Shown: piece after piece, positions 1 to 64,000 of the stretch
Layout of the letters: each line of letters opens with the position of its first letter
How positions within the stretch are numbered: the first letter of the stretch is position 1
Source of the DNA: Candidatus Hermodarchaeota archaeon
GTDB lineage: Archaea > Asgardarchaeota > Hermodarchaeia > Hermodarchaeales > Hermodarchaeaceae
DNA: 64,000 nucleotides
Reading direction: 5' to 3'
Assembly: GCA_016839365.1 (NCBI GenBank)
Contig: JAEOUH010000071.1
Span: forward strand, 1-64,000
Position numbers and translations under genes: made by a program
The notes under the pieces: generated by a model
What the model was told of the DNA's origin: nothing
Seen by the model: only the letters and a program-made list of their open reading frames with translations
Database searches by the model: none

Positions 1-1
1 C

Positions 2-373
2 GAAATCAACCATCGGGGCGGTATTAATGAGGATGAGTGCTTTAACAAGATGAGGCGCATCGAGAGCTATTTGTTGAACGATGAAGCCCCCCATACTATG
101 ACCAGCTGTGATACATTGACTAAGTTCAAGGTGGTCAAGGAGCGCAATCATATCCTTGCTGTATAGATCCATCGTGCTCGGTTCAGTAAGTTCAGTTGAT
201 CGACCATGTCCACGTGAATCAGGCATAATGAGTTTGAAGTTATTTCGAAGGTGCGGACGTAGAAAGGTCCAGTTTTGATTTGATCCCCGGACACCATGAC
301 AGAGAAGGAGGGGTTCACCTTTTCCGTCTACTTCATAATAGATCTTAGCCCCATCAATCTCGACAAACGGCAT
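2..373 (-). CDS. alpha/beta hydrolase (runs off the window edge; C-terminus missing)
   Basis: Not in the ORF track. Manual translation from ATG 373 gives MPFVEIDGAKIYYEVDGKGEPLLLCHGVRG...DSRGHGRS...AGHSMGG, with the GxSxG nucleophile elbow. Confidence 0.9.
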   Translation of the reverse strand, partial: MPFVEIDGAKIYYEVDGKGEPLLLCHGVRGSNQNWTFLRPHLRNNFKLIMPDSRGHGRSTELTEPSTMDLYSKDMIALLDHLELSQCITAGHSMGGFIVQQIALDAPHLVKALILINTAPMVDF

Positions 374-603
374 CAAACTGACCTCACAAACATCAAGGGC
401 GCCTGAACTTAATGGCTTTCTTGTTGCTTATTAATGGTAATCCCCCCGAACTGTATCAATTTCGTAATTGACTCCTAACAGGTAAGAATGCCTCAAAAGC
501 AAATCCTAATAACAGTCAATTTGCCATTTTGGTGTAAGAGAGGACCACCCTTGCAAGATTATGATGGCTGGCAATTGTCCTCTCTTCGTGGAGGCAAAGG
601 TTC

Positions 604-1110
604 GTGCAGTTTATTTGGCCGATTCTAATCATCTTCATTGTTATTATTTTGTTAGCTGCATGTATTGTTTGTGTAGCAGTTCAGGATCGTCTTAGTTCCC
701 AACCTCATTCATACGTACGAGCCAGCCCCCGTGATCCCTGGCAACCGGTCACTAAGGATAGAATGGAAGAACACGAATGGGAACCTTCAGAACATCAAGT
801 CGATGTGCTAGTATGTTCTTGTGGGAAATGGAATGCCACCAACGAACAGACCTGTTGGAACTGTCAGGCTTCTCTCGCTAATATTCAACCACAGACTTTT
901 ACTTTTGAAACAGTGGAAAGATGTGCGGTTTGTGGCTATTGGGTCCTTCCGGGAGAACTGGTTGTGATATGTCCATCCTGTCAGGCTCAAGGCCATCGGA
1001 CACATATGTTAGAATATCTTAAGGCAAAAGGTAGTTGCCCGGTGTGCAATGCTAGATTAGCCTCTCAACAAGTACTTAGAACGGTTCCGATAATACGCAG
1101 CACATATTAA
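604..1110 (+). CDS. membrane-anchored zinc-finger protein (N-terminal TM helix, RanBP2/NZF-like finger, C-terminal RING-like domain)
   Basis: Hydrophobic N-terminus; CSCGKWNATNEQTCWNC; CAVC-x12-CPSC-x4-HRTH-x10-CPVC; GGAGG upstream of the GTG. Confidence 0.75.
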   Translation: MQFIWPILIIFIVIILLAACIVCVAVQDRLSSQPHSYVRASPRDPWQPVTKDRMEEHEWEPSEHQVDVLVCSCGKWNATNEQTCWNCQASLANIQPQTFTFETVERCAVCGYWVLPGELVVICPSCQAQGHRTHMLEYLKAKGSCPVCNARLASQQVLRTVPIIRSTY

Positions 1111-1140
1111 TACACAGAAATCACTAAATCTTAGCTGGCA

Positions 1141-2325
1141 TTACAAAAATACCGTTCTAGGTAGATTCGTGAGGTTACGAGGACCTTTCGTTGTAACAAC
1201 GATATCGTCTTCGATTCGAATACCACCGACTTTCTTATAATATAACGCGGGTTCAATGGCGATTACTGCGCCAGATTTCAGGGGATGAGGTTGAAGGGAC
1301 ATTTTTGGATCTTCATGTACATTCAAGCCAATTCCATGACCAAGCGCATGCAGCATCCCTTCCTCGATTCCGGGGACCCGATTGGCTAAGGGATGTCCAT
1401 CCCTCTCAAAAGAATCAGCCATGACATTTACGAGCTCTTCCGTTGTTTCCCCCACCTGCATAGCATCAATTACTGCATCCAGGGCGGATTCAACTGACTC
1501 AAACAGTTTCTGAATTTTCTGAGATACCTGCCCGCGCACAAGGGTTCGGGTGACATCAGCATGATAACGTTCTTCGAGCCGGCGTGGAAAGATATCAATT
1601 ATAATGGGCACATTTGCCCGGAGTAAATCACTACGATTACCCAAATAATGGTAGTCGGCTCCTTTGGGACCACTGGCGACAATGATCTCTTCACTGCTTT
1701 CTGAATCATTTTCAACTAATGTGTGTTCAATTAGTCGTTTAAGTCGTCCCACTGTCAAGGGAGTTCTTTGATGATGAAGGACTTTTTTGGGTCCAATGTT
1801 TGTATTTTGGATTATATCGATGACATGATGAAAGGTAGCCACTGTGGCTTGACTGGCTGATTCAATAGCCTTGATTTCCTTCTGGTCTTTCGTTTCTCGT
1901 GCTTCGAAGAACAAGCTCTCGACGGGTTGAAGTTCCAGACCCAATTTCTTCAATAAATGGATGTGGAGTGCATCAGTATCACGGGGTACACCAATGATAC
2001 TATTCTTTGGGAACAGATTCCGTACTAGATCCTGCATAATGCGGTGAACATATTCATCCGATGAAACAGCATCCTGGATTGCCTGATTGATTGTTGGGCT
2101 TAGGCTATGAAAATTCCTCATTGGAGAATATTTCTTTGCTCGAGAACAGACAAGATCTGATGCAGCAAGAATCCCGGGTTGATCGGGAAGTTTTACATAA
2201 TAGGCGTCGTCGACGGTGAGAAACCGTGTAAGGTAATAGAGGTTGGGTTTTAAAAGACTCTTACCTTGGAGATAGAGGGCGTCGACTTCATATTTTGCCA
2301 TCAATCCATCTATGTCGCCAATCAC
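1141..2325 (-). CDS. Xaa-Pro aminopeptidase / prolidase (M24 family)
   Basis: Motifs IIIDIFP, HADVTRT, HALGHGIGLNVHE, AIEPALY, GGIRIEDD. Start moved to GTG 2325 (AGGAG upstream); the track extends to 2400. Confidence 0.92.
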   Translation of the reverse strand: MIGDIDGLMAKYEVDALYLQGKSLLKPNLYYLTRFLTVDDAYYVKLPDQPGILAASDLVCSRAKKYSPMRNFHSLSPTINQAIQDAVSSDEYVHRIMQDLVRNLFPKNSIIGVPRDTDALHIHLLKKLGLELQPVESLFFEARETKDQKEIKAIESASQATVATFHHVIDIIQNTNIGPKKVLHHQRTPLTVGRLKRLIEHTLVENDSESSEEIIVASGPKGADYHYLGNRSDLLRANVPIIIDIFPRRLEERYHADVTRTLVRGQVSQKIQKLFESVESALDAVIDAMQVGETTEELVNVMADSFERDGHPLANRVPGIEEGMLHALGHGIGLNVHEDPKMSLQPHPLKSGAVIAIEPALYYKKVGGIRIEDDIVVTTKGPRNLTNLPRTVFL

Positions 2326-2553
2326 GTTAGTTACGCTCCTCTCTGTCCAAAGAGATTCAAGGCGTTCTGTGTGCAATCTCATCTTAAGTTTTCTGAACAT
2401 TATACGTTGAGCTTAAGTGCCTGAATTTTATAGGCTCTAGCGTATTGGGTTTTGCACAATACCTAAGTACCCTCGGTTAACGCAGATATGACCTGAATTT
2501 TGGTCACCCCTTCACAGATTAGGTTTCTGTACTGACCACACAAGCATCCTGAA

Positions 2554-4023
2554 GTGACCCTCATGAATGACAAGGAGCCATCTCATAATGCAGATACCAC
2601 TCCATCCACAACCGCGATGGACCCCTTTAAAGGGGATCTCGAACCTGCCCCGGAAGTGCCACCACCGGAAAAAACAGAACAACCAAAGAACGGCTTTTTT
2701 GCTTCGCTGAAATCCGTGCTGACTTATGGCAGCTATTCAGTGTATCTAGTTACTGCTTGGATTCTGGGAATCTTTGGGATTATCTTGGAAAGCTACTTGA
2801 TGTTGTTTCTAAGAGACTTCATCCTCGCCTATATGCCACAGGTTGAAATGGTCTATATCACCATCGGGTTCGCTGTTTTGGCATTCATGGTAATCGAATT
2901 GGTTGCAAGATTCTTTGGCGGCTATTTGGGTGACAATGCTAATAGAAAATGGCTCTCAGTCCTGACCATGTTCGTTGCTGGGCTTGGCATGATGATACTC
3001 GCATTCGCTACTGGTTTGATCGGATTAATCGCAGGTATTCTCATCATGGCCGGATCGTCACTGTTCGCCAGTGGTTCAACATCTTACATCTATGAGCAGA
3101 TAGAACCGGAACACAGTGGACTGGCGATGGGGATTTTTCAGACAAGTAGCGGTTTTGGCCTTATTGGGTTAGGTTTAGTCACCTGGCTTCTTGGGATTGG
3201 TGTACCTTTCATTTTCACAATTCAAATCGTCTTCTTCATTGGAGCCATGTGCTATATGGCTGCAGCAGTGATTCGAGCCATCTTTCTTGCTGAACCTCGA
3301 CCGATCGTACGTGACACACAGGAAAAGAATCGAGCACGAGAGTTCCTCAAACAAAATACCAATGCCCTCAAATTACTCTGGTTAATTTTACCAGTCTTTA
3401 TGGTAGTGCTTATCCTTGACGCACTCAGTGACGGGTTTTATCGGTTTGTCAGCATCTTCTATCTCAACGAGGCACTGGGGTTCTCGATTGGTGAAATCAG
3501 CATCATGCTAATCGTTGTCCTGGCGTTTTCGATTCCACTCTCGGTGTGGGTGGGCTCCTTTTTCGATAAATATGGCAGCCGTCGAGCCATCATTGCTGTA
3601 TACAGCGTTATGCCAATCACTCTTGCATTGCTCATCCTTGCACCCCTCTTCCCCTACTGGTTACCACCAGCCACTGTTGCTTCAATAATTGCCACATCTC
3701 CAATTCTGGAACCCCTAATGAGCACTGCTTTCATCGCTCTTGCAATGAAGAATATTAACGATATTCTTTGGTGGACTCTAATTCTAACCTATTTGCGAAA
3801 GGCTATGCCACGGTCTGAAACCGCAAAGATGCTCAGCATCTTCTTCATCGTGGTCTTCTTTGCGTTCCTAGTCACTCCAATTCCTTCTGGCTTCATCTAT
3901 ACATTTTTTGGAGCAATTCCCCTGTTGATGTTAACCCTCTGCATTAACCTCATCATCCTCGGCATTCTAGTCTTCGCAAACGTTGAACCCCAACCCATCC
4001 CCGAGGAATACAAAGGCATGTGA
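2554..4023 (+). CDS. MFS transporter
   Basis: About 12 TM segments; motif-A-like GGYLGDNANRK and GSFFDKYGSRR. Confidence 0.88.
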   Translation: MTLMNDKEPSHNADTTPSTTAMDPFKGDLEPAPEVPPPEKTEQPKNGFFASLKSVLTYGSYSVYLVTAWILGIFGIILESYLMLFLRDFILAYMPQVEMVYITIGFAVLAFMVIELVARFFGGYLGDNANRKWLSVLTMFVAGLGMMILAFATGLIGLIAGILIMAGSSLFASGSTSYIYEQIEPEHSGLAMGIFQTSSGFGLIGLGLVTWLLGIGVPFIFTIQIVFFIGAMCYMAAAVIRAIFLAEPRPIVRDTQEKNRAREFLKQNTNALKLLWLILPVFMVVLILDALSDGFYRFVSIFYLNEALGFSIGEISIMLIVVLAFSIPLSVWVGSFFDKYGSRRAIIAVYSVMPITLALLILAPLFPYWLPPATVASIIATSPILEPLMSTAFIALAMKNINDILWWTLILTYLRKAMPRSETAKMLSIFFIVVFFAFLVTPIPSGFIYTFFGAIPLLMLTLCINLIILGILVFANVEPQPIPEEYKGM

Positions 4024-4048
4024 ATAAGGCTGCAGGAGATCTAGTGCT

Positions 4049-5335
4049 CTAATCAGAGTGCGTCGATTCACTTACTAGGGGAAGTAAAACGGCAGCAATC
4101 ACCGTCAGGATTAGTGCAAGGGTGAATGTCAGACTTGGCCCAAACAACACCCATAGATAACCTGCGATGAGGCTAGCGGGAAGAAGAGCAATGCCGATGA
4201 GCATTTGGAATAAGCCTAGCATGCTAGCCCGTACATCAATCGGTGACAGTTCAGAGACCAATGAGGATTGCATGGGAACAGTAGCCCCAATGCTAACTCC
4301 ATAAAAAATCATGGCCAAAATAACCGTCCAGAAATTTGGAACAAATAGAAAGATAGCACACATTGATCCAAAGAAGATGAAGCCGATTAGAATAGTGGGT
4401 CTTCGCCCAATACGGTCGCCTAATTTTCCAAGGGGAGCTGAGGTGAGTGCTGCGGTGAGAGTAAAAGTCAGATAGGCAACTGGTACACCCAGAAAAGGAG
4501 TGGCTGGAATCACAATAAAGAGTCCAGCATAAAGAGTAACCAGAGACCAGCTAAATGAAGCCAAAGCAAAGATTATACTTAGGATAATGAAAATGGCAAG
4601 GCTGCGATTAATACCAGAGATTCGAAATACTGGTTTCCCCGGCTTCTTTCGGTAATCGACGATTCGGATAATTACGAGGATGGCCCCAATGAATGTGGGA
4701 ATTGTTGCAAAAACAAAGAGGAGTCGGAGGCTAGCGAGTAAGTCGAATCCTAGCGCGGCTCCTAACCAGGGAACACCAAATGTAACGAACAGAATGGTAA
4801 TAACAACTCCAATTGTTGCGCCCGTATTGTCCAGGGTCCGGAGAATACCGAAATTTCTCCCCCGGGTCTCGTGTGTAGATATATCGGCTACAAGTGCGTC
4901 ACGGGGGGCACCTCGTAGTTTGCCTGCACGGTCTAATATCTTCGCTGGAATGAGCCATTGCCAAATTGGAGTGAAGGCATAAATTAGCCGTGAAGACGCA
5001 CCCATCATGTAACCAGACCAAATGAAGGCTTTCCGTTTTTGAACCTTATCGGAAATGAATCCCGAAAAGCCTTTGGACACATTGACGACAAAATCACCGA
5101 TTCCATCAACTAGCCCTAGTATTAGGGGCGCTAGACCTGGTGGCGTAAGCAGAGCAACGAAGACTGGCCAGATAGAGAAGACCACGTCTGAACCCATATC
5201 ATTGAGGAACGAAGCTGTGCCAAAGGTCTGTATTATATGGCTTTCAGTAGGAACTTCGTAAGATTTCATCTCATTGGCGTTATCATCGACCAACCGGGAA
5301 CCCTCCTTTTGGGCAAATGAAACAGATTCTGTCAT
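4049..5335 (-). CDS. MFS transporter
   Basis: SGFISDKVQKRK, DRAGKLRGAPRDALVAD, GKLGDRIGRR. Start uncertain (ATG 5335 or TTG 5293); the track start at 5371 overlaps the upstream gene. Confidence 0.9.
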   Translation of the reverse strand: MTESVSFAQKEGSRLVDDNANEMKSYEVPTESHIIQTFGTASFLNDMGSDVVFSIWPVFVALLTPPGLAPLILGLVDGIGDFVVNVSKGFSGFISDKVQKRKAFIWSGYMMGASSRLIYAFTPIWQWLIPAKILDRAGKLRGAPRDALVADISTHETRGRNFGILRTLDNTGATIGVVITILFVTFGVPWLGAALGFDLLASLRLLFVFATIPTFIGAILVIIRIVDYRKKPGKPVFRISGINRSLAIFIILSIIFALASFSWSLVTLYAGLFIVIPATPFLGVPVAYLTFTLTAALTSAPLGKLGDRIGRRPTILIGFIFFGSMCAIFLFVPNFWTVILAMIFYGVSIGATVPMQSSLVSELSPIDVRASMLGLFQMLIGIALLPASLIAGYLWVLFGPSLTFTLALILTVIAAVLLPLVSESTHSD

Positions 5336-5348
5336 TCCACCTTCATGT

Positions 5349-7205
5349 TCAAATAAATAACGAAGCGGCATAAGTTTTGGAAAAATCAGGATGACGAGCT
5401 AAGTCAAGAAACTGGACAAATTTTGCTAGGGTTTTTGCTTCTTGCCTTTCGGAAATTGATAAGAGAGCTTGTTGGGCACCGACTAATGCGGCATTTCCAA
5501 TGAAACGGATATCTTTCAGTGGAATAGGAGGGATTAAACCGATGCGTTGAGCACTTTCTGGATTTAGGTATGATCCGAAAGCCCCAGCAATATAGACGTG
5601 ACCCAAATCTTCTGCATCAAGGTTTTGCTGTTTGAGCAAAAGAGTGTATCCGGCTTGGATAGCAGCTTTTGCGAGGAGCAATTGTGAAATATCCTGTTCC
5701 GAGAGTGTGATTGGGGGGAGACCCTTCTTGGTTGTGCCTTTGGTGAGTGTGATGAACCTTGTATTACCTTCATTTATGATAAGGGGTGATGCCGCTTCTG
5801 TAAATCGACCTTTTGATGACAATAGCTTAGCTTGCGCGAGCTGAGCGATGGTATCGACCACACCGGATCCACATATTCCACGTGGTTCCATATTGTCAAT
5901 GGTTGTCACATCAAATTGCTTAGAAATTGTATCAAAGCTGACTCTTTCGATGGCTCCACTCACTGCCTTCATACCATGTTTGATTCCTGCACCTTCAAAA
6001 GCAGGGCCAGCTGCGCAAGAGGTGGCAATGAGACAATCTTGGTTCCCTAGGATTACTTCACTATTAGTCCCGATATCGATGAGGAGACAGGGTTCTTCCT
6101 GTTCATGGATTCCGGTAGCTAGAATATCTGCAACGGCATCTGCCCCCACATATCCTGCTATATTAGGCAAGATGAATACGACACATTGTGGTGGAAGATT
6201 AAGGTCCAATTGACTGGCAGATACTTCAAGGGGTCCCCGAAAGGGGGGCACAAACGGTCCATAACCAAGATGGGTGGTATCTAAACCAAGGAAAAGACTC
6301 GTCATCACTGTATTCCCCACAACGGTGACCTCGTATATCTGGTCAACGGAAACACCGGAGGAAACCAGTTTGTTAAGAAGAATGTTCACACCCTCAATTA
6401 CTGCAGATTGTAATTCCTTCCGGGTTTCAAACCCAACTGCAGCGTAGCTTAACCGAGTCATGATGTCTTCCCCAAACCGCAGTTGTGGGTTCTCAATGCC
6501 TCCTGATGAAATCATCTTACCAGATGTTAACGAATAGAGGCTACCTGCTATCTTTGACGTTCCAATATCCAGTGCGCACCCGTAAATGCTTTCGCGAGCA
6601 TCTCCTGCATGAATATCAAGCAGTTGAGACCAGTTACGAATTATCAAAGTAACCTCGCCATTGGCCTTGCGTACTGCCTGTGGTGTCTTTGTAATCACGG
6701 GGAGGGGATATTCCCAACGAGTGATGCCTTTATACTGTGGATTCTTCGCTAAACTAGCAAGAACCCTTTCGGTGTCAGGTTTAGATTCATTCGGATTGAC
6801 ACCAGGAACCCTAAGAAGAAGAGCATGGAGAGTAGGGCTAAAGAGTATCGGACGTAGAGTGCCATCAATTTGCAATTGGCGGCGTGAAACACGGGTTGCA
6901 GTTGGAATAGTTATAATCAGAGCTTTTTTACCATTGATACAAGCTTGACAGGCTAGCCGAAACCCAGCCTTCTGCTGGTCAACAGTTAATTGGGTTCGCT
7001 CCGCGGATGTAAAGGGGTGAAGACCGGTTTGGGGTTCAATGTGAACACGGCATTTTCCACAGGTTCCATGACCCCCACATTCAGAACGCAATTGAATACC
7101 CACCTGAAGTGCAAGATCAAGTACAGTGAAGTTCTTCTGGCTTTGTATTCGCCGCCCATCAGGTTCGAAGGTAATTTCCACGTCATCCAAACTTGTGTAC
7201 TCCAT
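5349..7205 (-). CDS. ASKHA-domain ATP-dependent reductive activator of corrinoid proteins (RACo/AcsV, DUF4445) with N-terminal 2Fe-2S domain
   Basis: CGGHGTCGKC...RLACQ ferredoxin; DIGTSK, GEDIMTR, DIGTNSE, CAAGPAFEG, GICGSG, AGAFGSY. Confidence 0.92.
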   Translation of the reverse strand: MEYTSLDDVEITFEPDGRRIQSQKNFTVLDLALQVGIQLRSECGGHGTCGKCRVHIEPQTGLHPFTSAERTQLTVDQQKAGFRLACQACINGKKALIITIPTATRVSRRQLQIDGTLRPILFSPTLHALLLRVPGVNPNESKPDTERVLASLAKNPQYKGITRWEYPLPVITKTPQAVRKANGEVTLIIRNWSQLLDIHAGDARESIYGCALDIGTSKIAGSLYSLTSGKMISSGGIENPQLRFGEDIMTRLSYAAVGFETRKELQSAVIEGVNILLNKLVSSGVSVDQIYEVTVVGNTVMTSLFLGLDTTHLGYGPFVPPFRGPLEVSASQLDLNLPPQCVVFILPNIAGYVGADAVADILATGIHEQEEPCLLIDIGTNSEVILGNQDCLIATSCAAGPAFEGAGIKHGMKAVSGAIERVSFDTISKQFDVTTIDNMEPRGICGSGVVDTIAQLAQAKLLSSKGRFTEAASPLIINEGNTRFITLTKGTTKKGLPPITLSEQDISQLLLAKAAIQAGYTLLLKQQNLDAEDLGHVYIAGAFGSYLNPESAQRIGLIPPIPLKDIRFIGNAALVGAQQALLSISERQEAKTLAKFVQFLDLARHPDFSKTYAASLFI

Positions 7206-7348
7206 CCATTTTTTCGATGTGAAGTGGTAGTTTTATTCAAATAATTGACCACTGAAAATTTAAACCGTCGGGTGTATGACTAGCATTGTAGATTATAAGG
7301 GATAAATCCATACAGTAAATGGTCTTTACTCTTGAGGTGATACATAAC

Positions 7349-7615
7349 TTGGCAGAAACTCCTCCCACTGGTCCGCCCTCCGGTCCACCATCTGGTCCAC
7401 CCCCCGCTGCAGCACCGCCCGCTCAACCCGCGACCCCACCAAAGCCCGAAGAAAAGCCTCTTGCTCCAGATCAATGTCCCCGTTGCCGTAGTGATGCAAC
7501 GACTATTCTGCGCAAAGTTCCTATTGCGTACGGCCATGAAGTCACACGAAAATGCAACAAATGTGGAAACATCTGGAAATACACCTCTAAGTTTGGCGCT
7601 GGTGCCTGGCCATAA
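7349..7615 (+). CDS. small protein with proline-rich N-terminus and C4 zinc ribbon
   Basis: GAGGTGA at 7334-7340 before TTG 7349; PPTGPPSGPPSGPPP; CPRC-x22-CNKC. Confidence 0.7.
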   Translation: MAETPPTGPPSGPPSGPPPAAAPPAQPATPPKPEEKPLAPDQCPRCRSDATTILRKVPIAYGHEVTRKCNKCGNIWKYTSKFGAGAWP

Positions 7616-7727
7616 AATACTCTCCAACCCTTATGGCCTATGCAAGGGAACTAATTAAGATGGTACACAGCTAGATAGTGAAACTGTGAATAGAGTCAGA
7701 CACAATTGAGGAAAAAAAGATAGCATT

Positions 7728-7904
7728 TTAAGCCTGTTGGAATCCGAAGCAGGAGGATTTGTCAGCAAGAAGGAGATAATGGGTATCCCCTGTCTTTGCA
7801 AAGGGATTCACACCGGTACAGGCACCGCTTTTTTTATCGTATTTTTTGCAGTTGAGGCAAATGGATTTGAGAGACATTTCATCAGGCATTATTTTCTGGG
7901 TCAT
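7728..7904 (-). CDS. small Cys-rich hypothetical protein
   Basis: CLNC...C...C; AGGTG upstream; T-tract just after the stop on the coding strand. Confidence 0.5.
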   Translation of the reverse strand: MTQKIMPDEMSLKSICLNCKKYDKKSGACTGVNPFAKTGDTHYLLLADKSSCFGFQQA

Positions 7905-8037
7905 GGCACATTGCACCTTCAGAAGCGTATCGAGTGTAAGGATGTGATTGCGCTAAAATCTTTTCCATCACTCTATTCCAGGAAAAGCTACACCCAAATA
8001 GCACTTAAACAGCAAGATAAGCAATGGAGGACACTAT

Positions 8038-8568
8038 ATGACCATGGAGCACTCTTCGCTAGAAGAATTACAAGAAAGCTTGAGAGGATTAGTTGACCAA
8101 ATTGCCCATCAGCTAACCAAAAGACAAGCCACCCTAATGGTCGCTGAATCCGCAACTGGAGGACTCATTCAGCATCTGTTAACCCAAATTTCTGGAAGCT
8201 CAGCGTTTTATTATGGAGGGATTGTCGCCTACGCTACCGAACTGAAACACCGGTTCCTCCAGGTACCAGAATCTACTCTCAGACAACATGGCTCAGTAAG
8301 CCCAGAAACCGTTGCAGCGATGGCAAATGGTATCAGGCTCTGGTTAAATACCGATTACGGCCTTGCATCCTGCGGGATTGCAGGGCCTACCGGAGAAACT
8401 GCGACAAAACCTGTTGGTCTTGTGATCGTCAGCGTATCACACCACTCTTTTGAAACAGTAACTCGAGAGCACCAATTCAAGGGCACCCGAAGTGATAATA
8501 AATACTACTTCAGTCATGCGGCGCTTCAATTACTACTTGATTGCATTCTCCAAGAGAATTCGTTTTAA
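8038..8568 (+). CDS. pncC: CinA C-terminal domain / NMN amidohydrolase (PncC-like)
   Basis: VAESATGG, SGSSAFY, HGSVS, GIAGPTG, KPVGLV. Confidence 0.88.
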   Translation: MTMEHSSLEELQESLRGLVDQIAHQLTKRQATLMVAESATGGLIQHLLTQISGSSAFYYGGIVAYATELKHRFLQVPESTLRQHGSVSPETVAAMANGIRLWLNTDYGLASCGIAGPTGETATKPVGLVIVSVSHHSFETVTREHQFKGTRSDNKYYFSHAALQLLLDCILQENSF

Positions 8569-8607
8569 ATCGGCGGAAATCTCTTAAAGCACCACCGAAC
8601 ACGACAT

Positions 8608-9525
8608 ATGACAGCGATGCCCCCCTTCTCAGGATATCCCAACTACCTTGAGCCTCCTGTATTTCGCCCACCCAGCGAAGCTAACAGTCTCATCCTTCAA
8701 GCCACTCTCGGTTGTTCACATAATGCCTGCACTTTTTGTGGTAGCTATCGCACCAAGAAATTCAAGGTTAAACCGTTTTCTCAATTCCAAAAGGAAGTAG
8801 AGTATTTAGCCCGTGAATATCAAATCCATCCACGACGAATTTTCTTAGCAGATGGAGATGCATTTGTGCTTTCATCTTCTCAAATACTCGACATTCTGAA
8901 CTTACTTACTCAAGAATTCCCTAGCGTTGAACGAATCAGCATCTACGCTAGTGGTACAAATATACAACGAAAATCCGACGAAGAACTCACACAGCTTCGT
9001 GAAGCCGGACTCGACATGATATATATTGGTCTAGAATCGGGTGATGACACTGTTTTACGGAAAGTCAACAAAGGAATTTCGAATCAGGATCATATCAAGG
9101 CCTCACGTCGGCTGATACAGGCTGGCTTCAGATTATCTCCAATCATCATTTTAGGATTGGGTGGAAAAGCTCTGAGTCACCAGCACGCTAATCATACAGC
9201 TGAAACCATCAATGCAATTGATCCATCTTACCTGGCCGCATTAACATTAATGCTGGTGCCAGGTACTGAACTTCACGCTCAAACTGAAAAAGGAGAGTTT
9301 GACCCCCTTACGCCTCTTGAAATTCTCCAAGAGCTCAGGCAACTTATTAATGGGTTGACGAAACTGACGAATTGCGTGTTCCGAACTAATCATGCATCAA
9401 ATTACCTCCCTCTTCGTGGTGTATTATCCCGTGATCGTGAAGCATTTCTTGAGACAATAGATTCTGTGCTAGCGGATCCGAATGTAGAAAGCCGATTACG
9501 TCCAGACTATATCCGCCGCTTATAG
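8608..9525 (+). CDS. radical SAM protein, function unknown
   Basis: CSHNACTFC cluster-binding motif; RPPSEANS, FLADGDA, GLESGDD, NHASNY. Confidence 0.88.
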   Translation: MTAMPPFSGYPNYLEPPVFRPPSEANSLILQATLGCSHNACTFCGSYRTKKFKVKPFSQFQKEVEYLAREYQIHPRRIFLADGDAFVLSSSQILDILNLLTQEFPSVERISIYASGTNIQRKSDEELTQLREAGLDMIYIGLESGDDTVLRKVNKGISNQDHIKASRRLIQAGFRLSPIIILGLGGKALSHQHANHTAETINAIDPSYLAALTLMLVPGTELHAQTEKGEFDPLTPLEILQELRQLINGLTKLTNCVFRTNHASNYLPLRGVLSRDREAFLETIDSVLADPNVESRLRPDYIRRL

Positions 9526-9584
9526 GAAAGGCTTAACCTGTAACAATGGGACTAGAGTGAGTAGATGCTAGGAGCGAGTATTTC

Positions 9585-9764
9585 ATGAGTCTTGATCCAG
9601 ATGAGTTCGATCCTCTTGCACGTCGTAAGCCTAAGCCACTGCACCCGAAGGACCCCCGGCAAAGTGTCGATGCAGATATTGTCACATTGCTTCGTCAACT
9701 GATGATACGAGTGGAACGGCTCGAAGAGGACATGCGGAAAGTTAAAGAAAAATTAAACCTTTGA
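9585..9764 (+). CDS. small 59-aa protein with C-terminal coiled coil (below the ORF-track cutoff)
   Basis: AGGAG upstream of ATG 9585; MSLDPDEFDPLARRKPKPLHPKDPRQSVDADIVTLLRQLMIRVERLEEDMRKVKEKLNL*; fills the gap up to the convergent stop of the next gene. Confidence 0.65.
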   Translation: MSLDPDEFDPLARRKPKPLHPKDPRQSVDADIVTLLRQLMIRVERLEEDMRKVKEKLNL

Positions 9765-11708
9765 TTAATTTGAACGGAGTCGGCGAACGAGAATTATAAC
9801 TCCTACCACTACCGCAGCTGCAACTACGCCTCCTATTGCAAAGGGTATGAGCGAACCCGGGGCCAGGCCTAGGAACACTAGATCTATATGGTATTGGCAT
9901 ACTAGAAGCCTTTCTGGATCAAGAATTAGTTGTGCTGGTGCGGCTGAAAGCAGAAGCTCATGGGTTGTAACGGATTCGGCCTCCATCCACACCCAGGTTA
10001 TGTCAGAAGACAAGCCAAAATTAACACCAACAGGTACCCGTAAACGCACAGGTGTTGGTTGGAATTGGTGTAGTTGGAACGTTAGAACCCAACCGGATTC
10101 ATTCTGTTGAAGAGTATAGGCGCCAATTCCCAAAGTGACCACTCCACTCCCATATACCCAGGGATCAAAAAACCAGTCCAATGACTCACCAATTGCATCT
10201 TCAAATAGGTCTTGGAGTGATTGGGTTCGGAGATTCTGGTGGATGGTTTCGGAGTAGATGTATTGCCATGTTCCATAGAAGGTTTGGTTTCCGAGCTGAT
10301 GACGTAGCATATCAAGCAGGAGCGCGCTTTTTGCATAGACAATGCGTCCATAGGCATACCAATCAGTGGTTTGCCAATAGGCCATCGACTGATTGACACT
10401 TTTATCGCCTTCAGAATCCACATAATCCCAGTACCGGTTCAGATCACCCTGGCGATAGTTTACCCTCTCGACCGCACCATAGGTGTATTCTATCCATGCA
10501 TACTCGGTGAAGGATGCAAACCCTTCATCGATCCATGGTTCAGTATAACTGTCTGTACCTATTGTGAAAGGAATCCATTCGTGCCCTATCTCATGAGCAG
10601 TGACATATGCTAGCGCAGAGAGCCCTTCGGGATCCCAATACAAAGGGAGCCCAATCATTACGAGCTGGGGATACTCCATGCCACCTGCCCAAATGTCAGC
10701 TTCAACAATTGCCAAGCTCTCCCATGGATAAGGGCCAAAAAGATTTCCATAAATTTCCAGACATTCCTCGGCTACTTCAAGAACTCGTGCACCAGCCAAT
10801 GTGTGAGCTGCAACATAATAACTGGTGACGTTCACACCTTGTGTGAGGAGGCTTGCAGTCTCATAGTCAGGGCTTGCACACCAAGTAAAATCACGAACCG
10901 GACCCGTTGTGAAATACCAATCCCGCGTGATAGTATCTAATTGAATTGATTGCAGCTCCCCTGTTGCAGCCACGATGTAATCAGCAGGAACTGTTATTGT
11001 CACGTTGTAAGTTGCTACATCACTATAGAAGCTCTCACCCATGTGAGAGTATGGTTTGGTATCCCAGCCTCGGTCATCATAGACAGCAACGATGGGATGC
11101 CAGTTACCCATATTGTATGCGAGGAAATCGAAGGGATCAGTGCGATTAAACCAACCAAACCGATCCCCGCTCTCAGGTACTGTCACTTGCCATTCAATCG
11201 TCAAGGTCACAATCCCACCTGGGATTAGTAGTCCCGGACCTAAACCGCCAACCAGATCCACTTCTAAGACCGTCTGATCAATTCCTGTAATGGAATAACC
11301 TAGAGGTTGACCTATATACATGACATCAAAGATTTCCATACCTCCCTCAGGCAGAAAGGCGTTCGGGTATAGATGGAAATATAATTCTGAGAATGCTACA
11401 TCTGCATGGTTTACGTACGTGATGATGGTAGTTCCATTCACGATATGGCTCCAATCCTGCAGAAATGCAGTAATTGTGTAATTTGTTAGAGGTGATGGAG
11501 CACCGATTGGAGCGCGAAAAGCAGACTCTTTGTCTATAGCAGTAGTGGATGCAGTATCTGGACCATTCTTAGGTGGAAGGATTTCGGGGTGCTTGTTATA
11601 CTGTGCAAAAGACGAAGTATCTGCTAGTGAACTTGTGGGATTTAGAACTGTTAGCACGAAGGTACAAAGAAGACTCAGTATGATCAGATTTCGTAGCCGC
11701 AATGTCAT
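9765..11708 (-). CDS. secreted, membrane-anchored M1-family metalloaminopeptidase
   Basis: Signal peptide; GGMEYP; HEIGHEW-x-WIDEG (HEXXH-x18-E); C-terminal TM helix followed by RRLR. Confidence 0.92.
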   Translation of the reverse strand: MTLRLRNLIILSLLCTFVLTVLNPTSSLADTSSFAQYNKHPEILPPKNGPDTASTTAIDKESAFRAPIGAPSPLTNYTITAFLQDWSHIVNGTTIITYVNHADVAFSELYFHLYPNAFLPEGGMEIFDVMYIGQPLGYSITGIDQTVLEVDLVGGLGPGLLIPGGIVTLTIEWQVTVPESGDRFGWFNRTDPFDFLAYNMGNWHPIVAVYDDRGWDTKPYSHMGESFYSDVATYNVTITVPADYIVAATGELQSIQLDTITRDWYFTTGPVRDFTWCASPDYETASLLTQGVNVTSYYVAAHTLAGARVLEVAEECLEIYGNLFGPYPWESLAIVEADIWAGGMEYPQLVMIGLPLYWDPEGLSALAYVTAHEIGHEWIPFTIGTDSYTEPWIDEGFASFTEYAWIEYTYGAVERVNYRQGDLNRYWDYVDSEGDKSVNQSMAYWQTTDWYAYGRIVYAKSALLLDMLRHQLGNQTFYGTWQYIYSETIHQNLRTQSLQDLFEDAIGESLDWFFDPWVYGSGVVTLGIGAYTLQQNESGWVLTFQLHQFQPTPVRLRVPVGVNFGLSSDITWVWMEAESVTTHELLLSAAPAQLILDPERLLVCQYHIDLVFLGLAPGSLIPFAIGGVVAAAVVVGVIILVRRLRSN

Positions 11709-11810
11709 TTCACCGACTTAAGACTCTTTGTAGAAATATGATAAGAAAAAGTATTCGAAGGGAGCAACAGCACCCTTCCAAAGATTATCAGAAAAAGATT
11801 CAATATTATA

Positions 11811-11960
11811 TCAGGCTTCTTCGGGAACAGCCGGGAATTCATACCCACAATTGGGACACGCAATAGCTCCGCAGGCACGGGCCATCATACAGCCGGCACA
11901 ACCGGTGGCCTGAGCTTTTTCGAATTTACGACCACACATTGGACATTGGTATGTTGTCAT
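11811..11960 (-). CDS. 49-aa Cys-rich protein downstream of feoB (missed by the ORF track)
   Basis: AGGAGG SD; MTTYQCPMCGRKFEKAQATGCAGCMMARACGAIACPNCGYEFPAVPEEA*; 7 Cys. Confidence 0.8.
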   Translation of the reverse strand: MTTYQCPMCGRKFEKAQATGCAGCMMARACGAIACPNCGYEFPAVPEEA

Positions 11961-12024
11961 GATTTTGTTCCTCCTTGAGGGGGGTTACATTGTACGAGAC
12001 TAAACACCGTTAACCTTTTGAAGC

Positions 12025-14244
12025 TTATGGAAATCCCAGACCGAGCATGATGAAGTTCGCAACTCCGCCGAGGAAGAAGGCAAGAATGACGGTTGAGGTT
12101 GCGAGGATGAGCGTGTATTTCCATCGATATTCGCGGAACAATACAGCTATCGTGGCAATGCAGGGAATGTAAATTGTGGTTATGAGGGCAAAGACGAACA
12201 TTTGGCGTGGAGTCATGAAGGTGTTGATTGGGCCATTCGCCAAAATAACCAAAAGTTCCACGGTGAGTTCTTTGCGAAGAATGCCGTAAACAAAGGCAGC
12301 AGCGGTTTCAGCTGGTAATCCGAGCCACCCGACTACTAATGGTGCAGCCCATAGACTAACCATGTAGAGATAAGAGAAATCAGGGGTGGGGAAGTAGAGT
12401 AGAAGACCTAGCACAGCACCTCCGATGATGATTAGAGGAAGGGCGATGTAGACGAACTCGCGGAATCGAAGCCAGGTTTTTTTGAGTGTGGGTTTCAGTC
12501 GTGGGGTGCGTAGGGGTGGAATTTCCATAACGAGTCCATGAGAGGCGCCTGGGAGAGTATGTTGGAGTAGGGCACCTAGACCAATTATAATCCCAAAAAC
12601 AATGGCGAGGATTAGAAAGGCAAAGAAAATCGAGGCATATAAACCCACAGTGCCAAGAATTACTGCTAATTGAGCTGAGCAGGGGACGAGGACGACGAGA
12701 AATCCAGCGATGAGGCGTTCACGGCGTGTAGAAAGAATACGCGTCCCGAGAACGGCGGGAACATTACACCCCATACCTGTTAATAAGGGAATAATTGCGC
12801 GACCATGAAGGCCGAGTCGATGCATGAAGGCATCTAGAAGGAAGGCGATGCGGGCCATGTATCCGGTGTCTTCTAGGATGGAGAGGATGATGTAAAAGGT
12901 GGCCACAAAGGGTACAGCGATGAATAACCACGCTTGGATGCCTAAAACTAGACCATAGTAGAGAATAACTTGAACGATGACAGATGGGACATAGGTAGTG
13001 ATGAGGTATTGTGCTGTGGGGTTGATGAAAGCTTCCCAGAATTCACCGACAGTCGCATCGAAGATCGCGCCAGCAGCAAACATGATGAGGAGCGATCCAA
13101 TCAGAACCAGAAGGGCTATCGGAAGACCAAAAACTCGATCGGTTAGAATGGCTGAGATTTTTTCCGTAAGTGGTACTCGCTTCCCCTTTCCCTGCTGAAC
13201 TTGCTCAGTTAAATAGATGGCGTATTGTTTCCGTTTTTCACCAAGAACAAGAACAATGTCTTCATCGAATTCTTTTTCGATTTCCGTTCGAATCGTTTTT
13301 ACCAGATTGAGTGCTTCTTCAGATTCCAGGCTACTTTCAATACAGGCGGCACATTGGGCATATTCTTCCAGTAATTGTTGGGAAAGGATACGTAAGGGTA
13401 GATTCATGGGGCAGAGTTGCATCTGGCTTAGGCGCTGTTCTAATCGACGGAGTTTCGCTTCGATGCCATTTGGAAACAGGAATCGCCGGGGATTCGGTCT
13501 GACTCCCTTATAGGCGCCACTCTTTGCAGCAGTACGTAAAAGTAGTTTCAGGTTTGTTCCATGAATAGCTACAGTAGGAATGACGGGGACACCCAGAAGC
13601 ATTTCGAGTTTCTTTTCATCAATTTCGATACCCATTCGACGGGCTAAATCCACTTGGTTAAGGCACACAACCATGGGAATATTGAATTCGAGTAGGGCAA
13701 TCGTGAGAAGCAGATTACGCGGAAGGTTAGTTGCATCGACGACGTTAACAATGACATCAGGGGTGTCTTGTTGCAAGTATCGAAGTGTAACCTTTTCGTC
13801 TTCTGTTGAGGGACTAACGATTGTATATGAACCAGGCAAATCGACAATATCGAGTTGTAAGCCTTCAATGGTTTCATCAAAATCTTTCAGTGCCCACTTT
13901 CGAAAGTGTTTGCCAATACCTCTCCCGTGTTGACGCCGTCCAGGTCGGTCTCGTCTAAAAGGTCTGTCATCCTGTTGAAACTCATCTTCTTCTGTGGGTT
14001 GCCAATCTTTAATTCCTGGATGCCATCGAGGAGAGTAGACATCACGATAGGAGAGATAAACAGTCCCTTCAAGGATTTCCACTGTCGTTCCTGGATAATT
14101 AGAGACTATCGCTCCTAGCCCCGTCCAGTTATTGAAGATCACACTCTTTCCAACATTTGGTTGACCTACTAGGGCTATCCGTAAATGATTCAATTCTGGA
14201 AACTGTTTCCTATGACGGAATTTCCGTTTACGTGGGCCCTTCAT
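12025..14244 (-). CDS. feoB: ferrous iron transporter FeoB
   Basis: G1 GQPNVGKS, G2 NYPGTTV, G3 DLPG, G4 NQVD; membrane domain LEDTGYMAR, GMGCNVPA, VPCSAQ, YIPCIAT. Confidence 0.95.
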   Translation of the reverse strand: MKGPRKRKFRHRKQFPELNHLRIALVGQPNVGKSVIFNNWTGLGAIVSNYPGTTVEILEGTVYLSYRDVYSPRWHPGIKDWQPTEEDEFQQDDRPFRRDRPGRRQHGRGIGKHFRKWALKDFDETIEGLQLDIVDLPGSYTIVSPSTEDEKVTLRYLQQDTPDVIVNVVDATNLPRNLLLTIALLEFNIPMVVCLNQVDLARRMGIEIDEKKLEMLLGVPVIPTVAIHGTNLKLLLRTAAKSGAYKGVRPNPRRFLFPNGIEAKLRRLEQRLSQMQLCPMNLPLRILSQQLLEEYAQCAACIESSLESEEALNLVKTIRTEIEKEFDEDIVLVLGEKRKQYAIYLTEQVQQGKGKRVPLTEKISAILTDRVFGLPIALLVLIGSLLIMFAAGAIFDATVGEFWEAFINPTAQYLITTYVPSVIVQVILYYGLVLGIQAWLFIAVPFVATFYIILSILEDTGYMARIAFLLDAFMHRLGLHGRAIIPLLTGMGCNVPAVLGTRILSTRRERLIAGFLVVLVPCSAQLAVILGTVGLYASIFFAFLILAIVFGIIIGLGALLQHTLPGASHGLVMEIPPLRTPRLKPTLKKTWLRFREFVYIALPLIIIGGAVLGLLLYFPTPDFSYLYMVSLWAAPLVVGWLGLPAETAAAFVYGILRKELTVELLVILANGPINTFMTPRQMFVFALITTIYIPCIATIAVLFREYRWKYTLILATSTVILAFFLGGVANFIMLGLGFP

Positions 14245-14265
14245 TTTTCAATCAACTCTGTGGTG

Positions 14266-15009
14266 CTATTCAACCACTTCATGACGGACCCGGACTCGTT
14301 TGGCAAGGTCATGACTCAAAGCAAATTGAGCTGTGCCTACATCAATGAGAAATGTATCTCCTATAGGCGAAATCTGAACTACACGGACGATTTCCCCCGG
14401 AAGCATCCCCATTGAAGACATCATCCGCAACAAATCTATGTTCTCATCACTTATGCAATCAATGACAGCAGATTCACCTTGCCCTAGATCAGCCAAGGTT
14501 AATTGAGGCAGAGGAGTCACAGTTCCATCCAATTCCGGTATGGGATTTCCGTGTGGGCAGGTTGCTGGATCATCTAGTTTTTCGAGAACTCTGTTGCACA
14601 ATTCAGGTGTTAGTAAATGCTCCCATTCACACGCCACATCATGGGCTTCCTCCCAGCTTACACCCAACAGGTCAACAAGTAGGCGTTCGGCGATTCGGTG
14701 CCGACGGAGGACATCCAGAGCGAGTTTACGCCCTTTTGCTGTAAGACGAACACCCTTGTTCTTTTCATATTTCAGATAGGATTTTTCAGCTAACTTTTGT
14801 ACCATCTGCGTCACACTGGCTGGCTTAACATTCAAAACTTCTGCAAGCTCACCGGTTTTAGCATACTTGTCATTGTTTTGAAGCAATCGAAAAATCGCTT
14901 CAAGATACTCTTCAATGCTGGCACTGGGAATTTCATATTTTGAAGCCCGTGAAGCGCTTTTGGAGTCTTCTCTATCGATTTCTGGTTGGGTGTGGGAAGC
15001 AGGAGTCAT
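14266..15009 (-). CDS. DtxR/IdeR/MntR-family metal-dependent repressor with C-terminal FeoA (SH3-like) domain
   Basis: EEYLEAI, SVTQMVQKL, RRHRIAERLL, ACEWEH, CPHGNPIP; FeoA-like SMGMLPG. Confidence 0.93.
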   Translation of the reverse strand: MTPASHTQPEIDREDSKSASRASKYEIPSASIEEYLEAIFRLLQNNDKYAKTGELAEVLNVKPASVTQMVQKLAEKSYLKYEKNKGVRLTAKGRKLALDVLRRHRIAERLLVDLLGVSWEEAHDVACEWEHLLTPELCNRVLEKLDDPATCPHGNPIPELDGTVTPLPQLTLADLGQGESAVIDCISDENIDLLRMMSSMGMLPGEIVRVVQISPIGDTFLIDVGTAQFALSHDLAKRVRVRHEVVE

Positions 15010-15016
15010 GTTTGAA

Positions 15017-15034
15017 ATTTAGGTGTGCCTAAAT
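15017..15034. promoter_or_regulatory. DtxR/SirR-type operator palindrome in the dtxR-feoB promoter
   Basis: ATTTAGG-TGTG-CCTAAAT, a perfect 7-bp inverted repeat between a minus-strand TTATAT (15033-15038) and ATG 15009; resembles the TTAGG-N4-CCTAA boxes of DtxR-family repressors. Confidence 0.8.
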
Positions 15035-15072
15035 ATAAGTCTTTACTTCGTATTAGCAACCAAAAAGACACT

Positions 15073-15984
15073 TTAAACTAATCTTAGGACTTGGGCACAC
15101 ATCAGAAAATATAGTACCAAAGAGCGCACACTCCCCCAACGTTCAGCGACCAATTCGACATCAGTCCGCCTTGCCGGTTTACCTTTCAAATACAATTGGG
15201 AGATGATCTGACGAATACCTAAATCATCGGCAGGGAACACCTCCAACCGTCGTACACCCGTTAATACAGCAAGTTCTGCAGTCCACTTCCCAATACCTCG
15301 GAGGGCATCCAATTTTTTAATAATTGTACTTGTATCCGATTCAGCCAACTCATCTAACTGTAAATTGCCAACGACCAACTCCTCGAACAACCCAACCAAA
15401 TAGGGAGCTTTAAACCCGAGCTTGCATTCACGGAGTTTCGCCTCGGATAGGACTGACAGGGTTTCAAGAGTGGGGAATCCAAACAACTGCTCCTCCCCGA
15501 GTTGACAGCGTGGACCATAATCTTCGACTAATCTTCGTGTAACCTGATTAGCAGATCGAAAACTGACCTGCTGCTGTAGAATCGCCTTGACAAGAGCTTC
15601 AAAGAAAGTCGGATGACTGAAAGGTCTTAGCCCTTGGAGCGGCTTGTGTAGGTGGGCAATAATTGAGTCTTTTTTGATGGCCGCAAGCACGGGGCGTGTA
15701 TCAACATCCCAGCCCAACATCCATTCAATCGCAGTGATTATCGCTCCATGATTTCTCCCAAACTGGGCAGGCCATTGCACTTGGAGGCGAGGCCGTTTCC
15801 CCCGATCGAGCTGAAGAACACGGACTGGTACAATTTGATCGCCGAGGGGGATGCAACGGGCAAATTCACCAGGTTTCTTCAGTTCAGGGGTCGGTTGCAC
15901 ATCAGGGTACACCCAGCAATCGACAGTCACATCGAGGTCGAAAGGCTGATTAAGCTCAATTTGGAAGCCATGAATTTCCGACAT
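15073..15984 (-). CDS. alkA: AlkA-family (HhH-GPD) DNA-3-methyladenine glycosylase
   Basis: FEALVKAILQQQVS, LRGIGKWTAE, FPADDLGI. Start set to ATG 15984 (GGAG upstream); the track extends to 16044. Confidence 0.88.
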   Translation of the reverse strand: MSEIHGFQIELNQPFDLDVTVDCWVYPDVQPTPELKKPGEFARCIPLGDQIVPVRVLQLDRGKRPRLQVQWPAQFGRNHGAIITAIEWMLGWDVDTRPVLAAIKKDSIIAHLHKPLQGLRPFSHPTFFEALVKAILQQQVSFRSANQVTRRLVEDYGPRCQLGEEQLFGFPTLETLSVLSEAKLRECKLGFKAPYLVGLFEELVVGNLQLDELAESDTSTIIKKLDALRGIGKWTAELAVLTGVRRLEVFPADDLGIRQIISQLYLKGKPARRTDVELVAERWGSVRSLVLYFLMCAQVLRLV

Positions 15985-16084
15985 TACTCCATCGACATCC
16001 CTGAAGGCTAAATAACGTATTTTACTGTATGCCCCTTCCAGCAATGAGGGATATCTATATGTTTAGAATCGGTTGGTATATCGT

Positions 16085-16104
16085 GTGGGACAACCGTCCA
16101 CAAC
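16085..16104. promoter_or_regulatory. candidate operator 1 of the adjacent HTH regulator
   Basis: GTGGGACAACCGTCCACAAC just upstream of a TATA-like TTTATT; 15/20 identical to the reverse complement of 16544-16563. Confidence 0.5.
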
Positions 16105-16159
16105 ACATTTATTCTTGTAATTCTTTTTTCTACTCAATACGATGGAGTATGAATAAATC

Positions 16160-16540
16160 ATGGCCATGTTAGGCGTTCAACGAATCATGACCGGACAACA
16201 TGTAGAAGCCAACGATGTGATGCACTGCTTCCTCGGTCTTCGGAGCCTCGAAATCGATGTATACTTTTATCTACTCAAAGGCCGGGCTACAGTCAAAGAG
16301 GTCGCAGAAGCCCTCGGACGTAATCGGAGTACGGTTCAACGAGCCATCCAAAACCTTGTGCAGCGGGGATTTGCCCACCGTAGAACACGTACACTCCGCA
16401 AAGGCGGATACGTATACGTATATGAGGCAGTAAGTCTTGCGGCCATGAAGGATCTAATCAGAGCCGCCCTTGATTCGTTTTACAAACAAATCGAAGAATT
16501 CTTGGACCAATATTGGGCTGAATCAACAAAACCAACATAA
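16160..16540 (+). CDS. TrmB-like winged-HTH transcriptional regulator
   Basis: CFLGLRSLEIDVYFYLL...TVKEVAEALGRNRSTVQRAIQNLVQRGF...GGYVYVY. Confidence 0.88.
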   Translation: MAMLGVQRIMTGQHVEANDVMHCFLGLRSLEIDVYFYLLKGRATVKEVAEALGRNRSTVQRAIQNLVQRGFAHRRTRTLRKGGYVYVYEAVSLAAMKDLIRAALDSFYKQIEEFLDQYWAESTKPT

Positions 16541-16543
16541 GCG

Positions 16544-16563
16544 GTTGTGTTCAGTTGTGACAC
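16544..16563. promoter_or_regulatory. candidate operator 2, upstream of the membrane protein/thioredoxin pair
   Basis: GTTGTGTTCAGTTGTGACAC followed by TTTATAT at about 16574. Confidence 0.5.
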
Positions 16564-16659
16564 TACCGATACCTTTATATTTTAACTTTACCACACCCCC
16601 CTCGGAACTGCAAAAGAAGGATAAATACCATCATGCAGTATAATGGACGGTGAAATAGA

Positions 16660-16890
16660 ATGGCATCCATTGGCTGTCCTTTCTGTTCAAAAGTAGGAAT
16701 TATCATGGTCATCACTGGCCTGACATTCATTCTGCTCAGCGTGACAGCCACACTTCCATGGCTGGCCATCATTGGCCTCATCTTCCTGATTGGGGCTTAC
16801 ATCGTTCCCGGACTAGTGAGCGGAGAAAGCTGCCACAGCGAAGGCTGTACTAACCCCTCACATAAACATGGAGAGGAGGACTCACAATGA
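16660..16890 (+). CDS. small 2-TM membrane protein with N-terminal CPFC and C-terminal Cys/His tail
   Basis: CPFC, two hydrophobic helices, CHSEGCTNPSHKH; ATGA overlap with trxA. Confidence 0.7.
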   Translation: MASIGCPFCSKVGIIMVITGLTFILLSVTATLPWLAIIGLIFLIGAYIVPGLVSGESCHSEGCTNPSHKHGEEDSQ

Positions 16891-17306
16891 CTGATATCCC
16901 CGATCCAGAACTCACACGATTACGTGAACAAAAACTCAAGGAGTTACAACATACTATGGCAACAGAATCTAAAACTCCAACCCACCCCCAAGGTAAGGTT
17001 CTCCACCTATCCACCCACGACTTTGACCAAACCATTAGCCAAGGTGTCACCCTTGTTGACTTCTTCGCAGAGTGGTGCGGCCCATGCAAGATGATGGTCC
17101 CTGTCGTAGACAAACTAGCCCAAGAATATGCTGGCCTGGCGAAGGTTGCAAAGGTAGACGTGGATCATAATATCGAAATCGCGATGCGGTATCGCGTACA
17201 AGGTGTACCCACTTTTGCCCTGTTTAAGGATGGCGTGATGGTGCACCGAGTAGTTGGTGGCGTTGGCTATCAGCCACTGAAAACCGCTCTTGACACCTTC
17301 CTTTAA
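16887..17306 (+). CDS. trxA: thioredoxin
   Basis: DFFAEWCGPCK, cis-Pro VQGVPTF; archaeal-type N-terminal ELTRLREQKLKEL extension. Confidence 0.95.
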   Translation: MTDIPDPELTRLREQKLKELQHTMATESKTPTHPQGKVLHLSTHDFDQTISQGVTLVDFFAEWCGPCKMMVPVVDKLAQEYAGLAKVAKVDVDHNIEIAMRYRVQGVPTFALFKDGVMVHRVVGGVGYQPLKTALDTFL

Positions 17307-17433
17307 TGCCCAAATTTCTTTCATTTAAGCAGTCAACCCCGAACTTTTCACGTGGAGCGTTATCGTTGTTGACGGCGATATTTTACTTTTAATAAAAGAA
17401 ATATAATTATAAAGCATACAGGATTCGGTTTCT

Positions 17434-17657
17434 TGAACACATTCCTTCCGTGTTCAGGTGGTTCAAACTCAAGCAGCTCCGAAAATTTTTTATGGTCAAT
17501 TCGGATTTTCGTGAGCTGCTGGACCACCCGAGTAGGGTCTGGAGCCACGAGTGGAAGATTCCAGACCGGTTTTGGGAATCGGGTAACAGCAGCTACCTCT
17601 CACCTTTAAACGGCAATAATGCACGCTGTGCAACCAATCTAACGGAGGATTGGGTCA
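17434..17657 (+). ncRNA. candidate structured non-coding RNA or 5' leader of grpE-dnaK-dnaJ (family unknown)
   Basis: At least four helices seen by eye; G-U wobbles mostly favour the + strand; TTATAAA at 17407-17413 about 25 nt upstream (details in findings). Confidence 0.5.
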
Positions 17658-18311
17658 ATGACTGATAAACCGAAAAAAACTGGAAAAACACCTGTCTCCA
17701 AAGAAAGTGAGGATCGGCTAGCTAAGAGTCCAACACACCCTGAGTCTTCAGTAAAAACAGATAAAACACCAAAGAAACCAACCAGAAAAGAATTAGAGCA
17801 AGCCTTAGAAGAAGCCCAATCCCAAATTGAGAGACACAAAACACGACTTGCTTACCTTCAGGCGGATCACGAGAATTATGTGAAGTCCACTGAACGCCTT
17901 ACCGCTAATCTCCGATTGCAAGCGAATCGTGATCTAATCCTCAGCTTGTTACCCATTTTAGATGATTTAGAGAGAGCACAAATCATGGTTCCCCAGATTG
18001 AAGTAAATACACCTTTCATTGAGGGTTTTTCAATGCTAGTGGAGAACCTTAAAACGGCGTTAGTGAATGCTGGAGTCAAACCAATAGAAAGTGAAGGAAA
18101 AACCTTTGATCCTCTACGGCACGAAGCGGTTGTCCGCGAAGAATCTACAAAAATTCCTCCCAACACCATTATAGAGGAATTGCGAAAAGGATATCTCCTC
18201 AAGGGCACTTTGCTTCGACCATCCATGGTGAAGATTGCGATCGCACCCAAACCCATCCCAAATAAGTCTGAGACTGAAGAATCTGAAGGTAAAGAATCAA
18301 ACACAAAATAA
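17658..18311 (+). CDS. grpE: nucleotide exchange factor GrpE
   Basis: LQADHENY, LLPILDDLERA, FDPLRHEAV, KGYLL...LRPSMVKI. Confidence 0.95.
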   Translation: MTDKPKKTGKTPVSKESEDRLAKSPTHPESSVKTDKTPKKPTRKELEQALEEAQSQIERHKTRLAYLQADHENYVKSTERLTANLRLQANRDLILSLLPILDDLERAQIMVPQIEVNTPFIEGFSMLVENLKTALVNAGVKPIESEGKTFDPLRHEAVVREESTKIPPNTIIEELRKGYLLKGTLLRPSMVKIAIAPKPIPNKSETEESEGKESNTK

Positions 18312-18344
18312 TGTTATATAATTTAGAAATTGGAGTTGAAGAAC

Positions 18345-20243
18345 ATGCCAAAAATTATTGGAATTGATCTCGGAACTAGCAATTCAGCAGCCGCTGTGAT
18401 GCGTGGAGACCGCCCTATCATTATTCCTAGCGCTGAAGGTCCCACGGTCTCCGGGAAAGCCTTCCCATCATATGTTGCTATCACTGATGATGGAACCCGG
18501 CTTGTTGGTGAACCTGCACGGCGTCAGGCTGTTGCAAACCCTGAAGGAACAGTGACGGCTGTGAAGCGGAAAATGGGAACCCGACAGAAAGTGAAAATCC
18601 GGGACAAAACCTTCACACCTGAAGAAGTATCATCATTTATTCTTCGAAAAATCAAAACAGACGCAGAGGCGTTTCTTGGAGAACTTGTAAGCCAAGCAGT
18701 TATCACAGTTCCTGCTTACTTTAATGACAACCAACGCCAAGCCACTAAAGATGCCGGTGAATTAGCGGGCCTCGAGGTCGTCCGCCTCATCAACGAACCC
18801 ACAGCTGCATCGCTAGCCTATGGTATCGACAAGCTCGATAAGGAACTTCGAATCCTTGTCTTTGATCTTGGTGGTGGTACATTAGATGTCACGATTATGG
18901 AATTTGGTCCCGACCCAGATACAGGGAGTGGACTGTTCCAAGTGGTCTCCACTGCGGGCGACACTCAGCTAGGTGGAACCGACATGGACCTTTCAATAGC
19001 TGAATGGCTAGCTGACGAATTTAAAGCAGAGCACGGGATGGACCTCCATGACGACCCTACAGCCTGGCGGCGTCTCCTTGAAGCAGCAGAGAAGGCAAAA
19101 ATCGAGTTATCCAACGTAATTGAGAGTGAAATTAACCTCCCCTACCTCACAGCGGATAAAACCGGTCCAAAACACCTCCAACGCAAACTAACCCGAGCAA
19201 AACTTGAGGATTTAGTCCGAAGTATTGTGGACCGCTGCGATGGTCCAATGCGCCAAGCGATTAGTGATGCAAAATTACGCCCCAACGAGATTGACAAGAT
19301 TATCTTGATTGGTGGACCCACACGGATGCCGATTGTTCGCCAATACGTTGAGAAATTCATTGGTAAGAAAGCCGAACGCGGTGTAGATCCAATGGAAGCA
19401 GTGGCCCTCGGTGCAGCCATCCAGGGCGGTGTTATAACTGGGGATGTCAAAGACCTACTGCTTCTTGATGTTACTCCCCTATCATTAGGGGTTGAAACAA
19501 AAGGCGACATCATGACTCCCATTATCGAACGTAACACAACTATTCCAGTAGAACGAAGCCAAATCTTCAGCACTGCCGCAGATATGCAAACTGTCGTCAC
19601 TATCCACGTGTTACAAGGTGAACGGTCTAGAGCTAGTCAAAACATCTCACTTGGCCAGTTCAATCTTACTGGCATCCCACCAGCCCCAATGGGTGTTCCC
19701 CAAATTGAGGTTACCTTTGACATTGATGTTAACGGCATCCTCCATGTGAAAGCCAAGGACTTGGGAACCGGAAATGAACAGAAAATCACCATTTCTGCTT
19801 CAACCAAACTAACTGAATCCCAAAAAGATAAGATGGTCGCGGATGCCGAAAAGTACGAAGAAGAAGACAAACGCTACCGCGAAGAAGCCGAGGAGCTCAA
19901 CAGGGCAGAATCACTAGTCTATTCAGCCCGGAAGACCATCAAAGAGCTTGGCGATAAGATTAGCGAAGGGGACAAGCAAAAGGTCGAAGACGCTGCGAAT
20001 CGGCTTGAAAAAGCCGTCCAGGATAAGGACCTTGCAACTGCAAAGCAAGAGATGGAAACCCTTACAGATATTTTACAAGGAGTCGGAACTGCCGTGTACC
20101 AGCAAGTCGCCGAGGAACAAGCTCGGGCTCAAGCTCAGGCTGGAGTAAAGGAAGAGGCTGAATCCGAACCGAAAAAGAAGAAGGGTAAAGAAAAAGTCGT
20201 TGATGCTGATTATGAAGTCGTTGATGATGAAGACAAGAAATAA
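18345..20243 (+). CDS. dnaK: Hsp70 chaperone DnaK
   Basis: [39 protein letters not shown]; ATG 18345 (track starts at TTG 18330). Confidence 0.98.
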
Positions 20244-20343
20244 AGTAGACGAGTAGTTTCGCTGACCAAGTCATACGGCATTAGCGAGGCAGAAGAAATA
20301 AAAGCCTAGTCTAGATTCGGTTACGCATTTATGGTGAGTCAGT

Positions 20344-21456
20344 GTGAGTTACGGGAGCAATCAAAAACGGGACTACTATGAAGTACTCGGTGTAGATCGG
20401 AAAGCCACAAAGGCTGAAATTCGAAGTGCTTATCGTAAACTTGCTCTGAAGTATCACCCAGACCGGAATAAAGAATCTGATGCAGCTGAGAAGTTCAAAG
20501 AGATCTCAGAAGCCTATGCAATACTATCGGATGATGACAAACGCCTCCAATATGACCAGTTCGGTCACGCTGGCATCTCCGGACGTTATAGTGCCCAGGA
20601 TATATTTGGTGGCGTTAACTTCGAAGACATCCTACGCAGTTTCGGCCTCGGAGGTGGTCTAGGAGGCTTTGGAAGCATCTTTGATTTCTTAATGGGACGA
20701 GGCGCAAGACGACCTTCCCAACGAGATCAGGCTATCGATTTACGATACGACATGAAAATCTCGCTCAAAGAAGCTGCAACTGGTATCGAAAGAGAAATTA
20801 CAATAAAACGCGACGAACAGTGCCCCAAATGTGGAGGCAGCGGTGGAGAGCCGGGAACCCCTATGAAAACTTGTTCTCGCTGTGGCGGACGTGGCGAATT
20901 ACGCCAAGTCCAACAGACAATGTTTGGGCAAGTAATTCGAGTCGCCACCTGTCCTGAATGTGATGGACAGGGGAAAATAGTGGAAACAGCTTGCTCTGAA
21001 TGCAGAGGAAAACGCACTGTTCGGGAAAAACGGAGTATTCGTGTCCAAATCCCCCCTGGAGTTGAATCGGGGTCAATGCTTAGGCTGAAAGACCAGGGTG
21101 CTTCGTACAACGGCAGCCCACCAGGTGATCTTTATGTTGTTGTGCATGTACAACCTGATGATACTTTCCAGCGTGTTGGCGATGACATCATCATAGAGCA
21201 ACCGATATCATTCACTCAGGCAGCATTGGGGGCGGAAATTGAGGTTCCTACACTGCTTTCCAAAGCCAAGTTAAAGATTCCTGCAGGAACACAACCTGGC
21301 ACGATTTTACGGTTGCGAGGACAAGGGATGCCCCGGACCCGATGGCGAGGAAACGGTGATCAACTCATCCAAATTAAGGTTGAAGTACCTAAGAAGCTGA
21401 GCCGACAGCAGCAAGAACTCCTGGAGCGACTTGCTGAGGAACTGGAGGAAAAGTAA
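20344..21456 (+). CDS. dnaJ: chaperone DnaJ
   Basis: J domain with HPD, G/F region, four CxxCxGxG-type repeats. Confidence 0.97.
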
Positions 21457-21457
21457 T

Positions 21458-22834
21458 TTAGTCAGCTTTTGCGATGAGTTGAATATCACGGAACTGAATG
21501 GATGGACCGATGAGTGAACCACCTGGACCAACTAGGTAGCGCCGCAAATCGTTGCCCACAGCATCCACTTTTTTGATAAGCTCAAACGCATTGCCTGCAA
21601 TCATCAGACCGTGTACTGCACCTGTAAGTTCACCATCGATAATCCGGTATGCAGGATTTGCCACGACGCTATAATCCCCGGTTTCCCTGTTCGATGAATG
21701 GACACCTTGTAGCCCTTTGACTAGGTAACCGGATTTTGACTCGCTTATCATGTCATCCAATGACTTCGTTCCAGTCGAAATCACTATGTTTGTTGGGGCT
21801 GTGTCAACATCACCGGTTCGGAGGTTTCGACTTGCATTACCAGTGCTGGTTGTACCATGGCGGTGTGCCCAGTAATTATTCCATAGGAAGGAACGAAGTT
21901 TTCCTTTCTCAATAAGGGAAGTTGTTTGCTGCGGAATTCCTTCTCCGTCAAATAGGGCTGTGGCATATCCACCATCAAAGCGTCCATCATCAGTGAATGT
22001 AAGGGTCTTGGCGGCAATAGGCGTGTCAATTTTGTCCGCAAGTTGGGACTTGCCGCGTACAACATTTTCACCCTTTAAGGCCTCTAATAATGTATAGCTC
22101 ATAAGTGAGCCTAACGCATCGGCTGCAAGAATTATAGAACCTTTTTCAGTCTTGCCTTTCTCTGATTTCTGAGCAAGAAGAACGTGTTTCACCGAATCAT
22201 TGACGATGTAATCCAAATCAAGCTGAAAAAGACGGTTAACATCAATGGAAACTGCAGGTGGCGTCATTCCAGTCTCAGTGGGTAATACCAGCACGGAATA
22301 TGCATAGACACCGGTTCCCCTATCCGAGGTGACAAGTCCATTGGAATTCGCATAAGCAGCCCAACCATAAAATCCGCCAGTTCCTGCCTCCCCAATGATG
22401 ATTGCAGGATTCTTTTCTTTGACGGCTTTCGTAATCTGAGTTGATAGTTCAACAAACACACTGGGATCTTTTTCTGGGATAGACTCATCCCAGAGCCCAG
22501 TAAGTTTCTGATACTTTGTCTTTTGGGGAAAGTCATTCCATGTCTTGTCCGGTGTACTTGCCTTAGCTGCGGCAATCGCCCGGTTAACAGATTTTTCAAT
22601 AGCAGATTGATTTAACAGATTAGTATACGCTGATCCCAATTGGTTATTGATGACAACACGTATTGAGGCTCCAACAACTTGTGATTTTGTCGCCTTATTA
22701 ACTTCGCCAAGATTGACTTCGCAGCTAATCTCATAATTGTCTTGAACCATAATTTCAATCTGATCAGTTTTTTTGGATCCATAAGCGATTGCATGTTCAG
22801 CTAGACTCGCAAGTGTTTGTTCCCTATCCTTCAT
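21458..22834 (-). CDS. pmbA: TldE/PmbA family protein
   Basis: FDGEG, STGNA, GDYS, no HEXXXH; follows tldD; start ATG 22834 with GGAGG. Confidence 0.9.
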   Translation of the reverse strand: MKDREQTLASLAEHAIAYGSKKTDQIEIMVQDNYEISCEVNLGEVNKATKSQVVGASIRVVINNQLGSAYTNLLNQSAIEKSVNRAIAAAKASTPDKTWNDFPQKTKYQKLTGLWDESIPEKDPSVFVELSTQITKAVKEKNPAIIIGEAGTGGFYGWAAYANSNGLVTSDRGTGVYAYSVLVLPTETGMTPPAVSIDVNRLFQLDLDYIVNDSVKHVLLAQKSEKGKTEKGSIILAADALGSLMSYTLLEALKGENVVRGKSQLADKIDTPIAAKTLTFTDDGRFDGGYATALFDGEGIPQQTTSLIEKGKLRSFLWNNYWAHRHGTTSTGNASRNLRTGDVDTAPTNIVISTGTKSLDDMISESKSGYLVKGLQGVHSSNRETGDYSVVANPAYRIIDGELTGAVHGLMIAGNAFELIKKVDAVGNDLRRYLVGPGGSLIGPSIQFRDIQLIAKAD

Positions 22835-22853
22835 TGTTCCGATAACCTCCTTC

Positions 22854-24275
22854 TCAGGCTTTGCCTCCCATGGTGATTGGTCCACTGGCGAATCGGATTA
22901 GAGGTCCTCCAGAACTGATAAGAGCTTCTTGACCCTTGCCGCACCGACCAACACCATAGCCATAAGTTTCTTTTCCAACCCCTTCAATTTTTAGGAGGGC
23001 TTCTGTGGCAATACCTGAAATTGATAAGTTCGTTACTGAGTTTCCCAATTCTCCGTCGACGATTTCAAAGGCTTCTTGAACTCCAACTTGGAAGCTGGCA
23101 TTCAATGTTGCTGATCCACCTGCAAAATCAATGCAATAATAGCCAAAGTCGATTCCTTCAAAGATTTCTTCATCTGTTAAATCGCCACGTTCAAAAAGCG
23201 TATTTCTCATCCGGATTAACGGATACACACGAAAGTCCTCTGCGCGTGCACTGCCAGAAGATGGTAATCCGGTTTTCTGAGCATACTCACGATCAGTGAG
23301 AAGGGTGTTAAACACACCATCCTTAATCAGCTCAATCCGCTTTGTAGGCACTCCTTCATCATCATATTTGACTGTGCCAAAGCCGTCCTTCAGTGTACCA
23401 TCGTCAATCATCCAAACGCCTTTAGGAGCGACATCTTGGTTGAGCTTCCCAGCAAATGCTGATTGAAGGGTGAGGTCTGCTTCTGCAAGATGACCGAGGG
23501 CCTCATGGGCAAGGACTCCAACCACGACGGGTCCTAGAACACATGGAAAGCTTCCAGGCTTTGGCGTGACACCATCAAGTTGCATCGTCACTCGTCTAGC
23601 CAATCGTTCTGCAATTAGGCTTGGTGTTTGGGTCGTTTCGTAATATTCCCAACCACGTGTGGCGGATCCGGAATTATCTCGGGCACTTGTGATTTTACCA
23701 TTATCCTTCCCGGTTAGACTAATAACCATGTAGAGATGGCCGAAGCCAGTTTCGATTTGTGTCCCTTCATTCGTTACAAGATATTTTGTTCCAATTCCAT
23801 CCCGCTGATGTATTGTGATGGCTTTGACTCGTGGTTCAAGAGTTTGAGTTTCGTTCCAAATTTCTGCAGCATAATCGATCTTTTCCTTTGGGTCTACATC
23901 TGCTGGGCTCTGCTTCACCTTAAAGGGAACAGTGTCTTGTACAGGTTTGATTTCAGCTAATTTGATAGGCTCTTTCCGAGCCTTTGCCGCGCTACTCGCA
24001 AGAGAGTAGGCATCCTTCACACTGGATTGCAATCCATTAGGGGAAAGGTCATTGGATGTCACGAATCCCCATGCCCCACTTGTAAGAACTCGAACCGCCA
24101 CACCCTCCTCAAGGCGTTGATTAATGCTGCGTACACGTCCATCTTCATATTGTAAGTTGCTTCGGTTCAGGGTTTCTACTCGTAGTTCAACATAGGTTGC
24201 ACCAAGTCTTTCTCCATAATCTGCAACTTTTTGGAGTTTGTCAATCAAAGTAATCACATCGGCATTAAACATCAT
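22854..24275 (-). CDS. tldD: TldD metalloprotease
   Basis: HEALGHLAEAD, YDDEG, RMRNT, CGKGQ. Start uncertain (24248-24275); the track start at 24359 overlaps the divergent gene. Confidence 0.93.
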   Translation of the reverse strand: MMFNADVITLIDKLQKVADYGERLGATYVELRVETLNRSNLQYEDGRVRSINQRLEEGVAVRVLTSGAWGFVTSNDLSPNGLQSSVKDAYSLASSAAKARKEPIKLAEIKPVQDTVPFKVKQSPADVDPKEKIDYAAEIWNETQTLEPRVKAITIHQRDGIGTKYLVTNEGTQIETGFGHLYMVISLTGKDNGKITSARDNSGSATRGWEYYETTQTPSLIAERLARRVTMQLDGVTPKPGSFPCVLGPVVVGVLAHEALGHLAEADLTLQSAFAGKLNQDVAPKGVWMIDDGTLKDGFGTVKYDDEGVPTKRIELIKDGVFNTLLTDREYAQKTGLPSSGSARAEDFRVYPLIRMRNTLFERGDLTDEEIFEGIDFGYYCIDFAGGSATLNASFQVGVQEAFEIVDGELGNSVTNLSISGIATEALLKIEGVGKETYGYGVGRCGKGQEALISSGGPLIRFASGPITMGGKA

Positions 24276-24340
24276 GCAGATAATAGGGCGGATAGAAGAT
24301 ACCGTCTGCTTATAAGGAGATTGGATTGCACTAATCCTTT

Positions 24341-24841
24341 GTGGAGAATTCCTTGACACCAGAGATTAGATTCATCGTTGATGCTATGTATGGTTCTTTA
24401 GCCCGCTGGCTTCGCCTTCTGGGGTATAATACTGTGTACAGTGATACTAAATCCGATGATGAAATCCTACGAGAAACAGACGATCGTATTCTGTTGACGC
24501 GCGACAAGGAGCTAATAATACGGGCTAGAAAAAGTACTATACATGTGCTCAATCCCGGAAGTGGTTCAATAAGAAGTATGCTGCAGCGACTACAAGAGGA
24601 TCTTGGAATCCAATTTGTGGCAAATCCAAATGAGAGTCGCTGTCCCAGTTGTAATGGAACACTTCTATTAAAACGACGGGAAGACGTTCAAAACCAGGTT
24701 CCAAAAGGTTCCCTTCGAAATCACAACGAATTTTGGCAATGTAGCAATTCTCTATGTCATCAGGTATATTGGCAGGGTCGTCATTGGACGCGGATTTCTA
24801 ATACGCTCAAACAACTCAAGTCAGATGAAACCAAGGAATAA
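24341..24841 (+). CDS. Mut7-C RNase (PIN-like) domain protein
   Basis: FIVDAMYGSLARWLRLLGY, RILLTRD, SRCPSCNG, FWQC...VYWQGRHW. Confidence 0.9.
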   Translation: MENSLTPEIRFIVDAMYGSLARWLRLLGYNTVYSDTKSDDEILRETDDRILLTRDKELIIRARKSTIHVLNPGSGSIRSMLQRLQEDLGIQFVANPNESRCPSCNGTLLLKRREDVQNQVPKGSLRNHNEFWQCSNSLCHQVYWQGRHWTRISNTLKQLKSDETKE

Positions 24842-24845
24842 TCCA

Positions 24846-25376
24846 TTAGCGATTAGGATAGAAGTCTGGAACAAGGAAGCGGGGCAAAGCACATATTACG
24901 GCATCCCTAAGTACTTGGGTTCGAGTCAGACAATCTTGGGTGAGGACGCCAATCACCCCTTCATTTTGAAACAGGTTTTTTCGACCCATGATGCTATCGA
25001 TTGTCTTCTTACTTTGGTCACTCGAGGAATCAATTCGCATGACAAGGCTTTCAGAAATCTCAACCGCAACAGAACGTGCCACGCTCAGTTTACTGTCTTT
25101 TACTATAGCCGCAATAGCTTGAATATAAGCAGCTTCATTGAAGGTAGTCAGTCCACCTTCGAGTCCGACACTAAAATCAGCAGAAGGTTTCTGTTTCTGT
25201 GCTATCTGAGCACGATTAATCGCTCCTAGCAATGTTTCAGCTTCAGAGAGAGGGAATGGTTGAACCCCCGAATCGACTTTGACTGGAATTGTTTCCACTT
25301 GTCCAAAGTATTTACTGAAGGCTTCACGAACTGCATTCCGTTTGACTGGGTTTTGTGACCCGACTACAACTTGCAT
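24846..25376 (-). CDS. yjjX: non-canonical purine NTP phosphatase (YjjX/DUF84, ITPase/XTPase)
   Basis: VGSQNPVK, SGVQPFP, GAINRA, VGLEGG, GVIGVLT...TR. Confidence 0.9.
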   Translation of the reverse strand: MQVVVGSQNPVKRNAVREAFSKYFGQVETIPVKVDSGVQPFPLSEAETLLGAINRAQIAQKQKPSADFSVGLEGGLTTFNEAAYIQAIAAIVKDSKLSVARSVAVEISESLVMRIDSSSDQSKKTIDSIMGRKNLFQNEGVIGVLTQDCLTRTQVLRDAVICALPRFLVPDFYPNR

Positions 25377-25425
25377 ACTTGATTCGTATAATCTGCTTCC
25401 TGAAAAGGATGAGGGTAACAATCAT

Positions 25426-26049
25426 CTAGGTCTTGGGAACCGCTCCTAAGGGCATAATATCTCGCTTGAATGCGTCTTTGAGCAACAAGGCAATCCCATA
25501 GTAGATTCCGATGAATCCACAGGCTACCCCTTCGAATCCAGCAAGGATATTGATCATGGTATTAACAATGCCAGTGTTATGCCAAGTATCCCAGGCAAAC
25601 CAGTGCCCAAAGGCAACGAGCCAAAAGAAGAGAGCCAAAAGGAAGAAGAATATTTGAAGTACGCGGTTGGTTTTCATTGAACTGAGAAACAGGAAGAAAC
25701 CGAAAACCCCCCAAAGGAAGAAATATGGAACCTGGACCCACATGAACAAGGCAGGTTCAGTAACCGTGGGAACGAATCCGAGGAAAGGAAGGAAATAGAT
25801 TGCCACATAGGAAAACCAGAAAACAGCTCCTAGAATGAACACAGTCGCTCCAAACGAATTACCATTCTTCAGTGACCATAATCCAGCAACTAATGGTGCG
25901 AAACCACCTGCAAATAATGCAGTGGCGAATACAACACCCAAACCATTTGTATCGAGGATTTCAGCGAAATAAAGTGAAAGGAGAATTAAAGCAAAGCCAA
26001 AGCCTATCGCCCCAAAGGCTGTGGGATTCGCAACTTTATCATCGACCAT
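25426..26049 (-). CDS. satP: SatP/YaaH/GPR1-FUN34 acetate channel
   Basis: ANPTAFGAIGF, GNSFGATVF..FW, six TM helices. Confidence 0.9.
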   Translation of the reverse strand: MVDDKVANPTAFGAIGFGFALILLSLYFAEILDTNGLGVVFATALFAGGFAPLVAGLWSLKNGNSFGATVFILGAVFWFSYVAIYFLPFLGFVPTVTEPALFMWVQVPYFFLWGVFGFFLFLSSMKTNRVLQIFFFLLALFFWLVAFGHWFAWDTWHNTGIVNTMINILAGFEGVACGFIGIYYGIALLLKDAFKRDIMPLGAVPKT

Positions 26050-26171
26050 ACATAATCACCAACAACGTGTGATAACATGGACTAAACGGCGTTTCTGATA
26101 AGGAGTTATTTAAGGTTTTACTGTCTGTTGGCCCCGAATTGAGAAACTAGTTAGTATCGTCTATATTCGCG

Positions 26172-26360
26172 TTAAATCCGTTCATTACGCTCACGATCAT
26201 CTTTTTGACGCGCTTTTCGTACATAATCCCGTTGCAAATATTTACTAAGGCGCATTTGGTTGATTGTAACAGATGACTGATGGCGTGATAGAAAACCCAT
26301 TAAACCAGAGAGAAAGGCTCTCAGCTCAGAGAAGAAACCCCGCTTCTTTGTCGATTTCAT
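26172..26360 (-). CDS. small basic hypothetical protein
   Basis: ORF fills an intergenic gap; no recognisable motif. Confidence 0.35.
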   Translation of the reverse strand: MKSTKKRGFFSELRAFLSGLMGFLSRHQSSVTINQMRLSKYLQRDYVRKARQKDDRERNERI

Positions 26361-26485
26361 TTTATCTTCTGAAATTCTTTTTCCCTCATTTCTCCCCTAG
26401 CGAAATAGCGTATTTATGTATTCTCATTTGAAATTCGTTGGAGGGGTAAAGCATAAGATGTCTGTCATGACCTTTCATCCTACTG

Positions 26486-27037
26486 GTGATTAATTTGAAG
26501 CGTGAACTGAAACCAGGAACCGTCTTAGTCCCTTGTCCTGCAGCGATTATTTCGGTGGGTGACGAAACGGAAGCGAACCTCATTACACTTTCATGGGTAG
26601 CGAATCTCTGCTCAAAACCCCCGCGAATGGGTATTGGTGTAGTGCCCAAACGCCACAGCTATGGTCTACTGAAACGAATCGGTGATTTCGTAATTAATAT
26701 CCCTTCTCAGAATCAGCTCGAAGCCACAGTGTTATGTGGAACTCAATCCGGACGTGATGTTGACAAGTTTGAAGCCACTGGCTTAACCCCCCAACCTTCA
26801 ATGCAGATTACTTCTCCAATGATTCGAGAGTGTCCCCTCAACATTGAATGCCGAACTTGGAAAATCATTGAAGTGGGTAGCCATCATCTGTTTATTGGTG
26901 ACGTGGTCGCTGCCCATATTAACGAGGAGGTACTGAATGCTGAGGGCGAACCTGACTTGGCAAAGATGGCGATTTTCACATATAATCCGCTAGTTTCACA
27001 ATATTGGGCAGTTAATGAATTCCTGCGAAATCGATGA
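26486..27037 (+). CDS. flavin reductase-like FMN-binding protein (flavoredoxin family)
   Basis: NLITLSW, FVINIP, CGTQSGRDVDKF, ECPLNIEC, GSHHLFIG. Confidence 0.92.
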   Translation: MINLKRELKPGTVLVPCPAAIISVGDETEANLITLSWVANLCSKPPRMGIGVVPKRHSYGLLKRIGDFVINIPSQNQLEATVLCGTQSGRDVDKFEATGLTPQPSMQITSPMIRECPLNIECRTWKIIEVGSHHLFIGDVVAAHINEEVLNAEGEPDLAKMAIFTYNPLVSQYWAVNEFLRNR

Positions 27038-27167
27038 GACACAATAATCGATTCATCAGGGCAATTTTCCATCCAAGATGGAGTGCCGATAAAGTCAATC
27101 TTTTAATTACCGTTTTACTTAAAGTCCATAGGATACCTACTGAGCCGCACTTGGTGGAGGAGCGGTA

Positions 27168-28157
27168 TTGACAAAACCAAGCACAATAAAATACCTAGCT
27201 ATACTAGGCGGAGTTGGAGCTGTAATCAGCCCATTCATTGCCCTCACCATGTCAATAGCAACGCTTCCCCGCTATTATTATATTCCCCTCTATTACATAT
27301 ACGGTGCAGGTTCCATTTTGTTTTTCCTGTTATTTTTGACTGGATTATTGGCGTTAATTCTGACCATCCACACCGCACAATTTACTTCTAAGATGCCACA
27401 ACGAGCAGCCACAGACTTGAAAACAGTTGGCATCGTTGTTATCATCGTGGGCATAATCTCAATATTCAACCTGGTAACCATCATCTCGGGCTTGCTTATT
27501 TTAGCTGCTGGCGTCGAATGTAGTTCAATTTGGCAAAAAATTCGTCAGGCTCGAACGAAAACTGGATGGCCTTTTAACACGGTTGCTACAGCAGCAGGAA
27601 GCACTTGGGCGCGAAGAATGTCATGCCAATTTTGTGGAGCACCTCTTGTCATTATGACTGCATCATCCTATGGGCATTTAGTTCACATTGACACCCAATG
27701 TCCGTTGGATGAAACTCATGAGACCCTTCAACTCCCGCTTTCTCAATTAGATATTTGGGCTCCAGTAGCTGCTGATCGGCTGCATCGCTGTGTGAAATGT
27801 GGGGAACGAACCATCGCTCAAATCATTATTCGCCAAACTCACGTCTCCTCTCAATTACAAGCATATTGTCCTCATGGACACCCCAACCGAATCTACCGAA
27901 GCATTTGGACACCACTCTACCCTTATGTAGCCCGCATACCGAGTACAGATATTGGTTTCCAGGAAGCCCGAATCACACCCCGATTCCGCCCAGCTATATT
28001 CACTCCTCAAATAGAACCCCGTCAACAACCCATAACCATATCATATAGTAATATTGAAAGTATACGTACCGGACCGATAGGATACTGCACTCAATGTGGT
28101 GTAAAAATTGAATCCTCTGATCGATACTGCTTCCGGTGTGGCGCATCCATCCGATAG
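27168..28157 (+). CDS. membrane protein with repeated Zn-binding modules and C-terminal double zinc ribbon
   Basis: 3-4 TM helices; two CxxCG...CP repeats; CTQCG-x8-YCFRCG. Confidence 0.8.
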   Translation: MTKPSTIKYLAILGGVGAVISPFIALTMSIATLPRYYYIPLYYIYGAGSILFFLLFLTGLLALILTIHTAQFTSKMPQRAATDLKTVGIVVIIVGIISIFNLVTIISGLLILAAGVECSSIWQKIRQARTKTGWPFNTVATAAGSTWARRMSCQFCGAPLVIMTASSYGHLVHIDTQCPLDETHETLQLPLSQLDIWAPVAADRLHRCVKCGERTIAQIIIRQTHVSSQLQAYCPHGHPNRIYRSIWTPLYPYVARIPSTDIGFQEARITPRFRPAIFTPQIEPRQQPITISYSNIESIRTGPIGYCTQCGVKIESSDRYCFRCGASIR

Positions 28158-28160
28158 AAA

Positions 28161-28694
28161 GTGAAACTTATGGTTCAAGCAGCAATTGAAGCAAACTTTA
28201 CCTGTTCATGTGGAACACCCTTCATTGTGATGACACTCGATCCAGCTCCAAACGATAAAATCAACGCTTTATTGGTCTGCCCGCGACACAGGGTGGGCCA
28301 TCACATAACCCTTGACCATTCAGGCCTGGATCTGTGGATAAGCGTCGTTGCGAATCACCTGTATCGGTGTGGTGTGTGTGGTCGAGAACTTACTCCACCG
28401 AGTGCAGTCAGTTCCACAGACATTGCCACCACCTTCACGCTTAACTGCCCTGTTCACGGCTCACAAAACAACACACGAACCGTATGGAGTGTATTGCATC
28501 GGCGCCTTCTCTCTGAAATCCAACAACAACGGGAACTACCGGTCCCTGAAGAAACATCAACAGTTCCCGATAAACCGAAAACACAACCCGCTGTGGAAGA
28601 CCCTGGAGTAAAAGCCACGTTTTGCCCCCAGTGTGGAAAGAAAATCCGCCCCCAAGATAATTTTTGCTTCATTTGCGGTAGCGCTATAGACTAG
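28161..28694 (+). CDS. soluble paralog of the preceding Zn-module protein
   Basis: CSCG...CPRH, CGVCG...CPVH, CPQCG-x8-FCFICG. Confidence 0.8.
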   Translation: MKLMVQAAIEANFTCSCGTPFIVMTLDPAPNDKINALLVCPRHRVGHHITLDHSGLDLWISVVANHLYRCGVCGRELTPPSAVSSTDIATTFTLNCPVHGSQNNTRTVWSVLHRRLLSEIQQQRELPVPEETSTVPDKPKTQPAVEDPGVKATFCPQCGKKIRPQDNFCFICGSAID

Positions 28695-28809
28695 CTAGTT
28701 TCTGTTAATATTTTCAAGTCAATTGAGGTAGGTTTTCTTGGGTAAGCTCCAGATATAGGTAGGACTTTATAGGTTAAGCACAAAGTCGCTTCCTATTGGT
28801 GAGATCTCC

Positions 28810-29385
28810 ATGAGAACGCGGAATATAATAGGCGTTATACTCGCCATTATTGCTGGTATTGGACTAATTCTTGCTGGCTATTCAGTTAACGCAGGAATCT
28901 TAGTGTATCTCCAACTAATTTGGACAACTTTTAGCCTTCCTCCAGAATTATGGCCTATTGTACTCATCGTCAATGGCATACTTGATGCTCTTGCTCTAGG
29001 TGGTGGCTTTACCGTACTTGCTGGAGCGCTTGTCGTCATTCTGGGCTGGGAAGGTTGGGGCCGATGGCTAATCAAAGTCGGGACCGGAATTAGTATTTTT
29101 TCCATGATATGGCGTATTGGAATGCACGCCTACTCCTATATTCTAGCAAATCCAGGATTTACCATAATGGATTTAGTTATCGAATCAATGTTCTTTACCT
29201 TCCAAATCTTCATAACACATCCTGTGGGTTGGGCGTTAATCTTAAGCCTAATTGCTCAGCAATTGATTGTTAAGGTTCCTAGAAGTGAGGCACGACGTGA
29301 GAAAGAAGAGAACCGAGCGAAAAAAGAACAGGAACTCAAAGAAGAAAAACCTAGCAAAGATGAAGAAATAGAAAAGGACGAATAA
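28810..29385 (+). CDS. hypothetical multi-pass membrane protein with charged C-terminal tail
   Basis: About four hydrophobic helices; GGTGAG upstream. Confidence 0.75.
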   Translation: MRTRNIIGVILAIIAGIGLILAGYSVNAGILVYLQLIWTTFSLPPELWPIVLIVNGILDALALGGGFTVLAGALVVILGWEGWGRWLIKVGTGISIFSMIWRIGMHAYSYILANPGFTIMDLVIESMFFTFQIFITHPVGWALILSLIAQQLIVKVPRSEARREKEENRAKKEQELKEEKPSKDEEIEKDE

Positions 29386-29463
29386 TTTGTTCTTTGAATA
29401 TTCGTATCTATCCCAGATCCTGCTATGGGTTCAAGGAGGATTATTGTCTCAAGATTGGTGAGG

Positions 29464-31044
29464 TTAGGCTGAATCGAAAAATGCTTTGCCAAAAGAGTGG
29501 AACAATAGTTCTTTGATCATTGGTGCTGCAGGATTTTGACTGGCATACATAAAGTATACTAGGCTCCCAAAAATAGGAACAAGCATGCTACTTGAGAACG
29601 CTTTCCATGAATTAATTCGTAATTTAGGTCGCCAGATATCCAGGTTAAGTTTCCATGCCCGTTTAAAGACTTCCCATTGTAAATCAGTTAAGGCTTCGAT
29701 TTCTGGCTGACTTCCCGTACTTAGAATCGATGGACGTAATGGTACCCATAGGAGAGGTGTGACAAAGAGCCTCATTCCTTTCATGTCGTCGAGGAGTTCA
29801 AGTGTAGCGTTTACATCTTCTTCCTCTTCTTCAGGTAAACCTACTAGCCAAGTTGTGAGAGGGAACCACCGATTATCGTTGAGAATGCCAATAGCTTGTT
29901 TCACGATTTCAGGCCACTGTTCAGGTTTGAAGGGAATCGATTTCCCAGCCATCCGTTTTTTAAAGAGGCGGACACTGCCAGTTTCAATCCCTGCTTCAGC
30001 GGTGACATAGGGTTGGCCACCCCGTCGATACCGGCCATGTGAGACAAGAAGTTCTGCAACCTCTTCAGTACATTTGGGATCCGCCACAACCGGGGCTAAG
30101 GCAATATGAGCTGGCTGAATATATTTCAACCCGGGAACCTTGACCAGATTTTCAATTAGATTCACTATTGCTTTCCGATTTGGTATAAAGCGTGAAGAGT
30201 TCAATCCATAGAGAAATAGGTCCTCAGTAGCCAAAATGGTCATATCATTTCCAGATTCAACATTGACAATGACTTCCTTGAGGATTTGATCCAAGGAAAC
30301 TGAAAAGCGAGTACGTTGCGTAGGCGAACAAAATTGGCACCCACGACCACAACCTCGCGTAATCTCAACAGTGCCATGAAGAGACCCCCCTCGAATGACT
30401 GGGATTTCTTCGGGTTTTCGAAGCACACCACCAGTCGTGGTAGTAGGAAGCCGTTCACCCTTTACTGCTTGATTAAAAAGCTTTACAACGGAGGGTCCGA
30501 CCTCGCCTGTTACAACACAGTCAATGCCAAGGCTTTCTCGCGCAGTAGGTCCTCCAACCTGCCAGGCACCAGCTCCCCCGACAATGACCTTTGCCTGCCC
30601 TTTGTCATGTATCTTGGCGATTGGGGTGTTTCTTAAGAGATGCTTAAACGCGCGTCGATTTCGAGGCTCTGTACCAAGCGCGAACATACTCGAATATGTA
30701 AGGCTCACATAAGCAATGCCTAATGGATCCATGCTTGAGATCCCGACTACACGTGTATCGGCTCCGATGAATTGCTTCAAGTTCTTAGGATGTACTACTG
30801 CTAAATCAGATTCATCAAAACCATTATTGAGAAGTAGTGCCTCTACTTTCCTTAGCCCATAAGGTGCGATGCTGGCTCGACCATTAGGCAGATCATCTTC
30901 TTTGGGCATGTAAAAAGGCTTGAGGAAGCTGGGTATGAGAAGAAATGACCCAGCGAATGCTCCAAATGGGTCATCACCAAAATGACTCATTTCAATTTCG
31001 GAAGCAGTTAATATGATTTTTGTGCCGTTCCTCGTTTGAGCCAT
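29464..31044 (-). CDS. B12-binding-domain radical SAM protein
   Basis: APYGLRKVEA, SSMDPLG, VGGAGAWQ, EITRGCGRGCQFC, GIETGS. Confidence 0.9.
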   Translation of the reverse strand: MAQTRNGTKIILTASEIEMSHFGDDPFGAFAGSFLLIPSFLKPFYMPKEDDLPNGRASIAPYGLRKVEALLLNNGFDESDLAVVHPKNLKQFIGADTRVVGISSMDPLGIAYVSLTYSSMFALGTEPRNRRAFKHLLRNTPIAKIHDKGQAKVIVGGAGAWQVGGPTARESLGIDCVVTGEVGPSVVKLFNQAVKGERLPTTTTGGVLRKPEEIPVIRGGSLHGTVEITRGCGRGCQFCSPTQRTRFSVSLDQILKEVIVNVESGNDMTILATEDLFLYGLNSSRFIPNRKAIVNLIENLVKVPGLKYIQPAHIALAPVVADPKCTEEVAELLVSHGRYRRGGQPYVTAEAGIETGSVRLFKKRMAGKSIPFKPEQWPEIVKQAIGILNDNRWFPLTTWLVGLPEEEEEDVNATLELLDDMKGMRLFVTPLLWVPLRPSILSTGSQPEIEALTDLQWEVFKRAWKLNLDIWRPKLRINSWKAFSSSMLVPIFGSLVYFMYASQNPAAPMIKELLFHSFGKAFFDSA

Positions 31045-31139
31045 TTAACGACCTCATGAGAGCGCGCAACGGGTCAATGCTTTCTTAATCCACAAAAAGC
31101 TTCTGCCTATTAATAAGAAAAAAGAATTGAGGAGTTCAA

Positions 31140-31601
31140 TTAAGGTTGCTCGAATTGAGATTGCAGGTTTTTGAGTGTCTGGCGAGCATCGGCCCGAATC
31201 TGTTCATCAAGTTGTTGCCGGGTCTCTTCATCGAGTTTGCGTCCAAGGAATACTTCAGGCAAGTCATAGGTGATTTCGTAAGTCACCCGTGTACCGTTCG
31301 CGGTGTGCTCGAAAAACCACCGAGCATCCTTGAAAGGTTGTCCCGAAAGTGATCGAACGTGTAAGGATCGACCTAGTTGAAGTTCAACAACTTCTAATTC
31401 TTGAGTAAAGCGAAAGTCCTTGACACTGACGCCCATAGCGAAGCGGGCACCGACACCCCATAGGGCCTCTGTGGTTGGATCATAGCTTGTTACTGAAGCG
31501 ATGAGCTTGGGAACATTCCGATGATTTACGGCATATTTGAACACTTGCTCAAGAGGAGCTTTGATTTCGATACTTTCGCTGACATCTGTCATTTTCTGCA
31601 T
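31140..31601 (-). CDS. SRPBCC / polyketide-cyclase-like (START superfamily) protein
   Basis: SIEIKAPLEQVF...W.F..TANGTRVTY pattern. Confidence 0.82.
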   Translation of the reverse strand: MQKMTDVSESIEIKAPLEQVFKYAVNHRNVPKLIASVTSYDPTTEALWGVGARFAMGVSVKDFRFTQELEVVELQLGRSLHVRSLSGQPFKDARWFFEHTANGTRVTYEITYDLPEVFLGRKLDEETRQQLDEQIRADARQTLKNLQSQFEQP

Positions 31602-31637
31602 CCTTCTATTCTTAGCTAGCCTTTCAGTTCTTAAAAT

Positions 31638-32966
31638 TTAGCGATGTAAGTATTCATCCCATTCGAAATCTGTAATCGTTTCGTGTGTGTATCGATGCCA
31701 TTCCGCTTCCCGAATAGCTTTGTAAACATCACAGAACTTTTTGCCTAGAACCTCACATAGAACATCGTCACTATGGAGCGCATGAAGCGCGCCCTTGAGA
31801 GATTCAGGAAGTTGTAATATTTTCATTTGGTTCAATCTTTTTGGCGTAAGTTCGTATACATTTTCAGTGACAGGTTCTGGAGGCTGAAGTTTACGTTGAA
31901 CACCAGTAATACCCGCGCCCAGTAAAACAGCGAATAGAAGGTATGGATTCGCAAGAGGGTCGGGAGAACGGAATTCCACCGCAGCTTTTTCAACACTGTT
32001 GAAGAGAGGAATTCGTATCAGTGTTGAACGGTTAAGATAACCCCAACTTATGTAAACTGGGGCTTCAAACCCGGGAACCAGTCGTTTGAAGGAATTCACC
32101 GTCGGATTAGCTAGCGCTGTGATTCCAGGAGCATGTTTGAGTAGACCAGCAACGAAATGTAATCCGGTGTCAGAGAGGGTGCCATCAGGCATTCCTAATA
32201 AGTTTTGATTGCCTTTCCATAGTTGGAGATGACAATGAAGACCACTCCCTGCTTCACTGGAAAAGGGTTTAGGCATGAAACTAACTTCAACATCATAGAG
32301 GGCGGCGCGTCGGCGGAGAAGCAGTTTGAAGATTATGAAATTGTCTGCGGCTTGTCCGAGCTCAGTGAAAGCTAGTTCAATTTCCTGTTGGCTTTGTCCA
32401 TGCTCTGAATGTAGCCAAGCCGTTTCGATTCCGATAGCTCGTAAATCAAGGGCTGTTTCAAGCAGAAGATCCATACCCCGATTTTCAGGAAAAATATCCG
32501 CATATTCTGCGTCGTCGAGTGGCACCCCATCTGTGGTCAAGAAGTAGAATTCTGGTTCGAGTTTGACTCGTATTTGAAGACCATTGGCAGCGAGCTGTTC
32601 CAGGTTCTGTTTTAGAATTGTGCGTGGTGCCATTGGATGAGGAGTGAGGTCTCCATCTGGTCCACGTTGGTAAACGTCAGCAATGACTACTGCGCGTCGA
32701 GGATGGCTATTTGGTAATTCTTGAATAGTGGAAATATCTGGAACCAACTGGAGATCTGATGTAGTAATTGAGGCTAATCCCTTCACCGACGACCCATCAA
32801 CACCACAACTGGGAACCAGGGAGGAGTCCTTCTTGAGTGCTGAAATGGAATCAACGGGGTTGATGGGTACCGTCATGCCCTTGGGAACACCATCAATATC
32901 GACCGTGAGTAATTCGACGAAGTGCAGTTTTCCTCGGCTTTCAGCTGGATTCATTTCACCAGGCAT
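31638..32966 (-). CDS. glnA: glutamine synthetase family protein (GS type I-like)
   Basis: DGSS, EPEFY, HSEHGQSQQEI, FMPKP, GSGLHCH, SFKRLVPGFEAP, NRS.LIRIP, EFRSPDPLANPYL. Could be a gamma-glutamyl ligase paralog. Confidence 0.88.
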   Translation of the reverse strand: MPGEMNPAESRGKLHFVELLTVDIDGVPKGMTVPINPVDSISALKKDSSLVPSCGVDGSSVKGLASITTSDLQLVPDISTIQELPNSHPRRAVVIADVYQRGPDGDLTPHPMAPRTILKQNLEQLAANGLQIRVKLEPEFYFLTTDGVPLDDAEYADIFPENRGMDLLLETALDLRAIGIETAWLHSEHGQSQQEIELAFTELGQAADNFIIFKLLLRRRAALYDVEVSFMPKPFSSEAGSGLHCHLQLWKGNQNLLGMPDGTLSDTGLHFVAGLLKHAPGITALANPTVNSFKRLVPGFEAPVYISWGYLNRSTLIRIPLFNSVEKAAVEFRSPDPLANPYLLFAVLLGAGITGVQRKLQPPEPVTENVYELTPKRLNQMKILQLPESLKGALHALHSDDVLCEVLGKKFCDVYKAIREAEWHRYTHETITDFEWDEYLHR

Positions 32967-33115
32967 ACTTGGACCTCCACTCTATAATTGGGAGAGATAG
33001 AACAGGGATGTGTGCTTTTAAAGCTTGATATGGAGTATATCTACCATCAATCCTTCATAGATTTGGATAAGTTTATTGGGATATACCCCGTTTTGAGCAT
33101 AAGAGGGCAATCTGT

Positions 33116-35047
33116 ATGAAAGGGGCGCGATCACTTTTTTGTCTCCTCCTTATCCTGCTCTTTCTTCTTCCTTCAAACGCCCCAATCGATTTTAGGACCT
33201 CCCAATCATCGCCAACTCCTCAAATGGTCTCAACCTTACCCAATAGGGACCAGGTATTAGATTCCTCACCAGAGAAGTCGACGTTTTCGTCGAATGGAAA
33301 TGCTCCCCGGAATTGGACAGTTCTTGTGTATATGGCTGCAGACAATGATCAGGAATTTGCTGCCATTGAAAACATCAAAGAAATGGAAGTTGTTGGGTCA
33401 ACCGAGCAGGTGAATATCCTAGTCTATGTGGATTTCCTGACTAACAACACAAGCTATGGTCCAGGAGCCTACACCTTCAATATTACAAAGGATGAGCCGC
33501 CGTTGAATAACACAATTGTTTCTGAGCCCTTGAATACTACGCTACCTGATGAGCCCAATATGGGGGATCCCACTACTCTTTTCGGCTTTATCGAATTTGG
33601 CCAAAACTATTCTCAGGCCGCTAACTATCTCCTCATCCTATGGGATAAGGGAGGAGGTTACAAGGGAGTATGTTATGATGACACCAGTGGTGGAGACCAT
33701 CTCCTCCTTCCTGAACTCGCGACTGTCCTCGAAAATGATACCCTCGAGCCCATCACTCTCATTGCCTTTGACGCTTCATTCATGGGGCAAATGGAACTCG
33801 CTTACGAGTTAAAGGACAGCACCGAGTTCATCGTTTTCTCAGAAGAGGCAGTTCCTAACCAGCATTTCCCCTACCACATTATTTTCAATAGCCTCATTTC
33901 ACACGAAGATTCAAGTCCATACTTATTGGCGAAAGAAATCATTGACCGCTACATTGAAGCCTACTCCCCCCTCGGAACATACCATAATCCAGTTTCACCA
34001 CAGACTCGGCTTTGCCTTTCAGTCGTTAACACAACACTAGTAGGTGATGTCTTCGATTGGTTCAATCGAACCACTACCTGGCTAACCACTGGTTATAACA
34101 CTCTTACTTACTATCAAGAAATCAGTGCCGCACGGGGATTAACTCAACAGTTCAACCTGCCTTACTACATCGATTTAGGTGGCTTCGCCTATCAACTCTC
34201 ACAGTTAATACAGAATATCACATTCACACATTATACTGGGAATCTTAGCCTCAGTATTCAGGCAGCAGTTTCCTACAACCGTGCCCTCTCCGGGCTACCT
34301 GGTACGTCAGGGCTAGCCATAAATTTCAACTCTTATGAGCCAGTGTCACTGGCACTTCTAAATAATGCCGTATACGAAGAGTTTCTTTCCACGTTCCTTA
34401 GCCTTGGAGAAACAACAGACACCTCCATTATCTCATTGACACTTGGTCCCCTTCAGGGGTACCTGGATGGAAAAGATGACTCCGTATTTTATCGGTTCAC
34501 CTCACAAATCGCTGTGGAGCATACCATCACGCTTGGCGCATTTCAATCCACTGACGACGACTTTGACCTCTATTTATATGATAGTAATCTGAACCTCCTC
34601 ACCCGATCTGTCGGCTTAGCATCCGATGAAGCCATACAATGGGTTCTGATTCCTGGACGGCTCTACTATATACATGTTCATTCCAGTCCACGAGCTGAGA
34701 TCACATATGGACTCGGTTCATTTGAAGTGCGTATAATTCCAAGTTCACCGATTAATCCAGCAACAGTTGCACTGCATATTGGAATCATCGTGGCCATCAT
34801 CTGTTTACTCTTTCTTGCGCTCTACATCATCTGGCGTAATCGAGAACACATCACAGGAGCCATTGAACGATATCGGGTCCGACGAGTGGCGAGGCGACTC
34901 CAACCTGAAGCATCGACGGGAACTATACAATCAACCGCTACGCCCGGAGCTTGTTTGAAGTGTGGTGAACAGCTCCCTGAGGATGCACGATTCTGCCCCA
35001 ACTGCGGCGAAACTTTCGAGGATTCTTCAGGCGAGACCAAGGATTAG
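33116..35047 (+). CDS. clostripain-fold (C11) membrane protein with substituted catalytic dyad, PPC-like domain, TM helix and cytoplasmic zinc ribbon
   Basis: WTVLVYMAADN, EPNMGDPTTL..F, YLLILWDKGGG, FDASFMGQMELAYEL, SEE; DFDLYLYD; CLKCG..FCPNCG. Confidence 0.85.
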   Translation: MKGARSLFCLLLILLFLLPSNAPIDFRTSQSSPTPQMVSTLPNRDQVLDSSPEKSTFSSNGNAPRNWTVLVYMAADNDQEFAAIENIKEMEVVGSTEQVNILVYVDFLTNNTSYGPGAYTFNITKDEPPLNNTIVSEPLNTTLPDEPNMGDPTTLFGFIEFGQNYSQAANYLLILWDKGGGYKGVCYDDTSGGDHLLLPELATVLENDTLEPITLIAFDASFMGQMELAYELKDSTEFIVFSEEAVPNQHFPYHIIFNSLISHEDSSPYLLAKEIIDRYIEAYSPLGTYHNPVSPQTRLCLSVVNTTLVGDVFDWFNRTTTWLTTGYNTLTYYQEISAARGLTQQFNLPYYIDLGGFAYQLSQLIQNITFTHYTGNLSLSIQAAVSYNRALSGLPGTSGLAINFNSYEPVSLALLNNAVYEEFLSTFLSLGETTDTSIISLTLGPLQGYLDGKDDSVFYRFTSQIAVEHTITLGAFQSTDDDFDLYLYDSNLNLLTRSVGLASDEAIQWVLIPGRLYYIHVHSSPRAEITYGLGSFEVRIIPSSPINPATVALHIGIIVAIICLLFLALYIIWRNREHITGAIERYRVRRVARRLQPEASTGTIQSTATPGACLKCGEQLPEDARFCPNCGETFEDSSGETKD

Positions 35048-36831
35048 TCCTTGAGAAGGGCTTCTAGTTGGGATATGAACTCTTCAGCTTGCTTCATGCC
35101 CAGGCCCCAGAAGTCTTCCTTCGAAATATCAAAGCCTAGTTCATCCGCCAGTTCTCGTGGGGAGCTAGTACTGCCTGCTGAGAGTAGTCGCCTAAGCTTA
35201 GGTACGAAGTCCTGTCCTTGTTCTTTATAGAGCCGGTAAAGAGCATACACAAACAAATTAGCAAAAACGTATGGGTAGTTGTAAAGTCGATACCTAGGAA
35301 TGTAGTAATGTCCCTTGAAGGTCCACTCCCACTTGCTTTCTGGCAGCCACTCTACTGCATCGCCAAACATACGGTCTCGACCCTCCACCCAGTATTTCGA
35401 AATAGTTTCTCCGTCAAGATACTCACCTCGCTCAAATGCAGCATACATATCCATTTCGAAGAAATATCGAGCAGTGACTTGGAATACGGTTTGTCCAAAT
35501 TCGTCAAGGACCCTTCCTAACACTTCCAACTTCTCATCCTTGGTTTTTGCTTCAGCAAGGAGTTTGTCTGTGAGAAGTAGTTCGCCAAAGATACTCCCAA
35601 CTTCTGCAATACAGCTGCCGATATCCATATTGATGGGTTTGTGTTTTGCAGTCATGAGATAATCGTGGACGGCATGACCGTTCTCATGGACTAAGGTAAA
35701 GACTTCGCCCAGTTTGCCATTATAGCTCATAAGGATGAATGCTGACTTTCCTGCATTCCAGGAGGCACAGAATGCTCCTTGGCGTTTGCCTTCACGAACA
35801 TCTCCATCAATGCGGTGCTTATCAAACATTTCCGCAACAATTTCAGCAAGATCCGGATCAAATCCTTGGTAAGTATCGAAGGCTATTTGCCGAGCTTCGT
35901 TCCATGTGAAACTGTGTTCAGGCATATTGGGTAATGGTGCGACCACGTCCCATTCACCGAGTTTGGGGACCTTCATTATCTTCGCTTTCAATCGAAGATA
36001 CTTCTGATAAAGAGCAGTATGGTTATCGACGGTATTGATCAGCGCATCGATGGTCTCGTCATCAACATCGTTGTCAATAAGGCTCTGTGTACGAGGAGAT
36101 GGCCATTTACGTTTCTTGCTAGTCTCTACATGGTCACCGATTATGGCACGGACAGCACTGGCCCAGAGAATCTGGTCTTTTCCAAGACCTGTCCAGATGA
36201 TGCTCTTAGCCGCTTTACGAACATCACGATCTGAGTCCTCGAAGAGGGCATGAATCTGTGTGAACGGCATTTGCTTCAGCTCCCCTTCGATTTCAATTTC
36301 AAACATCCGTGTCGAGAGCCAGTCACTATGGAGCTGCTGCCAAGAGTTAATGCCAAACTGGTCCTTCTGAATAATCAGTTGCTCAAGCTCTTCACTTAGC
36401 ATATGTGGTGCGGTCCGAGCTGCCTTTTCAAGAGCATGTTTGTACTCAGCTAGCTCAGGATTCTTAATAAGTTCAGGTCTCGCTGCAACCAACTGGGCAA
36501 GTTCTATCTCTGAGAAAGCCAACAGTTGTCCTATCTTCGAGCTCATTCGTCTTGCCAAATCAGCTACCTGTTTGGCATCTTCGTCAAGCGAATTGGCGGC
36601 GTAAGCAAGATATGCATATAAGAACGCCCCTTCACGTTTCAAATACTGGTCTTGGGTTTTTTCGAGAAACGATAACAATTCCTTTGGGTTTAGCTTTCTG
36701 ATTTTTCCTTTATACTCAGATGCCAACGCTTCTGCATCTTGGACTGCTTTTTCCATTTGCATTTTCAAACTGTCGAGTTTCGTCGAAGGAACCATTGGGC
36801 TTAGGTCCCACGACTCACCTTTAATCGTCAT
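35044..36831 (-). CDS. pepF: M3 oligoendopeptidase F
   Basis: WDLS, GKRQGAFC, HENGHAVH, AEVGSIFGE, YNYPY. Start ATG 36831; the track extension overlaps the neighbouring kinase. Confidence 0.93.
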   Translation of the reverse strand: MTIKGESWDLSPMVPSTKLDSLKMQMEKAVQDAEALASEYKGKIRKLNPKELLSFLEKTQDQYLKREGAFLYAYLAYAANSLDEDAKQVADLARRMSSKIGQLLAFSEIELAQLVAARPELIKNPELAEYKHALEKAARTAPHMLSEELEQLIIQKDQFGINSWQQLHSDWLSTRMFEIEIEGELKQMPFTQIHALFEDSDRDVRKAAKSIIWTGLGKDQILWASAVRAIIGDHVETSKKRKWPSPRTQSLIDNDVDDETIDALINTVDNHTALYQKYLRLKAKIMKVPKLGEWDVVAPLPNMPEHSFTWNEARQIAFDTYQGFDPDLAEIVAEMFDKHRIDGDVREGKRQGAFCASWNAGKSAFILMSYNGKLGEVFTLVHENGHAVHDYLMTAKHKPINMDIGSCIAEVGSIFGELLLTDKLLAEAKTKDEKLEVLGRVLDEFGQTVFQVTARYFFEMDMYAAFERGEYLDGETISKYWVEGRDRMFGDAVEWLPESKWEWTFKGHYYIPRYRLYNYPYVFANLFVYALYRLYKEQGQDFVPKLRRLLSAGSTSSPRELADELGFDISKEDFWGLGMKQAEEFISQLEALLKD

Positions 36832-36931
36832 AATAGTACGCCCCATCATGCAATGAGGTTTGGGGTTAAAAGTTACGTGGATGAATAAGCTTTGACTAAA
36901 CACGCTGAAGATAAGCGAATTCCAACTCCTG

Positions 36932-38464
36932 TTAGGTATTGAGTTGAAAGCAGACACCACTGAACTGGTCGAAGATGGAACGGAATGCTTTGTAGAGTTT
37001 ATTGTAAGTGGATACCCGCTCTGGGTCAGGCTTAACCTCTCGATCATAGGTAAAAAGATGTTGAAGGTCATCAAAGGACTTGAACTCACCTAAGGCTACT
37101 GCAGCTAATAACGCGACCCCTACGGTACCAGCATCTTGCAGAGTAGTCACACGCTTCAAGGGTACATTGAGCACATCGGCGAATATTTGCATCCAAAGAT
37201 CACTTTTGGCTCCACCCCCACAGATGTTTAAGCCAGGGAAAGAGTGCCCCATACCCTCTAGTACTTCTTTGACCCACCGTGTGTTATAAGCTACTCCTTC
37301 CAGTACTGCTCGGACCATATGGGCCCGTTGATGGTCAAAACTCAGATTCAAGAAAGCACTGCGGATGAAGGGATTGATGAAAGGACACCGCTCACCAATG
37401 GGCCAAGGCAAGTATATGAGATTTCGACTACCAGGAGGAACTTGTTTTGCTTTCTCAGTGATGAGATCATAGACATCAATGTTGGCAGCGGAGGCCTCCT
37501 TAATCTCAGCAGTGCACACATTATCCACTAGCCATGCTAAGCATGCCCCCGCACTCTCCATATGTCCGGTTAATAGTAGTCGGCCTGGTATGGCACTCTC
37601 TACAGTTCCTGCTCCGGCTAGATCAAATTGTGGCTCATCTTGGTGTTGGGCAATCCAACCTGACGATCCGACATATAGGTGAGGTTCTTTGGGTTTTAAT
37701 GCACCAGACCCAATCGGAACAGCCACCATATCACCACAGCCACACACAACCTGGGTTTCAGCTGTTAATCCCATCTGTTTGGCTGCTTCAGGTGAAAGGG
37801 TTCCCAAAATATCAGTGGTCTTTTTGATTATTGCCAACTGGTCCATTGAAAGCCCTAATCCTTCTTCGATGATTTCGGGTTGGGGTTCATGATGATCAAT
37901 CCGAAAATAATTCCACAGACATGCATGACTCCAATCAGTATAGAAATCACCTACACCGGCCTGGAAGAGAATCCAGTCTTTGACATCTACAAACTTCGCT
38001 GCTTTTTTGAAAATATGGGGTTCCTCATGCTTCACCCATAGAATCTTGGGTAGGGGATCCTTTGCGGAAGCGACGGGGATGATATTCTTTGCCAGCATGT
38101 CTGGAATAGTGAACTGGTTCATCAATGGAGTTACATAATCAACAGATCGTACATCGAGCCACAAGATCGTCTTCCGAAGGGGACGTCCCTTCTTATCCAC
38201 AGGAATCACCGAGGCCATCATTGCGTCAACTGTGAAGGCAGTGATTGAACGGGGATCGATACCGGTTTGGTTAATGATCTCCCGGGATGTGGTGGTGATG
38301 GCATCCCAATAGACCTTTGGATCTTGTTCCGCCCATCGCTCCTTGGGGTACTCTACATGATAGGCTTGTGTTGCAGTGCCTTGAACACAGCCTTGCATAT
38401 CAATGATACTGGATTTGGTAGCACTGGTGCCTAAATCACAAGCAAGAATATAGTTGGCAGACAT
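36932..38464 (-). CDS. FGGY-family carbohydrate kinase (xylulokinase-like)
   Basis: DLGTSATK, WAEQDP, WLDVRS, GERCP, RAVLEGVAY, GGGAKSDLWMQIFADV. Confidence 0.92.
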   Translation of the reverse strand: MSANYILACDLGTSATKSSIIDMQGCVQGTATQAYHVEYPKERWAEQDPKVYWDAITTTSREIINQTGIDPRSITAFTVDAMMASVIPVDKKGRPLRKTILWLDVRSVDYVTPLMNQFTIPDMLAKNIIPVASAKDPLPKILWVKHEEPHIFKKAAKFVDVKDWILFQAGVGDFYTDWSHACLWNYFRIDHHEPQPEIIEEGLGLSMDQLAIIKKTTDILGTLSPEAAKQMGLTAETQVVCGCGDMVAVPIGSGALKPKEPHLYVGSSGWIAQHQDEPQFDLAGAGTVESAIPGRLLLTGHMESAGACLAWLVDNVCTAEIKEASAANIDVYDLITEKAKQVPPGSRNLIYLPWPIGERCPFINPFIRSAFLNLSFDHQRAHMVRAVLEGVAYNTRWVKEVLEGMGHSFPGLNICGGGAKSDLWMQIFADVLNVPLKRVTTLQDAGTVGVALLAAVALGEFKSFDDLQHLFTYDREVKPDPERVSTYNKLYKAFRSIFDQFSGVCFQLNT

Positions 38465-38524
38465 TTCGAGGCCTCCCGGGTATTAAGGGTAGAAACCTGG
38501 TTAAAGGCTTATTCCACTGAACCC

Positions 38525-39622
38525 TTACTGCTCTATCGCGTTTCTTAGGGAGTCCAAACAGGCTTCGTTTTGTGCTTGGGTGCCGACGGTAATGCGAATG
38601 AACTGCCCTACTAATCCAGCTTTTCCAGTATAGTCTCGGACGATGATACCGTCCTGCAAGAGTTTCTGAGAAATTTTATTCGAATCTGCATTAGATGCAG
38701 TAAATTGTGTTAGTACAAAGTTAGTTCTTGAGGGAAAAGCTCTAACATTGGGTAATCCGTTGAGAGACTTTTCCAAGAATTCTCGACCAGCCTTGATTTC
38801 CTTTTTCACATAATTCAGATATTGAGTATCGCCTAGCGCGGCAACGGCTGCAGCTGCGGTGATGCGGTTAACTGGAAAGTGGTGTACAACCTTTGTGAGA
38901 TAATCAGCCAATTCGGGGTTTGTGATAGCATAGCCAAGGCGTAATCCTGCAAAACCGAATGCCTTAGCCATGGTCCGAGTGATGATGAGGTTTGAGTGAT
39001 TATGAATAAAGTGCGCGAGGCTGGTGTCAGCAAAGTCGAAATACGCTTCATCAACAACAATAAGCAAATCCAGGTCAAGTAAACGCTTGAACTCACTTTC
39101 GGGAATACAGTTGCCCACAGGATTATTCGGACTTACTAAAATGATTTCTTTAGTAGCTGGTGTAATGGTATTAAAGACATGATCAAGATTCCAAGTGTAA
39201 TCAGGAGGGGGGCGTGGAGCGAGTTGGGAGGTTCCTCCAAAGATGGCGAGACGTAGTTGATAGGGTCCGTAATCAGGAGGAATAAAGAGCGCCGCTTCTC
39301 TGGGATTAAGGAAGCCATGATAGAAGGCATCAATGAATTGGGTCGATCCATTTCCGACGACAATCTGAGTATCGGGAAATCCTGTATAGGTTGAGAGTGC
39401 CTTTTTGAGTTCATAGTAGGAGGAGTCGGGGTATAAGTGAGCGGTATCCAGGGCTTCGATAGCTGCTTGCCGGGCTTGGGGGGAAATCCCGAAAGGAAGC
39501 TCATTGCCCATAAGCCGTGCATAATCATCACGAAGTTCGTAAAGTTTTCTGAGGAGCGCTGTGGGGCTGTATGCAACACCTTTCTGAATGTGTGGCTTTA
39601 GCAGATGTGAAATGTCACCCAT
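38525..39622 (-). CDS. hisC: histidinol-phosphate aminotransferase (class I/II PLP)
   Basis: GNGS, SPNNPVG, VDEAY, RTMAKAFGFAGLRLGY, IRITVG. Confidence 0.88.
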   Translation of the reverse strand: MGDISHLLKPHIQKGVAYSPTALLRKLYELRDDYARLMGNELPFGISPQARQAAIEALDTAHLYPDSSYYELKKALSTYTGFPDTQIVVGNGSTQFIDAFYHGFLNPREAALFIPPDYGPYQLRLAIFGGTSQLAPRPPPDYTWNLDHVFNTITPATKEIILVSPNNPVGNCIPESEFKRLLDLDLLIVVDEAYFDFADTSLAHFIHNHSNLIITRTMAKAFGFAGLRLGYAITNPELADYLTKVVHHFPVNRITAAAAVAALGDTQYLNYVKKEIKAGREFLEKSLNGLPNVRAFPSRTNFVLTQFTASNADSNKISQKLLQDGIIVRDYTGKAGLVGQFIRITVGTQAQNEACLDSLRNAIEQ

Positions 39623-39755
39623 CGTGTATTCTCACCCTGGATCAATAATGGTATTGAGCTGTTTCAGTTGCGGTATATCTTAAAACCGATGGTTGTACCG
39701 AAATCTAGTTCAGCCTATTAGGCTCAGATTTTTCCGCTATCCGGCTCGCTTTTAA

Positions 39756-41297
39756 ATGGAGGTCACTCAATCTTTGAGCATGGCGGTCTATGACGATATT
39801 ATGGCAAAGTACCGTGAGGTGGCGTTAACTGAGTCCGTGATTTCCACCATGGGGTGGGATATGGATGTTTACCTGCCACCCAAAGGATACCCGTTGAGAG
39901 GTGAACAGCTGGGATTACTGAATCAAATGCGCCAGCGGATGCTCTCAAGCCCTGAAATTGGAACACTCCTCAATAAGGCTGAATCCAAAACCGAATATGC
40001 CAAACTCGATGCAACCCAAAGAAGGAACCTCTACTTATTACGACGCCAATATGAAATCATGGTAAAGATTCCTGAAGAACTGACTGGAGCAATCTCAAAA
40101 CAGGCAACAAAAGCGGTCGGCATTTGGAAACAGGCGAAGTCGAAGAACGATTGGAAACTCTTTGAACCTGAACTGGCAGAGCTCATCACCTTGCTCCGGA
40201 GACGTGGAGAAATTCTGATGGAGGTCCGAAATACTCCCACACTCTATGATGCATTCATAGACATCTTTGAACCGAAGATGACGCAAGAAAAAATATCCAA
40301 GGTATTCACAGAGCTTCGAGACGATCTAATCCCATTGGTCGACAAATATAGCACTATAGTGAAAGATATGGATTTTTCTTTCCTGAAACGCAAAGTGCCT
40401 GTTGAACAACAACGTAAAATCGCAACAGCGCTCTGCGAGTACATCCAATATGATACTACCTCGGACCAGGCCGGTGGGCGAATCGATGAAACCGAACACC
40501 CATTCACCAGCGGTTATTATGATGATGTCCGAATAACTACACACTACCATGAGGATAGTTTCACATCTGCATTCTATTCAGTGTTACACGAAGGGGGACA
40601 CGCGTTATACGAACAGAATTTTCCACATGAAGGGAAATTCCAACCCTGGGGCGATTCAGCCAGTTATGGGCTCCATGAATCTCAATCAAGATTCGTCGAA
40701 AACGTCCTGGGGCGATCAAAGGAGTTCATCTCATACTTCTATCCAACACTCAATAAACTTACAAATAATACATTCAAGGATATCAGCGCCAATCAATTGA
40801 CTCAAGCGGTCAATAAGGTTGAACGATCAAAGATCCGCATCGAAGCCGATGAGGTCACCTACTCACTTCATGTCATTATTCGGTTTGAAATTGAACGCGA
40901 TCTCTTCGCGAACAAAGTCAGTGTCGCTGATTTACCTAGTGTGTGGAACGAAAAATACGAGAAATACCTAGGTGTAACAATTCAAACCGACACTGAAGGA
41001 GTTTTACAGGATACACATTGGGCGTCTGGATACCACGGATACTTCCCCAGCTATGCTCTCGGCAACGTCTACGGTGGGCAGCTACTCACGGCGATGGAAA
41101 CGAAACTACCAAATTGGCTCGATCTCGTTGCCTCAGGAGACTTTGGGCCAATCAAGGAATGGATGGGAACTAATGTTCACCGAAAGGGAAATCTGTATGA
41201 CCCTGAAGATCTATTGAAACAGATTACTGGTGAAGGGCTGAACGCAAAACCTTTCATTCATTATTTAACAGCTAAATACAAAAAGATCTTCGACTAG
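39756..41297 (+). CDS. carboxypeptidase Taq (M32)
   Basis: HPF, DVRITT, HEGGHALYEQ, HESQS, IRIEADE, GYFPSYALG; real start may be ATG 39780. Confidence 0.95.
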   Translation: MEVTQSLSMAVYDDIMAKYREVALTESVISTMGWDMDVYLPPKGYPLRGEQLGLLNQMRQRMLSSPEIGTLLNKAESKTEYAKLDATQRRNLYLLRRQYEIMVKIPEELTGAISKQATKAVGIWKQAKSKNDWKLFEPELAELITLLRRRGEILMEVRNTPTLYDAFIDIFEPKMTQEKISKVFTELRDDLIPLVDKYSTIVKDMDFSFLKRKVPVEQQRKIATALCEYIQYDTTSDQAGGRIDETEHPFTSGYYDDVRITTHYHEDSFTSAFYSVLHEGGHALYEQNFPHEGKFQPWGDSASYGLHESQSRFVENVLGRSKEFISYFYPTLNKLTNNTFKDISANQLTQAVNKVERSKIRIEADEVTYSLHVIIRFEIERDLFANKVSVADLPSVWNEKYEKYLGVTIQTDTEGVLQDTHWASGYHGYFPSYALGNVYGGQLLTAMETKLPNWLDLVASGDFGPIKEWMGTNVHRKGNLYDPEDLLKQITGEGLNAKPFIHYLTAKYKKIFD

Positions 41298-41499
41298 AAG
41301 AGAAGAAAATAACACAAATCCACAACTAGATTCAACAATAGCGGATGAGTAGAACCGGAAATCGAGTGATAATAATCGATTCTTCGAAAAACGCATCAAA
41401 AATCTAGCTTCAAGAGACCAACTAAAGCTTTCTTAAAGGCATTTTTTAATAAGCTACATGAGGAGCGATATCAGTTCCTGGAAGGGGTAGCGAAAAAGG

Positions 41500-42348
41500 A
41501 TGATCCATCATGTTTTCATAATTGATGCACGAGACACCGTGGTCGTGCAGAAGAAGTTCTGGATCATCAATGTTGACAAAGAAGAAATACGACGATTCGC
41601 ATTTCGAGTAAAAACGAACCAGATGCTATTGATTGAAGAAATCGGGTCAATAAAATGTATAGGCCAACCCCTTGGCCGGGGTGTTGTCATCCTTTGCGCT
41701 GAGTTCGTTGATGAAGATACAACCTTGATGGAAAAAATCGAAAAAGTGGCTTTTGAGTTTCGCAGAGTGATCAGCTATGAAGAAGAATTCGATGCGTTCA
41801 TGCGGAAACTCGACACCTACGTGACGACTAAGCTAAAAATTAGCTTACTAGGTCACGGCGGTGTCGGCAAGACCACAATACTCCATCTCCTTAATGGTGG
41901 TAAGATGCCCCAAACGTATATCCCGACAATAGGGGTTGATATCCAGAAAGTTGAGAGGACACGAATTGGCACTTATGAACTTTTATTGTGGGATTTTGCT
42001 GGGCAGGAAAGGTTCAGGAAGTTATGGAAGACATTGTTTTCTCGTTGTCGAATCGTGTTTTTAGTCACGGATTCCACTTTGGAGAATGTTTTACAGAGTA
42101 GGGATATTCTGGATTTTTTGAAAGAACATGATTCGCTGAATGCTGTTGTAATTATTGCAAACAAGCAAGATTTACCTGGAGCCCTTCAACCATCGATTGT
42201 CCAACGATTATTGGGCATAAAGACATTCGGACTCATAGCAATCGATCCTAATGACCGCTTGAAAGCCCTGGATATCATCCAAAAAAGCCTCGAACGTGAA
42301 GTGGATTGGACAAAGATGGAAATCGATACTATCAATTTCCTCCCGTAA
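41500..42348 (+). CDS. Ras-superfamily (Arf/Rab-like) small GTPase fused to an N-terminal longin-like domain
   Basis: G1 GHGGVGKT, G2 PTIG, G3 WDFAGQ, G4 NKQD; the N-terminal ~110 aa start MIHHVFIID...KKFW. Confidence 0.88.
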   Translation: MIHHVFIIDARDTVVVQKKFWIINVDKEEIRRFAFRVKTNQMLLIEEIGSIKCIGQPLGRGVVILCAEFVDEDTTLMEKIEKVAFEFRRVISYEEEFDAFMRKLDTYVTTKLKISLLGHGGVGKTTILHLLNGGKMPQTYIPTIGVDIQKVERTRIGTYELLLWDFAGQERFRKLWKTLFSRCRIVFLVTDSTLENVLQSRDILDFLKEHDSLNAVVIIANKQDLPGALQPSIVQRLLGIKTFGLIAIDPNDRLKALDIIQKSLEREVDWTKMEIDTINFLP

Positions 42349-42406
42349 GCACAACGAACGGCGCTATACCTGAATCATTTGTAAAGCCAACGAATTTAAT
42401 TAGACA

Positions 42407-43306
42407 ATGCATTCTCAAAATGTATTAGTGAATTACATGGCAAGCCAAACCGATGCACCCACTAGCCAAAAGCCTGACAAGTTCCTTGTGAGTAAGGTTC
42501 ACACCTCAGAGAATCTTCGAACGGATATCGAAAAAGCCGTAGAGCTCATTGGCGGGTTTGACCCCCTAATCCAGCCTGGCGATTTGGTGACCATAAAACC
42601 CAACCTGAATACCGCTGACCCCTATCCCGCCTCGAGTGATGTGGATTTCATTCAAGCATTAGGTGAAGCCTTGTTAGCTGCAGGGGCTGGAAAGCTCCAA
42701 ATCATGGATGCATCTACCCAACGCGTTTGCACCCGGGATGTCGGTGAAGCCATTGGCATCTGCGACGTGGCATTGGATTTGGATGCCGATTTCATTTCCC
42801 TTGATGAGCACCCCTGGATCAAACAAACATTACCTAAAGGGAAGTACCTGAAGAGTGGGCATATCGGTGAACCAGCCCTGAATCTTGGTAAATTGGTCAT
42901 TGCTCCGTGTTTGAAGACCCACTTTATCGCAAAATTTACAGCTAGTATGAAGGTGATGATGGGGTTGCTGAAACGCCAAGACCGTCTTAAAATGCACATC
43001 CGACACCTCGAATATAAAATCGCCGACCTTGCCTCCTATTTTCATCCAATACTCGTAATAATGGATGCCCGTAAGATCTTCGTGACAAAGGGTCCTGCTT
43101 CCGGAGACCTTGAAACCCCCAATCTAATTTTAGCAAGTCACGACATGGTGGCTATTGATGTTGAGGGTGTGCGACTTCTTCAAAGCTATAACGCGAGTAA
43201 CAAACTCAATGTACCGGTTTGGGAGCTAGGACAAATCGCCCGAGCCAAGGAAATCGGGTTCGGAGCTACAAGTGATGATGAGATTCAAGTCATCGAGGGG
43301 CCTTAG
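42407..43306 (+). CDS. DUF362 family protein
   Basis: VTIKPNL, LKTH, SMKVMMG, DMVAID. Confidence 0.82.
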   Translation: MHSQNVLVNYMASQTDAPTSQKPDKFLVSKVHTSENLRTDIEKAVELIGGFDPLIQPGDLVTIKPNLNTADPYPASSDVDFIQALGEALLAAGAGKLQIMDASTQRVCTRDVGEAIGICDVALDLDADFISLDEHPWIKQTLPKGKYLKSGHIGEPALNLGKLVIAPCLKTHFIAKFTASMKVMMGLLKRQDRLKMHIRHLEYKIADLASYFHPILVIMDARKIFVTKGPASGDLETPNLILASHDMVAIDVEGVRLLQSYNASNKLNVPVWELGQIARAKEIGFGATSDDEIQVIEGP

Positions 43307-43350
43307 GAATCTGCAAGAATCTAAACAAGATTTACTATGCGTTGAGAATT

Positions 43351-43821
43351 CTATCTGGACACTTTGATGATGTCATCGTAGTGCCCGTCGCGGATTTTGT
43401 TGAGGACTACGAAGGAGCGGGTCTTTTCGATGAAGCCTTGATCACGGATTTGTTCGATGATTTCTTCAAAGCAAGGAATATCACGGCAGACAATTTTGAT
43501 AATGAGGTCAAACTCACCAGTCACCGTGTAGATTTCGACGATGTTATCAATGTCCTGAAGCGCTTTGGCTACTTTGGGTCCTGGCATTCGTCCGGCGTTA
43601 ACACCCATGAGGACTATTATGGGATTGTCAGCTTTTTCATAATCGATATCCACGGTGAAGCGTTTGATAACGCCAGTTTTGGTGAGTCGATCGATGCGGC
43701 GACGCACGGCCGATTCATTCAGCCCAAGGGTTCGAGCTAGTCCAGCAACAGGTTGCCGGGCATCACGCACAAGGTGTCGAAGAATCCGCCGATCGGTTTC
43801 ATCAATGAGTGATTGGGTCAT
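43351..43821 (-). CDS. Lrp/AsnC family regulator
   Basis: DETDRRILRHL..DAR, ESAVRRRIDRL..GVI, VTGEFDLI. Confidence 0.95.
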   Translation of the reverse strand: MTQSLIDETDRRILRHLVRDARQPVAGLARTLGLNESAVRRRIDRLTKTGVIKRFTVDIDYEKADNPIIVLMGVNAGRMPGPKVAKALQDIDNIVEIYTVTGEFDLIIKIVCRDIPCFEEIIEQIRDQGFIEKTRSFVVLNKIRDGHYDDIIKVSR

Positions 43822-43997
43822 TTTGTCACATCCGCAACATTTTAAGGAGGACTTGAGGGGGCTCGAAAATCAAGGTTTTGGGAGCCATTTCTAGCCTGTT
43901 TCAGTCATACCCTTAAAGGATATTGGTGGTTTATGCATTTTCATTCAAATTTCTTGGCAGATTCTAACGTTCCCTTATATTATATCGGTGGATTTCA

Positions 43998-44885
43998 ATG
44001 GCAAAGGATCCAGTTTTCTACATTGATGGAGAATTTGTGCTGAGTCAAGAAGCTAAGATTTCAGTATTTGACCATGGCCTCCTGTACGGTGACGGTATCT
44101 TTGAAGGCATCCGCATCTATTCGGGTGTGGTCTTCAAGTTGGATGCCCATTTGGATCGGTTGTATCGGAGTGCTCGGGCGATGTGGTTGACAATTCCCCT
44201 GGAGAAAGCAGAAATGAAGGCGGCAGTGTTGGAGACGCTCCGGCGTAACGGGTATCAGGACTCGTATATCCGGTTGCTGGTGACCCGGGGGAAGGGCGAT
44301 TTGGGGGTAAATCCGAAGAAATGTCCAAAGGCGTCAGTGGTGATTATTAACGTCCAGGTGGAGCCCATGCACGGACATGGCAAAGCCGATGGGATAACCA
44401 CAATCATTTCAAGCATCCGGCGACAAGCCCCGGATTCGACGAGCCACGAAATCAAATCCCTCAACTACCTGAATAGTGTCTTAGCTACGATTGAGGCGAA
44501 TCGACAGGGCGTAGACGATGCAATCATCTTGGATCAACGAGGCTTCGTCGCAGAAGCGACAGGTACTACGCTCGTGGCGGTCTGGGATGGTGCGTTGTAT
44601 GCACCTCCGCTGACAGCCAGCATCTTGGATAGCATTACCCGACGATTCGTCCTCGAAATGGCGGAAGATCTCGGTTATCCAGTTCATGAAAGAGATATGA
44701 CACCATTCCAGCTGTTGATGGCTGAAGAGGTGTTTCTCTGTGGGACTATGGGTGAGATAACACCAGTACGTAGCATCAACGACCAAGAAATCGGTTCTAA
44801 AACACCTGGTCCTATCACTGAACAATTAATTGCTGAGTATCAGAATCGTCGAAAAGACCCTAAGAATGGCACACCGATTAGCTAG
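43998..44885 (+). CDS. ilvE: branched-chain amino acid aminotransferase (class IV PLP)
   Basis: DHGLLYGDGIFEGIR, HLDRL, YIR, KSLNYL, ILDSITR, EVFLCGT. Confidence 0.93.
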   Translation: MAKDPVFYIDGEFVLSQEAKISVFDHGLLYGDGIFEGIRIYSGVVFKLDAHLDRLYRSARAMWLTIPLEKAEMKAAVLETLRRNGYQDSYIRLLVTRGKGDLGVNPKKCPKASVVIINVQVEPMHGHGKADGITTIISSIRRQAPDSTSHEIKSLNYLNSVLATIEANRQGVDDAIILDQRGFVAEATGTTLVAVWDGALYAPPLTASILDSITRRFVLEMAEDLGYPVHERDMTPFQLLMAEEVFLCGTMGEITPVRSINDQEIGSKTPGPITEQLIAEYQNRRKDPKNGTPIS

Positions 44886-44925
44886 GTCACTTCCTTGGAC
44901 TTTCTTGCGGTCACCTCCAAGCGGA

Positions 44926-46377
44926 CTAAATAGGGATAATAGTCCCCTTTAGCGTTGAAGAGACAGGGCTATGCTTGCTGAAATATTGTTTGAGGGCATC
45001 AATTGCTGTGACCTTGAGATCTCTCCGGTTAGTGCCATAATGGGCGGGGATACCTTGGATAGTGAGGAAACAGGCACGGTACATCTTTGCGGGATTCAGG
45101 GGATGTCCCTCGATGAAGAAATCGAGGATACGCTTACGGTAGGGGTTCTCGATTTTAAAATAGATGTTCAGACCTAAGCAGCGTTTGACATAGCCCCCTT
45201 GCTGTCGGTAGGGATCACGGGAAAAGGTGTTTTCTAGATTATCTTCCATCATCTGCCACAGCTGTTCCCCCTTAATATCACAGATTGAGATGGGGGGATT
45301 GTGAGGGATGATATTATAGAGATCATCCATGGTCACGTCCCCTGGAGGGATTGGGGCTCCAAAGCGATAGCCATTCGAGAAGGCGAGTTCGGCTCCGCTT
45401 GCATCGAAACAGGCTTGGAGTAGAAGATTATCCATAGTGGATTCAAGAGAACGCCAACGGCTGAGAGTGCTGCGGGTTTGTCCGACAACAGTGTTGAGCA
45501 TTGATTGTTCCGAGGTGGAAAGGATACGAGAGACCATGTCTTCGACGGCGGGGTTGGGTGGTGTGACCTCTTCGATGGTATGGAGTTTGTGCTGGAAGGT
45601 TTTGACCCGGTTGTTGACGATTTTTAAATCGAGCTTCCCAAGAAAAGATGCATGGCTCCCGGATTGAATAATAACGGCACGGTTTACCACAACGGGTTGG
45701 TAGAGGCGATTATGAGTATGTCCACTGAGGAGTATATCGATACCATCGATTTCAGAGGCGAGTTTGAGGTCGTGGGGATACCCTAGATGCGATAAGACGA
45801 GAACTAGGTCGACACGTTCTTTTTCACGGAGATGAGTTATATAGTCGGGGAGTTCTTCGTTGCCGAGGGTGAAATAGACACCTTCACTGAAGGAGGGGGG
45901 CATGGTTTTGTCAATGTGGTTCGCGCAAATTCCCACAACCCCGATATGAAGCCCATTGCGCTCAATGATAGTGCCTGGGGAAAAGATGAGGGTCTTGGTG
46001 TCTTTCGAGTAACAATTGATAGCCAGCATTGGATAATTGAGTTTATGCGTAATGGCTTGGAATTCAGCGGGTCCGTAGGCAAATTCCCAGTGTGCGGTCA
46101 TGGCATCGATGGCTAAGGCGTTGAGGATAGGGATCATCGCGTTGCCATTATCTTTCATCGCGGTGTAGGTGCCATGGATAGTATCCCCGTTGTCAAAGGT
46201 GAGGACCTGGTTGGGATGGTCTACTTCGAATTGACCAAGGAGGGTCGCTAGACGAGCAAAGCCGCCAACTTTCTTCGTGGTGGGGCGGCCGCTTTTCCAA
46301 AGAACTTCATGGTGCGGGTTGAGATATCCGTGGGAGTCGTTTAGCTGGAGAATAGTGAGATGACGTTCTTGACTCAT
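44926..46377 (-). CDS. 5'-nucleotidase-family metallophosphoesterase, SoxB-like, cytoplasmic
   Basis: NDSHG, DNGDTIHG, TAHWEF, SHLG, SGHTH, YRQQGG; no signal peptide. Confidence 0.85.
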   Translation of the reverse strand: MSQERHLTILQLNDSHGYLNPHHEVLWKSGRPTTKKVGGFARLATLLGQFEVDHPNQVLTFDNGDTIHGTYTAMKDNGNAMIPILNALAIDAMTAHWEFAYGPAEFQAITHKLNYPMLAINCYSKDTKTLIFSPGTIIERNGLHIGVVGICANHIDKTMPPSFSEGVYFTLGNEELPDYITHLREKERVDLVLVLSHLGYPHDLKLASEIDGIDILLSGHTHNRLYQPVVVNRAVIIQSGSHASFLGKLDLKIVNNRVKTFQHKLHTIEEVTPPNPAVEDMVSRILSTSEQSMLNTVVGQTRSTLSRWRSLESTMDNLLLQACFDASGAELAFSNGYRFGAPIPPGDVTMDDLYNIIPHNPPISICDIKGEQLWQMMEDNLENTFSRDPYRQQGGYVKRCLGLNIYFKIENPYRKRILDFFIEGHPLNPAKMYRACFLTIQGIPAHYGTNRRDLKVTAIDALKQYFSKHSPVSSTLKGTIIPI

Positions 46378-46490
46378 TCAGGATAGTTCCTCCCGGTTCA
46401 CCAAAGGGCTCAAATGCGAACGAATCTATTCTCATGATGGCACTTGAGGATTCCGATTCTGCAGAGAAGGATATCTGTTTGATACAAAGT

Positions 46491-46757
46491 TTAGACCGAA
46501 GGGGTGCCTTTGGTTTGATTGGTTTTCGAACGTGGGAATGGACAGGATTGCATCATCGCTTGAACTCCCTTGACAGATTCTTTGATAAGGAAATTCCAGG
46601 TTAAAGGACCAAGATCGAGGAGGGCATTGAGAAAATTATCCCAGGTTTGTTCACCCAACCCAAGACTTTTCTCATAGGCGCTTTTCATTGCTACAAACTT
46701 AGCTTTGGTTCCACAGAGCATACCGATTGCTGTCCATTTGTCCTTTGATTTTGACAT
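46491..46757 (-). CDS. small hypothetical protein, possibly ribbon-helix-helix-like
   Basis: GGAGG before ATG 46757; WTAIGM..TKAKF...TWDNFLNALL. Confidence 0.55.
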   Translation of the reverse strand: MSKSKDKWTAIGMLCGTKAKFVAMKSAYEKSLGLGEQTWDNFLNALLDLGPLTWNFLIKESVKGVQAMMQSCPFPRSKTNQTKGTPSV

Positions 46758-46937
46758 TAGATAGCCTCCGAGATTGAGAGCACTTCCTGACAATATCAGT
46801 TTTCATTTTTGAACCTGTCGGCTCAAAGGTAGACAGAAAGTTTGGTAATTTTTTATTCTCTGTATTCGATTTTCTGGTAGCAATAAATAATTAATGGATT
46901 CAGGTTAATGGTGGTGTGGAGTTAAGGTGTTCAGTCG

Positions 46938-47483
46938 ATGCGAATTAAAGCTCTTGTTGAGGGACTTGAGGAGTTAGCCGTAGAACTTGGGGTTGAGGGA
47001 TGGTCTGAGTTTCGAACCCCTGATCGCACACGCATTGATTATGCAATTACTAGAGGATCCCAACGGCTACTTGCAGTGGAGTTTGAACAGTCACGAAAGT
47101 GGCTGTTTGCGCGAGTGCTTTATAATGCGATAAAAGCACAGCGTGCAGAATTTCCAGCTATTCTGTTTGTTTATCCTTTCTATGATCTCCCTCGAGCAGG
47201 TCGTTCATGGGTTCCAAATTATGTGGAAGATACCTTAGGGCTCCGATTAGCTTTATGTCATCCTCGCGATTGCCTTGTGAGTACTCGTACACTTATCTGT
47301 GAACAGTTGGATTTTCCAGTTCCAACCGAAATTATTGAGAGGGATTATGTCATATCTTCGAATACGATGCCAGGATCACTGAAAGTAGGTGCAGAGGCTT
47401 GGAAGACTTTGAAATCTCGTTCAGCCTTTAAGAAACCTCAAAAACAACGAGTATCGAAAACATCAACAAGAAGAAAAAAATAG
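46938..47483 (+). CDS. hypothetical protein with PD-(D/E)XK-like motif
   Basis: SEF...RIDYAI...LAVEFEQS; basic C-terminal tail. Confidence 0.6.
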   Translation: MRIKALVEGLEELAVELGVEGWSEFRTPDRTRIDYAITRGSQRLLAVEFEQSRKWLFARVLYNAIKAQRAEFPAILFVYPFYDLPRAGRSWVPNYVEDTLGLRLALCHPRDCLVSTRTLICEQLDFPVPTEIIERDYVISSNTMPGSLKVGAEAWKTLKSRSAFKKPQKQRVSKTSTRRKK

Positions 47484-47570
47484 GCCATCGAATGAAATTT
47501 GATAATTGGGGCATGAAGCTTATAATCTCATAATATACAGTTTTGATAATGTCTGAGTAGGGGAATAGAA

Positions 47571-48566
47571 ATGAGCGAGACAATTGATCAGGTTATATCC
47601 GATAGACTTGAAGTTCTCTCACGCACGACATTCCCTATTAACTACGTTTTCTCTAAGACCTTTGAATTTGCAGTTAAACATCGAGATTGTGCTTTGACAA
47701 TTGTAACAAAGTCAGGCGCACAAGTGAACTTCACTATACCTGTCAAAGTGCATCCAAAGTTATTGGATCGGGAAGGAGCATTTACTTACCGAAGACGTTT
47801 GTATTATGTTAAAGAACTGAAAATCCTTGATAGCTTTTTGGTTCTCACCCAAGACCAACTTGATCTACCCGAAAAACAAGAACCAAAAGAAAACGTTGGA
47901 CTCTTTGTAAAAGCTGTAACACCCTATGTTGAAGCTGTGAATGAAGTCATTCGGCGACGATTCGGAACGATAGTGATCCGTATTTCCACTCGAGATAAGC
48001 CGATGGTCTTACATCGCCAATCGATGAAAGGAAAACAAATTCTTACTGCAAATGAACTTTTCTCAGAGACTGAAATTCTGTCAGAGCTCAGACTTGCGAT
48101 TAAGGAGACTCTTTTCAGAAGTAAACCAGGTCCGAAAATCCAAGAAAAAGGGCAGGAAAAAACTCAAGAAACCACAGTGCAGGCTTCTTTTTTGACATTG
48201 GAGGATGGGCGAGTGATCCTTCATTCTCCCGGTAGTGTTCAAGCACAGGAATTTATTGAGCTGGGGAAGGTTCCTTACCGCTTTGATAGTAAGGAGGGTC
48301 CGATCACAGCTCGGGCGATTATTACTAGTTTTCTTCAATTTAAAGATCAGTCCATTGCTCAATTGCTTGAAGAGTATAGCGATTTGGCATTTCTTCCCTT
48401 TTTCTTCGATCTTTATTTGGAACAGGGTGGACCTCCAATTCGGAATATTGCTCTCTTTGATGGAAAACTGATAATTGGTCGAACTCCAGGATCAAATATT
48501 AATGAAGGAGCGTTTGAGATATTTTTGGCAAAATCTGGAATCGACAAACGTCTTTTGAAAAAATGA
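47571..48566 (+). CDS. hypothetical protein
   Basis: 331-aa ORF with TATA-like and purine-rich elements upstream; no motif recognised. Confidence 0.75.
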   Translation: MSETIDQVISDRLEVLSRTTFPINYVFSKTFEFAVKHRDCALTIVTKSGAQVNFTIPVKVHPKLLDREGAFTYRRRLYYVKELKILDSFLVLTQDQLDLPEKQEPKENVGLFVKAVTPYVEAVNEVIRRRFGTIVIRISTRDKPMVLHRQSMKGKQILTANELFSETEILSELRLAIKETLFRSKPGPKIQEKGQEKTQETTVQASFLTLEDGRVILHSPGSVQAQEFIELGKVPYRFDSKEGPITARAIITSFLQFKDQSIAQLLEEYSDLAFLPFFFDLYLEQGGPPIRNIALFDGKLIIGRTPGSNINEGAFEIFLAKSGIDKRLLKK

Positions 48567-48596
48567 ATAGTGATTGGCTGACTAAGTGGAATGAAG

Positions 48597-49202
48597 TTAT
48601 AGATTCTTCTTGATTGCATCGACACCAAGATTAAATGCGGTGAGATTGACATCCTTAAGTCGTCGTATTTTCGCGATTTCTTGTTCTAGAACAATGACAT
48701 CTACAGGAGTGATGTGAGCCCCAGCTAGTGCCCCGACCATAACGGTATTCATGACTAAGGGATCTCCAGCTTGTTGGGCTAGATCTACCGCATCCAGAGT
48801 GTATATCTTAGAGCACAGTGTTCGAAGTCGTTTTTCAACTTCATTGATTGAAGGATATTCAAGTTGACCTGTGAGCACTTCAATAGGATATACAGGGTGC
48901 ATGTTTACAATTGCTGTACTAGAAGGATTCAGGAATTTAGCGCCTACACGGAGTGCTTCAATAGGCTCAAAACCGAGTAGCAGATGGGCTGAGTGCTGTG
49001 GGATAAGGGGACCAACATCGTGTTTGCTTATCCGAATATGCGACATCACTGACCCCCCGCGTTGAGCAGCTCCGTAAGTTTCTCCGATTGCGACGAAATA
49101 GCCTTTAGCTATTGCCGCATCAGCGACTAAGCGTGAGGAGAGAACGTTTCCTTGACCACCTACACCCGCAATCACGATGTTGAAAGGGTCGTCGTATTTC
49201 AT
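48597..49202 (-). CDS. iorB: indolepyruvate:ferredoxin oxidoreductase beta subunit
   Basis: AGVGGQG, ETYGAAQRGGSV, EPIEALR, NTVMVGA; start ATG 49202 (GGAGTGA upstream). Confidence 0.93.
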   Translation of the reverse strand: MKYDDPFNIVIAGVGGQGNVLSSRLVADAAIAKGYFVAIGETYGAAQRGGSVMSHIRISKHDVGPLIPQHSAHLLLGFEPIEALRVGAKFLNPSSTAIVNMHPVYPIEVLTGQLEYPSINEVEKRLRTLCSKIYTLDAVDLAQQAGDPLVMNTVMVGALAGAHITPVDVIVLEQEIAKIRRLKDVNLTAFNLGVDAIKKNL

Positions 49203-49207
49203 ACTTC

Positions 49208-51118
49208 TCACTCCTCTAAAAGATGGATCGCTTGATGGGGACACACATCCACACATACGCCACATCCATTACACAATGTGGTCTCGATTAGAGCTTTGTC
49301 GGATTCATTGTCCCAGACACATGCTGGACAATTGAATTCGACAGAACAAATCTTACATTTATCTCCGAAACATTTGTCAGCCTCAACCATAAACATAGGG
49401 ATGGATTCTTGTCGTTGCCTCCTCTGGCGATTGGTTATCAATGCACATTCTCGTCGAAAGACGATAGCTTGGCTTTTATCGGAGTTTAAGGCTTTATAGA
49501 CAGTATCAATTGATTCCTTGAGATTAAAGGGATCGACCACTGTAACCGACTGAAAGCCAATACCTTGAAGGACTCGTTCAATCGGAACTGTTGAGGTCAC
49601 ATCTCCTGTGGCACTCAATCCTGTTCCAGGATGAGGTTGAAATCCTGTCATTGCGGTTGCGTTGTTATCCAATACACAGACGATAGCCTTTGATTGATTG
49701 TAAACAATATTCACCAAAGCAGGAAGGCAAGCATGGTAGAATGTTGAATCACCAACTACTGCAATAATTGGGTCCTTGAGGCCAAATTGGTCTAGCTTCC
49801 CTAGCCCACTTGCAATCCCAACTCCAGCACCCATTGAATGTTGGTTCTGCATCACACCATGATAAAACACACCCAGCGAGTAGCACCCAATATCTCCGGT
49901 GACAATCCCTTTGCCTTTATTTCGTTTGATGGCTCGGTAAATGCTATAATAGGTTGGTCTATGGGGACAACCGGTGCAGAAGGTGAGAAGGCGCCGTGGA
50001 ACAATATTGGGAGCATCCTTTGCCATATTGACATATTCTTTCTGAGCAGCGGAGTAACTGAGAGCTTTGAGAGCGGCAATCGACTTAAGCGCTTGGTTGA
50101 TATCAACTTCCCCAAAGACTGGAACATGTCCTGTTAATTTTCCAAAGAATTGTGGAGTAGAATTGGATGACAGTTCCGTGGCAAGGCTTCGAATTTGTGT
50201 TTCTAGATAAGGATCGACTTCTTCAAAGAAGAGTACTTCAGAGGTTTTCTTCAATCGATCAAGAATCATTGCCTTGGGTAATGGTGAAAGAGTAGCAATC
50301 CGAAGAATGCCAACATCTTTCAATTGGAGAAGATCAACCGCCTCTCGAACGTATTTCCAAGCTATACCCGATGTGATAATTAGCAAAGAGGGTTTAGGAG
50401 GTCCATCATATAGATTCAATGTAGATTTTTCAAATTCCTCAACGCGAATTTTATCCAGCCGCGTATGCAAATCACCATGCCGCAAATGGGGACGAGGAAG
50501 ATTGTGTAAAGGGAGATTATAATCGAAAGTGGCAGTTCTTTTAGTTTTAGAAACTTTACCAAGTTTGAAAGGAGCACGACTGTGAGCTAATCGTGTTGTT
50601 TCTCGCACCATGACGATTACGCCATGCTTTTCCGATAACTCAAAGGCGTATGGAATGATATCCTTTGCTTCTTGATGAGTAGAGGGTTCGAGTACAACAA
50701 TATCTGAATAAAATCCAAGAGGCCGTGCATCGCCCTCAGTTGTTGAACTGTGAGCAAACGGATCATCAGCGACAACCAGAACCAATCCACCAGGCCCATG
50801 ACCAGTATAGGCGATATTAATGAGCGAATCGAGGATAACAAAAAACCCATTAAGTTTCATGGAAGCCATGGCACGTAGACCAGTCCAAGCTGCAGCGGTT
50901 GCAGCTTCAAAAGCGACCTTTTCATTGACACTCCATTCAACATAGATTCCAGCATCCTTAGAAATTGTAGCCAAATTTTCTAAAATCTCTGAAGATGGTG
51001 TGCCAGGATATGCTGCAGCGAAATGGACACCTGCCTCGAAGGCTCCACGGGCAATCGCATCATTGCCCAGGCCAATAACTATGTCACCGGTTTTCCCGGT
51101 CATTGGTGAATTACTCAT
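49208..51118 (-). CDS. iorA: indolepyruvate:ferredoxin oxidoreductase alpha subunit
   Basis: GNDAIARG, YPGTPSSEI, NEKVAFE, FCTGCPHR, GDIGCY, GDSTFYH, C-terminal ferredoxin. Confidence 0.95.
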   Translation of the reverse strand: MSNSPMTGKTGDIVIGLGNDAIARGAFEAGVHFAAAYPGTPSSEILENLATISKDAGIYVEWSVNEKVAFEAATAAAWTGLRAMASMKLNGFFVILDSLINIAYTGHGPGGLVLVVADDPFAHSSTTEGDARPLGFYSDIVVLEPSTHQEAKDIIPYAFELSEKHGVIVMVRETTRLAHSRAPFKLGKVSKTKRTATFDYNLPLHNLPRPHLRHGDLHTRLDKIRVEEFEKSTLNLYDGPPKPSLLIITSGIAWKYVREAVDLLQLKDVGILRIATLSPLPKAMILDRLKKTSEVLFFEEVDPYLETQIRSLATELSSNSTPQFFGKLTGHVPVFGEVDINQALKSIAALKALSYSAAQKEYVNMAKDAPNIVPRRLLTFCTGCPHRPTYYSIYRAIKRNKGKGIVTGDIGCYSLGVFYHGVMQNQHSMGAGVGIASGLGKLDQFGLKDPIIAVVGDSTFYHACLPALVNIVYNQSKAIVCVLDNNATAMTGFQPHPGTGLSATGDVTSTVPIERVLQGIGFQSVTVVDPFNLKESIDTVYKALNSDKSQAIVFRRECALITNRQRRQRQESIPMFMVEADKCFGDKCKICSVEFNCPACVWDNESDKALIETTLCNGCGVCVDVCPHQAIHLLEE

Positions 51119-51267
51119 TGCTTTCTACACTCTCGTAATGAGCATAAGTATAATGGAGTGACTAAGTGAGAGACCTGAGAAAATAAAACCTTTTAGCCAC
51201 AACCAACATCCAAAGAAAAAATCAAAACGGTCATCTTTTTCATCAACTTCAGAGTGGAGGATTATAA

Positions 51268-52140
51268 ATGAGGTCCAAGGAAACTGCAAACATGAAAGTG
51301 GTTGATTTTCATTTACACATAGGAAAACGGGAACATTGGAACCCAGCTATTCATGCACTTTTTCAAAAACTTAACCCGGGACTTTATGAAATCCAAGACG
51401 AGGTTATGATACCAGAAAACATCGTTAGGATGCTCGATAGTTGTGGAATAGATTGGGCTGTTATTTTAGCTGAAAATTCCCCAGAAGTTACTGGAGTAGT
51501 AACCAACGAATTCGTTGCTGAATTCTGTGAAAATCACTTAGATCGCCTCATTCCATTTTGTTCGGTTGATCCCACTGAAGATTCCAATCCCGCTAAGACT
51601 CTTGAACACGCGATCAAAACTCTTGGGATGCGTGGATTGAAGCTCTATCCAACATACCAGCACTTTTATCCGAATGCATATGCAACCTCCAATGATTGGG
51701 AGAAGTTGTGGAAATTATACGAAACTGCAGAGACTCTCGATGTTCCTGTTATGTTTCATACGGGAACCAGTATTTTTCCGAATGCCCGGTTGAAATATGG
51801 AAACCCGATGTTCTTAGATGATGTCGCAACCGACTTTCCGAAAATGCCTGTGATCATCGTTCATGGTGGAAGAGGTCCATGGTTTGAAATGGCTTTCTAT
51901 GTGACACGGCTCCATTCGAATACCTACCTTGAGGTTTCCGGTTTGCCTCCGAATAATCTACTCCGATATTTTCCGCAACTTGAGGTAATTGCTGATAAAG
52001 TCCTTTTTGGTAGTGATTGGCCGGGAGTTCTTAGTATAGCTGAAAACATCGAAGCGATTCGAAATCTTAACATAAGCAAAAAAACAAAGAAACAAATTCT
52101 TGGCGAGAACGCCATCAAATTACTCAAACTGGACTCCTAA
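51268..52140 (+). CDS. amidohydrolase-2 family TIM-barrel protein (BzdU-like)
   Basis: DFHLH, GLKLYP, FHTG, HGG, LFGSDWP; lies in the benzoyl-CoA reductase cluster. Confidence 0.88.
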   Translation: MRSKETANMKVVDFHLHIGKREHWNPAIHALFQKLNPGLYEIQDEVMIPENIVRMLDSCGIDWAVILAENSPEVTGVVTNEFVAEFCENHLDRLIPFCSVDPTEDSNPAKTLEHAIKTLGMRGLKLYPTYQHFYPNAYATSNDWEKLWKLYETAETLDVPVMFHTGTSIFPNARLKYGNPMFLDDVATDFPKMPVIIVHGGRGPWFEMAFYVTRLHSNTYLEVSGLPPNNLLRYFPQLEVIADKVLFGSDWPGVLSIAENIEAIRNLNISKKTKKQILGENAIKLLKLDS

Positions 52141-52157
52141 AAACCAGGATTCATCCC

Positions 52158-52385
52158 TCATTTAGGTCGCGTAAAGATGGTAACGAGAGTACAATTATCA
52201 GATTGAATACACTCATCACAGGTTCGATCAGTCTCAACATCAGCTGTCGGAAAGATCAGCACCTCAAAACCTAATTCCTCATAATTGGCTTTGTATTCGG
52301 GAGCACGATGCTTTTCAATACTGAATCGTTTTTCCCACCCCTGTTGTCCTAACTCTTTATCTGTCGGAGTATCCATCGAAATCAC
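52158..52385 (-). CDS. small benzoyl-CoA-reductase-cluster protein (BzdT-like)
   Basis: GWEKRF...YEELGFEV...CDEC...IFTR; last gene of the bzd run. The BzdT likeness is from recall. Confidence 0.65.
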   Translation of the reverse strand: MISMDTPTDKELGQQGWEKRFSIEKHRAPEYKANYEELGFEVLIFPTADVETDRTCDECIQSDNCTLVTIFTRPK

Positions 52386-52411
52386 CCGAAATAATTGAGA
52401 GCTTATTTTGT

Positions 52412-54922
52412 TTAGAACAGGTCATCAAGTTCATCTTCACCTGGAATTTTCCCATGATCTTGTACGTACTGTTGGAGAAGCTCAGTTTCTCGTTTTGTGT
52501 ACATAGGGTCTTCTTCAAACTGGAAGAGTTTCGCATTGGGCTGCTGGGTTATCTGCTCTTTCAATGCTGCTTGAAGGCTATCAGTTCCTTTGATAATTAA
52601 CACCGTCTTTTCCGAGTCTGCGAGCGTAAATACACCAGGGCCTAATGGAACCTGATCAATTTCCTTTTTTACAAAGAGTAGCCACGCTTCTGGAGGCATG
52701 GTGAGTTGAGTCAATAATAATCTGAGGTCACATTGCAGACAGCGCTGAGCTTCCTTTTGTGCCACTTCAAGTGGAAGGGCTAGCTCAACCTCTTCAAAGG
52801 ATGAAACGCGATCATTTTTTGGAAGTAATGGCAATTTGGGGCGGCCCCATTTGTAGAAGTCCTCATCATGTCCCAATTGATGGTTGATTATTGGATCACC
52901 TGCAAGACGCTCAACAAGAATGCCTGTGCCGCCCAAGTAGGTATCAATCTGCGAAGCGGCTTGTCGACCAGTTGCCATTGCTTCCACCACGGAGGTGGGT
53001 CCAGTAACCACATCGCCAGCCACAAAAATCCCACTTATTTGGGATTCCCAAGTGTTCTCTTTCGTTGCTAAGGTTCCCTCTTCTTTTAGTTTCAGTTCTA
53101 ATCCCTTACTGATTTTGGACAGGTCAACTGATTGACCAACCGCAAAGAAGACAGTATCAGCGGTGATCGTTTGCAATGTTTCTTCATCAAAGCTAGGATT
53201 GAAGCAACCTTCCTCATCGAATACACAGGTACACCGGATTAATTCAACCCCAGAGACCTTTCCATTTTCACACAGAATCCGTCGAGGCCCCCAAGAAGTA
53301 TGAAGCTCAACACCTTCATCAACAGCTTCAGAGATTTCCCATTCATGAGCTGGCATTTCTTCATCAGTTTCTAAACAGGTAAGCATCACTTTTTCAGCGC
53401 CTAAACGAATAGAGGTCCGCGCAACATCAATTGCTACGCTTCCACCACCAACAACAATGACTTCTTTACCAAGATCTGGTTTATCTCCTGCATTCACTTT
53501 TTTTAGAAAATCTAATCCATTGTAAACGCCTGTGAAATCATGCCCTTCAATCAGTAGATCTTTACCCACTTGTGTCCCGATAGCCAGTAACACAACATCA
53601 AAATCGTTTCTTAATTGAGTAACAGAGATTTCTTCACCAATGGGAGTTCCCGTTTTCATCTTGACACCCATGTCAGTAAGAACCTGGATGTCAGCTTCTA
53701 GAACTGTTCGTGGTAGCCGATAAGATGGAATCCCAGATCGAAGCATTCCTCCGGGCTCCATTTGCTCTTCAAAGATGGTTACATCATGCCCCAATCGGGC
53801 AAGGTAGAATGCGGCACTTAGACCAGCAGGTCCAGAGCCGACGATACCAACACGTTTTCCTGTTGATTTAGAAATCGATAATTCTGATTGCCATTGACGG
53901 GTATCATTCTCAACTGCAGTTCGTTTGAGTCCCATTATGCATAAAGCACCATTGAGATCTGTTCGGCGACATTTCTCTTCACAGGGATGATGGCATACAT
54001 GAGCTAGCACGGATGGGAGTGCAGCCTTTTCGCGAATAACAGCAGTGGCTTGTGTATAATCACCTGCTGCTACCAGACGAAGGTATCGCGGAATATCAAT
54101 TTCCAAAGGACAATTATTGACACAGGGCAATAGGACGGCTTCTCGGTCAGCCCAGATTACTTCCTGATCTAACAACGCACCAGTGGGACAGACTTCCACG
54201 CACGCCCCACAGAATTTACAACCAGATTCACCCAGACTTATAGCCTTTGATCCAACAAGTAATTGTTTCCCATCAAAAGCCATTCCCAGTGCATCAATGT
54301 CACGTAGGTCACTACAGGCCCTAATACAACGAGTGCATCCAATGCATAAATTGTAATTGCGGATGATTAGTGGTTCATCTTCAATTTTCGGAAGCTTTTG
54401 AGGAACGTAGCGAGGGGTGTCTTCCCGAATGCCCACATATTCTGCTACTTTCTGCAGTTCACAACGTCCAAATTTCTCACAACATCTTTCATCAACTGGA
54501 ACATTGGGTGGGCAAGGTTCACGGGCACAACCTTCTCGTTGTGCACAGGTCAAACATGCATGGGGGTGAGTAGATAATATTGATACTAGCTTTTCTTGGC
54601 GGTGTGCAACAATTGCTGGTGTGTCAATAAATACAACCATTCCTTCCTCAACAACGGTGTCACAAGCCTGAAGAATTCCATCACGCCCTTCAATTTCAAT
54701 TGCACAGAGGCCACAGCCCTCATAATCTACGTTCCCTCCAATGTTCTTGATTTCTTGAGACCCGCGAAAGACATTGCCAGTAGTTTTCTTTCCCACTCCA
54801 GATGGTAAATCGGGGTGATAACACAAGCGAGGGATATACAAATCCACAGATTCTGCCGCAGTTAGTATGCTTGAGCCCTCATCTACTTCAGCTTCGATGC
54901 CATTTATTGTCAGTTTTACCAT
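52412..54922 (-). CDS. bzdV: NADPH:ferredoxin oxidoreductase-like Fe-S flavoprotein (BzdV-like)
   Basis: N-terminal 2Fe-2S (IPRLCYHP...CGLC...QAC), HPHACLTC, 2x[4Fe-4S], GltD-like CPLEIDIP...GSGPAG...GGGSVA...AGD. Confidence 0.85.
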   Translation of the reverse strand: MVKLTINGIEAEVDEGSSILTAAESVDLYIPRLCYHPDLPSGVGKKTTGNVFRGSQEIKNIGGNVDYEGCGLCAIEIEGRDGILQACDTVVEEGMVVFIDTPAIVAHRQEKLVSILSTHPHACLTCAQREGCAREPCPPNVPVDERCCEKFGRCELQKVAEYVGIREDTPRYVPQKLPKIEDEPLIIRNYNLCIGCTRCIRACSDLRDIDALGMAFDGKQLLVGSKAISLGESGCKFCGACVEVCPTGALLDQEVIWADREAVLLPCVNNCPLEIDIPRYLRLVAAGDYTQATAVIREKAALPSVLAHVCHHPCEEKCRRTDLNGALCIMGLKRTAVENDTRQWQSELSISKSTGKRVGIVGSGPAGLSAAFYLARLGHDVTIFEEQMEPGGMLRSGIPSYRLPRTVLEADIQVLTDMGVKMKTGTPIGEEISVTQLRNDFDVVLLAIGTQVGKDLLIEGHDFTGVYNGLDFLKKVNAGDKPDLGKEVIVVGGGSVAIDVARTSIRLGAEKVMLTCLETDEEMPAHEWEISEAVDEGVELHTSWGPRRILCENGKVSGVELIRCTCVFDEEGCFNPSFDEETLQTITADTVFFAVGQSVDLSKISKGLELKLKEEGTLATKENTWESQISGIFVAGDVVTGPTSVVEAMATGRQAASQIDTYLGGTGILVERLAGDPIINHQLGHDEDFYKWGRPKLPLLPKNDRVSSFEEVELALPLEVAQKEAQRCLQCDLRLLLTQLTMPPEAWLLFVKKEIDQVPLGPGVFTLADSEKTVLIIKGTDSLQAALKEQITQQPNAKLFQFEEDPMYTKRETELLQQYVQDHGKIPGEDELDDLF

Positions 54923-54987
54923 TGGCTTCCACCTTCTCGAAGAGGCTTTGGTGCATAAAGTTGGTATGGGTGACGATTATATTGTGA

Positions 54988-55299
54988 TTAGAGCATCTGC
55001 CCTTTTGCAGTGCTAAGGAAATGGGTAATAGCTTGAGTTGGGCAAGCTGATACACAAGGGGGGTCATCGTCCCCGCCTGTTTTCTTACAGGGAGCACAAC
55101 TGTATTTGAGCTTGTGTCGATGTTCCTCTTGGACACTCATGATGTTGCCATCATCAATATCGAAATCGTTTGGGATAACTTCTAACACTGATGCAGGACA
55201 GACTTCAGCACATTTACCACACCCATCGCATTTGGCTGTATCCAAAGCGATGAAATATTCCCCGGAACCATCCTTGTACCCGTAATTAGCAATCAACAT
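54988..55299 (-). CDS. bzdM: 2[4Fe-4S] ferredoxin (BzdM-like electron donor to BCR)
   Basis: ANYGYKDGSGEYFI, CDGCGKCAEVCP, CAPC...CVSACP; directly after bzdQ. Confidence 0.85.
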   Translation of the reverse strand: MLIANYGYKDGSGEYFIALDTAKCDGCGKCAEVCPASVLEVIPNDFDIDDGNIMSVQEEHRHKLKYSCAPCKKTGGDDDPPCVSACPTQAITHFLSTAKGQML

Positions 55300-55314
55300 T
55301 ATCACCTAGATAAA

Positions 55315-56214
55315 TTAGCCTTGAGAGCGTTCGTAGAGTACCTTTGCAAAAAGTGCGGCTCCTGCCGCACCAGCCAGCATCGGATCAAAACGTGGGTCAC
55401 CACGCCATTGGTCCGGTTTGAGGGCCTGAATTCCCAGCTCTTTTTCAACACGTTTGACGATTCCAATGTTTTTGGCAATCCCACCTGTGATGACGAATTC
55501 TTTCTCGATACCCACTCGATTGAGCAGATCAACGACACGATGGGCCATGGCTTGGCAATAGGCGGCCAAAACCTCATCTTTTGACCAGCCACTGCGAAGA
55601 AGACCCACAGCTTCAGACTTGGCGAAGACTACACAGGTGCTACTTACTGATTGGGGTTCCTCTTTTACAGCAAGGGATCTGTCTCCGACTTCCTGAATAG
55701 GGACAGAGAGTAGATCGGCAAACACTTCCATACCTCGACCAGTTCCTGCTGCGCATTTATCATTCATCAGGAAGTTCTGGACTTTACCTTTTTCATCAAC
55801 GCGAATGGCTTTGCAATCCTGTCCGCCCATATCGAGAACCGTTCGAACAGTAGGTCCCCACATGAAATTAGCTCCACGACCATGACAGGCAATCTCAGTA
55901 ATTGCCTTTTGTGCGAAGGGAATGTTAACTCGTCCATACCCAGTTCCTACAACATAATTCACTTCTTTGAGGGTCAGTCCAGTATCCTCAAGAGCCCAGT
56001 TCATTGTTCGTTCAGCACTATCAGGACTGCTGGAGCCGGTTCGCATGACACTCTGTGCAAATACTTCTCCATCTACCATGATTACAGTCTTTGAACTGAC
56101 AGATCCGATGTCGACCCCTCCACTGATGACCTTCCCTTTCGTGGGATCGATGCCTTCGACTGTGTGTCGGTATTCCGGCCATCTCCAGAATTCTTCTTTG
56201 CTCATTTTCATCAC
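55315..56214 (-). CDS. bzdQ: benzoyl-CoA reductase ATPase subunit Q
   Basis: FWRWPE, GVDIGSVSSK, TGYGRV, EIACHG, DMGGQD, MNDKCAAGTGR, GGIAKN. Confidence 0.93.
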   Translation of the reverse strand: MMKMSKEEFWRWPEYRHTVEGIDPTKGKVISGGVDIGSVSSKTVIMVDGEVFAQSVMRTGSSSPDSAERTMNWALEDTGLTLKEVNYVVGTGYGRVNIPFAQKAITEIACHGRGANFMWGPTVRTVLDMGGQDCKAIRVDEKGKVQNFLMNDKCAAGTGRGMEVFADLLSVPIQEVGDRSLAVKEEPQSVSSTCVVFAKSEAVGLLRSGWSKDEVLAAYCQAMAHRVVDLLNRVGIEKEFVITGGIAKNIGIVKRVEKELGIQALKPDQWRGDPRFDPMLAGAAGAALFAKVLYERSQG

Positions 56215-56987
56215 TCCTTTACTCTTTCCTGAGCGACCAGGGCAGCCCCATAAGCACTCACATACTCAGGAAACTCAGGCACATGAACTTCCACCCCTAA
56301 TCCATGTTTCATCGAGTCCACAAAGCCCACATCATAGGCGAGTCCCCCAATCAAAAGAACGTCTTCAGTTATCCCAAGCCTTCGCACCATTGACACCACT
56401 CGTTCAGCAATTGCATCATGAATCGCACGAGCAATGTTTGCTTTGGGGGTCTGATTGTGAATGAGTGAGACGACTTCAGATTCCGCAAAGACCGTACATT
56501 GTGCATTCATGGGAACAGCTTCAGTGGCTTTCAAAGACATTGGACCCATCTGTCCCAATTCGACTTCCAATGCACGAGACATGGCTTCAACAAATGCGCC
56601 TGCCCCAGCAGCACACCGTTCATTCACCACAAAGTCCTTCATACTCCCAGTTTCATCACATTTGACCGCACGTGCTTCCTCAGCCCCGACATCAATAATG
56701 GTCCGAGCAGTGGCTAGCAATTTGACCCCTGCTTTAGCATTTGCTCCCACTTCACTGACACTATCAGCCGCAAAATCCACTGATCCTTGGCCAATTCCAG
56801 TTTCAGTGATGTGCACAATATCCTCAATCTTCAACTCCGCTGCCTTAAGGGCCATCTCAGAGGCAGCCTTAGCTGCAATTTTCAGATCGAATCCCGTAAG
56901 GGCGGAACCACGAGCAACTATCTTGTCATCATTGAGAATAACAACTTTCACATTCTTTGCGCCAAAATCGATTCCTGCAGTAATCAC
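56211..56987 (-). CDS. bzdP: benzoyl-CoA reductase ATPase subunit P
   Basis: GTG 56987 with GGAGGTG; ITAGIDFG, DVGAEEAR, NERCAAGAGAF, CTVFAESE. Confidence 0.92.
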   Translation of the reverse strand: MITAGIDFGAKNVKVVILNDDKIVARGSALTGFDLKIAAKAASEMALKAAELKIEDIVHITETGIGQGSVDFAADSVSEVGANAKAGVKLLATARTIIDVGAEEARAVKCDETGSMKDFVVNERCAAGAGAFVEAMSRALEVELGQMGPMSLKATEAVPMNAQCTVFAESEVVSLIHNQTPKANIARAIHDAIAERVVSMVRRLGITEDVLLIGGLAYDVGFVDSMKHGLGVEVHVPEFPEYVSAYGAALVAQERVKE

Positions 56988-57000
56988 CTGTTTACACCTC

Positions 57001-58308
57001 CTACTTAACTCCCAATAGTTCCAAGAAGGAATCCACCGCCTTCTTAGTGCGTTCCAAATCGAATTCGCGTTCATCACCCATATTCCCTTCAAAGGGAAGA
57101 ACGGGTATACCTGCTTCTTTGAAAGCAAGACGATTCTCGGCGATGTTCAATGTCAACCCTTCACAACCACGATTATAATGCAACATTACTCCATCAACCT
57201 TCCATTCTCGCACAATCCGGAGCATCAAATCGCTCTTTTCATGAGCGGAATAGAAATGCTGCCACTCAGGTCGAGCATGCGTCCAATCAGCCAATATTTC
57301 AAGGGCCTGCTTACGGGTTTTAATATCAATCCCTTGCTGTTGGGGAGTTGTTCTGGGACCCCAAGTCCCATCCTCTTTCACTTCCCATGCCCCAATCAAG
57401 GAAAAAGTGTAAAGTGATCCAACGGACACCACACCATGCTTTTCGAGATACCGAAACACTTCTAAAAATCCCCAAGGAGGTTGAGTATCGGTGATGACTC
57501 GTCGTTGTTCATTACCCACTGCGGCAATTTTGGTATCGACCCGATCTTGAACTTCATCACGAAGTTTTCGATAAAAGGCAACAACCTCTGGACGATGTTT
57601 CATGAGGGTTCCAAAGACATAGAGTGAATACATCGTCTTTTCATCAAGTGGAGCTGGAATGGTTTTATTCAACACACAAATCTCAGCCCAAAGAGATGTG
57701 GCTTCACATTCGTTATACACAGCTTGGATAAGCTTCTCATCATCATAGTCGCGACCAGTGGTTTTCTCTAACCAATCAATCCCATCAAGCAACTGATTGA
57801 CCACGTACCCTCGACGTCTTTCATTGAAATCCTCGGTTAACCCAGTGCTTACATCAATACAAAAGAATGGAACTCCGCCTTCAAGATCGCTAGCAATTTG
57901 ATACCACTTTGCATGACTACAGCAGATGTGAGTTGTCCACATGAAATCTGGTTTGGGAAACTCCCCACCGAACACATATTCATCTAAAACAACAGAGCCC
58001 AGATAATTGCGTAAATACGCACATAAATCCCTTGCAAATCCTTTTGCCTCAATTGCCTCCTGACAACGAGCGGCAAATTCCTTGTTGAAGGCTACTGAAG
58101 CACCATAAGGTTCGCCAGTCAGGCTCCATACATCATCGCCCAACCCGGAAGGTACAGCGCTATAAGCCCATGCTCCACCAGCCCATCGGATTCCACCCCG
58201 CTCATGGGCCTTAGCATAATTCTCGTAATATTGTTGTCGTAATGCTTTGCCTTCATTCCAGATATCCAAAGGTTTGGTTTGATATTTCATCTCAGTCATC
58301 TTCATCAC
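57001..58308 (-). CDS. bzdO: benzoyl-CoA reductase subunit O
   Basis: RWAGGAW, TGEPYGAS, DLCAYLRNY, HICCSHAKW, TDTQPPW, HYNRGCEG, FEGNMGD. Confidence 0.93.
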   Translation of the reverse strand: MMKMTEMKYQTKPLDIWNEGKALRQQYYENYAKAHERGGIRWAGGAWAYSAVPSGLGDDVWSLTGEPYGASVAFNKEFAARCQEAIEAKGFARDLCAYLRNYLGSVVLDEYVFGGEFPKPDFMWTTHICCSHAKWYQIASDLEGGVPFFCIDVSTGLTEDFNERRRGYVVNQLLDGIDWLEKTTGRDYDDEKLIQAVYNECEATSLWAEICVLNKTIPAPLDEKTMYSLYVFGTLMKHRPEVVAFYRKLRDEVQDRVDTKIAAVGNEQRRVITDTQPPWGFLEVFRYLEKHGVVSVGSLYTFSLIGAWEVKEDGTWGPRTTPQQQGIDIKTRKQALEILADWTHARPEWQHFYSAHEKSDLMLRIVREWKVDGVMLHYNRGCEGLTLNIAENRLAFKEAGIPVLPFEGNMGDEREFDLERTKKAVDSFLELLGVK

Positions 58309-59433
58309 CTAATATAGGTCGGGTAATGCAAAGGTCTCCAGAAACGCTTCTACACGAGTCTTAAACTGTCCAATTGGTACTGTTACATCAAACTCTAAGA
58401 AATAGGTGGGAATGCCATTCTCTTGAAGCATTTGTCGTAAAGCAGGCATATCCAATTCATGTGGATCACAGAATTTCTGCTGGATGACAAGAGCACCCTG
58501 AACATTGTAGTCCTTTGCAAGTTGCAGTATATGTGGGAATCGCTTCCGATCTGGCCAATCCTTGCTAGGACACGGGGGTCTATCAATATATCGAGCAGCG
58601 ATAGCCATCAGTCGGTCATCTTGGAGTTCAACTTCGTTCCAGAAATAACGAGTGCCAGTACAATGGTCATCGACGACTAGTGTGGAGTCCAGTGTTTCGA
58701 CCATTTTCACAAATTCTGTGTCGTCGTCTTCACTTCCCAAGATCATCAGACGAGTCCCCGTATTCCTGTCCAGCTTCCGATTTGGCAGTTCTTTGAGTAC
58801 TTCTTCTAGAGCCTGGTTATGTTCTTCTTTGTCGACCATTTGACTTGAGACAACCATATACATCGCTTCAAGTCCAGTTAAAGGTGGATTCTCTTGTTTG
58901 CGGTATTCATACACTTTTTTCATCAATTGGCGATTCTTATTCACAACCTCGATGCCCCGATCAATGTCTTTATCCGAAATTGAGCGGCCAATCCATTTTT
59001 CTAAAGCCTGCTTGAAGACCTCAAGTTCCCCACGTAAATATGGGTATGCATGGGGGGTCTGTACTCCATGGGGCATGTACAAGTAGAAACTGAATTCTTG
59101 GGGAATGTGCTTTATCCAGCTGTTGTAAGTTTGTCGAATATGGAGACATGATTGAGCAATCATGACTCCATTGAGATAGTCATAGCGACCTTTCAAACCT
59201 TGAGCTAAGCAGTCACGACAAAAGGGGCAAAACATGCCAAAGATATGTGGTTCCGTTACATCCTGTGCCTCGTGGCTACCCAGGATGCGAACTGGAAGGA
59301 TATCAGCCGCAATAATGAGTTCTTCAGGAACGTAGGTACAAAAGTAACCAAGCACTTTACCACCCGTACGCTTTTTCCAAGCCTGAGCATAGTCGTGTCG
59401 GTTGGTAAACCATTCTTTGAATTTCTCAAACAT
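58309..59433 (-). CDS. bzdN: benzoyl-CoA reductase subunit N
   Basis: GYFCTYVPEE, FCPFCRD, QSCLH, DDHCTGTRY, QQKFCDPH, TRVEAFLE. Confidence 0.93.
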   Translation of the reverse strand: MFEKFKEWFTNRHDYAQAWKKRTGGKVLGYFCTYVPEELIIAADILPVRILGSHEAQDVTEPHIFGMFCPFCRDCLAQGLKGRYDYLNGVMIAQSCLHIRQTYNSWIKHIPQEFSFYLYMPHGVQTPHAYPYLRGELEVFKQALEKWIGRSISDKDIDRGIEVVNKNRQLMKKVYEYRKQENPPLTGLEAMYMVVSSQMVDKEEHNQALEEVLKELPNRKLDRNTGTRLMILGSEDDDTEFVKMVETLDSTLVVDDHCTGTRYFWNEVELQDDRLMAIAARYIDRPPCPSKDWPDRKRFPHILQLAKDYNVQGALVIQQKFCDPHELDMPALRQMLQENGIPTYFLEFDVTVPIGQFKTRVEAFLETFALPDLY

Positions 59434-59604
59434 CGGGATCTTCCTGCTCTGAAAAACACTTAGGAGAGAGCGTCTTGTTCGCGGAGTAATAGAGTGATAT
59501 TCCTTAAGAATTTTTGCAAAACTGTTTTATAATGATTGTTGGTTATTTAATATTGATAAAAAGAAATAGCAAGAATATGCACAAACCATCAGGGAGTTGT
59601 TAGT

Positions 59605-59940
59605 CTGACAGACTGGTTCGCTCAAAAGACTCGAAACCTACTTTCAGCAATTACCCACCCCTCACGCGTGGCGATTCTAGAATTCTTATCTGACCGTGAT
59701 TTTGGAACAAATAAATCCCTTAGACAACACCTCAAAATGTTACAACCTAAAGCGGGTGGTGATTCACCAGCAGTAGTTACCCATCATGTCACTTTGCTTG
59801 AAAAATCTGGCCTGGTAAGGCATTCAGAGGATGATGCCCGGGTTATAGTTGCAACAGCGATGGGACGTAGAATGACTCGATTGTTAAGACAAATGATAAC
59901 TAATTCGGACTTGGAGGAGTCGTGGGATCGTTCCCTTTAG
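59605..59940 (+). CDS. ArsR-like winged-HTH regulator divergent from bzdN
   Basis: In-frame LLSAITHPSRVAILEFL...VVTHHVTLLEKSGLV. The N-terminal helix lies upstream of the track's GTG 59668; start proposed at CTG 59605. Confidence 0.72.
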   Translation: MTDWFAQKTRNLLSAITHPSRVAILEFLSDRDFGTNKSLRQHLKMLQPKAGGDSPAVVTHHVTLLEKSGLVRHSEDDARVIVATAMGRRMTRLLRQMITNSDLEESWDRSL

Positions 59941-60581
59941 AGATTGAATCCTTGTTCGCGAAGCACTTGAGTTAGATTCTTTCCCTGGTTACGGGCACGT
60001 TGCAGGAAAAATCGAAGGTAGCGATCGAAGAAAGGATTGCTACCCTTTGCCGCGAGGGGGATTCCGAGGATCATGTCACCTTCAATTAGCCTTAATCGTT
60101 GAGCTGCCATTCCCACCGACCACATCATTCGATTATCGATGAAGTGTTGGGCGGCTATAGTTATTGCAGATGAGAGGGCAATCCCTAAATCTAGGATTTT
60201 GAAGGCGCAGAGGGCCGTGGTTTTCTTTTGGCCAATCGCCTCTTCGTAATCAGCACAGGTATTGAATCCACACGCTTTACAATCGAGGGTAAGGGGCGGG
60301 CGTTTGGCATGGATACCTATAAGGAAAATGGCAGCACTTTCCTTGACAGCTTCAGCATCAGGTTCTAAAAACCAAAAGGTTGGGCTGGTGAGGTCTTCTT
60401 TGCGCATCTTTTCGATTTCTTTGGTAATTTGCCGAATTGTGGGCCCAGATACGATTTCAATTGTGAGATCATCGAATCCTTTGGATTTGGGAGCAGTGGT
60501 TGCAGCTGCGACCATTAGATTTGCCACAGTCTTGACTGCTTCGTTAGTGTGCTTCTCTCTTTTTGTTTGTATTTGATTCAC
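59937..60581 (-). CDS. DUF2148 ferredoxin-domain protein
   Basis: AAATTAPKSKG.D, DCKACGFNTC, CAFKILDLGIA, DNRMM, NPFFDR. Confidence 0.82.
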   Translation of the reverse strand: MNQIQTKREKHTNEAVKTVANLMVAAATTAPKSKGFDDLTIEIVSGPTIRQITKEIEKMRKEDLTSPTFWFLEPDAEAVKESAAIFLIGIHAKRPPLTLDCKACGFNTCADYEEAIGQKKTTALCAFKILDLGIALSSAITIAAQHFIDNRMMWSVGMAAQRLRLIEGDMILGIPLAAKGSNPFFDRYLRFFLQRARNQGKNLTQVLREQGFNL

Positions 60582-60624
60582 CCTTCTGTGGATAATTTTA
60601 GGTAACCGATAGTCGTGTGCACAT

Positions 60625-61914
60625 TCAACTCTTCGGTGCTTTCCCGGTAATGGCTTCTACAATATTCCAGAACTCATCTTCTTTCAAACCAAGTCGGGTT
60701 TCTCGGAGGAGCTCCGCGGCTTTTTGTAATTGGCGAAGCATTTCGACTTTATCTCGGAGTTTATGTGTTTCTTTCACTTGCAATACAATTTGTCTGATCT
60801 CTTCATCGGTGGCTTCGATGTTTTCTTGCTCTAGTTTAGTTTTTACAATTTGACTCCCAGTGTGTTTCCCCAAGTAGAATTCAGTTTTGCGTCCAACCGT
60901 TTCAGCAGGAATGGGTTCATAGGTTAGTCGGTGGGAGAGTATGCCATGAACGTGGATGCCTGCTTCATGGGAAAAAGCGTTTTCACCAGTAATGGCTTTA
61001 TGGACGGGAAGGAGGATAGCAAACGCTTGACTCACCATATCGGCAAGTTCTTGGATTTTTTCGGTTTTGATGCCCGTTCGAACGTCATAAAGGAATTCGA
61101 GTGCCATGACTACTTCTTCGAGGGGCGCATTACCCGCACGTTCACCAAAACCAGCGATACACACATGTGGAACCGTAACACCTTCCTCTACTGCTGCTAG
61201 GGTGTTGGCAGTGGCTAGACCAAAGTCATTGTGGTTATGAATGGAGAGCGGAACTTTGCCTTTGACTTCCTGGTTCAGGCGGTCACGGATTTGGGAGACC
61301 AGATATCGCATCGATTCTGGTCTTAAGAAACCTACAGTATCGGTGATTACACACCGATCTGCACCAGCTTCCATTGCAGTTTTGAAGATTTTCACTGTGT
61401 TATCAATGCTTGTGCGTGATGTGTCTTCGGTCACGAAATCAACAATAACTCCGTGCTTCTTTGCATATTCTACACAATCGGCTGCGAGACTAAGTGCTTC
61501 TTCAGGGGTTTTCTTTAGCTTGTATTTCAGGTGAAGATTACTGAATGCAATGAAAATGGGTACTTCTTCGGCTCCTGCTTGGATGGCGACATCGATATCC
61601 GATTTGATTGCACGAGCTGGTGCACAAATTTTGGCTTGTTTAAAGCCTTCAGCGGATATTCGGCGAACGACCTCTTCTTCATCTTTTGAAACAGCGGGAA
61701 AGCCGACATTAATTATGGCAATTCCCATCTCATCCATGAGCTTAGCAATTTCGATTTTTTCGTCAACCAAAAGACTAGGGCCTGGTGTCTGTTCACCATC
61801 GCGAAGGGTTTCATCCCAAATAAGAACTTCTTTGGGGAGATACTTTGGTTTTGTTTGGGGAACCTTGTTAAAGTTCACAATTAGGCCATCAGCCTCTAAT
61901 TTTTCTAACATCAT
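60625..61914 (-). CDS. homocitrate/isopropylmalate synthase family enzyme (DRE-TIM, no LeuA regulatory domain)
   Basis: DETLRDGEQTPG, HNHNDFGLATAN, GERAGNA, HEAGIH, GKHTG. Confidence 0.9.
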   Translation of the reverse strand: MMLEKLEADGLIVNFNKVPQTKPKYLPKEVLIWDETLRDGEQTPGPSLLVDEKIEIAKLMDEMGIAIINVGFPAVSKDEEEVVRRISAEGFKQAKICAPARAIKSDIDVAIQAGAEEVPIFIAFSNLHLKYKLKKTPEEALSLAADCVEYAKKHGVIVDFVTEDTSRTSIDNTVKIFKTAMEAGADRCVITDTVGFLRPESMRYLVSQIRDRLNQEVKGKVPLSIHNHNDFGLATANTLAAVEEGVTVPHVCIAGFGERAGNAPLEEVVMALEFLYDVRTGIKTEKIQELADMVSQAFAILLPVHKAITGENAFSHEAGIHVHGILSHRLTYEPIPAETVGRKTEFYLGKHTGSQIVKTKLEQENIEATDEEIRQIVLQVKETHKLRDKVEMLRQLQKAAELLRETRLGLKEDEFWNIVEAITGKAPKS

Positions 61915-62019
61915 TGTCCTCGGCCAACCTGTACCTCCAATATGGATAGTATAGACTTAAGTCTCTTTCTTGTCTATTAAGTAAGAACCTTTGAACTCAT
62001 ATCAGGAAGGAGAAAAACC

Positions 62020-62796
62020 ATGGGTTCTGGATATGCGAATTTGAAAGTTGAAGTTTCAGATGGTGTGGGGGAGATTTTAGTGGATCGTCCACCCCTAAAT
62101 ATCCTGGATCAACAAACACTGACAGAACTTCACAAGGCTTTGTTACAAGTGAAGGCAGACTCTGGAGTGAATATTGTTCTTCTGAGAACAGCAGGTGATC
62201 GATTCTTTTCCGTTGGAGTGGATGTAGAACAGCATCTGCCTGAACATGCCCCGAAAACTTTAGATGCATTCAATAAAGTCTTTGAAGCCCTCATCGATGT
62301 CGATAAACCTGTCATTGCTGTTGTTCAAGGATCAGCCTTGGGTGGAGGATGTGAGCTTGCCTTTGCTTGTGATCTTGTGATCGCTGTGGATTCAGCCAAG
62401 TTTGGTCAACCAGAAATTCAAGTAGGTGCAGTCCCTACGGTTGCTGCCGCAGCCATGCATCATCTTATTGGTCAAAAACGAACCTTCGAGTTACTTTATA
62501 CTGGAGATAGTATTTCTGCTGAAAAGGCTGAACGGATTGGACTAATTAACCATGCTGTGCCAGCTGACCAGTTAGAGAAGGCAGTCAATGAATTTGTAAC
62601 TAAACTTAAGGAACACAGTCCAATCATGCTTCGATACGTTCGACGAGCCGTGTATGAGAGTATGCACCTCGACTTTAAGCAAGCTGTCGAAAAATCAACT
62701 GAGATTTACCTCGACTCGTTGAAAAACACTGAGGATGCATCTGAGGGACTCAAAGCATTCCTGGAGAAACGTAAACCGAAATGGACAGGAAAATAA
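62020..62796 (+). CDS. dch: enoyl-CoA hydratase, probably cyclohexa-1,5-dienecarbonyl-CoA hydratase (BzdW/Dch)
   Basis: RPPLNIL, FSVGVDVEQHLP, ALGGGCEL, GQPEI; bzd context. Confidence 0.82.
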   Translation: MGSGYANLKVEVSDGVGEILVDRPPLNILDQQTLTELHKALLQVKADSGVNIVLLRTAGDRFFSVGVDVEQHLPEHAPKTLDAFNKVFEALIDVDKPVIAVVQGSALGGGCELAFACDLVIAVDSAKFGQPEIQVGAVPTVAAAAMHHLIGQKRTFELLYTGDSISAEKAERIGLINHAVPADQLEKAVNEFVTKLKEHSPIMLRYVRRAVYESMHLDFKQAVEKSTEIYLDSLKNTEDASEGLKAFLEKRKPKWTGK

Positions 62797-62811
62797 AGAT
62801 ACAGATGAAGA

Positions 62812-63843
62812 TTAAGGAATAACGAGAATCCGACCAATAACCTTGCCTTCTTCTAGGAGTTCGAAGGCTTCATTGATTTCTGTTAATGGACGTTTGCTAT
62901 CGATTAGCGGTTTGATTTGAATGACACCTTGTTCTACCATCCTCAGGAGAGGAGGATAATCCACGGGGCGACAACCTAGCGATCCACGAATTTCGACTTC
63001 TCGGAACATGATTCGGGATGCTGAAACAGTCCAATCGGATTCAGCATACCCTACCACCACCATCCGACCACCCCACCTCACAACGGCCAAGGCTTGACTC
63101 ATTACGTCAGGAATGCCAATGGCTTCAAAGGAGATATCCACACCACGCTTATTGGTTAGAGCTCGAATCTGCTTGACGGGATTCTCATCCGTCGAGTTAA
63201 TGGTCACAGTAGCTCCAAGTTTTTCAGCGAGTTTGAGCTTCTTGTCATCAATATCGACAGCATACACAATGCCACCTGCGGCAGCAGCGATTTGAACCAC
63301 ATTGATACCCACTCCACCACAACCAAATACAGCCACCAAATCTCCTGGACGTACTTCGCCACGGTTCTTTACCGCATGGTAGGGTGTTGAAATTGCATCG
63401 GCAACGATGCTCGTGTCTTCTAAAGGTAATGAGTCAGGAATTCGAAAGAGATCCTTTGCAGGGACACGGATATATTCAGAATAGGCTCCATCTATGTTGT
63501 TTCCTACCATTTCTTGGTTTTGACAGACATTTTCGCGCCCTAACCGGCAATTTTCACAAAATCCACAGCTAAGAACGGCCGGAATTAACACGCGATCTCC
63601 TTTAACCCAGTTATTGACTGCAGATCCAAGTTCGGTAATAGTACCTGAAGCTTCATGACCAAGTATCAAGGGAGGTTTCTTGAAAGTCGGAGTACCATGC
63701 AAATAGTGAAGGTCAGTTCTACATACTCCACAGGCTGCCACTTTAATCAAAACGTCACTTGATCCAAGTTCTGGTGTAGGTATATCTTCAATTTTGAGCG
63801 GTTTTCCTGCTTCATAGAATACTGCAGCTTTCAATGAGAACAC
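62812..63843 (-). CDS. had: Zn-dependent alcohol dehydrogenase, probably 6-hydroxycyclohex-1-ene-1-carbonyl-CoA dehydrogenase (BzdX/Had)
   Basis: CGVCRTD, GHE, IPAVLSCGFCENC...C, VADAISTPYHA, GCGGVG, GSLGC; bzd context. Confidence 0.8.
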   Translation of the reverse strand: MFSLKAAVFYEAGKPLKIEDIPTPELGSSDVLIKVAACGVCRTDLHYLHGTPTFKKPPLILGHEASGTITELGSAVNNWVKGDRVLIPAVLSCGFCENCRLGRENVCQNQEMVGNNIDGAYSEYIRVPAKDLFRIPDSLPLEDTSIVADAISTPYHAVKNRGEVRPGDLVAVFGCGGVGINVVQIAAAAGGIVYAVDIDDKKLKLAEKLGATVTINSTDENPVKQIRALTNKRGVDISFEAIGIPDVMSQALAVVRWGGRMVVVGYAESDWTVSASRIMFREVEIRGSLGCRPVDYPPLLRMVEQGVIQIKPLIDSKRPLTEINEAFELLEEGKVIGRILVIP

Positions 63844-64000
63844 CAGAGGTAAGTATCTGAACTTGAACCTTATATCATTTTATGACGGTTAATTTCTTTA
63901 GGAAGATTGGTGAACTGGAAAAAGTAAAGATTTTTGATTTCTGTCGAAGGAGGTTGAGGAGAGTATCAATGGAAAGTGCAGATTCGGGTGTCACAATCCG

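Follow-up and report, generated by a model that had tools for sequence, protein, structure and literature searches.

Probable overlapping promoters and a structured leader upstream of the grpE-dnaK-dnaJ operon in one Hermodarchaeota genus, with a candidate trans-acting RNA

What is the densely folded stretch that separates trxA from the grpE-dnaK-dnaJ operon in this Hermodarchaeota genome, and which transcripts would carry it? A sequence-only reading of the window (the whole stretch of DNA that was analyzed, 64,000 nucleotides) had proposed a novel non-coding RNA or a thermosensor or riboswitch leader of an archaeal Hsp70 operon. In the window, a stand-alone gene for a TrmB-family (OxsR-like) regulator (16160..16540, + strand; Pfam PF01978), whose position is kept in the relatives of the genus, forms the upstream context. 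It is followed on the same strand by the thioredoxin gene trxA (16887..17306; PF00085), grpE (17658..18311; PF01025), dnaK (18330..20243; PF00012), and dnaJ (20344..21456; PF00226, PF00684, PF01556). The trxA gene lies directly 5' of grpE in 16 of the 16 family genomes where the contig allows this to be seen. The neighborhood contains further candidate regulatory features. Immediately 5' of the BRE/TATA of the small membrane protein-trxA unit lies a palindromic motif of the GTGC-N9-GCAC type (16553-16592). It is conserved in the sister genus as well as in every relative from the genus itself, and is the probable site of the adjacent TrmB/OxsR-like regulator. In addition, the leader of this CxxC membrane protein-trxA unit contains a hairpin with covarying arms, ACTGCA/TGCAGT (16617-16648), and a DtxR-type regulator gene with a FeoA domain followed by feoB (12025-15009, minus strand) is located near the redox/chaperone cluster.

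The arms of the three hairpins named by the earlier reading were all located at their described positions: A at 17434-40/17450-56, B at 17457-64/17521-28, 17472-79/17513-20, and 17480-88/17503-11, and C at 17536-43/17560-67, together with an alternative partner strand at 17587-94. The folding energy of 17430-17605 was -64.6 kcal/mol, with a z score of -3.76 against shuffles on the plus strand and an equal one (-3.83) on the minus strand; since both strands fold equally well, the strand of the element is not given by energy alone. Of 92 windows sampled along the contig, just 2 reached a z score of -3.5 or lower, and hairpins A and B alone (17435-17528) gave -6.2. Some finer details of the earlier fold were present in the sequence and unconserved, namely an inner 3-bp hairpin of C and a small hairpin after C, which overlaps the 3' arm of C. 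A pseudoknot suggested between the bulge of B and 17530-33 was dropped, as its fourth pair is seen in 1 of 8 close relatives and is unconserved. An upstream open reading frame at 17450-17665 was likewise rejected, since its frame and start codon vary among relatives. At gathering and E-value thresholds, Rfam returned chance miRNA hairpins only, and neither the AbcR1 and cuckoo families nor the riboswitch aptamers matched the element. The description of a conserved, structured, single-copy region 5' of grpE-dnaK-dnaJ without an Rfam match was sustained. The DNA of the locus is present in two runs, as contigs that are silent on transcription.

One Hermodarchaeota genus alone carries the element. 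All 18 distinct spacers of the genus retain both the downstream leader and the core of hairpin B. In a sample of 121 genomes, a covariance model of the leader matched once in each of 12 members of the genus and had no match in any other Asgard genome. An upstream block, consisting of the trx hairpin with its U-tract, a TATA box at about 17406-13, hairpin A, and the strand 17457-64, was restricted to six genomes and two contigs from metagenomes. These eight sequences (the P1 set, after the promoter P1 described below) encode GrpE and Trx proteins 62-88% identical to those of the studied locus, and the six genomes form one monophyletic clade with full support in the tree. The locus is a real genus-restricted regulatory region. 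Deeper Hermodarchaeota relatives (L147/L148, L149) have long GC-rich grpE leaders of unrelated sequence.

Within hairpin B, conservation was strongest in the upper part of the 5' arm and in the first half of the loop, which is unpaired. Because the conserved bases include an unpaired loop, pairing cannot account for this conservation. Judged by its sequence, this arm and loop is a canonical archaeal promoter core, designated P2 (17480..17494, + strand), with the BRE at 17480-86 and the TATA box at 17487-94, near-invariant in 18 genus sequences. It is followed by an AT-rich initially melted region and a pyrimidine-purine initiator (17505..17518, +), recognized by spacing and a conserved purine. 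All four elements agree with the archaeal TBP/TFB consensus, which places the BRE at -36..-32 and the TATA box at -30..-23, with an AT-rich melted region and a YR initiator (PMC6640164). With the Pyrococcus spacing (PMC6640164), P2 is predicted to start at 17517-17518 (G17518 +/-1), and 17518 remains a purine after T even where a pair of B is thereby broken (L141, L019). The upper stem of B is then an on-paper pairing of the predicted BRE with the predicted melted region. With a matrix trained solely on the thermosome promoter cores of the family, P2 ranked 4th-7th among 4.4 million positions, and the other top matches were mostly intergenic and near genes. The sister genus and two deeper relatives have a different yet clear TATA box at the P2 position, and in the sister genus, where hairpin B is absent, an AT-rich block lies at an equal distance from it. 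We infer that P2 is the ancestral promoter of grpE-dnaK-dnaJ. A start near 17633, as proposed earlier, found no support.

P2 also resembles known heat-shock promoters. Its core equals the BRE and TATA core of Halobacterium hsp5, which is heat-inducible, at 12 of 13 nt, and the CGAA element of Haloferax cct1 is also present in it (PMC2396416). The strong BRE/PPE of Sulfolobus heat-shock genes (PMC10653856) is a like promoter core, and P2 is similar to the thermosome promoter cores of its own genus. However, both thermosome promoters share a downstream motif that P2 lacks (rank 1693 with the full matrix), and heat induction of P2 is therefore only plausible. No operator shared with the thermosome or hsp20 promoters was found. 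Several observations were made on related genes. The two thermosome genes of the family (L150, L151, L154-L181) carry a strongly conserved 18-nt motif right after the TATA box, without another match in the genome, which is likely a Hermodarchaeota heat-shock promoter signature. In another Asgard family (L028, L035, L036), the conserved grpE promoter CGAA-N4-TTTATATA-GAAG resembles the Haloferax cct1 elements. An Hsp20 gene (L153:1183-1722; G000:C6:7562-8101) follows the L30 ribosomal-protein gene throughout the genus; in the studied genome it lies between L30 and L15, within the ribosomal-protein operon.

The predicted P2 transcript begins with a structured 5' leader of 140 nt (17518..17657, +). 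It comprises hairpin C (17536-67), a basal helix (17527-31/17572-76), and a weak closing helix (17518-21/17587-90), in which 76% of cells are paired and one pair is compensatory. In hairpin C both sides were changed in 8 of 9 pairs, and its covariation score exceeded those of all 500 shuffles and all slid controls, which identifies it as real RNA structure. The C part of the leader is refolded in one subclade. The grpE Shine-Dalgarno (SD) sequence (17644..17649, +) is conserved in the genus, whose 16S tail is a standard anti-SD. Hairpin C leaves the SD uncovered and probably serves stability or protein binding.

A second set of signals is found upstream, in one clade of the genus only. The trxA gene is followed there by a hairpin with an 11-bp stem and a U-tract (17329..17390, +), in which 4 pairs have changed in a compensatory way among 7 sequences and which is absent from other clades. 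It is probably the end of the trx transcript. Directly downstream is a BRE and TATA box, promoter P1 (17399..17413, +), kept in 8 of 8 P1-clade sequences. The earlier suggestion of a TATA box at 17407-13 with a start near 17435 is supported by conservation and spacing: beyond a variable spacer, conservation sets in abruptly at G17435, the predicted start (+/-1), 29-31 nt after the start of the TATA box, in agreement with the reported spacing (PMC6640164). We consider this two-promoter anatomy (P1 + P2) very probable. The P1 RNA would begin with hairpin A (17434..17456, +), a 6-7-bp stem with a 9-nt pyrimidine loop. Positions 17435-17461 (27 nt) were invariant in 8 of 8 P1 sequences, and no covariation was found in hairpin A. 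Invariance and a target match mark 17440-17451 as a candidate seed, and by its sequence the predicted RNA would combine a promoter of its own with a conserved exposed seed, as expected of a trans-acting base-pairing sRNA. Hairpin A was not found in viral contigs or in the other Asgard families searched, and a weak BLAST look-alike on contig C46 lies within coding sequence.

The candidate target is the start region of a gene for a family-5 ABC solute-binding (peptide-type) protein. Positions 17440-17451 of hairpin A are a perfect 12-nt complement of this region (G000:C45:11791-11802, minus strand), and apart from hairpin A this start region is the only place in the genome where the 12-mer occurs. 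Both the first AUG and a purine motif resembling an SD lie within the match, which was the best for the hairpin A seed among 2322 start regions. It was found post hoc; in 1.2-5.8% of trials a shuffled hairpin matched one of the starts over 12 nt, and random stems did so in 13% of trials when the loop was held fixed. The target holds a 22-nt block invariant in the six P1 genomes, the longest of 50 orthologous starts (median 5). Its 5-bp hairpin with a purine loop and a 3-bp extension were seen in P1 genomes only. The predicted net pairing was -7.6 to -8.8 kcal/mol after opening both RNAs, and complementarity to the translation-initiation region was conserved in 6 of 6 P1 genomes. In this model, the target geometry suits loop-loop kissing followed by strand exchange. 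Taken together, it is possible, if somewhat doubtful, that hairpin A is part of an AbcR1/GcvB-like trans-acting sRNA.

Several results limit how this match can be read. Neither seed nor target varies, which leaves no compensatory change to be seen, and because the P1 clade is monophyletic, the co-occurrence of seed and target counts as one event. Five genomes that lack hairpin A likewise keep the 12-nt target core unchanged, and a search of non-P1 genomes (77-88% complete) gave no relocated seed. In this genus the purine motif often occurs as a variant SD, and it may simply act as the SD of a conserved UUG located 12 nt downstream. The search for a second conserved target yielded none. The hsp20, urocanase, and enoyl-CoA hydratase genes were rejected as further targets, since their purine motif is a labile SD variant, and one further solute-binding paralogue has the motif in one genome only. 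The solute-binding gene has features of its own. Its 5' leader (L248:2170-2250, minus strand; G000:C45, upstream of 11793) contains a covarying, interrupted hairpin of 11-12 bp, conserved in 11 genomes (z -4.7, no Rfam match), which is a candidate for a separate cis-regulatory RNA. The protein itself (L248:272-2194, minus) has the look of a circular permutation: residues 452-597 align with profile positions 4-140, and the N-terminal part aligns with later positions of the profile.

The best overall explanation, which we hold with slightly less than even confidence, is that of two overlapping transcription units, one of them yielding a P1 RNA with a trans-acting hairpin A. P2 would drive the chaperone operon through the folded leader with hairpin C, and one clade of the genus would have gained the trx terminator, P1, and hairpin A upstream of P2. 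The P1 RNA might end after about 57 nt (17491) at the U-run that is also the P2 TATA box. Archaeal termination involves U-tracts and aCPSF1 (PMC10450193). Alternatively, it might read on, fold the rod of hairpin B, and survive as a 94-nt A+B species, or, as a third option, continue as a long leader. Loop A would kiss the purine loop of the small hairpin at the start of the peptide-binding-protein mRNA, and the contact would extend to 12 bp, with 3 more after a 2x2 loop. Such pairing in the cell is predicted to cover the SD-like motif and the first AUG, and it would lower synthesis of the peptide-uptake protein. That an Asgard trans-acting sRNA arising on an Hsp70-operon promoter silences a peptide ABC-transporter mRNA by loop-loop kissing is a tentative proposal. 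With similar reserve, the chaperone TATA box would double as the U-tract or loop of the sRNA, and transcription at the chaperone locus would be coupled to peptide uptake.

The same promoters would also fit a different role for the palindromes, as DNA or as stabilizing hairpins. Hairpin A would then either overlie the P1 start as a 7-N9-7 operator or protect the 5' end as a stem, the transporter match would be due to chance, and the 8-bp inverted repeat flanking P2 (17472-79/17513-20; 17472..17520, no strand assigned) would be an operator. This reading, which we regard as rather unlikely, is favored by the lack of covariation in hairpin A and by the conservation of the target core without it. 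It agrees with the 8-bp repeat, in which the same substitutions occur in either half, whether pairing survives or not, often breaking RNA pairing. Hairpin B (17457..17528, +), a long rod that would exist only in transcripts starting upstream of P2, was also unpredicted in most non-P1 genomes: the pairing probability of its lower stem was <0.2 in 7 of 10 non-P1 read-throughs. Over 18 sequences B was 93% paired, with 1 compensatory pair in 16, no better than shuffles. Operator spacers normally vary, whereas the 9-nt loop of A was invariant in 8 of 8 sequences. In addition, the palindrome has no second copy in the genome, nor any in 300 Asgard genomes beyond the orthologous site, and a search of this 84%-complete genome with PF01628 yielded no HrcA. 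Of the 6 changed cells of the 8-bp stem in the P1 clade, 5 were G-U compatible, and the lower stem of B had a pairing probability of 0.92-0.98 in 7 of 8 sequences and 0.62 in one. A clade-specific extension at its base, together with its prediction in all eight sequences, makes it probable that B folds as RNA in this clade. The 8-bp repeat would be an RNA stem in P1 transcripts and is possibly a DNA operator in origin.

Hairpin A could instead act in cis, its loop pairing over 6 bp with the grpE SD in a long P1 leader. Long transcripts would then be poorly translated and short P2 transcripts active, and promoter choice would set chaperone output. RNAalifold did pair 17443-48 with the SD in the P1 alignment, and the loop-only duplex had -7.6 to -7.9 kcal/mol in 6 of 8 sequences. 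This arrangement is nevertheless improbable: the SD is changed in 2 of 8 sequences while the loop is unchanged, and the nested pairing probability at 37°C was at most 0.16 in 7 of 8 (pseudoknots lie outside this model). Moreover, six pairs fail to account for 27 invariant nucleotides, and grpE was 93rd among the 2322 starts ranked for the hairpin A seed.

The sequence-only reading had emphasized two mutually exclusive folds, and a single leader toggling between B and the alternative helix by heat or ligand could control dnaK translation or elongation. Both helices do exist, and the closing helix retains some pairing. Folding at several temperatures, as had been suggested, kept B favored in the long transcript: the alternative fold was 8 kcal/mol worse at 37°C, and the gap, 12.5 kcal/mol at 20°C, had narrowed to 1.8 kcal/mol at 55°C. 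However, the full 8-bp alternative helix is intact in the studied genome only, where its last 4 bp would close the P2 leader, and the invariant arm and loop of B are accounted for by P2. Neither fold covers 17644-49; a conserved helix sequestering the SD, as in a thermometer, was absent, no terminator was found after the folds, and no expression platform of either kind was coupled to them. Across 8 homologues, opening the SD cost 0.5-6.8 kcal/mol, and long leaders did not differ consistently from short ones. With the SD uncovered and no terminator, a thermometer or riboswitch is without support, and we consider the switch very improbable. A P1 transcript would form B and a P2 transcript only the alternative helix; given the predicted starts, the two folds would therefore belong to two transcripts rather than to one molecule that switches. 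This case is a caution that a promoter with a palindromic BRE and melted region can mimic an RNA switch. Finally, the dense inverted repeats might suggest an already known ncRNA, a MITE, or a repeat that has nothing to do with the operon. This is hardly credible for an element without an Rfam match that is present once per genome, always at grpE, is absent from viral contigs, and has no notable complementarity to the 16S rRNA of the genus (a 16S guide role was rejected accordingly). The 16S rRNA gene of one genus member (L365; G005:C71:619-4212) is about 3.6 kb long, indicating about 2 kb of introns or insertions.

Asgard archaea are a lineage close to the ancestor of eukaryotes. In the literature, of which our coverage was incomplete, we found no sRNA-mRNA pair, regulatory leader, or promoter architecture for Hermodarchaeota, and no regulatory RNA for an archaeal grpE-dnaK-dnaJ operon. 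If the trans pairing is true, bacterial-style RBS-masking riboregulation of peptide uptake would operate in Asgard archaea, with an unusual overlap of an sRNA gene and a chaperone promoter. If the trans pairing fails, a genus-restricted structured leader and a clean promoter pair remain as useful annotation.

The locus can be compared with several known systems. ROSE and fourU RNA thermometers are structured leaders of heat-shock genes; unlike them, the leader described here has no conserved helix over the SD. CIRCE, a 9-N9-9 consensus repeat, acts with HrcA. As in CIRCE, an inverted repeat is located at the grpE-dnaK-dnaJ promoter and the half-site is loosely alike, whereas the spacer is 33 nt rather than 9 and the half-site has an extra base. 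A CIRCE/HrcA system was rejected on this spacing and on the failure of PF01628 to detect HrcA.

Enterobacterial GcvB has a C/U-rich single-stranded module complementary to SD-like sequences. Similarly, AbcR1 and AbcR2 of alphaproteobacteria carry such a module, as hairpin A does, and AbcR1 affects DppA among others, while the predicted target of the P1 RNA is likewise the mRNA of an ABC substrate-binding protein (PMC4152367). In contrast to AbcR1, the P1 RNA has no sequence or Rfam match to it, has one predicted target rather than a regulon, belongs to an archaeal host, and overlaps a chaperone operon promoter, its pairing being predicted from sequence. An archaeal parallel is sRNA162 of Methanosarcina mazei, which masks a ribosome-binding site in trans, yields stable processed 5' fragments, and is physically tied to its neighboring gene (PMC3510493). 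sRNA162 is antisense to that neighbor and has an unstructured linker, whereas the P1 RNA would be sense to the chaperone operon and would present its seed in a hairpin loop.

Follow-up and report, generated by a model that had tools for sequence, protein, structure and literature searches.

A likely catalytically dead clostripain-family protein at a conserved locus in an Asgard archaeal genus

One gene in a 64,000-nucleotide stretch of Candidatus Hermodarchaeota archaeon DNA (hereafter the window; contig JAEOUH010000071.1, assembly GCA_016839365.1) probably encodes a catalytically dead pseudo-peptidase of family C11 (clan CD), which would serve as a non-catalytic binding or scaffold protein at the cell surface. 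The reading frame specifies 643 aa with zero internal stops, and several features of a clan CD pseudopeptidase are present: the fold is kept, the nucleophile is replaced, the gene is under purifying selection and an active-type paralogue co-exists. The initial annotation had proposed either that a clan CD fold had switched to Ser-Lys catalysis or that the protein is a pseudoprotease; of these, the pseudoprotease is favoured here and the switch to Ser-Lys catalysis is not, given that orthologues do not consistently keep the Lys.

C11 peptidases use a His/Cys dyad set in motifs such as W-N/D-H-G-x-G and F-D-A-C-L-M. Membership of the window protein in this family is indicated by a match to PF03415 (Peptidase_C11) over residues 71-381 (E=2.2e-40; 139.7 bits against a cut-off of 25.8) and by an AF2 model of the whole protein (mean pLDDT 89.3), for which the top Foldseek matches are clostripain 9cip (E=6e-22), 6n9j, 6nag, 6mzo and 3uws. 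The motifs themselves read WDK178GGG and FDAS221FMG, and the surroundings W-D-x-G-x-G and F-D-A-x-x-M-G are intact, as first reported. In phmmer alignments to PDB chains, K178 lies under the catalytic His176 of clostripain (ANHGGG) and S221 under the catalytic Cys (FDACLMG; Cys231 in clostripain, Cys179 in PmC11), and alignments to the Bacteroides C11 proteases and PmC11 give the same placement. Together with the Pfam profile, these alignments bear out the His-to-Lys and Cys-to-Ser replacements that had been read from the sequence; profile and fold of the family are present, and its catalytic His (N/D-H-G) and Cys (D-A-C) are both absent. A true His/Cys pair elsewhere in the protein was ruled out, given that K178 and S221 fall at the dyad positions in four independent PDB alignments as well as in the Pfam profile, and no alternative alignment offers such a pair. 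The protein has one further conserved Cys, C186, which His/Cys-intact relatives conserve to the same degree. The S1 specificity Asp of clostripain (Asp229) and PmC11 (Asp177) lies two residues before the nucleophile (PMC4850288; PMC11296011). Its counterpart here, Asp219, is invariant (at least 90%) among 126 aligned relatives, with no change in either the Ser-bearing or the His/Cys clades. The features of the gene are collected in Table 1.

Table 1 Coordinates of the gene, its predicted domains and key residues in the window, and of its intact paralogue.
Feature	Position	Strand	Basis
Whole CDS, C11-family pseudo-peptidase (probable), predicted type I membrane glycoprotein	33116..35047	+	Sequence, Pfam, AF2, Foldseek
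Putative signal peptide, aa 1-22 (basic n-region, Leu-rich core, PSNA-P)	33116..33181	+	Read by eye; model helix 4-16
Disordered linker, aa 23-63, poorly conserved (majority fraction 0.34)	33182..33304	+	pLDDT <50, residues 19-59
Clostripain (C11, clan CD) fold domain, aa 64-430	33305..34405	+	PF03415 and Foldseek 9cip/6n9j
Lys178 (AAG), catalytic His position	33647..33649	+	Alignment, codon reading
Asp219, S1 specificity Asp (clostripain Asp229, PmC11 Asp177)	33770..33772	+	Alignment
Ser221 (TCA), catalytic Cys position	33776..33778	+	Alignment, codon reading
His250, S1-pocket loop; aligned to PmC11 Gly208, adjoining Asp207	33863..33865	+	Alignment
PPC / collagen-binding-domain-like beta-sandwich, aa 445-542	34448..34741	+	Pfam weak; fold match
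Predicted transmembrane helix, aa 548-574	34757..34837	+	Hydrophobic stretch then Arg-rich segment; model helix 548-574
Predicted cytoplasmic basic helix, aa 575-600	34838..34915	+	Model, sequence
Predicted cytoplasmic zinc ribbon CLKC-x10-CPNC, aa 612-632	34949..35011	+	PF13240
His/Cys-intact paralogue	G000 contig C42; L001:739-2643	-	C11 genes of own genome

Sequences with Ser in place of the nucleophile Cys form a single clade (100/100 support; hereafter the Ser clade) that is nested among His/Cys clades and was found only in this Asgard genus. Lys and Ser, offered earlier as a possible catalytic pair, do not travel together within it: the nucleophile site is Ser in 37 of the 39 members (Ala or Asp in single sequences), whereas H, K, E, I, V, L and Y all occur at the His site. 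Fitch parsimony gives six changes at the His site for the Ser clade and zero for 27 His/Cys relatives; by number of changes, the site ranks at the 72nd percentile of C11 columns of the clade. The Ser site has changed twice. Lys178 is confined to the subclade of the window protein (15/19 members), which also holds Glu178/Ser221 forms, with Glu in one nested lineage, and one Lys178/Ala221 member; the other subclades have H, I, V, L or Y at position 178. Both AAA and AAG encode Lys178, with synonymous turnover in most of this subclade. For codon reading at position 221, seven extra Ser-clade DNA copies from a metagenome scan were added, and TCA, TCC, TCG, TCT, AGT and AGC were all found across the clade, with the amino acid unchanged. 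We do not take this mixture of TCN and AGY codons as proof of two Cys-to-Ser events, given that the conserved Ser columns 266 and 378 show the same mixture; it would indicate only that Ser is maintained. As far as the sampled sequences go, the order of events is readable from the tree, with Cys lost first and His repeatedly thereafter; P0016 and P0017, which retain the His, branch early in the Ser clade. The conservation of Ser is stronger than a merely tolerated residue needs, a counter-point to a dead enzyme, and Ser221 may have a residual or new hydrolytic role.

The gene appears to be kept by purifying selection and is not decaying, because dN/dS against the copy in genome G099 is 0.18, synteny is conserved and no portion of the protein is better conserved than the C11 domain. 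The intact paralogue gives a dN/dS of 0.15 for the same genome pair, and values for the gene range from 0.08 to 0.22 over all pairs; 75 C11 columns are without any change in the Ser clade. The arrangement glnA / gene / pepF recurs in all seven genus genomes checked, within a conserved neighbour order of glnA, a START-domain protein, a radical SAM protein, pepF (M3), an FGGY kinase, an aminotransferase and an M32 carboxypeptidase. Eleven species-level genomes of the genus carry a full-length intact reading frame, and three further copies are truncated or gap-split; the split copy in G105 results from an assembly gap of N, with no frameshift. Homologues from metagenomes are likewise intact down to 45% identity. 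Across genus genomes the gene evolves faster than its flanks (46-88% identity, compared with 62-98% for flanking genes). The neighbours lie on opposite strands, with glnA divergent and pepF convergent, and there is no operon link at the locus. Neither a signalling domain nor a conserved regulator gene adjoins the locus in the window or the genus genomes checked, and no clue to a ligand or partner was found in the gene neighbourhood.

The layout in the initial annotation (signal peptide, C11 fold, PPC-like domain, TM helix and zinc ribbon) holds up by Pfam, by AF2 and Foldseek and by reading of the sequence. The zinc ribbon matches PF13240 (Zn_Ribbon_1) at residues 613-631 (29.7 bits against a cut-off of 25) with two CxxC pairs, and its four cysteines (C613, C616, C627 and C630) are invariant in the Ser clade. 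By sequence, the PPC match (PF04151, residues 459-523) is weak, with E=0.09 and 14.1 bits against a cut-off of 25.9; in the AF2 model, residues ~445-542 match the ColG CBD (1nqd/2o8o) and PPC 5sv5 in Foldseek with E~1e-6 and TM(target)~0.7. At the other end of the protein, Arg65, just past the disordered linker, is invariant in the Ser clade. All 12 N-x-S/T sequons lie within the C11 domain (5.7+/-2.1 expected in the protein), and seven of them are kept in at least 21 of 24 relatives. Because sequons are both enriched and conserved, the protein is most likely N-glycosylated and surface-exposed, with the topology of a type I membrane protein and a small zinc ribbon on the cytoplasmic side.

This receptor-like layout appears to be an ancestral trait that the dead copy shares with active-type proteins, because the intact paralogue of its own genome has the same architecture. 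Besides the window gene, the genome contains exactly one other C11 gene; it is His/Cys-intact and has a signal-C11-PPC-TM-Zn-ribbon layout (PPC profile, 24 bits); both copies were seen in 11/15 genus genomes, which are incomplete. The neighbours of the paralogue (PolB, an FtsX-like permease, an integrase and MFS) are uninformative on function. In the sister genus, the same glnA/pepF site is occupied by a His/Cys-intact C11 gene (G108:C23) that lacks the zinc ribbon. Both intact proteins have the signal peptide, C11, PPC and TM segments in common with the window protein at ~36-39% identity, and only the own-genome paralogue also shares its zinc ribbon; unlike the window protein, both keep WDHG/WNHG, FDAC, G250, E244 and E388-x-H390-L391. 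In some orthologues of the intact paralogue, an additional domain of ~450 aa at the N terminus contains beta-propeller-like repeats.

That the gene is a functionless remnant of a former protease is extremely improbable. Both catalytic residues are gone and the gene evolves faster than its neighbours, but low dN/dS in all pairs, intact frames in genomes and metagenomes, conserved synteny and the unchanging C11 columns speak against decay, as does the maintenance of Ser through codon turnover. A Ser-Lys peptidase, or one with Ser and another base, would use Ser221 as nucleophile and Lys178 as general base on a clan CD fold. Purifying selection on Ser221, the predominance of Lys178 in the subclade of the window protein under either codon, and the intact S1 Asp219 and Gly-rich motif fit this reading. 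We nevertheless consider it very unlikely: position 178 is H, I, V, L or Y elsewhere in the clade, Glu is nested within the Lys subclade, one member combines Lys with Ala, and the evolutionary path passes through His/Ser forms, inactive in the only clan CD case tested (the trypanosome metacaspase TbMCA4). We know of no natural clan CD enzyme with a Ser nucleophile. In Ser/Lys-dyad peptidases such as signal peptidase I (S26), LexA (S24) and Lon (S16), both residues are strictly conserved; the window protein has only the residue pair in common with them, given that the folds are unrelated and the Lys is not conserved here. Ser-Lys catalysis is further disfavoured by a large set of positions around the active site at which active relatives never vary but the Ser clade has relaxed (L79, D86, N88, P167, R233, E244, G250, E388, H390 and L391); N77, G179, D219, S242 and E243 are fixed in the Ser clade too.

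Position 250 bears on another possibility, in which His250 (Arg or Lys in some lineages) has replaced His178 as the base and forms a re-wired pair with Ser221. This position, which aligns beside the S1-pocket Asp207 of PmC11, is Gly in 180/190 His/Cys C11 domains and never H, R or K there; in the Ser clade, every member that has lost His178 has H250 or R250 and every member that retains it has G250. Two unrelated degenerate C11 domains, P0105 (Q/S/H at positions 178/221/250) and P0129 (Q/S/K), repeat the pattern, although the His-lost Ser domains P0195 and P0184 keep Gly250. An independent-pairs test of His178 loss against a basic residue at 250 gave 2-3 discordant and 0 concordant pairs (p 0.25-0.5), too few events to be decisive, and Arg or Lys in some lineages would point to charge compensation more readily than to general-base catalysis. 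A relocated base therefore seems highly unlikely, and the change from Gly250 to His, Arg or Lys after His loss, recurring in other lineages, is a statistically insecure lead only. More broadly, it is unlikely that the Ser clade is re-wired instead of dead, with Ser221 as a nucleophile or covalent trap and the basic residue at 250 together with Lys178 rebuilding a base or turning the pocket to acidic ligands; if it were, a clan CD fold with a Ser nucleophile or a new ligand specificity would have evolved repeatedly in Asgard C11 expansions. Equally doubtful is a transmembrane peptide sensor that signals through the TM helix to the zinc ribbon, a sub-case of the pseudo-peptidase reading and not exclusive of it. 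The layout, the strongly conserved zinc ribbon of the Ser clade and the retained S1 Asp would suit a sensor, but the zinc-ribbon tail does not seem to be tied to loss of catalysis because the intact paralogue has the same TM and zinc-ribbon tail. The intact positional orthologue of the sister genus has no ribbon, no signalling domain or conserved regulator gene adjoins the locus, and the residues around S1 show partial relaxation and an influx of basic side chains.

For the probable pseudo-peptidase, the closest precedent by analogy is a trypanosome protein. Metacaspase 4 of Trypanosoma brucei (TbMCA4) has a natural His/Ser active site and no peptidase activity, regains activity in the S219C mutant and is processed by an active paralogue (PMC3220528). 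The two proteins have in common a clan CD fold, a nucleophile Cys naturally replaced by Ser, maintenance by selection and co-existing active paralogues, and TbMCA4 is membrane-associated or extracellular, as predicted for the window protein. They differ in family (C14, C14B, as opposed to C11), in domain of life and in the catalytic His, which TbMCA4 keeps and the window protein has lost; inactivity and processing by a paralogue have been shown for TbMCA4, whereas we only infer them for the window protein. The ancestor would have been a membrane-anchored protease with a working His/Cys dyad, encoded at the chromosomal position that the gene occupies now, because the sister-genus gene there is His/Cys-intact. 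Its nucleophile Cys would have become Ser in the ancestor of this Asgard genus. With the nucleophile already lost, the catalytic His would no longer have been needed, and several lineages would have replaced it independently of one another, that of the window protein with Lys, while the His/Cys-intact second paralogue of the same architecture was retained in the genome. The dead domain would bind rather than cut, keeping Ser221 and the S1 Asp219, and its acidic S1 pocket, having gained basic side chains (Lys178 and His250), is probably neutralised, plugged or re-specified. The intact paralogue could be a partner, or a protease acting on the dead copy, as for TbMCA4.

Protease-derived pseudo-enzymes are known regulators in eukaryotes (cFLIP, iRhoms and TbMCA4) and, to our knowledge, few have been described in archaea. 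In full-text literature searched for Asgard with clostripain and for clostripain with pseudoprotease, we found no description of the Ser clade. Here, an Asgard genus would be keeping a dead surface-protease copy beside a live one, at a fixed locus and under selection, which offers a clean natural experiment on the decay of a catalytic site after the loss of one residue. Genome surveys that take 'C11 clostripain' genes as a sign that sediment archaea degrade proteins outside the cell (a Promethearchaeota survey is one example) would over-count if dead copies are included. The change from Gly to His, Arg or Lys on the S1 loop after His loss would provide a testable lead on the closing or re-use of a specificity pocket.

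Clostripain (9cip), PmC11 (3uws/4yec) and the B. thetaiotaomicron C11 proteins (6n9j, 6nag) have the same fold, family and motif context as the window protein, and the S1 Asp two residues before the nucleophile position in clostripain and PmC11 is matched by D219. In comparison with the clostripain family, the window protein has Lys for His, Ser for Cys and His250 for G208 of PmC11. The excised linker of the clostripain type is absent from it and, unlike clostripain and PmC11, it is anchored at the C terminus by the PPC-like domain, TM helix and predicted cytoplasmic zinc ribbon.

The gene at 33116-35047 (+) reads as a single long ORF of 643 aa, with stop codons throughout the opposite strand. 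Its product matches PF03415 (Peptidase_C11) over residues 71-381 (E = 2.2e-40); the NCBIfam clostripain equivalog scores far under its cut-off, so the protein is a homologue of clostripain and not clostripain itself. In phmmer alignments against PDB sequences, K178 lies under the clostripain catalytic His (ANHGGG) and S221 under the catalytic Cys (FDACLMG), with the same placement for Bacteroides C11 proteases and PmC11, which together with the codons confirms the initial annotation's His-to-Lys and Cys-to-Ser changes at both dyad positions. An AlphaFold2 model from an alignment of 126 relatives (mean pLDDT 89.3, pTM 0.79) has an N-terminal domain whose Foldseek matches are clostripain 9cip (E = 6e-22), 6n9j, 6nag, 6mzo and PmC11. 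Fold and profile both place the protein in family C11; it lacks the catalytic residue at both positions, and non-peptidase homologue is the most fitting label for it. The proposed layout of signal peptide, C11 fold, PPC-like domain, TM helix and zinc ribbon is likewise borne out by Pfam, Foldseek and the model; residues ~445-542 match collagenase collagen-binding/PPC beta-sandwiches in Foldseek. The ectodomain holds 12 N-x-S/T sequons against 5.7 ± 2.1 expected, 7 of them retained in 21 or more of 24 relatives, an enrichment and conservation that fits a glycosylated archaeal surface protein.

Dyad positions and layout of the window protein
Feature	Position	Strand	Basis or context
Lys178	AAG, 33647-33649	+	within WDKGGG
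Ser221	TCA, 33776-33778	+	within FDASFMG
Signal peptide	aa 1-22	+	sequence and model
Disordered linker	residues 19-59	+	pLDDT <50 in AlphaFold2 model
PPC-like domain	459-523	+	weak Pfam match
TM helix	aa 548-574	+	sequence and model; Arg-rich helix after
Zinc ribbon, CxxC-x10-CxxC	613-631	+	Pfam, over cut-off

Alignment columns and trees place the Cys-to-Ser change in one clade of Asgard homologues (100/100 support; hereafter the Ser clade), nested among clades with the His/Cys dyad intact. On the suggested check, Lys and Ser do not consistently co-occur in orthologues: Ser is kept in 37/39 members (Ala 1, Asp 1), while at the His site the basal subclade has Leu, three lineages have His, one subclade has Val or Ile with a His two residues further on, one genome has Tyr, the window's subclade has Lys and a lineage nested within it has Glu. 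Fitch parsimony on a tree made without the dyad columns gives 6 His-site changes in the Ser clade (72nd percentile of C11 columns) versus 0 in 27 His/Cys relatives, and 2 Ser-site changes in the Ser clade (39th percentile). From the single Ser clade and the His-site changes we infer one Cys-to-Ser event followed by repeated loss of a dispensable His, the signature of a lost dyad and not of a newly fixed Ser-Lys dyad. The window protein is thus quite probably a pseudo-protease, the half of the original either-or proposal that stands. Its other half, conversion to Ser-Lys catalysis, is very unlikely: in the window's subclade, the six species-level genomes keep Lys over both AAA and AAG codons, so that it is non-random there, yet the feature is local, with the identity of the His site varying by subclade. 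Independent Cys-to-Ser C11 domains also occur among the 150 best database relatives (P0074, P0076, P0105, P0129, P0184, P0186 and P0195), in large, often multi-C11-domain proteins, and degenerate clostripain domains therefore seem a recurrent theme of this expansion.

A re-wired serine enzyme with a relocated base would be a further way to retain activity. In the alignment to PmC11 chain B, V246, P247, Q249 and H250 correspond to T204, M205, D207 and G208, on the loop lining the S1 pocket (PMC4850288). Position 250 is Gly in 180/190 His/Cys C11 domains and His, Arg or Lys in none. Within the Ser clade, every member that retains His178 has Gly250, and members that have lost it always carry a basic residue, His250 (K, E, L and Y subclades) or Arg250 (V/I subclade), which is what favours a relocated base; the pattern recurs in two unrelated degenerate C11 domains of large multi-domain proteins, P0105 (Gln/Ser/His) and P0129 (Gln/Ser/Lys). 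However, the degenerate domains of P0195 and P0184 break it, and an independent-pairs test of the coupling gave 2-3 discordant and 0 concordant pairs, too few events for significance, so that we regard such an enzyme as highly improbable. Glu244 is almost confined to Lys178 members (15/16), with Ser in the Lys-to-Glu lineage. For the pseudo-protease, we hypothesize that Lys178 and His250 neutralise, plug or re-specify the acidic S1 pocket, where basic side chains would explain the invariant Asp219. The clostripain zymogen, in which an electropositive linker gates the electronegative pocket (PMC11296011), offers a loose analogy.

Gene decay is ruled out by dN/dS, kept synteny, a conserved C11 core and Ser codon turnover. 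Against the nearest species (G099) dN/dS is 0.18, compared with 0.15 for the intact C11 paralogue of this genome pair and 0.08-0.22 in the remaining pairs. The order two zinc-ribbon genes, radical SAM, START, glnA, window gene, pepF, FGGY kinase, aminotransferase and M32 carboxypeptidase is intact in 7/7 genus genomes checked, and the majority fraction within the clade is highest for the C11 core (0.75), followed by the zinc ribbon (0.72) and the PPC domain (0.71). Ser221 is encoded by TCA, TCC, TCG, TCT, AGT and AGC, and TCN and AGY codons coexist even within the His-less Leu subclade, which argues that Ser is maintained by selection independently of His. Several independent Cys-to-Ser events are not concluded from this mix, as it is shared by two other conserved Ser columns.

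Comparing 39 Ser-clade with 27 His/Cys sequences, Asp219 (S1), Asn77 (the PmC11 Asn50 position, matched by motif), Gly179, Trp176, Asp188, Ser242, Glu243 and Tyr253 are constant in both. Fixed in active relatives and relaxed in the Ser clade are L79, D86, N88, P167, R233, E244, G250, A358, E388, H390 (10 changes) and L391; newly invariant there are R65, E89, N100, the N122-I-T sequon, D151/P152/T154, Y182, S259, E274, R278, N305 and N376. This pattern points to one function lost and the domain constrained for another. The E-x-H-L motif (E388, H390, L391; window 34277-34288), invariant in 27/27 His/Cys relatives and with an equivalent in the intact paralogue, is the most relaxed site of the Ser clade (10 and 7 changes), and it may have a part in catalysis or substrate binding in the active C11 enzymes of this group. 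Arg65 (window 33308-33310) lies at the junction of the disordered linker and the first C11 strand. No member of the Ser clade or of its His/Cys sister group (P0029-32) departs from Arg here, whereas other intact relatives vary. An Arg-specific C11 protease may process the protein at this residue, although a conserved N-W-T sequon also follows immediately.

The nearest functional parallel is TbMCA4, a metacaspase homologue of clan CD whose active site is naturally His/Ser, in contrast to Lys/Ser here; it was inactive on all substrates tried, regained activity with S219C and is processed by an active paralogue (PMC3220528). No account of an Asgard C11 pseudo-peptidase turned up in full-text literature searches, and surveys of Promethearchaeota count C11 simply as an extracellular peptidase.

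Close relatives are all from Asgard archaea (submitter labels Promethearchaeota, Hermod-, Hod- or Odinarchaeota). Among the 400 genomes searched in the phylum, only the window's genus has full-length relatives at 45-100% identity; there, 14/15 genomes, the window's own included, have one (11 full-length, 2 ending at contig ends, 1 split by an assembly gap), 12/15 have a second full-length relative at 35-40% identity and 11/15 have both, absences being soft in MAGs 72-91% complete. At L014 (G105:C48), with Tyr at the His site, the apparent split is a run of N (scaffold gap) and not a frameshift. The window's genome has exactly two C11 genes; the second, on contig C42 (L001), encodes 634 aa with the same domains from signal peptide to zinc ribbon and an intact dyad (WDHGSG, FDACLMG). 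Because this paralogue has the same tail, the receptor idea is weakened. In several species of the genus its orthologues, L023, L025, L026 and L027 (G101, G098, G106, G097), carry an extra N-terminal region of ~450 aa, in which ~45-aa units (GG.G.D......DGG....G.T.S.G.G..D.WL.R.D..G...W) repeat in tandem and resemble a beta-propeller; the G102 orthologue (L024) has an N-terminal domain of another kind, and the window genome's own copy has no extension. A tyrosine recombinase/phage-integrase gene (L037:15944-17350, contig C42) lies ~5 kb from this copy, and in G099 an MFS transporter gene directly adjoins the paralogue, so the window's genome has undergone a rearrangement or insertion at this place.

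The sister genus (G108, contig C23) has a C11 gene with WNHGAG and FDACLMA between glnA and pepF; its product has a TM anchor without a zinc ribbon and groups in the His/Cys sister lineage of the Ser clade. Shared locus and sister lineage thus make the window gene the positional orthologue of an intact protease, and the contig C42 copy comes from a paralogous lineage that is older. The window gene and pepF (M3 oligopeptidase) converge, and their stop codons share 4 nt (35044-35047). With its listed GTG start, pepF has 158 nt in common with the FGGY kinase ORF (36932-37089), so the true start probably lies further downstream. Two tandem genes at 27168-28694 end in zinc ribbons, the first slightly under the Zn_Ribbon_1 cut-off (24.6 versus 25 bits); in every genome of the genus that was checked, and in the sister genus too, the pair adjoins the radical SAM/START/glnA block, and C-terminal zinc ribbons on membrane proteins appear to be common in this organism.
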